From a virus, in IMG/VR virus record IMGVR_UViG_3300029247_000019: a stretch of 32,405 bases of DNA. The stretch is one strand, 5' to 3'. Below, one piece after another: positions 1 through 32,405 of the stretch; the first letter of the stretch is position 1; each line of letters begins with the position of its first letter. Made by a program: the position numbers and the translations under genes. The notes below the pieces were generated by a model. It saw only the letters and a list, made by a program, of their open reading frames with translations, searched no databases and was not told where the DNA came from.

Positions 1-96
1 GCACGGTCAGCCCAATGCGATGATAGCCCGTGCTGTCGTGAGCGGGACGTCATTCATGCAGAAAAATGATTTTGTCGGGCGTGCGACGCGCAAGGC
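1..96. repeat. Terminal direct repeat copy 1 (identical to 32310-32405); circular-assembly overlap
   Basis: Compared base by base: 1-96 equals 32310-32405. An ORF reads seamlessly across the junction. Confidence 0.95.
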
Positions 97-163
97 CAAA
101 AAGGCAGCTGAGGCGGCCATGGCGAAATCACTTGACGACGACATAAAAAACAAAATGAAATGA
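2..163 (+). CDS. C-terminal part of the HK97 gp10-family head-tail/tail-completion protein (continuation of 31966-32405 across the junction)
   Basis: In phase with the ORF opened at 31966 once the repeat is collapsed. Reads HGQPNAMIARAVVSGTSFMQKNDFVGRATRKAKKAAEAAMAKSLDDDIKNKMK; TGA at 161-163. The full gene would be 168 aa. Confidence 0.8.
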   Translation, partial: HGQPNAMIARAVVSGTSFMQKNDFVGRATRKAKKAAEAAMAKSLDDDIKNKMK

Positions 164-173
164 GGCGAATCAT

Positions 174-797
174 ATGTCAGCAGCAGGAAAAGTCTGTACC
201 GGCTTCTCACGCCCGTGGGTAGCCAAGTACAGCGCAAACGGCGGCACCGTCACATACTCAGGCGCTATGCGGCTTGCCCGTGGCGTAGAGGTCAAGATCG
301 ACCCGGAAACCGCGGCAGACAATACGTTTTATGCCGACAACATGGCGGCCGAGAGCCAGGAGGGCGTTCTCACCGGCGGCACTACCACCCTGACGGTCGA
401 CGGCCTGTTCCGCAAGGCAGAGGATCTGATAATGGGCCTGCCGGAGACCAAGAGCGAAATCACCATCGACGGAAGCACGAAGGTCAGCGTTACGGACTAC
501 GACGACGATATGAAGATTCCGTATATCGGGCTTGGCTTCGTCGTGCGGTATATGTCCGACGGTGTCACATCGTACAGCCCGGTAGTACTCACTAAACTCC
601 GCACTACCGCATCCTCGGAAGAATACGCCACGCAGGAAGAAGAAATCGACTGGCAGACAAAGGAACTTGAAATGTCCATACACCGCGACGACAGCACTAA
701 GCACCGCTGGAAGCGCGTGGCGGACGATCAGGAGAGCGAAGACGCCGCCGAGGCCTGCATCAAGGCCATGCTCAACTACACGGAGCCGGGCGGCTGA
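174..797 (+). CDS. Major tail protein (phi13-like siphovirus family)
   Basis: 207 aa, GAGG upstream. Sits between the gp10-like gene and the tail chaperone. Contains FYADN...GVLTGGTTTLTVDGL, a pattern typical of Gram-positive phage major tail proteins. Confidence 0.75.
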   Translation: MSAAGKVCTGFSRPWVAKYSANGGTVTYSGAMRLARGVEVKIDPETAADNTFYADNMAAESQEGVLTGGTTTLTVDGLFRKAEDLIMGLPETKSEITIDGSTKVSVTDYDDDMKIPYIGLGFVVRYMSDGVTSYSPVVLTKLRTTASSEEYATQEEEIDWQTKELEMSIHRDDSTKHRWKRVADDQESEDAAEACIKAMLNYTEPGG

Positions 798-809
798 TAG
801 GAGGCTGTT

Positions 810-1178
810 ATGATCATATTCGGCAAAGAACGCGGTTTTAGTTTCACCGTCGGTGCGTCCGTGGAGATTGCGGAGATGTGCCCTGACGGCGACCTGACCA
901 AGATTGAGAAGTTTCTCAGCGGCAAGTACGGCAGAGTGACGCGCAACGGCGCAAAGCTCATCATTGAACTCAACAAGGCCTATGAGATGCAGCGCAGCTT
1001 TGAAGATGAGACCTACAAGCCCGAACCCCTGACCATGGCACAGCTCATGGCTCTAAGTGCTGAGCAGTTCACGGCGCTGATGTCTGAGGCAATGGCAGCC
1101 TTTGAGGCCGGACGCAAGACCACGGTCGAGGTCGAGCCTTCAAAAAAAAACGAGGTCAGCCGACCCGAAACAGAGTAG
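810..1178 (+). CDS. Tail assembly chaperone (gpG-like)
   Basis: 122 aa, AGGAGG RBS. Located directly before the tape measure gene. Has an acidic C-terminus and a slippery A-run near its 3' end. Confidence 0.75.
   Translation: MIIFGKERGFSFTVGASVEIAEMCPDGDLTKIEKFLSGKYGRVTRNGAKLIIELNKAYEMQRSFEDETYKPEPLTMAQLMALSAEQFTALMSEAMAAFEAGRKTTVEVEPSKKNEVSRPETE
1142..1150 (+). promoter_or_regulatory. Candidate -1 programmed ribosomal frameshift site (A9 run, A AAA AAA heptamer)
   Basis: Zero-frame codons are TCA AAA AAA AAC. The -1 frame is open from 1142 to the TGA at 1358-1360. Confidence 0.65.
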
Positions 1179-1360
1179 AAATCAATCTGGCTTGGTATCT
1201 CTTCTATGGCCGGATGCTGAATATGAGCAGACAGGAGATCATTAACACACGCTACGGCGAAATGTGCGACATGATCTCCTGTTTCGCCATATACAACGGC
1301 GCGACTCCGGCAAAGAAAAAAAAGAGCTGGAGCATAGAAGAAGCCTTACAACTGAGGTGA
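1142..1360 (+). CDS. gpT-like extension of the tail chaperone, reached by a -1 frameshift (G-T fusion would be 810..1148 joined to 1148..1360)
   Basis: The -1 frame reads KKKRGQPTRNRVEINLAWYLFYGRMLNMSRQEIINTRYGEMCDMISCFAIYNGATPAKKKKSWSIEEALQLR. It has no start codon of its own. The position is conserved in long-tailed phages. Confidence 0.6.
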   Translation, partial: KKKRGQPTRNRVEINLAWYLFYGRMLNMSRQEIINTRYGEMCDMISCFAIYNGATPAKKKKSWSIEEALQLR

Positions 1361-1367
1361 TAACACC

Positions 1368-3452
1368 ATGGCAACAAACATAGGCCCCAAAATCGGCGTC
1401 GAAGGCGAGGCCGAGTATAGAAAATCAATAAATCAGATCATCCAGCAGGCCAAGACCCTTGACGCGCAGATGCGCGCGACAGTCTCAAGCTTCAACAGCA
1501 CCACCAGCGCCGAAGAAAAGGCAGCGGCAAAATCTAAAATTCTGTCCGAGCAGATCACCACGCAGAAAGAGCGCATCAGAACCCTGACGGACATGATGCA
1601 GAAATCTGCGGCGAAGTACGGCGAAAATGACGCCCGAACGCTCAAGTGGAGGGAGGCTGTGCTCAATGCCACCACCGCACTCAACGGCATGGAGCAGGAG
1701 CTTGCGGACGTCAACAGCGGCCTCGACGAAACCAGCGACGACTTCACAAAAGCAGGCAAAGGAGCGGCGAGCTTCGGGGATGTTCTGAAAGCAAATGTGC
1801 TCTCAGACGTTATCATGTCAGGTCTGCGGAAAATGGGCGGCTACATAAAGGAAGCCGGAACCGCTTTCATCCAGCTCACGAAAGATGCCGTCAACAGCTA
1901 TTCGGATTATGAGCAGCTTGTCGGCGGCGTTGAGACGCTTTTCGGAGACAGCGCAAAGATAGTCGAGAACTATGCTAACAATGCGTTCAAAACGGCGGGG
2001 CTCTCCGCCAATGAGTACATGGAGACGGTGACAAGCTTCTCGGCGTCGCTGATTCAGGGGCTCGGCGGAGATACTGAACAGGCGGCAAAGCTCGCGAACC
2101 TTGCAATAACCGATATGTCGGACAACGCTAATAAGATGGGCACTGACATCAGCAGCATACAGAACGCCTATCAGGGCTTCGCAAAGCAGAATTATACCAT
2201 GCTGGACAATCTCAAGCTTGGCTATGGCGGCACTGCTGCCGAGATGGCAAGGCTCATAAACGACAGCGGCGTGCTTGGAGACCAGATTGACGTCACGGCG
2301 AAGACAGTCAACGAAGTGTCGTTCGACAAGATGATTGAAGCGATCCACGTTGTACAGACAGAGCTTGGCATAACCGGAACCACATCAAAAGAAGCATCCA
2401 CTACCATACAAGGCAGCGCAAATGCAATGAAATCCGCTTGGCAGAATATGTTGACAGGGTTTGCAGATGAAAAATCGAACCTGTCACAGCTCACTAAAAA
2501 TCTGACAGACAGCATTGTAACATTTGCGGATAACCTCATTCCCAGAATCATGGAAATACTGCCCCGGTTGACCGAAGGCTTTACGCAGCTCATAAATGCC
2601 CTTGTTCCGTATGTCGAGCCTACTCTACAGACGATACTCCCGGCTCTTACCGACGGCATTGAGGCGCTTGTAAACGGGATAGTCGCCGCTCTGCCGGTTT
2701 TGCTTGGCGCGCTGTCCGATGCGATGCCTATGATAATCGACACGGTCCTGACGATACTGCCAGAACTGATGAGCGCCGGGGTCGACTTTATCACTGCGCT
2801 CATTGAGGGCATTGCAGATGCGGCACCGCAGCTGCTTGACGCGATAGTTCGTACCGCAATTGCGATGGTCTCAAAGCTCATCGAAAAGATACCGGATATG
2901 CAAAATGCGGCGGTGAGGCTGATGTCCGGACTGCTGCAAGGGTTGCTCGGCCAGATACCGAACATCATCGGCGGCGTAGTTCAAATAGCGCTCGCAATCC
3001 AGCAGAAATTCAGAGAGCTCCCACAGGCGGCCATTGGCTGGGGGCGTGACCTCATTCAGGGGTTCATCAACGGTATCCTTGATATGTGGAACAACCTCAA
3101 AAACACCGTGGCAAACGTCGCAAATACTATATCAAGTTTTCTCCACTTCTCGCGCCCGGACGAGGGTCCGCTGCGCAATTATGAAAAATGGATGCCCGAT
3201 ATGATGACCGGCCTTGCACGCGGCATCGATGCGAACGCCTACCGCGTAGAGGATGCGCTCATGGCGGCAACTTCCGGTATGCGGATGCAAATCGAGGGCA
3301 CAACTGGAGCGGGAGCGACTCAGACGACTAACTACGGCGGAGTAAACATCGTCGTCAACGGCGCGCCGGGGCAGGACGTTAACGAGCTCGCGGAGACGAT
3401 CATGTACAAGATAGAGAATGCTTACAGCAAGAAAGCGAGCGTGTTTGCGTGA
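1368..3452 (+). CDS. Tape measure protein
   Basis: 694 aa, the largest tail gene, immediately after G/T. N-terminal coiled coil and a hydrophobic, Ala/Leu/Ile-rich central region. Confidence 0.9.
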   Translation: MATNIGPKIGVEGEAEYRKSINQIIQQAKTLDAQMRATVSSFNSTTSAEEKAAAKSKILSEQITTQKERIRTLTDMMQKSAAKYGENDARTLKWREAVLNATTALNGMEQELADVNSGLDETSDDFTKAGKGAASFGDVLKANVLSDVIMSGLRKMGGYIKEAGTAFIQLTKDAVNSYSDYEQLVGGVETLFGDSAKIVENYANNAFKTAGLSANEYMETVTSFSASLIQGLGGDTEQAAKLANLAITDMSDNANKMGTDISSIQNAYQGFAKQNYTMLDNLKLGYGGTAAEMARLINDSGVLGDQIDVTAKTVNEVSFDKMIEAIHVVQTELGITGTTSKEASTTIQGSANAMKSAWQNMLTGFADEKSNLSQLTKNLTDSIVTFADNLIPRIMEILPRLTEGFTQLINALVPYVEPTLQTILPALTDGIEALVNGIVAALPVLLGALSDAMPMIIDTVLTILPELMSAGVDFITALIEGIADAAPQLLDAIVRTAIAMVSKLIEKIPDMQNAAVRLMSGLLQGLLGQIPNIIGGVVQIALAIQQKFRELPQAAIGWGRDLIQGFINGILDMWNNLKNTVANVANTISSFLHFSRPDEGPLRNYEKWMPDMMTGLARGIDANAYRVEDALMAATSGMRMQIEGTTGAGATQTTNYGGVNIVVNGAPGQDVNELAETIMYKIENAYSKKASVFA

Positions 3453-4156
3453 TTTTCTGGAATGGTAAAAGCTCCGATGATCTTCACGTCATTGTAGAGC
3501 ATTACCCCGAGCGGATATATCCGGCACGTAAGCTTGAAAGCATATCCATCCCCGGACGCAACGGCGACATCGTGCGCGCCGAAGACAGCTTCGAGAATTA
3601 TATGCAGTCCTATGACATCTACGTGAGCGGGGAGTTCCACGGCGGGCTCCCTGCGCTCGCGCGCCGGATCGCGGCGTGGCTGATGGCTCCGGAGGGCTAC
3701 TGCAAACTCATCGACAGCTATGATGTCAATTGCTTCCGGTATGCCTACTTTCAAGGGCCGGTAAATTTCGAAAATATATTCAACAACTTTGGCAGAGCCA
3801 CGATAGAGTTCAACTGTCAGCCGTGCCGCTTCCTCATTGACGGTCAGAACCCGGTGCATTTCACCGGCGCCGGCAAGATGATAAACAGCCACGGTTTCGC
3901 AGCACGTCCCCAAATCACCGTGACAGGCTCGGGCAAGGGTACCGTCACTGTCGGCGGCCGGACGGTGACGCTCAGCAAGATCACGAGCGGGATGATATTA
4001 GACTCACTGACGCAAAATGCGTACCTCGGCAGCAGCAACCTTAACGGCGACATCTCAGCTGCTGAGTTTCCAGTGCTGCTGCCCGGAGAATCGGCAATAT
4101 CATTCACCGGCGGCGTGACGGCTCTTGACATTGTACCGAGGTGGTGGACGCTGTGA
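3449..4156 (+). CDS. Distal tail protein (Dit-like)
   Basis: 235 aa with a GTGA start/stop overlap with the tape measure gene. N-terminus IFWNGKSSDDLHVIV is typical of siphovirus tail family proteins. Confidence 0.7.
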   Translation: MIFWNGKSSDDLHVIVEHYPERIYPARKLESISIPGRNGDIVRAEDSFENYMQSYDIYVSGEFHGGLPALARRIAAWLMAPEGYCKLIDSYDVNCFRYAYFQGPVNFENIFNNFGRATIEFNCQPCRFLIDGQNPVHFTGAGKMINSHGFAARPQITVTGSGKGTVTVGGRTVTLSKITSGMILDSLTQNAYLGSSNLNGDISAAEFPVLLPGESAISFTGGVTALDIVPRWWTL

Positions 4157-6021
4157 AGCCAATATTATTTTTATCCACGGCGCAGACATTCACCACGAAC
4201 GGTATAGGAATCCTTAATGATGCTGCCGAGTGCAGGGTCAGAGAACAGCGCAACGGCGAATATGAGTTGACAATGCAGTACCCAATCGATGGGCTGCACT
4301 ACAAGGAGATCATAAATCGCCGCCTGATCTATGCGCAGGTCACACCATACGGCGGGCAAGAACCTTTCCGCATATACAACATAAGCCGCCCCTTGAGCGG
4401 GCTTATAGAGGTTCAGGCACGCCACATTTCATACGATCAAAGCGGCATTCCCGTGACACCGTTCACAGCCGCTAATGCTGCCGATGCAATGAAGCAGCTC
4501 AAGAGCCATGCGGTGGTATCAAATCCGTTCGTCTTCACCACGGATAAGGTCACCACGGCAAACATGACAGTAACTGCCCCGACATCGATGCGCGCCCTGC
4601 TGGGCGGTACTGAGGGCAGCGTACTCGACACGTACCGCGGCGAATTCTTCTTCACACACTTCCTCACGCAGCTGCTTACGTCACGCGGGCAGAACCGCGG
4701 CGTAGTCATACGCTACGGGAAAAACCTTATAGACCTCCGGCAGGAGGAGAACATTTCCAAGATGTACACCGGGGTATATCCGTATTACGTCGACAGCGAG
4801 ACCGGAGAGATAACCGAGCTGCCCGACAAAATTGTAGCTGTCCCCGGCACATTTGACTTTATCAACATCCTCATGCTGGACGTCTCGGGAGACTTCGACA
4901 GCCCGCCAACCGCGCAGCAGCTTACCCTCAGAGCGCAGAGCTATATCAACGACAACAATTTAGGAATACCGACCGTCTCCATCTCACTGAGCTATCAAGA
5001 CATTGCCAGATTGATGGATTCAGCAGCGCCGCCCGAAATGATCAAGCTGTGCGATACCGTCACGGTCATTTATGAGAAGCTCGGCATTGAGACCACAGCC
5101 AAGGTCACGGAGACAGAGTACGATGTGCTGCGCGACAGGTACACTTCAATCAACATAGGTGACATCCGCGCGAACATTGCTGACACCATTTACAGCAACG
5201 CGCAGGCGGTCGAGCAAACCGCTATTGACCTCCGCACCGAGACAGGCAAGGCAATAGCCAACGCGACGCAGCTCATCACGGGCACCAAGGGCGGCAACTT
5301 CGTCTTTCAGTTCAACTCCGACGGAAAGCCAATGGGCTTTTCCATCATGGACACTGACGATATGCTGACCGCAGCCAACGTTTGGCGCTTCAACCTCGGC
5401 GGCCTCGGGTACAGCTCCAAGGGCTATAACGGGCCGTTCGGGACAGCAATCACGCAGGACGGCAAGATCGTCGCCGACTTCATACAGGCGGGTGCACTGT
5501 CCTCGGAGAATGTCACTGTGGGTGGGTTCACGCTCTCCGCGAGCTCACTTCGAAACGGCATGACAGCGCTCGACGATACAAAGCACGACGGCGTGTATGT
5601 CGGGCTTGACGGCATAGCACTCGGCAAAGGTGCATTCAAGGTCGACAAATACGGCAATCTCACTGCCACCAGCGGCAAGTTCACCGGCAGCGTCTACGCT
5701 TCCAGCATCCTGACCGAGGCCGAAGAAACCGGAGCGGGCTACATCGAGGGGAATCAAGTTGGAGACTACACACTCTCGGGCGGCAGTGGCGGCAATCTCG
5801 CATATGACACAGTTGCCCCGGGAAACAACGACTCAACACTCAGCGGTTATGTCTCTCGCGGGACCACCGCATACGGGCAGTGCAACGGCGGGAATATCAG
5901 CAGCAATTATATCAGCGTTAATTCTCTGGCGGCTGGCGCACTCGGCATCGGCGGGCATGACTGCTATTTAGGGACACTATCGATTAACGGGATATCACAC
6001 AATGTTGTTATGTGGGAATAA
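4153..6021 (+). CDS. Tail-associated lysin/tail tip protein (Tal, prophage tail endopeptidase-like)
   Basis: About 622 aa. GTG at 4153 lies 8 nt after GAGGTGG and overlaps the Dit stop (GTGA). The ORF track opens at 4141. Position after Dit supports the call. Confidence 0.7.
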   Translation: MKPILFLSTAQTFTTNGIGILNDAAECRVREQRNGEYELTMQYPIDGLHYKEIINRRLIYAQVTPYGGQEPFRIYNISRPLSGLIEVQARHISYDQSGIPVTPFTAANAADAMKQLKSHAVVSNPFVFTTDKVTTANMTVTAPTSMRALLGGTEGSVLDTYRGEFFFTHFLTQLLTSRGQNRGVVIRYGKNLIDLRQEENISKMYTGVYPYYVDSETGEITELPDKIVAVPGTFDFINILMLDVSGDFDSPPTAQQLTLRAQSYINDNNLGIPTVSISLSYQDIARLMDSAAPPEMIKLCDTVTVIYEKLGIETTAKVTETEYDVLRDRYTSINIGDIRANIADTIYSNAQAVEQTAIDLRTETGKAIANATQLITGTKGGNFVFQFNSDGKPMGFSIMDTDDMLTAANVWRFNLGGLGYSSKGYNGPFGTAITQDGKIVADFIQAGALSSENVTVGGFTLSASSLRNGMTALDDTKHDGVYVGLDGIALGKGAFKVDKYGNLTATSGKFTGSVYASSILTEAEETGAGYIEGNQVGDYTLSGGSGGNLAYDTVAPGNNDSTLSGYVSRGTTAYGQCNGGNISSNYISVNSLAAGALGIGGHDCYLGTLSINGISHNVVMWE

Positions 6022-6039
6022 TCCCCGAAAGGAGAAATT

Positions 6040-6288
6040 ATGACAGTAGAAACAGCCGGAAAATCTTTTGAACTTAAACTCTACGGGCAAATCGAGGAAA
6101 ACAAGCTGTCCATAGAGTTTATAGGCACATTCACCGATGCGATCCTCTACCTCACGAGCGGGCATCTTGACATAAAGATGAATGACGACCGCACACGCAC
6201 GTACGACGGATTCACATCAGCTGTATCGGTTCAGCGCGGACTGAAACCCAACTATACGAACGTCGTTCTTGAGAGGGTGACGGCATGA
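6040..6288 (+). CDS. Hypothetical tail/baseplate-module protein
   Basis: 82 aa, AAAGGAG RBS 5 nt upstream, lies within the tail operon. Confidence 0.6.
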   Translation: MTVETAGKSFELKLYGQIEENKLSIEFIGTFTDAILYLTSGHLDIKMNDDRTRTYDGFTSAVSVQRGLKPNYTNVVLERVTA

Positions 6289-6464
6289 AACAGGAAGAAA
6301 GACTCAAGGCCGTCCGCCGGACACTCGAAGAAATCGACGTGCGCGGCAGAGGTAACATCGATAAAATGCTCGGTTGCATGATGATGCTCGATCAGATTAT
6401 AGCTGAGGAGTCGCGGCCTGCACAGGAGGCGAAAGATGAAAGTAACATCTCAGATAACGGTTGA
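6285..6464 (+). CDS. Hypothetical small protein (59 aa)
   Basis: ATGA overlap with the preceding stop. Reads MKQEERLKAVRRTLEEIDVRGRGNIDKMLGCMMMLDQI... Just below the 60-aa track cutoff. Overlaps the next gene by 29 nt. Confidence 0.4.
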   Translation: MKQEERLKAVRRTLEEIDVRGRGNIDKMLGCMMMLDQIIAEESRPAQEAKDESNISDNG

Positions 6465-7659
6465 CCTGCTTCACCCCAATGTGGCGACGCTGGTTTATGC
6501 AAAACAGGCCGACCAGCAGAGCCGCTTTATCTCTGCCGCATTGCTGGAGGGGTCGCAGCCATGGACACCCCCGACGGGTGTGCTCGCCGCTGTAAGGTAC
6601 CGGAAGCCAGACGGAACTATAGGCTGGTATGACACGACCGAGAACAAGGCCGCAGCCGTCACCATGAACGGCAACATCGCTACGATCCAGCTTGCGGCAC
6701 AGGCGCTGACCGTGAGCGGGGATGTGTATATCGAACTTGAGTTTTACACGCAGAGCGCCGAGAAGCTTTCAAGCTTTGCATGGATACTCGCAGTCGAGGC
6801 GAGCGCGGTAAGTGATGGCGAGATTGAAAGCTCGGATTATTTCAATGTTCTGGCCGAAACGCTCGCCGAGATAGTCAAAGCAATCCCTGACATCCAAAAA
6901 GCCAGCGAATATGCTCAGGCGGCTGCGAATTCGGCGACTCAGTCGGCAAACTCGGAAGCCGCCGCCGAGGAGTCGAAGCAGGCGGCGGCAGCTTCAGCGG
7001 CACAAGCGGCCGAGTCTAAGGACAATAGCGTGGCTTCAGCACAAAGCAGCAGTCAAAGCGCCTCAGCGGCGCAGGCTTCCGCTGAGGCGGCGGCAGCAAG
7101 CCAGCAGCTCTCCGCCGCGAATGCGCAGACAGCAAACGCTTCCGCTGCTTCGGCGGCCGAGTCCGAGGAGAATGCAGGAGAGTCCGCACAGAACAGCGAA
7201 GCATGGGCAGTAGGAACCAGAGGCGGACAGGCCGTACCTGCTTCCGACGAAACCCACAACAATAATTCAAAGTATTGGGCGCAGCAGGCCGCTGCAGCGG
7301 CTGGCGGCGGCGTGATAACGTTCAACGGACGCAGTGGCACCGTGGTGCCAGCAAACGGGGATTACACCCCCGAGATGGTCGGCGCAGCTCCCGCGATAAA
7401 AACGGCAACAGTCACGCTGCCGGTCGCATCGTGGACGGGCAGCACATCACCGTACTCGCAGACGGTCACGATCAACGGCGCCACAGCGAATAGCCGTATT
7501 GACATTGATCCCGACACCACTGTTATGAACGGAGCAATGGATGGCGGCTACGGCCTTGTATTTGGCAACAACGCCGGAACTATCACCGCTTATGCAGTCG
7601 GAGATAAACCCACTGCGGCAATCACCGTGCAGGTGAGCATCACGGAGGTGACAGCATGA
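6436..7659 (+). CDS. BppU-like baseplate upper/tail fibre protein with an Ala/Ser/Gln-rich coiled stalk
   Basis: 407 aa, AGGAGG RBS. N-terminus ITVDLLHPNVATLVYAKQADQQSRFISAALLEG resembles the BppU N-domain. Long low-complexity A/S/Q/E stalk around 6900-7210. Confidence 0.7.
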   Translation: MKVTSQITVDLLHPNVATLVYAKQADQQSRFISAALLEGSQPWTPPTGVLAAVRYRKPDGTIGWYDTTENKAAAVTMNGNIATIQLAAQALTVSGDVYIELEFYTQSAEKLSSFAWILAVEASAVSDGEIESSDYFNVLAETLAEIVKAIPDIQKASEYAQAAANSATQSANSEAAAEESKQAAAASAAQAAESKDNSVASAQSSSQSASAAQASAEAAAASQQLSAANAQTANASAASAAESEENAGESAQNSEAWAVGTRGGQAVPASDETHNNNSKYWAQQAAAAAGGGVITFNGRSGTVVPANGDYTPEMVGAAPAIKTATVTLPVASWTGSTSPYSQTVTINGATANSRIDIDPDTTVMNGAMDGGYGLVFGNNAGTITAYAVGDKPTAAITVQVSITEVTA

Positions 7660-8663
7660 GCGAGATATTCGGCAACGGCATCATGGGCGGCGGGGGACTG
7701 ACTAACTCAAAGCTTGCCCTCGCCAACGCGCAGGCCGCAGATGTACGCAGCGGTAAAAAGTTCTATGCCGGAGACAAGCAGATCAAGACCGGCGCCCTTG
7801 CCGACGTTACGCAGGCCACGCCCGCGATAACGGTCGACGCTGCAGGGAAGATCACCGCCTCGGCCACACAGGCCGCGGGCGTAGTCGCCGCCGGGACTAA
7901 GTCCGCAACGAAGCAGCTGCCAGTTCAAGCGGCGAAGACTGTAATTCCATCGGCATCCGCCCAGACCGCCGTCGGAGAGGGTGTATTCACGACCGGGATC
8001 GTCACCGTCGCCGCCGTCTATGCTGTGATCGACGTGACATACCCCTCGGGGAGCGTCTGCACCTGTTCAAATGGCAGCGTGACGCTGACAGCGAAGGATA
8101 CCACCGGTAAAGCGATATTTGTTATCCCCTCCGCCGGAACGTGGACGGTCACGGCGGTCAGCGGCAGCAAGAGCACGAGCAAGGCCGTGAGCATCACAGC
8201 TGAGGGGCAGGTCGAGACCGTGGAGCTGACGTATGGGCTCTATATCTTTAAAAATGGATCGGGGCTGACGTCTGGGTACTCAATCAAGAGCAACAGCATG
8301 ATTTCTGCGCCGACAGTTTCAGGCAACACAATCAGTTGGTCTGGCAACTCCAGCAGCGGCGGCGTAGCATTCTATATCGACCCCGCCGTCGCGTTGAGTG
8401 GCTATACAAAACTGTGTTTCGATTTTGAGTGCTCATACAACTACGGCGGGAACTACGGCATGGGATTTGGCGTCGGCACAGATGCCGCGGCCTCCACTAC
8501 GATCAATAATACTAACTGGACTGCCAAAGTTACCAGCACAGCGCAGGGCACAATTGCCCGGAATACGGTGCAGTGCGATATATCGGCGCTGACGGACTCA
8601 GAATATATCAAGATTGTAGGATCATATTCCGCCGGAAAGGTCTATAACATCTGGCTTGAATGA
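7656..8663 (+). CDS. Tail fibre / putative receptor-binding protein
   Basis: 335 aa with ATGA coupling to the previous gene. N-terminal motif VRSGKKFYAGDKQIKTGAL is common in Firmicutes phage fibres. Ser/Thr/Gly-rich, beta-rich C-terminus. Confidence 0.6.
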   Translation: MSEIFGNGIMGGGGLTNSKLALANAQAADVRSGKKFYAGDKQIKTGALADVTQATPAITVDAAGKITASATQAAGVVAAGTKSATKQLPVQAAKTVIPSASAQTAVGEGVFTTGIVTVAAVYAVIDVTYPSGSVCTCSNGSVTLTAKDTTGKAIFVIPSAGTWTVTAVSGSKSTSKAVSITAEGQVETVELTYGLYIFKNGSGLTSGYSIKSNSMISAPTVSGNTISWSGNSSSGGVAFYIDPAVALSGYTKLCFDFECSYNYGGNYGMGFGVGTDAAASTTINNTNWTAKVTSTAQGTIARNTVQCDISALTDSEYIKIVGSYSAGKVYNIWLE

Positions 8664-8676
8664 GGAGGGACACAGC

Positions 8677-8973
8677 GTGACGATCTACATAGACAGCGAC
8701 TATAAATGTTACGTCTCCGCAGCAGAGGGACGCAGGGCAATAGAGACGAATGAATTCGACGGCAAGTGCCCGGAGTGGATAGAGAGCTTCCGCTTTGTCC
8801 CGTCGGATGAGACATGGACGCGCGGTGACGGCGAGGTGTTCACCGGGATGATGGCACCGTGGAAGGATCTGGGCGAGGCGTATGCGGCGCAGACGGCGTA
8901 CGTGGCGGCGCAGAACGCACAGTATGAAGCGGCACTGACCGAAATTGAAGCCGCACTGGGGGTAACATCATGA
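8677..8973 (+). CDS. Hypothetical protein
   Basis: GTG at 8677 lies 6 nt after GAGGAGGG. The track ORF opens at 8656, directly on the previous stop. 98 aa. Confidence 0.55.
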   Translation: MTIYIDSDYKCYVSAAEGRRAIETNEFDGKCPEWIESFRFVPSDETWTRGDGEVFTGMMAPWKDLGEAYAAQTAYVAAQNAQYEAALTEIEAALGVTS

Positions 8974-9098
8974 CCATCGAAGAAAGAAAACAGGCTATCC
9001 TTGCCAAAATCGCGGAAATAAAGCAGGGCGGCAGCGATGAGGAAAAGCAGGACATGCAGAACGCGCTGAATGTATTGGGGGTAGCGGTCAATGAGTAA
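8970..9098 (+). CDS. Hypothetical small protein (42 aa)
   Basis: ATGA overlap with the previous stop. Reads MTIEERKQAILAKIAEIKQGGSDEEKQDMQNALNVLGVAVNE. Confidence 0.4.
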   Translation: MTIEERKQAILAKIAEIKQGGSDEEKQDMQNALNVLGVAVNE

Positions 9099-9258
9099 AG
9101 GAAAATGGACGATAGCTGCGGAGGAAGTAGCCGCCGATACCAAGACCGCGCTGCAAACGGTTTATGACGCGCTGAATCATGGCCAACAGCAGAAGATACT
9201 CAAGGACGCTCGGGTCAAGGCTCTGTTCGACCGGTACGGCGTGGAGTATACGGAGTGA
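9091..9258 (+). CDS. Hypothetical small protein (55 aa)
   Basis: ATG at 9091 overlaps the previous ORF's end. Reads MSKGKWTIAAEEVAADTKTALQTVYDALNHGQQQKILKDARVKALFDRYGVEYTE. Ends 10 nt before the endolysin start. Confidence 0.4.
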   Translation: MSKGKWTIAAEEVAADTKTALQTVYDALNHGQQQKILKDARVKALFDRYGVEYTE

Positions 9259-9268
9259 GGAGGACATC

Positions 9269-9976
9269 ATGGGAATCATTGATAATGCCTTGACCCGCGC
9301 GCTTGAGATAGCGGCGGACGACAGCCACGGCTACGATCAGGCCAACCGCTGGGGGCCTGACTACGATTGCAGCAGCCTTGTGATCTCGGTATACAGAAAG
9401 GCCGGGGTTCCCCTCAGCTGCACCTACACGGGCAACATGCGCGGGGACATGCTGCGCTGCGGCTTTGAGGACGTGACGGGCAGCGTCGACCTCTCGACCG
9501 GCGCGGGGCTTGAGCGTGGGGACGTGCTCCTGAACCACGTCCATCACACCGCCCTGTATATCGGCGGCGGACAGATTGTGCAGGCAAGCATTAACGAATA
9601 CGGCACTGTGACCGGAGGGCAGACCGGCGACCAGACCGGGCGCGAGATATACACGCGCGGCTACTACAACTATCCGTGGGACTGCGTACTGCGCTACACC
9701 GGGGCAGAACCGGACACGGTGCCGGCCGCAAAGAAGCCGACACGCTATGTCACCGTCGAGCTGCCCATGCTGGAGGACAGACAGACGGGCGTAGTCGTCG
9801 CCATGCTTCAGGCAGCGCTGAAGTATCTCGGCTATGATCCTAAGTGGATCGACGGCGAGTTCGGAACCAGGACGCGCAACATGCTCATGGCCTACCAAGC
9901 AGAGCACGGGCTTGAGGTTGACGGCATCTGCGGCGCGGCCACGTACAAGAGCTTGATAGGAGGTGGACAGAAATGA
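9269..9976 (+). CDS. Endolysin: NlpC/P60- or Amidase_5-type cysteine peptidoglycan hydrolase with a C-terminal PG_binding_1 domain
   Basis: ATG at 9269 after GAGGAGG. Candidate catalytic Cys in YDCSSLV and His in HHTALYIGGG, plus GGQTGDQTGREI. C-terminus LGYDPKWIDGEFGTRTRNMLMAYQAEHGLEVDGICGAATYKSL matches the PG-binding repeat. Confidence 0.85.
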   Translation: MGIIDNALTRALEIAADDSHGYDQANRWGPDYDCSSLVISVYRKAGVPLSCTYTGNMRGDMLRCGFEDVTGSVDLSTGAGLERGDVLLNHVHHTALYIGGGQIVQASINEYGTVTGGQTGDQTGREIYTRGYYNYPWDCVLRYTGAEPDTVPAAKKPTRYVTVELPMLEDRQTGVVVAMLQAALKYLGYDPKWIDGEFGTRTRNMLMAYQAEHGLEVDGICGAATYKSLIGGGQK

Positions 9977-10060
9977 CGAAAATTCTGACATGAACCGGCG
10001 CGGCAAATAACTATATGCACGAAAAACCATGATTTTTGACAACATGAAGGAGAAACAAAA

Positions 10061-10558
10061 ATGAATGCACCTGAAAAAGCCTTGCAGTTCAAGGCATGGA
10101 TCGTCGCCGCTATCGCTTTCCTCACGGCACTGTGGGGCTGGGTCGGCTGGGCGGTTATAATCTGGGTCGCCTGTATAGTCCTCGACTACGCAACAGGAAC
10201 ATGGGCCGCGAAGAGCGCCGGGGACTGGTCGTCCGCCGTAGCAAGAGCGGGACTGTGGCACAAGCTGGGCGAGATCGTCGCCGTGCTCGTGGCAGCACTC
10301 TGCGATATAGCAATTAGTGTAATAATTAACGGTGCCGGCATAGACATCGGCATAACGTTCGGGACGCTCATCACGCCGGTCGTGCTGCTCTGGTACATAA
10401 TCACAGAGCTGGGCAGCATAATTGAGAACGCCGGTAAGCTCGGCGCGCCTATCCCGGAATGGCTCAAAAAATGGCTCAGGAATTACAAAGACAAAATAGA
10501 TTCAGATCACGAGCCGCCCGTTGAAATAATCGAGTCGGACGAAACTCAGAACGAATAA
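10061..10558 (+). CDS. Holin (Phage_holin_4_1 / toxin-secretion holin family)
   Basis: 165 aa with several TM helices. Contains the hallmark ITELGSIIENAGKLGAPIPEWLKKWL. Confidence 0.85.
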   Translation: MNAPEKALQFKAWIVAAIAFLTALWGWVGWAVIIWVACIVLDYATGTWAAKSAGDWSSAVARAGLWHKLGEIVAVLVAALCDIAISVIINGAGIDIGITFGTLITPVVLLWYIITELGSIIENAGKLGAPIPEWLKKWLRNYKDKIDSDHEPPVEIIESDETQNE

Positions 10559-10608
10559 GCGACAGGTGGCGCGTGCACTCGAAGGCCTGCGTACCTACGC
10601 GGGGTAGC

Positions 10609-10633
10609 AACTGCTTCCAAAATGGAAGCAGTT
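10609..10633. repeat. Perfect palindrome AACTGCTTCCA-AAA-TGGAAGCAGTT (11-bp arms) between holin and integrase; attP-core or hairpin candidate
   Basis: Arms checked base by base. No T-run follows on either strand. Confidence 0.85.
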
Positions 10634-10673
10634 ATATAGGCTGCACCCGCAGACACAAAAGAATAGAGAAAAA

Positions 10674-10709
10674 AGAACCGAGCGGGTTATTCCGCTCGGT
10701 TCTTTTTTT
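10674..10709. terminator. Bidirectional rho-independent terminator
   Basis: 12-bp stem AGAACCGAGCGG (10674-10685) / CCGCTCGGTTCT (10692-10703). A-run upstream, T6 downstream. The integrase stop codon (10687-10689) lies in the loop. Confidence 0.75.
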
Positions 10710-12297
10710 GCCTCGGCAGGCTGAAGCAAAGCAGCCCACCATTGATAATAATTCTTGGTACCGGTGGAGCGACACCCGGAATTATTATCAATCCTATTTC
10801 GGGGTCGTCCCAATCTGTATTAAAGTCAAATGTTCCGTCCGGTTTTGCATCCAGCAGCGTCCAGACCCTTATTCTGTCCTTGCCGACCTCTACCCGGACA
10901 ACTACGCTCAGAAGAGCGGGAATATCGTTCGCGGCGACCTTGAGAAGCTCACGGAGCCTGTCCTCGGGAATCGTCGTGCCCTGCGCCTGATTATGCAGCG
11001 TTGTCATTTCGCGGTCGTTCTGCGCCTGCTCGGCCTCCAGCGCGTGAACCGTGTCTATCAGGGACTGACTGTGCATACCGGCAAGCACCGCACTCATGGC
11101 GGCGTCGAGCTGCTTCTTTATCTCGGCCTGCCGGTCAAATAGGGCTTTCATGCGCATAGCCGTCTGCTCCTGAATCTTCCCGCGCTCCTCGCGCAGGATA
11201 CAGATAAGCCCGTCGACATTCTCGGGGTTCCCGAGCATATTTTTGATAGCCTCGGCAATCATGCGCTCGAGATCGTCAACCTTGATAGGCATATTGTCAC
11301 AGGTCTTCTTTCGCTTTTTCTCAGAGCAGGCATAGTAATAATACCCACCCTGCGAGCATGTCACGGACATTGAGGCCTTGCACTCGCCGCAGAACACTTT
11401 TCCCTTGAGCGGGTACTCCCTGACTCTCACAGGCCGCCCCGCCTGCTTGCGTTTGTTTGCCATAAGCTTCTCCTGTACTGTGTCCCAAGTTTCCCGGTCG
11501 ACAATGGCCGGTATCATGTCCTCCATGCGCATCACCGTAGACGCGACGGCATGACTGTTGCGGCTGCCGTCCGGGCGCTTCTGCGTCCGTCCATAGGTCA
11601 GCACACCGATATACTTCTCGTTCTTCAGCAGGTCATGCAGACTGTTAGACCCGAACGTGCCGCCCGACTTCGTGCGCCGTCCCTCGGCGTTGAGCCGCTG
11701 GATGATCTCCCGATAAGACCGCCCGGCGGCATAGTCCCCGAAGATGATGCGCACCGTCTCGGCCTCAGGCTCGCAGACCTCGATCCTGCCGTCGATGACG
11801 ACATACCCGAGCGGGGGCACGCCGCCGGTATACTTCCCCTGCTCGGCCATCCAGCGCATTTTCTCGCAGACCTTTTGCCGGGTCTGCAATACCCACATCT
11901 GATTCATAAGCGCCATGCCGCCCTCTGACATGAACGTCGCAGGGTCGCGCAGATCGCCGCCAATCATCGGCTGAGTCACAGATACCACCCGGACGCCAAG
12001 ACGCTCCAGACGCTCGCGCAGCGTGAACCACGCGGTCATTTTGCGGAACATACGACTTTGATCGTAGATCACGACGGTATCCGCGCCGCCCTCTGAGAGC
12101 AGCCGCATCATGCGGTCAAACTGCGGGCGGGTCTCTTTCATGCCGCTGACAGCTTCATCAGCGAACACATCCAGCACAGGGAGCCGCTGACGCTCGCACC
12201 ACTCTCGGCATTTGCTGACCTGCACTTCGATGCTGTCGGCCTCCTGCCGGTCAGTAGAGAACCGGGCAAGGATATAAGCCCCGTGTGTTAACTTCAT
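10687..12297 (-). CDS. int: Large serine recombinase (phage integrase)
   Basis: 536 aa. N-terminal resolvase domain has catalytic Ser in YILARFSTDRQ. Recombinase domain, Cys-rich zinc ribbon (CGECKA...YYYACSEKKRKKTC) and coiled coil are present. The last ~30 aa look like read-through into the terminator. Confidence 0.95.
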   Translation of the reverse strand: MKLTHGAYILARFSTDRQEADSIEVQVSKCREWCERQRLPVLDVFADEAVSGMKETRPQFDRMMRLLSEGGADTVVIYDQSRMFRKMTAWFTLRERLERLGVRVVSVTQPMIGGDLRDPATFMSEGGMALMNQMWVLQTRQKVCEKMRWMAEQGKYTGGVPPLGYVVIDGRIEVCEPEAETVRIIFGDYAAGRSYREIIQRLNAEGRRTKSGGTFGSNSLHDLLKNEKYIGVLTYGRTQKRPDGSRNSHAVASTVMRMEDMIPAIVDRETWDTVQEKLMANKRKQAGRPVRVREYPLKGKVFCGECKASMSVTCSQGGYYYYACSEKKRKKTCDNMPIKVDDLERMIAEAIKNMLGNPENVDGLICILREERGKIQEQTAMRMKALFDRQAEIKKQLDAAMSAVLAGMHSQSLIDTVHALEAEQAQNDREMTTLHNQAQGTTIPEDRLRELLKVAANDIPALLSVVVRVEVGKDRIRVWTLLDAKPDGTFDFNTDWDDPEIGLIIIPGVAPPVPRIIINGGLLCFSLPRQKKNRAE

Positions 12298-12313
12298 ATG
12301 ATACCCTCTTTCA

Positions 12314-12349
12314 AAGCCCTCGGCATATAGCCGGGGGCTTTTTCTTTAT
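12314..12349 (+). terminator. Hairpin plus T-run, oriented for the + strand, between hicB and int
   Basis: Stem AAGCCCTCGG (12314-12323) / CCGGGGGCTT (12331-12340) with 1 mismatch, followed by TTTCTTT. No T-run on the minus strand, although both flanking genes are minus. Confidence 0.4.
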
Positions 12350-12753
12350 CAAAGGCCGAGCTGCTGCTTGAGCGCGTCCTGAAGCACCTGCGAGAAGTTC
12401 ATATTATGCTCCAGCGCGGCAGCGTTGAGCCATGCGGGGAGCGTGACAGTGCGGTTGACTGAGCGGTTGACACGCGCCTGACGGATGGAGGGCATATACA
12501 CATCCACCAGCACCGCGCGCTCATTCTCGCTGAGTTGAACGGCATTAAGACGCGACGGAGCGGGAATGTCCTCCCCGTCCTCCTCAAGGCCAAAGAGGGT
12601 AATACCAAGCAGCTCACGCGCGGAGAGCAGGGCGTCATCATCATCAACGCCGCTGGTGGCCACATCCAGATCAGGAAACATGACGGAAATCTCTTCGCCG
12701 GGCTCATATGAGAACACGGCAGGATAAATATAACGATCCGGTTTTTTCTTCAT
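12349..12753 (-). CDS. hicB: HicB-family antitoxin with a C-terminal RHH-like DNA-binding tail
   Basis: 134 aa. YPAVFSYEPGEEISVMFPDLDVATSGVDDDDALLSARELLGITLFGLEEDGEDIPAPS matches the HicB-like antitoxin fold signature. Lies directly downstream of hicA. Confidence 0.85.
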   Translation of the reverse strand: MKKKPDRYIYPAVFSYEPGEEISVMFPDLDVATSGVDDDDALLSARELLGITLFGLEEDGEDIPAPSRLNAVQLSENERAVLVDVYMPSIRQARVNRSVNRTVTLPAWLNAAALEHNMNFSQVLQDALKQQLGL

Positions 12754-12790
12754 TCAAAAAACTCCTTTCGATAAGGGAGAGCGGGGGGGC

Positions 12791-12988
12791 TCACCTGAAT
12801 TTGAGCCCCGACTGTCTCTCTATGCTGTCCAATGTCTTGCGTGGGATGTCCTTGCAAGGGCTTTTGACTGTCACACGGCCGGGTTTCGTCGGATGCTTGA
12901 ACTGATGATGACTTCCGACTATGTTCACTTCATACCAACCATCAACGATCAGAGCCGTGATGACTTCTCTTGCTGAGTAGCTCTTCAA
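12791..12988 (-). CDS. hicA: HicA-family mRNA interferase toxin
   Basis: 65 aa from TTG at 12988, 6 nt after AGGAGGG. Contains GSHHQFKHPTKPGRVTVKSPCKDIPRKTLDSIERQSGLKF, a HicA signature. The track ORF extends to 13039 through the promoter. Confidence 0.85.
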   Translation of the reverse strand: MKSYSAREVITALIVDGWYEVNIVGSHHQFKHPTKPGRVTVKSPCKDIPRKTLDSIERQSGLKFR

Positions 12989-13010
12989 CTGTATCCCTCC
13001 TGACAATGTT

Positions 13011-13039
13011 ATTATAACAAATATAATTATATTTGTCAA
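13011..13039 (-). promoter_or_regulatory. Consensus sigma-A/sigma-70 promoter for hicAB with an embedded 20-bp perfect palindrome (operator candidate, 13017-13036)
   Basis: Minus strand reads TTGACA-17 nt-TATAAT (-35 at 13039-13034, -10 at 13016-13011). The spacer contains ACAAATATAATTATATTTGT, which is perfectly self-complementary. Confidence 0.7.
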
Positions 13040-13060
13040 CAGAAACTTGCGGCGCGGAGA

Positions 13061-13639
13061 TTATTTCTTTTCCTGCCACATGGCAACATCGGAGCGAACG
13101 GCGATACCGACCACAACAAGCGTAGCCAGGATGAGCGGCGCGAGCGCCACAACAAAGATGCTTGTGCCGGTGCTTTGGAACAATCCCGCGTCTTTTACGG
13201 ATGCGTCGAAGATCATATAGGCGATGAGGGCGCACACCAGCAGTACACAGACGGCCACAAGAGCATAGACCATGGGGCGGTATGAAGAAAAACGCTTATC
13301 CTTTTCGGCGTCCAATTCCTCCAGCCGCCGGATGTCCCCGGCCTGCCTGACGTTCTCCAATTCGAGCTGGTGTATGCGCTCGGTCAGCTCGGAGACGTCC
13401 TGCGGCTCTCTGAGACCGCACAGCTCATCAAGCGACAGGCCGAACAGGTCGGCAATAGCTGCCTGCTCAAACAGCTTCGGATTGCAGGCAGTTCCGGCGC
13501 TCTGCGTGGCTATGGCGGAGTAGCTCACCCCCGCCGCCTCGGACAGATCATTGAGGGACATGTGATGCTCACTACGGGCGTCGGTTATTTTGCTGTTGTA
13601 CGCATCAAAAAAGGGCTGCAAACGCTGATAAGGTGTCAT
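13061..13639 (-). CDS. Membrane-anchored XRE-family HTH protein (HTH, coiled coil, two C-terminal TM helices)
   Basis: 192 aa, GGGAGGA RBS. HTH region is MSLNDLSEAAGVSYSAIATQ. Coiled coil ELTERIHQLELENVRQAGDIRRLEELDAEKDKR. Hydrophobic helices MVYALVAVCVLLVCALIAYMIF and IFVVALAPLILATLVVVGIAV. Confidence 0.8.
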   Translation of the reverse strand: MTPYQRLQPFFDAYNSKITDARSEHHMSLNDLSEAAGVSYSAIATQSAGTACNPKLFEQAAIADLFGLSLDELCGLREPQDVSELTERIHQLELENVRQAGDIRRLEELDAEKDKRFSSYRPMVYALVAVCVLLVCALIAYMIFDASVKDAGLFQSTGTSIFVVALAPLILATLVVVGIAVRSDVAMWQEKK

Positions 13640-13663
13640 TTCTTATCTTATCCTCCCAGAAAA

Positions 13664-13680
13664 TTTTCGGATTCCGAAAA
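13664..13680. promoter_or_regulatory. Perfect palindrome TTTTCGGA-T-TCCGAAAA just upstream of the RBS of the membrane XRE gene (operator candidate)
   Basis: 8-1-8 self-complementary sequence, about 25 nt upstream of the ATG at 13639. Confidence 0.5.
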
Positions 13681-13856
13681 CCGGGAAACACGATTTGGCA
13701 GAAAATGACCCGGCTTGTCAGAAACAGACGTGGACATTAGCACGCAATATCGGCTAATATACAGATGTGAATATAATGTTAACACCGAAGCCATTTTTTA
13801 GCAAGGAACTATAAGCCCGGGCACACGTAGAAAAACGCGAAAGGAGTTTGAGCACT

Positions 13857-13967
13857 TTGACCAAAAACGACGAAGAGCGGGAGATTCTGAAAGCAGAGAT
13901 CATTAAGCTGCTGCGAAAGGCGACCACATCCGACCTGCGCGCGGTCTATATCTGGCTGACTACATAG
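13857..13967 (+). CDS. Possible small ORF (36 aa)
   Basis: TTG start 8 nt after AAAGGAG. Reads LTKNDEEREILKAEIIKLLRKATTSDLRAVYIWLTT. Followed by a terminator. Weak support. Confidence 0.3.
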   Translation: MTKNDEEREILKAEIIKLLRKATTSDLRAVYIWLTT

Positions 13968-13987
13968 CAAGGCACCCAGCAAAAAAA

Positions 13988-14023
13988 GGAACCCGAATCA
14001 TCACGATTCGGGTTCCTTTTTTT
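13988..14023. terminator. Bidirectional rho-independent terminator
   Basis: 12-bp stem GGAACCCGAATC (13988-13999) / GATTCGGGTTCC (14005-14016). A7 upstream, T7 downstream. The repressor stop codon (14001-14003) sits in the loop. Confidence 0.75.
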
Positions 14024-14393
14024 CTGCCTCGGCAAGCACGTCGGTATAGATTTTTTCGAGCACCTGCCATTCGGGACCGTCAGGCTCATACCGAAGCAGG
14101 ACGCGCACGGCGCGCCGCGCGAGGCTGTCAGGCCTGCCGTTCATAAGGCGCTTGAGGTTACGGGCAAGCTCCTCGGATTCCTCTTCCGGGCGGAACATCT
14201 CACCGGCTCCGGTGCGCAGCCATATCTCATTAACGCCGAACTCACGGCAGATGGCACGAATGGTCTGCTCACTGGGCTTATTTTTACCGGTTTCAAGTGC
14301 ACTACAAGCGGAATTAGAAATACCGAGCCGCTCGCCGAACTTGTCAAGGGTCAGCCCCAAGGTTTTACGGACGGCCTTAATACGGGTGTTCAT
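14001..14393 (-). CDS. CI-like phage repressor (XRE-family HTH)
   Basis: ATG at 14393 follows AAAGGTGG; the track opens at GTG 14405. HTH is LTLDKFGERLGISNSACSALETGKNKPSEQTIRAICREFGV. Divergent from the early operon. Confidence 0.85.
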   Translation of the reverse strand: MNTRIKAVRKTLGLTLDKFGERLGISNSACSALETGKNKPSEQTIRAICREFGVNEIWLRTGAGEMFRPEEESEELARNLKRLMNGRPDSLARRAVRVLLRYEPDGPEWQVLEKIYTDVLAEAEKKEPES

Positions 14394-14417
14394 TGGGCAC
14401 ACCACCTTTCAAGCAGG

Positions 14418-14446
14418 AGTATAAAGGCGCGATTGAAAAAAGTCAA
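14418..14446 (-). promoter_or_regulatory. PRM-like promoter for the repressor gene
   Basis: Minus strand reads TTGACT-17 nt-TATACT, ending 24 nt before the repressor ATG. Confidence 0.5.
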
Positions 14447-14454
14447 GAAAAAAA

Positions 14455-14521
14455 TTCAACTCAATTCGAAAATAATGCTTGACAATCGAACTGAATTGAT
14501 TTATATTCTAATCAAGTTGAA
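14455..14521. promoter_or_regulatory. Three related 16-bp imperfect palindromes (operator candidates): 14455-14470, 14485-14500, 14506-14521
   Basis: O1 is TTCAACTCAATTCGAA. The reverse complement of O3 is TTCAACTTGATTAGAA (13/16 match to O1). The reverse complement of O2 is ATCAATTCAGTTCGAT (12/16). O2 fills the PR spacer and O3 overlaps the PR -10. Confidence 0.5.
14479..14507 (+). promoter_or_regulatory. PR-like early promoter
   Basis: TTGACA (14479-14484), 17-nt spacer, TATATT (14502-14507). Points into the + strand early genes. Confidence 0.6.
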
Positions 14522-14560
14522 AAACAAATCAACTGCAACGTAAAAAGGAGATGGGGAACG

Positions 14561-14779
14561 ATGACCGAGATGCAGGCATTAGGGGAGAAGCTGGATGCCG
14601 TGACCGACCGCCTCGACCAGATCAGCAAGAAGCTCAGCAGGTTAACGGAGCTTCTTATGCTTCTTCCGGAACAGCAGGCGGCGACTTTCATAATAATGCA
14701 GGAAGAAGCGAAAGCCGCCGCCTGGCGCGGACAGAAGCCTACGGATATTTGGGAGGTCACGATTCCGGGGAGACGGTGA
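14561..14779 (+). CDS. Hypothetical early protein (first gene after PR; no obvious HTH)
   Basis: 72 aa, AAGGAG upstream. Coiled-coil-like sequence LGEKLDAVTDRLDQISKKLSRLTELL. Confidence 0.6.
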   Translation: MTEMQALGEKLDAVTDRLDQISKKLSRLTELLMLLPEQQAATFIIMQEEAKAAAWRGQKPTDIWEVTIPGRR

Positions 14780-15092
14780 AGCCAATAATTCTATGCGGCT
14801 CCTCAGGCGGTTTGTCTACGGGAGTCATAAGAACATTGAGCTGATTGATATGCTGCACCAACATCGCGGGTTTGTCTTTCACTGTCCCGCGAAATACCAG
14901 CAGCACAGGCGGCTCAAGAATCACCTCAGAAACGAGCAGGGGATCGGAAGAACCTGAATTGACGCTGACCATGCCGACATCGTGATTAGCGTCAAGGGAG
15001 GCCTGAAACTCCAAGATGTGCCGCATAAGTATTTCAAACTGAGTATCTGCATAGCTCAAATTCGCAGGAGATACGGGAATCTCAAAAGGCAT
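14757..15092 (-). CDS. Hypothetical protein, antisense to the early operon
   Basis: 111 aa with a strong RBS (AAAGGAGGTGA, 7 nt before ATG 15092) and its own TTGCCT-17-TATAAT promoter. The HDVGMVSV...LLVFRG...LVQHINQLNVLM...PHRIIGF pattern resembles a conserved Firmicutes protein family of unknown function. Confidence 0.7.
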   Translation of the reverse strand: MPFEIPVSPANLSYADTQFEILMRHILEFQASLDANHDVGMVSVNSGSSDPLLVSEVILEPPVLLVFRGTVKDKPAMLVQHINQLNVLMTPVDKPPEEPHRIIGFTVSPES

Positions 15093-15096
15093 AAAT

Positions 15097-15154
15097 AATC
15101 ACCTCCTTTCCAGCGGCATTATATCAGACGCGGGAGCGGGAGGCAACGAAAGGA
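15097..15154. repeat. 58-bp dispersed repeat, copy A (51/58 identical to 16263-16320)
   Basis: AATCACCTCCTTTCCAGCGGCATTATATCAGACGCGGGAGCGGGAGGCAACGAAAGGA aligned by hand to copy B without gaps. Confidence 0.9.
15118..15146 (-). promoter_or_regulatory. Promoter for antisense gene 14757-15092
   Basis: Minus strand reads TTGCCT-CCCGCTCCCGCGTCTGA(17)-TATAAT, then 25 nt containing the SD before the ATG. Confidence 0.6.
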
Positions 15155-15162
15155 AGCAGAAA

Positions 15163-15366
15163 ATGAATCGAAAAGATGCGCTTGGAACATTGGAAGAACT
15201 CAGCGAAAGAATAGAGGGCATCGCCGAGAAGATCCGGCGGCTGGACATTGCCCTTTCCTCTATCGTTATGAAAGCTCAGCTGAGCGACTGCCTGCTTGTC
15301 ATCAAGAAAGTAGATGAAGAGAAAGCAAAGGAGATATGGAACGATGAGACGCGAACAGCTGTTTGA
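15163..15366 (+). CDS. Hypothetical early protein
   Basis: 67 aa. AAAGGAAG lies 7 nt upstream, inside repeat copy A. Confidence 0.6.
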   Translation: MNRKDALGTLEELSERIEGIAEKIRRLDIALSSIVMKAQLSDCLLVIKKVDEEKAKEIWNDETRTAV

Positions 15367-15472
15367 TACGGCGCACGAAGCCTTTACTTTTCTGAGAAAT
15401 TACACAAAGCATGGCTGGCTCGGCTACGTCGAGCGGGTCGGTGACAAGTTCAAGCTTGTCATTGCTTGCTGA
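15344..15472 (+). CDS. Hypothetical small protein (42 aa)
   Basis: AAGGAG lies 10 nt upstream. Reads MRREQLFDTAHEAFTFLRNYTKHGWLGYVERVGDKFKLVIAC. Overlaps the previous ORF's end. Confidence 0.4.
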   Translation: MRREQLFDTAHEAFTFLRNYTKHGWLGYVERVGDKFKLVIAC

Positions 15473-15486
15473 GAGGAGAGAAAGCG

Positions 15487-15909
15487 ATGAACATACAAGA
15501 AGCAGTAAAGGCCATTCAGCAGAACGGCGAGGCCATGAGGCGTACCTGTTGGCTCACCACAAGGATAAAGATATGTGAATGCGGGGAATTAGATACTCGA
15601 ACGCGCGAGTGCAAGTGCTGCTACTCTCAGCCGTGCGAATTTGGGGAATGCACCGCGCTGGTTGACGAAAGAGGCAAAATGTGGGAACCGAACATTGAGG
15701 AGCTCACGGCCACAGATTGGGTGGTATGCAACAAGGTCGACGATCGGGTAGCCAACAGACGCGCGAAAGAGTCAGAAAAGCGCATGGCGAGGGACAGGCT
15801 TGAACAGACGGCACGCCTCGAAGAGTGCCACCGGCTGAATATCATAGCCCTGATAACAGCCGGGGCGGCGCTGCTGATAAACGCCGCCCGCGCCATATTG
15901 GGGTTTTAG
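15487..15909 (+). CDS. DUF2829 (Tad2-like) domain protein with a Cys-rich insert and a C-terminal TM anchor
   Basis: ATG at 15487 after GAGAGGAGAG. Matches the DUF2829 edges: MNIQEAVKAIQQNGEAMRRTCW ... MWEPNIEELTATDWVV. Eight Cys lie within about 40 aa. The C-terminus is LNIIALITAGAALLINAARAILGF. Confidence 0.7.
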   Translation: MNIQEAVKAIQQNGEAMRRTCWLTTRIKICECGELDTRTRECKCCYSQPCEFGECTALVDERGKMWEPNIEELTATDWVVCNKVDDRVANRRAKESEKRMARDRLEQTARLEECHRLNIIALITAGAALLINAARAILGF

Positions 15910-16268
15910 AGGACGCCAAAGAGCCTGAGGATAATATCGGCAACGCTGGAAATGAGGGCAACAACAGCAATGACCATGGTAGTCTCCGCGCGGCGGTTTT
16001 CACGAGCTGCGGATTCCACGGCTTCAATCTCAAATCTTCCGATATCTGTGATTCTGCAGCCGCGATTGTCGGCACCAAAATAAACCACGCAGTCAGATTT
16101 CACCAAATCGGAAAGCAAGCTTGAATCCAGACCGAGGTCAGAGACGAACTTCTTAGCGATCTCGGTGTTCGCCGCCTCGCTCCGCTTCTCTTCCTTATCC
16201 TCTAAAAACACACTGGACTGTATGTATTTCAAAAGTTTATATCCGTTAGCACTTACCACAACAATCAC
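15906..16268 (-). CDS. Hypothetical tail-anchored membrane protein, antisense to the early operon
   Basis: About 120 aa. Only GTG starts are available (16268 or 16259), so the start is uncertain. C-terminal TM is MVIAVVALISSVADIILRLFGVL. Preceded by repeat copy B, which carries a TTGCCT-17-TATAAT promoter. Confidence 0.6.
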   Translation of the reverse strand: MIVVVSANGYKLLKYIQSSVFLEDKEEKRSEAANTEIAKKFVSDLGLDSSLLSDLVKSDCVVYFGADNRGCRITDIGRFEIEAVESAARENRRAETTMVIAVVALISSVADIILRLFGVL

Positions 16269-16320
16269 CCCATTTCCCGCTGCATTATATCAGCTCCGGG
16301 AGCGGGAGGCAACGAAAGGA
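16263..16320. repeat. 58-bp dispersed repeat, copy B
   Basis: AATCACCCCATTTCCCGCTGCATTATATCAGCTCCGGGAGCGGGAGGCAACGAAAGGA; 7 mismatches to copy A. Confidence 0.9.
16284..16312 (-). promoter_or_regulatory. Promoter for antisense gene 15906-16268
   Basis: Minus strand reads TTGCCT-CCCGCTCCCGGAGCTGA(17)-TATAAT. Confidence 0.55.
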
Positions 16321-16330
16321 GAACAACATT

Positions 16331-16501
16331 ATGAGCGATCAGGAAAAAAGAGCCATGCGCCTTGAAATGGCCGAGAAGATAAGCAATCTGCCGGATGAAT
16401 ATGTCCGCACCCTGCTTGACCGTGCCACCGGCGCAAAGGATATGTACGACATGATGTGCGGGCAGCAGCCCGCACCCGCAGCACAGGAGGCGGGGAGATG
16501 A
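16331..16501 (+). CDS. Hypothetical small protein (56 aa)
   Basis: AAAGGAG lies 8 nt upstream, inside repeat copy B. Reads MSDQEKRAMRLEMAEKISNLPDEYVRTLLDRATGAKDMYDMMCGQQPAPAAQEAGR. Confidence 0.5.
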   Translation: MSDQEKRAMRLEMAEKISNLPDEYVRTLLDRATGAKDMYDMMCGQQPAPAAQEAGR

Positions 16502-16677
16502 TAGTAATGACCCGAACGGGTGAAGTCATTGCTCCACCCATGCCGAGCGAGCCGCAGCGGCGCGCCGCGCAGCAGGATACGCTATGGGCGGAGGTGTTCC
16601 GGGCATACCTCCGCCGTCACCCCGAGGCGCTCGATGCGCTGGAGGAGGACACGGAATGTATAAGCACGTGCTGCTGA
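16498..16677 (+). CDS. Hypothetical small protein (59 aa)
   Basis: ATGA overlap with the previous stop and AGGAGG upstream. Reads MIVMTRTGEVIAPPMPSEPQRRAAQQDTLWAEVFRAYLRRHPEALDALEEDTECISTCC. Confidence 0.5.
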   Translation: MIVMTRTGEVIAPPMPSEPQRRAAQQDTLWAEVFRAYLRRHPEALDALEEDTECISTCC

Positions 16678-16913
16678 AAGAACCCGGTACTGACCGGATA
16701 CTGATAGTTGAGAGCTCCGGGACGCTCAAGGAGCGGAGAGCCAAGAACTATCTGAAAGCCGGGTGGGAGCAGGTCGGCCAGATTGAAAGCCCTATGCACG
16801 ATTTCGAGTTGACCGCCGGGCTTACATCCGAGTTTCGCACCAAGCATGAGAAAATCCTCAAGAACCTCGTTCAGGCGGACGCTGCCCTGCGTATCGCCAT
16901 GGGGCAAATTTAA
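16656..16913 (+). CDS. Hypothetical protein
   Basis: ATG at 16656 after GGAGGAGG. 85 aa, MYKHVLLKEPGTDRILIVESSG... Confidence 0.6.
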   Translation: MYKHVLLKEPGTDRILIVESSGTLKERRAKNYLKAGWEQVGQIESPMHDFELTAGLTSEFRTKHEKILKNLVQADAALRIAMGQI

Positions 16914-16928
16914 TAAGGAGATGGAGCA

Positions 16929-17195
16929 ATGAGCACAGGGACGATGTGCCTGCTTGTATCGGTGGGCGTTCTGATCCTCGCGATGATCTACTTGGATATC
17001 GTCGACGAGCGGTGGGCGAAGATCAAGGAACTTGCGGAGGAGCAGGGCTGGGCAGACCCGGCCAATGTACAGGAGCTGGACGAGCGCCCGCGCAGCCGCG
17101 CCGCGCACCGCCGCGGCAGACCGGCGCCGGCGCCGGCAGTGATGGACGCGCAGTACTTCACCATGCCGGATGGCGAGAGAGTGAGGCGTAGATGA
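16929..17195 (+). CDS. Hypothetical protein with an N-terminal TM helix
   Basis: 88 aa, AAGGAG 8 nt upstream. N-terminus MCLLVSVGVLILAMIYL. Confidence 0.6.
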   Translation: MSTGTMCLLVSVGVLILAMIYLDIVDERWAKIKELAEEQGWADPANVQELDERPRSRAAHRRGRPAPAPAVMDAQYFTMPDGERVRRR

Positions 17196-17434
17196 ACAAG
17201 CCCATTTACACCATGACGGACGCAGAGCTTCAGGCCGAGAACAACAACCTGCGCCGTGAGAATGACCGGCTCTGCAAGGCGCTTGCCGACATGGCCGAGG
17301 AGAACGCGGAGCTGCGCGCCAAGTATGACGGCATTGTGGCCGGCGTCAAGGCTCTCAAGAATAAGATCAGAGAGGAGGAGAAGAGGCATGCCGGAGGAAG
17401 AAAGAGCGGCGGGGCAGGAGCAGGAATGCTTTAA
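17192..17434 (+). CDS. Hypothetical coiled-coil protein
   Basis: 80 aa, ATGA overlap with the previous gene. Contains LQAENNNLRRENDRLCKALADMAEENAELRAKYD. Confidence 0.6.
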   Translation: MNKPIYTMTDAELQAENNNLRRENDRLCKALADMAEENAELRAKYDGIVAGVKALKNKIREEEKRHAGGRKSGGAGAGML

Positions 17435-17642
17435 GCTCCGCTCCTGCAAGCATAAGAACTGCAAGTACCGCGCGACCAGCAACAACGCATACGGCGTGTA
17501 CAACTGCGACTATGCTCTTGTGACCGGCCACACCCGCGCGGCGCAGCATCCCCCAGACAAGCGTCAGCCTGCGGACTGTATACTGTACGAGCCGCGCACC
17601 GGCAAGAAGCCACGGCGTAAGCCATTCACACAGACAGGATGA
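17388..17642 (+). CDS. Hypothetical Cys-rich protein
   Basis: ATG at 17388 after GAGGAGGAG. 84 aa, CFKLRSCKHKNCKYRA...YNCDYALVTGHTRA...DCILYE. Confidence 0.55.
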   Translation: MPEEERAAGQEQECFKLRSCKHKNCKYRATSNNAYGVYNCDYALVTGHTRAAQHPPDKRQPADCILYEPRTGKKPRRKPFTQTG

Positions 17643-17947
17643 GCACCAAGAAAAAGGATGCGTCCCGGCAGTACATAAGTCTCTGCCCCGATCACTACCG
17701 GAGATTTGATACCAAGCATTACCAACTGACCCACGAAGCAGACAACAGCAGCTGCGCATTTTGCGGACGCGCGGCAGCACAGTACAGTTTCATCCCCCGG
17801 TACGTGATCCAGCGTCAGCGGCAGCGCAGCGCTCCAGCGCGCAGCCGCGACACGCGGGCACAGTACCGGGGCGACTGGAGGGAACAGATATATGGAAACA
17901 ACAATGACAGCAGCGAGCGCCCGGAAGAAGATGCCCTGCCCTACTGA
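17639..17947 (+). CDS. Hypothetical protein (possible small zinc ribbon; 3' half low-complexity)
   Basis: ATGA overlap. N-terminus has LCPDHY...CAFCGR. Overlaps the VRR-NUC start by 56 nt, so the true end and extent are uncertain. Confidence 0.45.
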   Translation: MSTKKKDASRQYISLCPDHYRRFDTKHYQLTHEADNSSCAFCGRAAAQYSFIPRYVIQRQRQRSAPARSRDTRAQYRGDWREQIYGNNNDSSERPEEDALPY

Positions 17948-18305
17948 AGGAGTAGAGCAGGCCACGCTTTTCTCCTGGGCGCAGATGCGTACTTATTGGC
18001 ACCCGGAACTTAACCTGATGTTCCACATCCCGAACGGCGGGAAGCGGAGCAAGGCCGAGGCCGGGCGCTTCCGCGCCGAGGGCGTGAAGTCCGGCGTGCC
18101 GGACATCTGCCTGCCGGTAGCCCGCGGCGGCTATCACGGGCTGTTCATAGAGCTAAAGCGCCAGCACGGGAACACCACCACGAAGAATCAGAACACATGG
18201 CTTGCCGACCTGCGCGAGCAGGGCTACGCCGCTGCCGTGGCCTACGGCTGGGAGCAGGCGGCGAAGATCATTACAGACTATATGGAGGAAGAGTATGAAG
18301 CTTAA
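17892..18305 (+). CDS. VRR-NUC domain nuclease
   Basis: 137 aa, GGAGGGAA RBS. PD-(D/E)xK-type motif GVPDICLPVARGGYHGLFIELK followed by NQNTWLADLREQGY. Confidence 0.85.
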   Translation: METTMTAASARKKMPCPTEGVEQATLFSWAQMRTYWHPELNLMFHIPNGGKRSKAEAGRFRAEGVKSGVPDICLPVARGGYHGLFIELKRQHGNTTTKNQNTWLADLREQGYAAAVAYGWEQAAKIITDYMEEEYEA

Positions 18306-18888
18306 AGACATAGCCAAGCTGTGCAAAGCGCGCGGGATAATAACGCTCACGCCGGTGGGCGGCACGCAATGGATCGGCGACCTCGGTGCGGCTTTCCCCG
18401 CACTCGGTATGCCGTTCATGGATGAGGAGACCGTGGGCGTCTGCCTTGACTTCGACGAAAAGACCAGAGAGAAAGTCAAGGTCTGCAACATAACCTTTAC
18501 AGACTACGAGCTCGACGAATATGTAGAGGGAGACAAAGAGCTTACGAGCGTGCTGCTCAGGTTCCTTTACTACGGCAGGACAGTAGACGCATGGAGCACG
18601 GCGGACGGCGATGTAGTATTCCTCGACGCTGCGTACACAAAGCCACTGCTTGCAGATGATGATAGGACGCAACTGTTCGTCCGGCATAAAATCGGGCGGA
18701 GCTTCGGGTACGTGATCGGCAAATCCGGGATGTTTGTCACGGCAATCATAGAGCCTATGAGATTCCGGAACGACGATTCCGGGCGCGGTCTGTTCCTTTC
18801 ACACGCGCTGGCGCAGGTGCTGAACGAGGTGGACAAGCAGGTGAACACCGAGCCCGACACAGACCCGGAGACGGGCGAGATCGTATGA
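18295..18888 (+). CDS. Hypothetical protein
   Basis: ATG at 18295 after GGAGGAAGAG. 197 aa. The track ORF opens further upstream, inside the VRR-NUC gene. Confidence 0.65.
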
Positions 18889-19886
18889 GCGACCGGCTCA
18901 CACACCTGTCCTTATTCACCGGCATCGGCGGGCTTGACCTCGCTGCCGAGTGGGCAGGATTCACCACCGTAGGCCAGTGCGAATGGGCGGACTATCAGAC
19001 CAAGGTTCTTGAAAAGCACTGGCCGGATGTGCCGCGGTGGCGAGACATCAGAACCCTGACAAAGGAGAGCTTTTATGAGCGAACAGGATTACGAACAGTT
19101 GACGTTATTTCTGGCGGATTCCCATGTCAGCCATTCAGTGTGGCTGGAAAGCAAAAAGGCAAAGGGGACGACCGTTACCTCTGGCCTGAGATGCTCCGAG
19201 TTATCCGAGAGCTGCGCCCGCATTGCGTCGTCGGTGAGAACGTACCTGGAATCATCAAGATTGCCGCCGGGCAGGTGGTCAAGGATTTGGAGCGCGCTGG
19301 CTATAACGTCGTCGTGTTCAATTATGAAGCTGCGGCTGTCGGAGCTTGGCACAGAAGAAGCCGGGTCTTCTTTGTGGGCTACGCCGAACACGATGGACAG
19401 CATGGACTGCCGCAGCTACGAGGCAATGAAGAGACAGGCAACGAACGGCGGCAGGAAGAACCGGCGCCGCCCAAGCAATTTGAGGGAGCAGGTGAACCCG
19501 CTGATGTGTCAGGCATACGAGGATGCGAGCGCAGAAGCAAAGCTATGGCCGACTCCGACGGCAAGGGACAACAAGGGAGCGAACAGCCTGGAACATCTGA
19601 CGCAGCCGAAGACACCGGGGAATATCCACCACGTGGGTCAGCTGGCGAATGCTGTGAGGTTATACACTACACCATGCGCGGCGGACAGTCAGGGCAGCAC
19701 GGGCGGTGGGAATCACAGGAGCTTGCGGACGGACGTTGCTGGGCAGCTGAACCCGGCGTGGGTAGAGTGGTTAATGGGCTTCCCAATCGGGTGGACAGAC
19801 TTAAATGCTTAGGCAACGCTGTTGTTCCGCAGCAGGCGTACCCGATATTCAAAGCGCTAAAGGAGGAACTGACACGATGGGAATAA
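18885..19886 (+). CDS. DNA (cytosine-5) methyltransferase, frame A. Conserved motifs sit at both ends; the central ~120 aa is low-complexity.
   Basis: Motif [41 protein letters not shown], and the C-terminal [28 protein letters not shown]. Residues ~167-285 are G/E/Q/R-rich and look out of frame. Confidence 0.8.
19075..19812 (+). CDS. Nested +1-frame ORF inside the methyltransferase gene, carrying TRD/motif-IX-like sequence (frame B). Status is unresolved: overlapping gene, recoded segment, or indel artefact.
   Basis: AAGGAG (19062-19067) lies 7 nt before the ATG. 245 aa with [27 protein letters not shown] and [18 protein letters not shown]-rich third positions. Confidence 0.5.
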
Positions 19887-20299
19887 AGAACTACACATCC
19901 AACGTGGATGCGTCTGTATCTCTCGGGGAGATACAGGCTGCTCTTGCGAGAGCGGGAGCACTTCAGATCATGGTTGACTACGATAACAGCGAGCCGCAGG
20001 CGGTATCATTCGGAATGATGGGGCCGTGCGGCAAGATAGGTTTCAAGCTCCCTGCCCCGGTCGAGGGCACGATGCAAGCCTTCACCCGGCAGAAAATCAA
20101 AGCGGACAAGGAGCAGGCCACGCGCACGGCGTGGCGCAACGTAAGGGACTGGGTACTTGCTCAGGTGGCGCTCATGGAGAGTTGTACTGTTGATGCTGCG
20201 CAGTGTTTTCTCCCCTACATGGTAGACCGCAGCGGCACGACATTGTACGAAGCCTATTCCAGCGGGCGGCTTATGCTCGGAAATGGAGAAGAGACATGA
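19877..20299 (+). CDS. Conserved hypothetical phage protein
   Basis: ATG at 19877 after AAGGAGG. 140 aa, [28 protein letters not shown]... Confidence 0.7.
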
Positions 20300-20619
20300 C
20301 ATACAAAGAAATCAGCGAAGCCCTGCGCGTCTGCGGCAGGGGAGAGTGCGACGGGTGCCTGATGCCTGAACAAGCGTGCGGCGCGCTGTGCACCGAGGCC
20401 GCATCCGCCCTTGAGAATCTGACAGAACTGGCAAGAGAGAACGATAAGAGGGAGGACGAAGCAGAAGAGAACGCCGCGAACCTCAAGCATAACCTTGCCT
20501 GCAAGCAGACGGAGAACAACATTCTGCGTGGAGAACTGCGCCGAATGTTCCAGCTCTACGTAGCCGCGGAGATGCGGGCGAACTCGGGCGTGAGCGAGGG
20601 GGTAGACGATGAACCTTAA
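20296..20619 (+). CDS. Hypothetical protein (Cys cluster plus coiled coil)
   Basis: ATGA overlap. 107 aa, RVCGRGECDGCLMPEQACGALC. Confidence 0.6.
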   Translation: MTYKEISEALRVCGRGECDGCLMPEQACGALCTEAASALENLTELARENDKREDEAEENAANLKHNLACKQTENNILRGELRRMFQLYVAAEMRANSGVSEGVDDEP

Positions 20620-20851
20620 CTATGAAATTAAATGCGTAAAAACTCGCGAGCTCCCCATTTTGAATCTATCTGACATTCCAACCGAGGGTGAGCCTTTCTT
20701 GCTTGTGACCGATTTTAAGTGGCACGGGATTCCGTGGTTCTTCACCCATAAGGTCTACCTATCAAACTGCAAACTCGATAGCAAAGAGGTTTCACTGACA
20801 TTTAAGATTATTCCCCCGGAGGAAGGAGAGCGCGAGGTTATCTCCTTTTAA
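20609..20851 (+). CDS. Hypothetical protein in an AT-rich patch (moron-like)
   Basis: 80 aa. Visibly lower GC than the flanks. Followed by about 55 nt of AT-rich spacer. Confidence 0.55.
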   Translation: MNLNYEIKCVKTRELPILNLSDIPTEGEPFLLVTDFKWHGIPWFFTHKVYLSNCKLDSKEVSLTFKIIPPEEGEREVISF

Positions 20852-20907
20852 GAAAAATTCACGATAATGAACGGAGACAATATGTAATTTGAGAAGGAGG
20901 ATTGACC

Positions 20908-21204
20908 ATGCCGATATACTACGAAGCCAAAGCATTAGAGCGGGCTATAGACGCCGCGCCGAGGATAACCCCAAGCACGAAGAGTGTGCTGAAGAAGATC
21001 ATACGCAGCGCGCCGGTAGCGGATGAGGTAGAGAAACTGCGCAAGGAGCGGGACGCTGCGGTAGAGACTTTAACAGAAGTGATGCGCGGCGCCGTTCTCG
21101 ATGGATGTCCCATTTGCAAGCATGCGATGAGTGATTTAATGAAAGAACCTTGCTCCCGCTGCATGAACGGCAGCAACTGGGAATGGAGGGCTGACAATGG
21201 CTGA
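20908..21204 (+). CDS. Hypothetical zinc-ribbon-like protein
   Basis: ATG at 20908, 7 nt after GAAGGAGG. 98 aa, CPICKH...CSRC. Confidence 0.6.
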   Translation: MPIYYEAKALERAIDAAPRITPSTKSVLKKIIRSAPVADEVEKLRKERDAAVETLTEVMRGAVLDGCPICKHAMSDLMKEPCSRCMNGSNWEWRADNG

Positions 21205-21442
21205 ATACTTCGAGCGGGAAACATTATTGGAGCGCGCAGAATACGACAATAATTACCGTCTCATTATCCCTGCGGAAGCAATAAAAGATGCCCCCGCCGC
21301 CGACGTGGCCCCGGTGGTGCGATGTGAGAACTGTACGAGTGGCATTATGTCAGATGACAATAAATACATAATTTGCTGTAGACTTGGCGTTGGTATGGAG
21401 CTTGATGGTTTTTGTTCGCACGGAGAAAGGAAAATAACATGA
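21197..21442 (+). CDS. Hypothetical Cys-rich protein
   Basis: 81 aa, VVRCENCTSG...CCRLG...FCSHGERK. Overlaps the neighbouring genes by a few nt. Confidence 0.6.
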   Translation: MAEYFERETLLERAEYDNNYRLIIPAEAIKDAPAADVAPVVRCENCTSGIMSDDNKYIICCRLGVGMELDGFCSHGERKIT

Positions 21443-21909
21443 GACTTACGACAGATACTCCACAAGGTAATTTGGAACAGTCGCTGAATCTGTTCTATGC
21501 CAAAGACGGCAAAACGTGGGTGCGCGGATACGGAGAGAACGGTACAGACATCGCCCTGCTTGATTTAATGCGAAAGCTTATATGCCGATATATGGAACCA
21601 GACGAGATTCCAGAAACCATGTCTGATGAGGATGTTATGTTTGCAATGGTGGATTGGCTGTATGGCGGAACCGATAGCATGGAGGGCGTGTTAGCACTTC
21701 TCTATCTTGCGGGGTGGGTATGCGCGGAGCTGCGCGAATTCCTCAAACGCTTTGAGGACAAGGAGAACGCCAATGGCCGATGGGTTCCGTTCCACAGTCA
21801 GGCCGCGGGGGATATTTGGTACTGTTCTGCTTGCGAAATTGGATTTGCTGCACGGATGAAATACTGCCCCAACTGCGGCGCGAAGATGGATCTGGAGGCA
21901 GGTGGATGA
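21439..21909 (+). CDS. Hypothetical protein with a C-terminal zinc ribbon
   Basis: ATG at 21439 (ATGA overlap). 156 aa, YCSACEIGFAARMKYCPNCGAKM. Confidence 0.65.
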   Translation: MRLTTDTPQGNLEQSLNLFYAKDGKTWVRGYGENGTDIALLDLMRKLICRYMEPDEIPETMSDEDVMFAMVDWLYGGTDSMEGVLALLYLAGWVCAELREFLKRFEDKENANGRWVPFHSQAAGDIWYCSACEIGFAARMKYCPNCGAKMDLEAGG

Positions 21910-22466
21910 AAGCGGTTTTAATCAGCATACGTCCGGAGTGGTGCGCGAAGATCGCGAGCGGCGAAAAGAAAATTGAGGTGCGGAAATCGCGCCCGAAGCT
22001 GACCCCACCATTTAAGGTGTACATCTATTGTACGAAGGACGCGAAGAAGCAATTTTGGACAGGCCCGAGGTATTCCTATGCGGACGATCACAGCCATAAC
22101 GCAATTGATAAATGCGGAAACGGTAAAGTCATTGGCGAATTCCTTTGCAATCAGATCATTGAGGATCACACGTTCGGCCACGATGAAAAGTTCTACAGTG
22201 CAGCCTGCATGAGCCCGTGCGATGTGGCGGCGTATGCAGTGCAGTCGCCAATGTACGGCTGGCACATCGCTAACGTGAAAATCTACGACAAACCGCGAAA
22301 GCTAAACGCGTTCTACAAGAAGTGCTCGGAGTACACGGAACTCGGCACAAATTGTTTCGACTGCAAGTACGAATGCGGGACTGACGAAGTTGAATGCGCT
22401 TCAGAGGGAAGATTGCATCTTCATTGTGCCCCGCAAAGCTGGTGTTATGTGGAGGAGCAGCAATGA
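21906..22466 (+). CDS. ASCH (PUA-like) domain protein
   Basis: ATG at 21906 (ATGA overlap). MKAVLISIRPEWCAKIASGEKKIEVRKSRP is the typical ASCH N-terminus. 186 aa. Confidence 0.75.
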   Translation: MKAVLISIRPEWCAKIASGEKKIEVRKSRPKLTPPFKVYIYCTKDAKKQFWTGPRYSYADDHSHNAIDKCGNGKVIGEFLCNQIIEDHTFGHDEKFYSAACMSPCDVAAYAVQSPMYGWHIANVKIYDKPRKLNAFYKKCSEYTELGTNCFDCKYECGTDEVECASEGRLHLHCAPQSWCYVEEQQ

Positions 22467-22555
22467 CCAAACATAAAAAGTGCTACGGCAAATGCGACCG
22501 CTGCGTGTGGAAGAACAACGGCGGCTGTTCAGAATGGAGGAGAATAAAATTATGA
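22463..22555 (+). CDS. Possible 30-aa Cys-rich micro-protein
   Basis: GGAGGAG lies 5 nt upstream. Reads MTKHKKCYGKCDRCVWKNNGGCSEWRRIKL. ATGA-type overlaps at both ends. Confidence 0.35.
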   Translation: MTKHKKCYGKCDRCVWKNNGGCSEWRRIKL

Positions 22556-22851
22556 GTTACGAAGACAACGGAAATAGCGTCGGCTGTGCACCGGCGGCGG
22601 GGACGCTTCAGGGGAGTGCAGCCACGCTTTCGAGCATGATGGATCAGGCCAATAACATGGCACAAGAAATTCTGATCATGGCACAAAAGATAAATGATCA
22701 CATGTTCGGCGAGAGCAACTCCGACAGAGATGAGGCGGAGCCTCCAATGTGCTTTCAAGATGTTCTTGCTAACCAGCTCAAGACGCTTAGCAAAGCGACG
22801 TGCGAGCTCACGGCGATAATGGATAAGCTGGGGGTGCAGATGGATGCCTGA
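22552..22851 (+). CDS. Hypothetical protein
   Basis: ATG at 22552 after GGAGGAG. 99 aa. Confidence 0.6.
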   Translation: MSYEDNGNSVGCAPAAGTLQGSAATLSSMMDQANNMAQEILIMAQKINDHMFGESNSDRDEAEPPMCFQDVLANQLKTLSKATCELTAIMDKLGVQMDA

Positions 22852-23050
22852 ATTAAAACCCTGCCCGTTTTGCGGGGAGAGCGGGTGCTCTGTTCACCTG
22901 CAAAAGATCATCTATGCCAATGAAGATTACAAACGTTGGGAAGTAATTTGCGAAGCCTGCGGCGCTGAGATGGCGGAGTTTGTTACACCGGAGCGGGCGA
23001 TCGAGGCATGGAACAGGAGAGCAAGCAATGACGGAGGAGCGGGAGCATAA
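22844..23050 (+). CDS. Lar-family restriction alleviation protein
   Basis: 68 aa. MPELKPCPFCGESG...VICEACGAEM...ERAIEAWNRRAS matches the Lar family pattern (LKPCPFCG ... C..CGA ... eAi.aWNrR). Confidence 0.75.
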   Translation: MPELKPCPFCGESGCSVHLQKIIYANEDYKRWEVICEACGAEMAEFVTPERAIEAWNRRASNDGGAGA

Positions 23051-23086
23051 CGCGCCCGCCCTCCCCGCAAGCACAAAGTAGATTGT

Positions 23087-23115
23087 AAGGTGCTGCCGCG
23101 GACCGGCAGCACCTT
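23087..23115. other. Strong hairpin 1 (12-bp stem, 5-nt loop), no T-run
   Basis: AAGGTGCTGCCG-CGGAC-CGGCAGCACCTT. Lies at the end of the early region, 119 nt upstream of the HUH gene. Confidence 0.85.
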
Positions 23116-23148
23116 AGAGCCCACTTTGAGGCGGAGGATATTGAAAAA

Positions 23149-23174
23149 GCAAACGCGCGCGCACGCGCGTTTGC
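23149..23174. other. Strong GC-rich hairpin 2 (11-bp stem, 4-nt loop)
   Basis: GCAAACGCGCG-CGCA-CGCGCGTTTGC. Preceded by AAAAA on the + strand, so a T-run follows only on the minus strand. Confidence 0.85.
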
Positions 23175-23233
23175 GAGCTCGGTAAGAGCCTAAGTAATCC
23201 GCCATTCTTTAATAGACAGAAGAGGAGAGCACC

Positions 23234-24061
23234 ATGAAGGACGGATATTGGGTAGTCAGAACATACGAAGCCGGGCAGGTCGGCGAGAAGACGAAGTACT
23301 TCGTTCTCGGTGATCGCACCCGGCGCAACAGACGCAAGGAAGAATCCAGCATCAAGAAGCAGGAGCAGAATGAATACTCCACGAAGAAGCGCCTTGCCCG
23401 TCTCATCAATGCGAACTTTACACACGGAGATATCCTCCTCGGTCTTGACTACTCCGATGCATCATACAAGAAGCTCGAGCGCTCCGCCCGAAAAGCCGCC
23501 CCAGATTATGACAGTCTGCCCGAAGAGGATCAACTGCGCTGCATCCGTGAAGCTGCCGCCCAGGAGATGGAGAACTATCTCCGCAGGGTGAAGCGCGCCC
23601 TCGAAAAGGAAGGCCGCGCCGATGAGCTAAAGTACATAGCGATTACATCCGACATGGACGGCGACACAAAGGAGACCGTGCGCGTTCATCATCACCTGAT
23701 AGTCCCGGCCTCATGCGAGCACATCGTCCGCATGAAGTGGGGACGCGGCGGCACGTACTGCAAGCCCCTGAGCAAGCAGGAGGATTATATGCCGATAGCC
23801 GAGTACCTGATAGCTCAGGTGCGCGGGACGCTCAACGCAAAGAAGTTCGTATCGTCCCGCAATCTCATCCGCCCGCAGCCGAAAGACCGCGTAGCCGTGA
23901 GCGACGCCGAGATCAGAGTGCCCCGCAACTGCAAGCTTATCCAGCGCGCAGAGTATAAGCGCGGCGCACCTCAGTACATCCGTTACATCCTGCCGGAGAA
24001 GAAAGCAGCAGACATAAGCAGCAGCGGCGGAGAGCCCGCCGCAGAAAGGAGCGAGACATGA
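23234..24061 (+). CDS. HUH-motif Rep-like protein (rolling-circle initiator-like conserved phage family)
   Basis: 275 aa, GAGGAGAG RBS. Motif-1-like RLINANFTHGDILLGLDYS. Motif 2 is ELKYIAITSD...VRVHHHLIV (HHH at 23687-23695). Motif-3-like Tyr residues in EDYMPIAEYLIAQ. Confidence 0.7.
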   Translation: MKDGYWVVRTYEAGQVGEKTKYFVLGDRTRRNRRKEESSIKKQEQNEYSTKKRLARLINANFTHGDILLGLDYSDASYKKLERSARKAAPDYDSLPEEDQLRCIREAAAQEMENYLRRVKRALEKEGRADELKYIAITSDMDGDTKETVRVHHHLIVPASCEHIVRMKWGRGGTYCKPLSKQEDYMPIAEYLIAQVRGTLNAKKFVSSRNLIRPQPKDRVAVSDAEIRVPRNCKLIQRAEYKRGAPQYIRYILPEKKAADISSSGGEPAAERSET

Positions 24062-24399
24062 AGAACAAAAGCAACATAGTTCACGATCGACTTTGCACAG
24101 ATTGCTACCGGAAGCTGGAGACGCTGTTCACACTGCACGACATCCCGCCCATCCGCCAGCGCGGAGGCCGGGGCAAGTGCGGCATCTGTGGTTTCCGTGG
24201 GGAGCTGACGGAGATCGAGTACGACAGAGTGAAAGACAAGCGGTCACCAGAAGAGCGGGCGCGGCTGCGCGCGGAGCTGAACGCCCCGCCGAAGACCCGC
24301 GAGGAGATCAGGCGGCAGGAAGAACCGGCGCCGGCACCGAAGGACTACGGCTTCACGCGACAGACATTCCTCGACCTCGCCGCGCTGGACAAGCTTTGA
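24058..24399 (+). CDS. Hypothetical zinc-ribbon protein
   Basis: 113 aa, ATGA overlap. CTDCYRKL...CGICGF. Confidence 0.65.
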   Translation: MKNKSNIVHDRLCTDCYRKLETLFTLHDIPPIRQRGGRGKCGICGFRGELTEIEYDRVKDKRSPEERARLRAELNAPPKTREEIRRQEEPAPAPKDYGFTRQTFLDLAALDKL

Positions 24400-24401
24400 C
24401 A

Positions 24402-24410
24402 GGGGGGGGG
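24402..24410 (+). repeat. G9 homopolymer in the translation-initiation region of the RinA-like gene
   Basis: The sequence is A GGGGGGGGG C GGGG AG ATG; the tract ends 7 nt before ATG 24418. Confidence 0.9.
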
Positions 24411-24417
24411 CGGGGAG

Positions 24418-24828
24418 ATGAGTAAAACGCGGTACAAGTGGTGGGGGTTCGTGAAATCCATCATCCGGGCATATCCAGCACATTGCAGCGAGCTTAAGGC
24501 GCTCCGAGCGCAAACGATCACGGCGAGGTACGGGGCGTCAACCGGGGGCAGCAGCGATACGCAGCGCACTGCGGAGGCTGTCGCACTCCGAGAACTTCCA
24601 CCTGAGGACATGCGCGAATATCGAGCAGTGGAGGCGGCGCTCCTGACAACGCGCCGAAACTGCGCGACGGCTGCGGAGCGCACGAAACTTATCAGCATGG
24701 TATTCTTCGAGCAGACGCACACCTTACAGGGCGCGGCGCTCGCCTTGAACGTGTCATATGGGACGGCCAAGAATTGGCACAACGATTTTATCAAGCTCAC
24801 GGCAAAAAAATACGGCCTGAATGTTTAG
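24418..24828 (+). CDS. RinA/ArpU-like late transcriptional activator (sigma-70 region-4-like)
   Basis: 136 aa. N-terminus YKWWGFVKSIIRAYPAHCSELKAL. Central GGSSDTQRTAEAVALREL. C-terminal HTH-like LQGAALALNVSYGTAKNWHNDFIKLTAKKYGL. Positioned just before the packaging genes. Confidence 0.65.
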   Translation: MSKTRYKWWGFVKSIIRAYPAHCSELKALRAQTITARYGASTGGSSDTQRTAEAVALRELPPEDMREYRAVEAALLTTRRNCATAAERTKLISMVFFEQTHTLQGAALALNVSYGTAKNWHNDFIKLTAKKYGLNV

Positions 24829-25057
24829 CCAAAAAAGCCATGAACAAGAGGTATGATATATATGCTCAGAAAGCGGCGGGAGATGAAAGAACCGCCGTCA
24901 GAAAGCTCATGGGCTCCATCTCGCCCATGGTGCGGCTCTGTCTCCCGTAGGATTAAAATTATGAAATGCAGACATGATGAACAATATCTGTCGCGCATGG
25001 CCACTGGCATCCTTTGCCGTCGATGCGGCCAGCGCTTCGTAGATAACATGGCACTGA

Positions 25058-25339
25058 ATGCCGACCGTTACAATGGACATAACGAACGAATACAAAACCG
25101 CACGCTGGAAAAGAACCAGAGAAAAAATCCTGAGGCGTGATATGTATATGTGCCGCGAGTGCAGACGCTACGGACGCCTCACTGAGGCCGCCGAGGTGCA
25201 TCACATCAGGCACGCCGACGCGGCGCCTGAGCTTTTCTACACGGAGAGCAATCTCGTGAGCCTCTGCAAAAAATGCCACAATAAGCAGCACCCGGAAAAA
25301 GCCCAAAATCGCTCCAATTCCGATAGAGGGAAATATTGA
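25058..25339 (+). CDS. HNH endonuclease (packaging-associated)
   Basis: 93 aa. YKTARWKRTREKILRRDMYMCRECRRYG...VHHI...NLVSLCKKCHNKQH. Lies adjacent to terS, as in HK97-like cos phages. Start could be 25058 or 25073. Confidence 0.85.
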   Translation: MPTVTMDITNEYKTARWKRTREKILRRDMYMCRECRRYGRLTEAAEVHHIRHADAAPELFYTESNLVSLCKKCHNKQHPEKAQNRSNSDRGKY

Positions 25340-25439
25340 TACCCCGCCCCGGTACGCACGCCCGCGTATCGCGCGCGCTTAATGGCGGGGGTAGCTTTCT
25401 CCAACTCTAAGGATTTTTACAGAAAGGGGGTAAACGCGA

Positions 25440-25799
25440 GTGACACGGAAAAAATGGCGGGAAGCCATATTGAACGATATGCGGCAGCTCGACATAGATT
25501 CAACCGGCTTTGACATCACGATAAACCTTGCTGCCGATACGCTCTATGAGCTCGATCGGGCACGCACCGCATACAAGAAAAGCGGATCTATCGCCGTGAT
25601 AGAGCACACGAATAAGAACGGGAGCACCAACAAAGCAAAGAACCCGGAATTGACAATCGTCCTTGACCTCAAATCCAAAGCCCGTGAATTTCTGGCCGAG
25701 CTTGGCCTGACCCCCGCCGCACAAAAGCGGTTGACAAACGATGCCCCCAAAAAGGAGAAGCTCAGTCCGCTGGCCAAAGCGTTGAGCGAGATAAAATGA
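25440..25799 (+). CDS. terS: Terminase small subunit (P27 family)
   Basis: 119 aa, GTG start after AAAGGGGG. C-terminal [18 protein letters not shown] is typical of the P27 family. Confidence 0.8.
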
Positions 25800-27547
25800 G
25801 AGCAATCACCGGGCGGAATTGGGATGTGGTCCTTGAGTATGCCGAGAGCATACGCAGCGGCCGGAAATGCGCCTGCCCCGAGCTCAAGCAAGCGGTTGAG
25901 CGTTTCTTCCGAGACCTCGACGACTCAAGATATTACCTTGACCCTAAAGGCCCTGAGTTCTGCATTCAGATCATTGAAAAGACGATAGTCCACAAGCAGG
26001 GCGAGAAGCTTGACGGCACACCGCTTAGAGGAACACCGTTCCTACTGGAACCGTTCCACAAGTTCATCATCTACAACGTCGTCGGGTTCAAACTGACAGG
26101 GACGGATGTTGCAAGGTATCACGAAGCGCTGATCTTCATCCCGCGAAAGAATATCAAGACCACCTTTGCGGCAAGCCTGGCATTCGCTCTATCGCTATAT
26201 TACCGCAAGAGCGGGAGCAAGTGTTACATCGTCGGTGCGGCGCTGAAACAGAGCTTGGAAAGCTTTGAATTTCTGGAATACAACATCAAGCACATGGGCG
26301 AGGACGCCGCGAGCGGCGGGGCGGTAAAAATTATCAACAACAACAATGAGCATTCCTTAAGGGCGGAGCTGCCCGGCGGGGACGGCTCATTTTTCATTCA
26401 ATCCCTCGCGGCAAACCCTGACGCGCAGGACTCACTGAACTGCAACCTTGCAATCTGTGATGAGCTGCACGCCTATAAAAAGCCGAAGCAGTACAACCTC
26501 TTCAAGGAAGCCATGAAGGCCTATTCGAACAAGCTTCTGATCGGCATCAGTACGGCAGGGGATAACGAGCAGATGTTCCTTGGACAAAGGCTGAAATACT
26601 GCCGCAAGGTGCTTGAGGGGATAATCAGCGATGAGCAGCTGTTCATCTTCATGTGCTGCGCTCCGAAAGACCCGGAGACGGGGGAGGTGGATTTCACAAA
26701 CCCGATAGTCCATGAGATGGCAAATCCGGCCTATGGCATCAGCATACGCCCTGAGGAGATTCTCAACGACAGCATTCAGGCGCAGAACGACTCACAGCAG
26801 CGCAAAGATTTCTTTGCAAAAAGCCTGAACGTCTACACAAATTCCATCAAGGCGTATTTCAACATTGATGAGTTCCGCCGGTCCGATAAAAAGTATGACT
26901 GGACGCTCGACCAGCTACGGCGGCTGCCGATCAAATGGTACGGCGGCGCTGACCTCTCAAAGCTGCATGACCTCACTGCCGCCGCCCTTGTCGGCAACTA
27001 CAAGGGCGTGGATATCATTATCACGCACGCCTTTTTCCCGGTGGCTGTCGCCCACAGAAAGGCGGACGAAGATAACATTCCTCTGTTCGGATGGCAGGAT
27101 GACGGATGGTTGACCATGTGCAACGGTCCGACGGTCAACCATGCAGACATAATCAACTGGTTCGTCGAGATGCGCAAGAGCGGGTTCAAAATCGCCGCTG
27201 TCGGTCACGACCGCAAGTTCTGCAGGGAGTACTTTATCGGAATGAAGAAAGCCGGCTTCCGCGTCTTTGATCAACCGCAATATTTCTACAAGAAGTCCGA
27301 GGGCTTCAGATACATCGAGCACAGCGTCAAGAATGGCACACTGTACTATATGCACTCAGAAGCTTATGAATACTGCGTCGAGAATGTGTCAGCCATTGAA
27401 AAGACTGACGACATGATCGCCTATGAAAAAATCATGCCCGAGCTGAGAATTGACCTTTTCGACGCATCGGTATTCGCAGAGATCAGATATCTCGAAAGCC
27501 TCGAAAAGTCCGCGGACGCAAGTAACTGGTGGGGAGATAAACAATGA
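25796..27547 (+). CDS. terL: Terminase large subunit
   Basis: 583 aa. Walker-A-like [11 protein letters not shown], Walker-B-like [11 protein letters not shown]-terminal nuclease region. ATGA coupling to terS. Confidence 0.95.
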
Positions 27548-28755
27548 GCAAAAAAAGAACACGAACAAAACAGGCACCGCGAGCCGAGCCCATGCAGGCA
27601 CGAAGCGCTGGCAGCGCGGCGTTTTTCTGCGACGCATCGAAATTCGACGATCTTGCTTGCCGGGGCTACATTAAGCTGAGCGACAGCCCGGAAATAAGCG
27701 CAGCTGTTGACACCATCGCACAGCTTGTAGGCTCACAGACCATTCACCTGATGCAGAACACGGAGCGGGGCGATATACGCGTTACCAACGCATTGAGCCG
27801 CAAGGTTGACATCAACCCCAATAAGAACATGACGCGCTCCAACTTCATCCGCTGGATAGTCAGGACGATGTATTACAGCGGCAATGCCGTCGCATGGCCG
27901 CGCACCAGAGCGGGCTATCTCGACGACCTGATACCGATACCGCCGGCATTCACCTCTTTCGTTCCCTACGGCGATTTTGACTATCGCGTGGTAATTGCCG
28001 GGCGAGAGTATGAGCCTGATAATGTGCTGCACTTCGCGCTGAATCCCGGCGAATATTACCCGTGGCTTGGCGTCGGTTATCAGATCCAGCTCAGTGATGT
28101 GGCAAACAACCTCAAGCAGGCGGCAACGACCGAAAAGGGCTTCATGTCCTCAAAGTGGAAGCCCTCAATCATTGTCAAGGTCGACGGCCTTGTTGATGAA
28201 TTTTCATCGCCCGAGGGACGTGAGAAACTGCTCAACTCATACGCAGCCAGCGGCGAGGCCGGTGAACCGTGGCTGATACCGGCGAATCAGTTTGAGGTGG
28301 AGCAGGTAAAGCCGCTTACGCTGTCTGACCTGGCTCTCGCAGACTTCGTGAAACTGGACAAGCGCACAGTTGCGTCGATATTGGGCGTCCCGCCGTTCGT
28401 CCTCGGCGAGGGCGAGTTTAAGCGCGATGCCTGGAACGCCTTTATAAACAGCCGGATCATGCCGCTGTCTCAGAATATCCAGCAGGTACTGACTAAAGGG
28501 CTGCTTTACAGCCCGGATATGTATTTCCGTTTCAATCCTCGCAGCCTGTATAACTACGACCTCAAAGATCTTGCGGCCGTGGCTGACGATCAGTATATCC
28601 GCGGAATAATGACCGGCAACGAGGTCAGGGACTGGCTCGGTTTGACGCCGCTTGAGGGGCTGGATATTCTCACGATCCTTGAGAACTTCATCCCTCAGAG
28701 CATGATTGCAAATCAAAAAAAGCTTATTCAGGGAGGTGAAACAGATGGAGAATAA
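27544..28755 (+). CDS. Portal protein (HK97 family)
   Basis: 403 aa, immediately after terL (ATGA overlap). Size and position are typical. Confidence 0.9.
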
Positions 28756-29341
28756 ACCAACATTCTGCACACGCTTCATGCAGCCCTCAGCTGCTGAGTT
28801 CTCCGCGCGCGCGGAGGGAGAGGAACTGTACATAGAGGGCTATTTCGCGGTATTCGGAGCCAAATACTGGCTCTGGGAAGAGGCATACGAAACGGTCGAC
28901 CGCGGCGCGTTCACGGATCAGACAAAGGAAGATGTCCGCGCCCTGTGCAATCACGACACGACGCTTGTCCTCGGCAGAGTACCAGCGGGAACGCTTACAC
29001 TCCGCGAAGATGAGATCGGGCTTTGGGGCAGCATCCGGATAAACCGAGCTGATCAGGATGCTATGAACCTCTACGAGCGGGTCAAGCGCAGAGATGTGAA
29101 TCAGTGCTCTTTCGGGTTCGATATCCTTGACCAGGAGATCGAGCACACCGAGGGACAGCCGTCAGTGTTCCGCATCAAGCGCGTGCGCCTCTATGAGGTG
29201 TCCGTAGTAACATTTCCGGCCTATGAAGATACAAGTGTCGAGGCCAGAAAGGCCGAGCTTGCGACCGTTATCAAACGCAGAGTTGAAGAGAAGCGCAGGC
29301 TCGCACTCGAAAGACTGAAAGGAGTCAATTATGGCAATTAA
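28745..29341 (+). CDS. Prohead maturation protease (HK97 family, S78)
   Basis: ATG at 28745 after GGGAGGTGA. IEGYFAVFG...DRGAF...LCNHD...LREDEIGLWG...QCSFGF are family hallmarks. Confidence 0.9.
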   Translation: MENKPTFCTRFMQPSAAEFSARAEGEELYIEGYFAVFGAKYWLWEEAYETVDRGAFTDQTKEDVRALCNHDTTLVLGRVPAGTLTLREDEIGLWGSIRINRADQDAMNLYERVKRRDVNQCSFGFDILDQEIEHTEGQPSVFRIKRVRLYEVSVVTFPAYEDTSVEARKAELATVIKRRVEEKRRLALERLKGVNYGN

Positions 29342-31013
29342 AGCAATTATGCTGCGCAAGCGCATCGAACTGAAAAAGGCCGAGCTTGCCCAGCACAGGG
29401 AAAGAGCAAAAGAGTTTGAAACTCGCAAATCCGACATCACCGAGGCAATCGGTGAGGCCACCACTGAGGAGGAGATCGACGCTCTCAATGAGGGCATGGA
29501 TCAGCTTGAAACCGAGTGGAAAGAGCACGAGGAGACCGAAAATCGCCTCAGCGGCGAAATCGCGGCGCTTGAGCAGCAGCTCACCGAAGAGGAGCAGCGC
29601 GGCACGCCGCCCATCAACAACCCCGAGAGTGGGGCAAATACCGAAAGGAGCAATCATATGACCACCACCATCAACATCCGTTCTCTGCCCTTTGGCCAGA
29701 GAGTAATGGACGCGCTGCCTCGCCAGGAGCGCGACGCAATCATCGGGCAGGAGGATAGTAAAAACTTCCTCGCACAGCTGCGCAGCCTCAAGGGCGAGAA
29801 GCGCGGCGTCAGCGGCGGTGAGCTGACCATTCCTGTCGTGTTCCTCGACCTCATCGCCGAGAATATGTACAGATACAGCAAGCTGCTCAACCGCGTCCGT
29901 GTGCGCTCTGTTACGGGCACCACCCGTCAGACCATCGCGGGCACGGTCCCGGAAGCTGTCTGGACGGAGATGTGCGCAGCTATCAATGAGCTGACTCTGG
30001 TATTCAACCAGACCACGCTTGATGGCTACAAGGTAGCGGGCTTCGTACCTGTCTGCAACAGCCTGCTGGAGGACAACGACGTCAACCTCGCAAGCTGGAT
30101 CGTTGAGATGCTTTCCGAAAGCATCGGCCTTGCAATCGACAAGGCGATCCTCTACGGCAAGGGCGCAGCCAACAGTATGCCTCTCGGCATTGTAACCCGC
30201 CTTGCACAGCAGAGCAAGCCCGCCGGGTACCCGGCTGCCGCCCCTGCATGGGTCGACCTCCACACCAGCAACATCCTCAAGATCGATGCCAGCAAGACCG
30301 GCGCTGAGTTCTGGGCAGCCCTCCAGATCGCGGCAGGCGCCACGTTCACCCGTTACAGCCGCGGTAATCAGTTCTGGGCGATGAACAGCAAGACCTACGC
30401 GCTTCTCAAGTCCAAGGCAATCACTTTCACCGCATCCGGTGATGTTGTAGCCAATGTTTACGGCATCCTGCCCATCGTGACCGGCGATATCGACATTCTG
30501 GAATTCATCCCGGACGGCGATATCATCGGCGGTTACGGCGACCTGTACCTCTACGCCGACCGCGCGAGAATGACGATTGAGGAGAGCCGCGAGGTGCAGT
30601 TCCTCCAGGACAACACCGTGTTCAAGGGCAAGGCCCGTGCGGACGGTACGCCGGTCGTTCCGGGCGCGTTCGTTGCGATTAATATCAACGGCAGCGAAGT
30701 TACCACCGCAATGACGTTCGCAGCTGACACGGCGAACGACGCCGACCTTGATTCCCTCAGCGTCGGCACCGGCTCACTCAGCCCGGCCTTTGATGCGGCC
30801 ACTCAGAGCTACACGCTCTCTACCACGGCGGCATCCCTCGCAGTCAACGCAGCGGCGGCACAGATCGACGCAAAGGTAGCGATTAGCTACGGCGGAAAGA
30901 ATGTAGCCAACGGCGGCAACATTACCCCGACTGCCGGGGCGAGCACCCTCACCGTGACCGTGACCAATGGCAACGCGACCAAGGTGTACACCGTCGCGAT
31001 CACCAAGACCTGA
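29331..31013 (+). CDS. Major capsid protein (HK97 fold) with an N-terminal delta/scaffold domain and a C-terminal cadherin-like beta-sandwich domain
   Basis: 560 aa. ~105-aa coiled-coil N-terminus, HK97-like core. C-terminal ~90 aa reads LDSLSVGTGSLSPAFDAATQSYTLS...LTVTVTNGNATKVYTVAITKT. Confidence 0.9.
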   Translation: MAIKAIMLRKRIELKKAELAQHRERAKEFETRKSDITEAIGEATTEEEIDALNEGMDQLETEWKEHEETENRLSGEIAALEQQLTEEEQRGTPPINNPESGANTERSNHMTTTINIRSLPFGQRVMDALPRQERDAIIGQEDSKNFLAQLRSLKGEKRGVSGGELTIPVVFLDLIAENMYRYSKLLNRVRVRSVTGTTRQTIAGTVPEAVWTEMCAAINELTLVFNQTTLDGYKVAGFVPVCNSLLEDNDVNLASWIVEMLSESIGLAIDKAILYGKGAANSMPLGIVTRLAQQSKPAGYPAAAPAWVDLHTSNILKIDASKTGAEFWAALQIAAGATFTRYSRGNQFWAMNSKTYALLKSKAITFTASGDVVANVYGILPIVTGDIDILEFIPDGDIIGGYGDLYLYADRARMTIEESREVQFLQDNTVFKGKARADGTPVVPGAFVAININGSEVTTAMTFAADTANDADLDSLSVGTGSLSPAFDAATQSYTLSTTAASLAVNAAAAQIDAKVAISYGGKNVANGGNITPTAGASTLTVTVTNGNATKVYTVAITKT

Positions 31014-31030
31014 TCTGAAAGGAGCTGCTT

Positions 31031-31315
31031 ATGACGAACGACGAACTGCTCACGATGCTGAAGTATAACCTCAACAAGACCGCAGCGGCGCAGGAGCCGT
31101 ATCTTCAGCAGCTCCTTGAAGTTGCGGCGCATGAAATCCGCAGGGAGGGCATAAAAACCCTCTCTGCGGACAACCTTGATGACTGCAACCTGATCGTGAT
31201 GTATGCGGCGTATCTGTTTCGCAAGCGCGCCGAGGACAACCCGGTCATGCCGCGAATGCTCCGATATGCCCTTAATAACCGCCTGTTTGCGGAGAAGCTT
31301 GGAGGCACGACATGA
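31031..31315 (+). CDS. Head-tail connector (gp6-like)
   Basis: 94 aa, AAAGGAG RBS. LKYNLNKT...YLQQLLEVAAHEIRREG...IVMYAAYLFRKR pattern. Confidence 0.8.
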   Translation: MTNDELLTMLKYNLNKTAAAQEPYLQQLLEVAAHEIRREGIKTLSADNLDDCNLIVMYAAYLFRKRAEDNPVMPRMLRYALNNRLFAEKLGGTT

Positions 31316-31662
31316 CGCTTGACAGTGGCATCCTGACCGTGTGCAAGCTCAAGAACACAGCGGCAGCCGGGCAAATGCCGGTCATGCAGCTTGCACAGCA
31401 GTCGACTCATTACTACGGTGAGCGGACCGTGGGCTATAACAGGCAGTACGCGGCCATGGGCGTGAATCAGCAGATAGATATGCTGGTACGCATATGGCAG
31501 GACAGAGCCGTCAAGATCGGTATGTACGCCGTCCTCGAGGATGATTCACAGTACCGGATAGACAACGTGCAGCATCTGCTTGATAGTGACGGCTTGGAGG
31601 TTACAGACCTGACATTAAGCGCGCTGGAGGAGTTCTATGATGTCTTACCGGGAACGCCTTGA
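31312..31662 (+). CDS. Head closure / head-tail adaptor protein
   Basis: 116 aa, ATGA overlap. Position between the gp6-like and gp10-like genes. Confidence 0.7.
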   Translation: MTLDSGILTVCKLKNTAAAGQMPVMQLAQQSTHYYGERTVGYNRQYAAMGVNQQIDMLVRIWQDRAVKIGMYAVLEDDSQYRIDNVQHLLDSDGLEVTDLTLSALEEFYDVLPGTP

Positions 31663-31966
31663 AAGTATCGGTACTGCCCTCGCAGCGGCGGTACCGAACA
31701 CATACCACTATTTCCGCCCGAACCTCCAGCCCCCATTCTGCATATGGGCAGAAGAGAACGGGAACGGATTTACCGCCGACAACAAGACGGCTGAGCACGC
31801 GCTCACGGGCACTGTGGACTATTTCAGCAAGCAGGAATATGACCCGGCACCGGATGCCATAGAAAGCACCCTGGGCGGGTTGGGGCTCATCTGGGAGCTG
31901 AACAGTGTACAGTACGAAGATGAAACCGAGCTCATTCACCATGAATGGACATGGAGTATGCGCTAA
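31637..31966 (+). CDS. Head-tail joining module protein (hypothetical)
   Basis: 109 aa, GGAGGAG upstream. ATG at 31637 or 31640. Confidence 0.6.
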   Translation: MMSYRERLESIGTALAAAVPNTYHYFRPNLQPPFCIWAEENGNGFTADNKTAEHALTGTVDYFSKQEYDPAPDAIESTLGGLGLIWELNSVQYEDETELIHHEWTWSMR

Positions 31967-32405
31967 TGGCAACGATGAAGTTCACCGGCCTCGGCGAATA
32001 CCTCACGAAGCTCAGCGCGCTTGAGGGCGATGAGGAAATAATAAAGCGCGCCGTCTATAAAGGCGCGGCTGTGGTCGCAGATGCCATAAAAGCGGAGCTG
32101 GAGGGTTTGCCGACCATCACCAATGAAGAGGCCATGCACCGGTACAACTCACGAAACCCGTCGGCTTCATCTTTGCAGTACATAAGCGAGCCGCAGAAAA
32201 AGGGCTTGATTGACGGTTTCGGTCTCGCCCCAATCGAAAACACCGAGGATTATATCAGCACCAAGGCCGGATTTGACGGCTACAACGGAGTGAAAACAAA
32301 GCGCTGGCCGCACGGTCAGCCCAATGCGATGATAGCCCGTGCTGTCGTGAGCGGGACGTCATTCATGCAGAAAAATGATTTTGTCGGGCGTGCGACGCGC
32401 AAGGC
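31966..32405 (+). CDS. HK97 gp10-family protein, N-terminal part (runs off the window end and continues at 97-163 after the repeat is collapsed)
   Basis: TAATG overlap with the previous stop. MATMKFTGLGEYLTKLSALEG...KRWPHGQPNAMIARAVVSGTSFMQKNDFV is typical of the gp10 family. Confidence 0.85.
   Translation, partial: MATMKFTGLGEYLTKLSALEGDEEIIKRAVYKGAAVVADAIKAELEGLPTITNEEAMHRYNSRNPSASSLQYISEPQKKGLIDGFGLAPIENTEDYISTKAGFDGYNGVKTKRWPHGQPNAMIARAVVSGTSFMQKNDFVGRATRK
32310..32405. repeat. Terminal direct repeat copy 2 (identical to 1-96)
   Basis: Same 96 bases as the window start. Implies a 32309-bp circular or circularly permuted unit. Confidence 0.95.

What the first reader, a model, noticed from the sequence alone, without database searches (positions are those of the whole stretch)
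18885..19886. C5-methyltransferase whose canonical motif order is split across two overlapping frames, with a nested 245-aa +1 ORF that has its own SD-ATG
Frame A (18885-19886):
- It carries motifs I (FTGIGG), IV ([11 protein letters not shown] at 19122-19127), VI (ENVPG) and VIII ([10 protein letters not shown], 19350-19379).
- It also carries a motif-X tail, [28 protein letters not shown] (GNAV at 19812-19823).
- Residues ~167-285 (19383-19739) are a G/E/Q/R-rich low-complexity stretch with no target-recognition character.

Frame B (+1, 19075-19812):
- AAGGAG (19062-19067) lies 7 nt before its ATG.
- It encodes three L[WY]xTPxxxD repeats: LWATPNTMD from 19372, LWPTPTARD from 19543, and LYTTPCAAD.
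- It also encodes [16 protein letters not shown] (19750-19797), which looks like a canonical motif IX (E..LMGFP).

How the frames combine:
- Reading A up to 19371, B from 19372 to 19805, and A again from 19806 gives the textbook order I-IV-VI-VIII-TRD-IX-X.
- Both switch points sit on short homopolymers (TTT 19371-19373, AAA 19803-19805).
- Deleting one T and adding one A would yield a single 333-aa ORF (...RRSRVF-LWATPNT ... [19 protein letters not shown]...).

Evidence against a simple error:
- Both ORFs stay open for more than 100 codons outside their own segment.
- By hand count, the first 32 codons after 19071/19075 have 10/32 G/C third positions in frame A and 20/32 in frame B, even though A encodes the catalytic PCQ motif there.
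- In 19383-19739, frame B has mostly G/C third positions and frame A has G-heavy first positions, which is an out-of-frame signature for A.
- The B N-terminus ADSHVSHS is the +1 shadow of GGFPCQPFS, and [15 protein letters not shown] is the +1 shadow of [15 protein letters not shown]. Both of these last two versions look like conserved motifs I recognise from phage methyltransferases.

Possible readings:
1. An overprinted gene pair.
2. +1/-1 recoding.
3. Two compensating indels, either an assembly error or a pseudogene.
Basis: partly seen in the sequence, partly recalled or inferred. Interest (0 to 1): 0.85.

Follow-up and report, generated by a model that had tools for sequence, protein, structure and literature searches.

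The report
Split phage cytosine methyltransferase, nested genes
A phage DNA cytosine methyltransferase gene carries a second, conserved gene in its +1 reading frame that seems to supply the enzyme's missing DNA-recognition part, an arrangement shown for one E. coli enzyme in 1995 and found here across many phages and prophages, mostly unannotated.

Summary
Frame A (18885-19886, 333 aa) is a C5-methyltransferase with motifs I, IV, VI, VIII and X. Its 117 residues between VIII and X are unconserved.

Frame B (+1, 19075-19812, 245 aa) has its own AAGGAG-ATG. It belongs to a large protein family (phrog_1008; 8913 cluster representatives).

Both frames stay open in 67/80 viral loci, down to 31% B identity, and in 66/80 genome loci from many phyla. 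The third frame is always broken.

Substitution patterns show three zones:
- A is the main constraint in 19075-19371, with B adding some.
- B alone is constrained in about 19383-19739.
- Both are constrained in 19740-19812.

B's SD-ATG is conserved.

In some relatives A stops after motif VIII and the B frame runs on into motif X. That ties B physically to the enzyme.

Best explanation: a two-polypeptide methyltransferase of the M.EcoHK31I type, with the small subunit nested in the large subunit's gene. Recoding and compensating indels are not supported.

This is a new member of a known kind. Its breadth and poor annotation may be new. Both structure predictions failed, and B's motif IX assignment is not statistically supported.

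The parts
18885..19886 (+). Frame A: large (alpha-like) subunit ORF of the C5-methyltransferase, 333 aa. Its ATG overlaps the stop of the upstream ORF (ATGA).
   Evidence: PF00145 E=4e-38 over residues 7-172; phrog_363 E=4e-80 over residues 2-327. TIGR00675 dcm. Aligns with M.HhaI residues 12-168.
18915..18932 (+). Motif I, FTGIGG (AdoMet binding), frame A.
   Evidence: translation; conserved block, top-residue fraction 0.91.
19113..19139 (+). Motif [11 protein letters not shown] (catalytic Cys), frame A.
   Evidence: top-residue fraction 0.92-0.97 across 65 loci.
19236..19250 (+). Motif VI, ENVPG, frame A.
19350..19379 (+). Motif [14 protein letters not shown], frame A.
19386..19736 (+). Frame A spacer, residues 168-284: G/E/Q/R-rich, not conserved, indel-rich. 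It appears to be only a stop-free tether from motif VIII to motif X.
   Evidence: top-residue fraction 0.2-0.4, gaps up to 0.47. (median P(open) 0.023 across 65 loci; 0.006 for the window). (A GC3 0.53). (A position 1 is the most variable).
19749..19832 (+). Frame A pre-X segment and motif [29 protein letters not shown]. The first two thirds share their DNA with B's motif IX.
   Evidence: top-residue fraction 0.85-0.91. phrog_32758 and the phrog_363 C-terminus. Synonymous diversity in A falls to 0.25 here.
19062..19067 (+). Shine-Dalgarno AAGGAG for frame B, 7 nt upstream of its ATG. In frame A it encodes K-E.
   Evidence: A GGAG-type SD plus ATG sits at the same aligned place in most of the 65 loci. 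A's synonymous diversity dips to 0.40 at codons 61-75.
19075..19812 (+). Frame B (+1): small (beta-like) subunit ORF, 245 aa, nested entirely inside A. Its TAG stop is made from A's TTA-GGC (the L-G of CLGNAV).
   Evidence: phrog_1008 E=2e-24 over residues 3-243; 2335 homologues; 8913 cluster representatives.
19075..19371 (+). B N-terminal domain (residues 1-99), overprinted on A's motifs IV-VIII. Inferred to dock onto the large subunit.
   Evidence: Always open. A's synonymous diversity is 0.51-0.57 here against 0.72 outside. A's position-3 differences are 0.38 against 0.48. For the M.EcoHK31I small subunit, N-terminal deletions abolish association (PMC2836561).
19372..19749 (+). B variable region with three (L)(W/Y)xTP...D modules (19372-19398, 19543-19569, 19660-19686). 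Inferred to be the target-recognition region.
   Evidence: B is the only constrained frame here: B synonymous diversity 0.74, about baseline; B GC3 0.75; conserved islands at WPTP and TPCA.D. Module number varies from 1 to about 9 among relatives.
19750..19797 (+). B motif IX-like block, [16 protein letters not shown].
   Evidence: The most conserved part of B (top-residue fraction 0.83-0.94). B-frame periodicity dominates here. In L077 and L051 it lies in the same frame about 20 aa upstream of pre-X and X. Its similarity to M.HhaI motif IX is not significant.

Best explanation
The locus encodes one orphan phage C5-cytosine DNA methyltransferase made of two polypeptides translated from overlapping frames of the same DNA.

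The large subunit is A, translated from 18885. It forms the catalytic, AdoMet-binding domain (motifs I, IV, VI, VIII and X). The segment between VIII and X would normally be the small DNA-recognition domain. Here it is a non-conserved, probably disordered tether whose only requirement is to contain no stop codon.

The small subunit is B, which starts independently at its own SD-ATG (19062-19067 and 19075). Three roles are inferred for its parts.
- Its N-terminal ~100 residues, overprinted on A's motifs IV-VIII, dock it onto A.
- Its repeated (L/M)(W/F/Y)xTP modules recognise the target sequence.
- Its C-terminal [16 protein letters not shown] block acts as motif IX.

A and B together would rebuild a complete enzyme that methylates the phage genome, most likely to protect it from host restriction.

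Shown here:
- both ORFs exist and are conserved;
- the selection patterns are frame-specific;
- B's start is conserved;
- B is physically fused to motif X in relatives.

Inferred, not shown:
- translation of both frames in this phage;
- assembly of A with B;
- the roles of B's domains;
- the biological purpose.
For: Architecture
- establish the two ORFs and their two different family matches.

Conservation of both frames
- Both are open in 67/80 IMG/VR loci (B identity 83% to 31%) and 66/80 genome loci from Oscillospiraceae to Treponema, Synergistaceae, Dehalococcoidia, Planctomycetota and Patescibacteria.
- The third frame is always broken.
- Median per-locus P(open) is 0.044 and 0.023.

Frame-specific selection
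- A's synonymous diversity is 0.72 outside the overlap, 0.51-0.57 over B's N-terminal domain and 0.25 over B's motif IX.
- B's synonymous diversity is 0.74 in the middle, where A is unconserved.

Independent initiation of B
- An SD plus ATG is conserved at the same aligned position.

B belongs to the enzyme
- In L077, L051 and L160 the A frame stops after motif VIII, and the B frame continues through IX into pre-X and X.
- The L077 product hits both phrog_1008 (E=1e-50) and the C-terminus of phrog_363 (E=1e-9).

Same nesting in cultured phages, plasmids and prophages
- It is annotated in Paenibacillus larvae phages, for example as 'g50 internal gene'.
- Frame arithmetic (+1) confirms it in Salmonella phage 66FD, Lactobacillus phage Lc-Nu, Rhodobacter phage RcPeripeteia, an Enterobacter plasmid, a Bacillus plasmid and E. 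coli prophages.

Experimental precedent
- M.EcoHK31I needs an alpha and a beta chain.
- Beta is encoded wholly inside the alpha gene in another frame and carries motif IX.
- Removing beta's start codons abolishes methylation in vivo.
- Beta's N-terminus is needed for association with alpha (PMC2836561; PMC3404938).
Against: - There are no expression, proteomic or methylation data for this phage.
- B has no Pfam, NCBIfam or PDB sequence match.
- Its similarity to the M.HhaI recognition-domain core and motif IX is collinear but not significant (empirical p about 0.23).
- Both AlphaFold runs failed (pLDDT about 43), so there is no structural support for docking or for the small-domain assignment.
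- The literature places the predicted recognition domain of M.EcoHK31I in alpha. Here the corresponding part of A is unconserved.
- Part of the conservation of B residues 1-100 is a shadow of A's strongly conserved motifs. The extra constraint there is moderate (0.72 falling to about 0.54).
Confidence: 0.8

Rival explanations
1. Programmed recoding. Ribosomes starting at 18885 shift +1 near 19371 and -1 near 19803, producing a single canonical I-IV-VI-VIII-TRD-IX-X polypeptide.
For: The A-B-A chimera gives the textbook motif order. Pfam then aligns it end to end (residues 7-326 to profile 3-323), although the score is slightly lower than for A alone (128.9 against 132.0 bits).
Against: - TTT at 19371 is present in only 12/65 loci; AAA at 19803 is simply the conserved Lys codon.
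- The longest homopolymer in the gene is A5.
- There is no A-frame stop or rare-codon pause at the junction.
- The segment after motif VIII is indel-rich and unconserved.
- B has a conserved SD-ATG 300 nt upstream of the proposed shift, and its N-terminal 100 codons stay open everywhere. Neither feature would be needed under recoding.
- A's 117-codon spacer also stays open, which recoding does not need either.
- Two efficient shifts in one gene have no precedent that I know of.
Confidence: 0.03
2. An artefact or pseudogene: two compensating indels, from assembly error or decay, in an originally single-frame methyltransferase gene.
For: - Single-indel variants do exist in metagenomes (P0095, P0077, P0391-P0413, L034, L049, L052, L054, L074).
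- PGAP calls one E. coli homologue a pair of pseudogene fragments.
Against: - The same two-frame arrangement occurs in more than 130 independent loci, in isolate phage genomes and in complete bacterial genomes.
- Both frames show purifying selection in their own segments.
- No natural fully single-frame version appeared among the 120 best hits to the chimera.
Confidence: 0.01
3. B is a genuine overprinted protein, but its function is unrelated to methylation. It could be a regulator or an anti-defence factor that merely shares DNA with the methyltransferase gene, and A alone would be the enzyme.
For: - B has no significant similarity to solved C5-methyltransferase small domains.
- Viral overprinted genes often encode accessory functions (general knowledge; review PMC8227390 appeared in the listing but was not read).
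Against: - In L077, L051, L160 and P0317 the B-type protein is fused in frame to motif X, and A stops after motif VIII. There, A alone cannot be a complete enzyme.
- A's region between VIII and X is unconserved and low-complexity, so A has no plausible DNA-recognition domain.
- B is found with this methyltransferase clade in every locus examined.
- The M.EcoHK31I precedent argues the same way.
Confidence: 0.1
4. The conservation of frame B is only a shadow of frame A, or of base composition, and B is not translated.
For: In 19075-19371 A is clearly the dominant constraint: B's synonymous diversity there is only 0.15-0.23, and A keeps normal third-position periodicity.
Against: - In 19383-19739 A is unconserved, while B has conserved motif islands, baseline synonymous diversity (0.74) and host-like GC3 (0.75).
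- In 19740-19812 the B-frame periodicity dominates.
- B is kept free of stops against expectation.
- Its SD-ATG is conserved.
Confidence: 0.02

Closest known systems
M.EcoHK31I (E. coli, YGGCCR): a heterodimeric C5-methyltransferase whose beta chain is encoded inside the alpha gene in another frame (Lee, Kam & Shaw 1995, as described in PMC2836561 and PMC3404938)
   Same: [quoted passage not shown]
- The small chain is encoded entirely within the large chain's gene in an alternative frame and carries motif IX.
- The small chain has its own initiation.
- The sizes are comparable: 333 and 245 aa here, against roughly 309 and 176 aa for M.EcoHK31I (the latter from my own recollection).
   Different: - M.EcoHK31I belongs to a restriction-modification system. 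The window gene is an orphan in a temperate phage's early region.
- The literature assigns the predicted recognition domain of M.EcoHK31I to alpha. Here A's VIII-X segment is unconserved, and the conserved, modular variable region lies in B.
- Sequence homology to M.EcoHK31I could not be tested because the paper and sequence are not held.
M.AquI (CYCGRG): a two-subunit C5-methyltransferase. Alpha has motifs I-VIII plus part of the variable region; beta has the rest of the variable region plus IX-X (PMC3404938)
   Same: The enzyme is split within the variable region into two polypeptides that must assemble. Relatives of the window gene (L077, L051, L160, P0317) have this division, with an overlap of about 340 nt.
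   Different: In the window, motif X stays on the large chain, reached through a 117-residue stop-free spacer, and the small gene is fully nested rather than partly overlapping.
Paenibacillus larvae Fernvirus phages (Tadhana gp54/gp55; Redbud gp50/gp51, annotated 'g50 internal gene')
   Same: A homologous gene pair with the same +1 nesting. B is 33% identical over its full length and A about 37%. Both ORFs are deposited as CDS in many of these genomes.
   Different: - The internal ORF is annotated only as 'hypothetical protein' or a second 'DNA-cytosine methyltransferase'.
- In the 48-genome comparison paper, text searches for 'methyltransferase' and 'overlap' returned no passage about it (PMC6070908).
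- In these phages B stops 164 nt before A's stop, so motif IX and pre-X do not share the same DNA.
Monomeric C5-methyltransferases (M.HhaI, M.HaeIII; Pfam PF00145)
   Same: [quoted passage not shown] The overall motif set I-X is present once the two frames are combined.
   Different: The small domain and motif IX are not in the same polypeptide. B's variable region and IX block show no significant sequence similarity to those of M.HhaI.

Membership tests
C5-cytosine DNA methyltransferase (Pfam PF00145 / TIGR00675) | Motifs I (FxGxGG), IV (PCQ, catalytic Cys), VI (ENV) and VIII (RxR) in one chain | tested here: met
   Frame A: PF00145 E=4e-38 over residues 7-172. TIGR00675 scores 118.5 bits against a cut-off of 100.65. 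It aligns with M.HhaI residues 12-168.
C5-cytosine DNA methyltransferase (Pfam PF00145 / TIGR00675) | Motif X (GNAV/GNSV) at the C-terminus of the same chain | tested here: met
   LGNAVVPQ lies at A residues 309-316. The phrog_363 profile is matched to position 314/327, and phrog_32758 matches residues 272-327.
C5-cytosine DNA methyltransferase (Pfam PF00145 / TIGR00675) | A conserved variable region (TRD) and motif IX between VIII and X in the same chain | tested here: not met
   A residues 168-284 are unconserved, indel-rich and low-complexity. The Pfam match stops at residue 172. The IX-like block is in frame B.
M.EcoHK31I-type nested heterodimeric C5-methyltransferase | The small-subunit gene lies entirely within the large-subunit gene in an alternative reading frame | tested here: met
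   B (19075-19812) lies inside A (18885-19886) in the +1 frame. The arrangement is conserved in more than 130 loci.
M.EcoHK31I-type nested heterodimeric C5-methyltransferase | The large subunit has motifs I-VIII and X but lacks IX; the small subunit carries IX | tested here: inconclusive
   The motif distribution fits by pattern (xLMGFPxGW in B). In L077 and L051 this block lies just upstream of X in one chain. Similarity of the block to M.HhaI motif IX is not significant (p about 0.23).
M.EcoHK31I-type nested heterodimeric C5-methyltransferase | Both polypeptides are required for methylation and associate physically | not testable with these tools
   This needs expression and assay. Both structure predictions gave pLDDT of about 43.
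M.EcoHK31I-type nested heterodimeric C5-methyltransferase | Sequence homology to M.EcoHK31I alpha and beta | not tested
   The 1995 paper is not held and the 2009 paper has no supplement held, so no sequence was available.
M.AquI-type split C5-methyltransferase | Alpha ends within the variable region; beta carries the distal variable region plus motifs IX and X | tested here: not met
   In the window, motif X is in frame A and B stops at 19812, before GNAV is read in its frame. The feature is met in relatives L077, L051 and L160.
Programmed ribosomal frameshifting or transcriptional slippage gene | A conserved slippery site or homopolymer (and pause or stimulator) at the frame junction | tested here: not met
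   TTT at 19371 occurs in 12/65 loci. The longest run in the gene is A5, elsewhere. The junction region is indel-rich.

The most novel reading that the evidence does not exclude
The nested two-polypeptide design may be the normal, ancient architecture of a very large clade of phage-borne orphan C5-methyltransferases, rather than a curiosity of one E. coli enzyme.

Four specific claims would follow.
- The small, overprinted subunit, not the large one, carries a modular target-recognition region of 1 to about 9 (W/F)xTP modules.
- The large subunit's VIII-X segment is a sequence-free tether selected only to lack stops.
- Motif IX and the pre-X helix are co-encoded on the same 60 nt in two frames.
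- Because both frames are open, single indels swap the IX and X tails between the two chains instead of destroying the enzyme. That would make the gene tolerant of frameshifts, or switchable by them.

Annotation pipelines miss the small subunit or call the gene a pseudogene.
Probability: 0.35. Interest if true: 0.7.

Novelty: new member of a known kind. Interest (0 to 1): 0.6.

Why it matters
Annotation
- Many phage, prophage and plasmid 'DNA cytosine methyltransferase' genes hide a second, conserved coding sequence. RefSeq usually does not annotate it.
- I confirmed the +1 nesting by frame arithmetic in a handful of records and saw tblastn matches in 209 phage records for the proteobacterial type alone.
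- One E. coli prophage copy is even labelled as two pseudogene fragments.

Function and engineering
- Predicting specificity, engineering these enzymes or expressing them from the annotated ORF alone would probably fail if the nested subunit is required, as it is for M.EcoHK31I.

Evolution
- This is a large, deeply conserved example of a long same-strand overlap in bacterial viruses.
- The two products look like parts of one enzyme, and different stretches of the same DNA are constrained by one frame, the other, or both.
- That makes it a good natural system for studying how overlapping genes evolve.

Biotechnology
- Naturally split C5-methyltransferases have been used as scaffolds for targeted methylation (PMC2836561). 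This family offers many more of them.

Tried and rejected
- AlphaFold2 of B alone, with a 40-sequence alignment: mean pLDDT 43.5, unusable, so no fold search was run.
- AlphaFold2 of a natural A-to-B fusion (P0412) with a mixed alignment: mean pLDDT 42.3. Even the catalytic domain was poor, probably because the alignment mixed frames.
- Sequence and profile searches of B, of a B alignment and of the L077 small subunit against PDB, Pfam and NCBIfam: nothing.
- A B C-terminal profile against M.HhaI residues 221-286, with 2000 shuffles: p about 0.23. The collinear alignment that phmmer printed is not significant.
- Obtaining M.EcoHK31I: the 1995 paper is not held and the 2009 paper has no supplements held.
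- The idea that the overlap of motif IX with pre-X arose by duplication or by microhomology deletion: no DNA similarity between the IX-coding and pre-X-coding segments in L077, L051 or L086. Dropped.
- Recoding: rejected because the proposed slip sites are not conserved and are only 3 nt long.
- My first impression that B's TAG stop always falls in A's L-G codons was wrong. Codon 309 is CTC in 44/65 loci, and B then runs a few codons further.
Full report
**Observation**

The window holds two same-strand ORFs at the stated coordinates.
- A runs from 18885 to 19886 (333 aa).
- B runs from 19075 to 19812 (245 aa) in the +1 frame of A.
- The hand-counted third-position G/C values (10/32 in A, 20/32 in B) are also correct.

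The family matches differ between the two frames.
- Pfam recognises A only over residues 7-172, that is motifs I-VIII.
- PHROGs matches A end to end to phrog_363 (E=4e-80).
- PHROGs matches B end to end to a different family, phrog_1008 (E=2e-24).
- B has no Pfam, NCBIfam or PDB sequence match.

**Context**

The window is a temperate siphovirus-like phage or prophage. It encodes:
- a tape-measure protein and tail proteins;
- a large serine recombinase (10687-12297, minus strand);
- a large terminase subunit (25796-27547);
- a major head protein (29331-31013).

The methyltransferase lies among small early genes.
- Its ATG overlaps the stop of the upstream ORF.
- The next gene starts at 19877.
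- The two flanking ORFs match only PHROG families of unknown function, so no restriction endonuclease partner was identified and it looks like an orphan enzyme.
- The closest genomic relatives are Oscillospiraceae and Eubacteriales genomes assembled from gut metagenomes (81% B identity).

**Is it an error?**

No.
- B has 2335 homologues in the word-indexed protein search.
- It has 8913 cluster representatives at E<=1e-3 in the exhaustive search.
- In 80 IMG/VR loci, with B identity from 83% down to 31%, 67 have an A ORF of 276-423 aa that encloses a complete B ORF in the +1 frame.
- The third frame is always broken into stretches of about 30-130 codons.
- In 80 loci from bacterial genomes, 66 show the same nesting. 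They include Clostridia, Paenibacillus, Treponema, Synergistaceae, Dehalococcoidia, Planctomycetota, Bacteroidota, Opitutae, Acidobacteria and Patescibacteria.

The arrangement also occurs in cultured phages, plasmids and prophages.
- About 48 Paenibacillus larvae phages carry the pair. Some annotators deposited the inner ORF, for example Redbud gp51, 'g50 internal gene'.
- B-like coding is exactly +1 inside the annotated methyltransferase CDS in Salmonella phage 66FD, Lactobacillus phage Lc-Nu and Rhodobacter phage RcPeripeteia.
- The same holds for an Enterobacter plasmid, a Bacillus tropicus plasmid and two E. coli prophages.
- A proteobacterial version of B hits 209 phage records.

Permuting synonymous codons gives median per-locus probabilities of 0.044 and 0.023 for the two long stop-free stretches.

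**Which frame is constrained where**

These results come from alignments of 65 non-identical nested loci.

| Region | Frame A | Frame B |
|---|---|---|
| 18885-19074 (A only) | conserved; synonymous diversity 0.72 of expectation | not coding |
| 19075-19371 (A motifs IV-VIII, B residues 1-99) | conserved; synonymous diversity 0.51-0.57 | moderately conserved; synonymous diversity 0.15-0.23 |
| about 19383-19739 (A spacer, B variable region) | unconserved, indel-rich | conserved islands at WPTP and L..TPCA.D; synonymous diversity 0.74 |
| 19740-19812 (A pre-X, B motif IX) | conserved; synonymous diversity 0.25 | very conserved ([19 protein letters not shown]); synonymous diversity 0.51 |
| after B's stop | conserved; synonymous diversity 0.71 | not coding |

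Supporting detail:
- In the spacer region, GC3 is 0.75 in B and 0.53 in A.
- Position-specific differences show normal third-position periodicity for A outside the overlap (0.48).
- That periodicity is damped under B's N-terminal domain (0.38).
- In the IX/pre-X block the B-frame periodicity dominates: B positions 1, 2 and 3 differ at 0.108, 0.091 and 0.280.

So the DNA falls into three zones: A is the main constraint with some from B, then B alone, then both.

**Translation of B**

- A GGAG-type Shine-Dalgarno sequence 6-10 nt upstream of an ATG is present at the same aligned position in most of the 65 loci, even the distant ones.
- In most loci a B-frame stop lies five codons upstream, so this ATG is the first possible start.
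- A's synonymous diversity dips to 0.40 across this start region.

**B is part of the enzyme**

- In L077, L051 and L160, and in protein P0317, the A frame ends shortly after motif VIII.
- There the B frame reads on through [16 protein letters not shown], then about 20 residues, then [28 protein letters not shown].
- The L077 product matches both phrog_1008 (E=1e-50) and the C-terminal part of phrog_363 (E=1e-9).
- So the B family is physically continuous with motif X in some relatives. That arrangement matches the published description of M.AquI (PMC3404938).
- These loci also show that [13 protein letters not shown] and RVxxGxPNRVDRL are two separate, sequential motifs. In the window they are written on the same 60 nt in two frames.

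**Mechanism**

The published description of M.EcoHK31I fits the window (PMC2836561; PMC3404938).
- It has two chains that must associate.
- The small chain is encoded entirely within the large chain's gene in another frame.
- The large chain holds motifs I-VIII and X; the small chain holds IX.
- Silent removal of the small chain's start codons abolishes methylation in vivo.
- N-terminal deletions of the small chain weaken association.

I therefore propose that A and B are the large and small subunits of one enzyme.
- B's overprinted N-terminal ~100 residues would be the docking element.
- Its repeated (W/F/Y)xTP modules would be the recognition region.
- Its C-terminal block would be motif IX.
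- A's 117-residue spacer would be a tether that only has to stay open so that motif X is made.

These roles are inferred, not shown.

**What does not support the model, or was not obtained**

- Both AlphaFold runs failed.
- B's similarity to the M.HhaI recognition-domain core and motif IX is collinear but not significant.
- The M.EcoHK31I sequence could not be compared.
- The literature places that enzyme's predicted recognition domain in the large chain, unlike the picture here.

**Rival readings**

- Recoding into one chain is unlikely.
  - The proposed slip sites are 3 nt long and the first is not conserved.
  - B's conserved start and A's open spacer would both be unnecessary.
  - No natural full single-frame version turned up among the 120 best hits to the chimera.
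- Assembly error or pseudogene is refuted by the comparative data.
- A B protein unrelated to methylation is hard to reconcile with the loci where it is fused to motif X and A is truncated.

**Variants seen in passing**

- Because both frames are open, single indels produce tail swaps rather than truncations.
- A-to-B fusions occur with at least ten different junctions. One form is present on 24 or more contigs.
- The reciprocal B-to-A fusions also occur (P0077, L034, L052).
- Whether these are active, inactive or switchable is unknown.

**Novelty**

- The principle has been known since 1995 for one enzyme, and the inner ORF is deposited in some Paenibacillus phage records.
- The only seven papers in the held library that mention EcoHK31I do not appear to describe a family (judged from titles and abstracts, with the relevant passages read in two of them).
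- In the 48-genome Paenibacillus phage paper, text searches for 'methyltransferase' and 'overlap' returned no passage about the inner gene.
- PGAP annotates only A, or in one E. coli prophage two pseudogene pieces.
- I therefore rate this a new member of a known kind.
- The family-wide breadth and the zone-by-zone dual coding may be unreported, as far as I could search.

Noticed in passing
Related proteins and loci: P0095, P0391-P0413, P0077; L034, L049, L052, L054, L074; L087-L092: Single indels or deletions in the doubly open region swap tails between the two proteins. They give A(N-terminus)-to-B(C-terminus) fusions, with at least ten junctions, and the reciprocal B-to-A fusions. The P0399 form occurs on 24 or more contigs from different samples. 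In L087 the motif X tail sits in a third frame yet is perfectly conserved.
   Followed up: partly
L077 2805-4134; L051 2754-4152; L160; protein P0317: These are M.AquI-like relatives. The A frame stops just after motif VIII. The B frame carries the N-terminal domain, the variable modules, motif IX, about 20 aa, then pre-X and motif X in one chain.
   Followed up: yes
L173 (E. coli NZ_CP041110, lambda-like prophage) 1486-2655; L174 (P2-like prophage) 1405-2211: Both E. coli prophage homologues have the nested +1 ORF. PGAP annotates the L173 gene as two 'incomplete' pseudogene fragments, although frame A is open for about 390 codons.
   Followed up: partly
L085 (1 module), window (3 modules), P0246 (about 9 modules), L066 443-2106: The number of (L/M)(W/F/Y)xTP...D modules in the small subunit varies from 1 to about 9. 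In L066 both frames stay open for about 1600 nt (533 and 548 aa). This might reflect tandem recognition modules, as in multispecific phage methyltransferases; that is speculation.
   Followed up: no
window 19749-19812: About 60 nt encode two conserved motifs in two frames: B's [18 protein letters not shown] and A's [20 protein letters not shown]'s TAG stop is built from A's TTA-GGC (the L-G of CLGNAV). In L086 and the Paenibacillus phages the two motifs are not superimposed. No DNA similarity between the two coding segments was found in loci where they are separate.
   Followed up: yes
window 10687-12297 (-), 1368-6021, 25796-31013: The window looks like most of a temperate siphovirus-like phage: tape-measure and tail genes, a large serine recombinase on the minus strand, a large terminase subunit and a major head protein. 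The two ORFs flanking the methyltransferase match only PHROG families of unknown function.
   Followed up: partly
window 18202-18888 and 19877-20299: The flanking ORFs match only PHROG families of unknown function (phrog_24518 and phrog_17260). The upstream ORF's stop overlaps A's start (ATGA), and the downstream ORF starts before A's stop, so the three genes are packed tightly enough for translational coupling.
   Followed up: no
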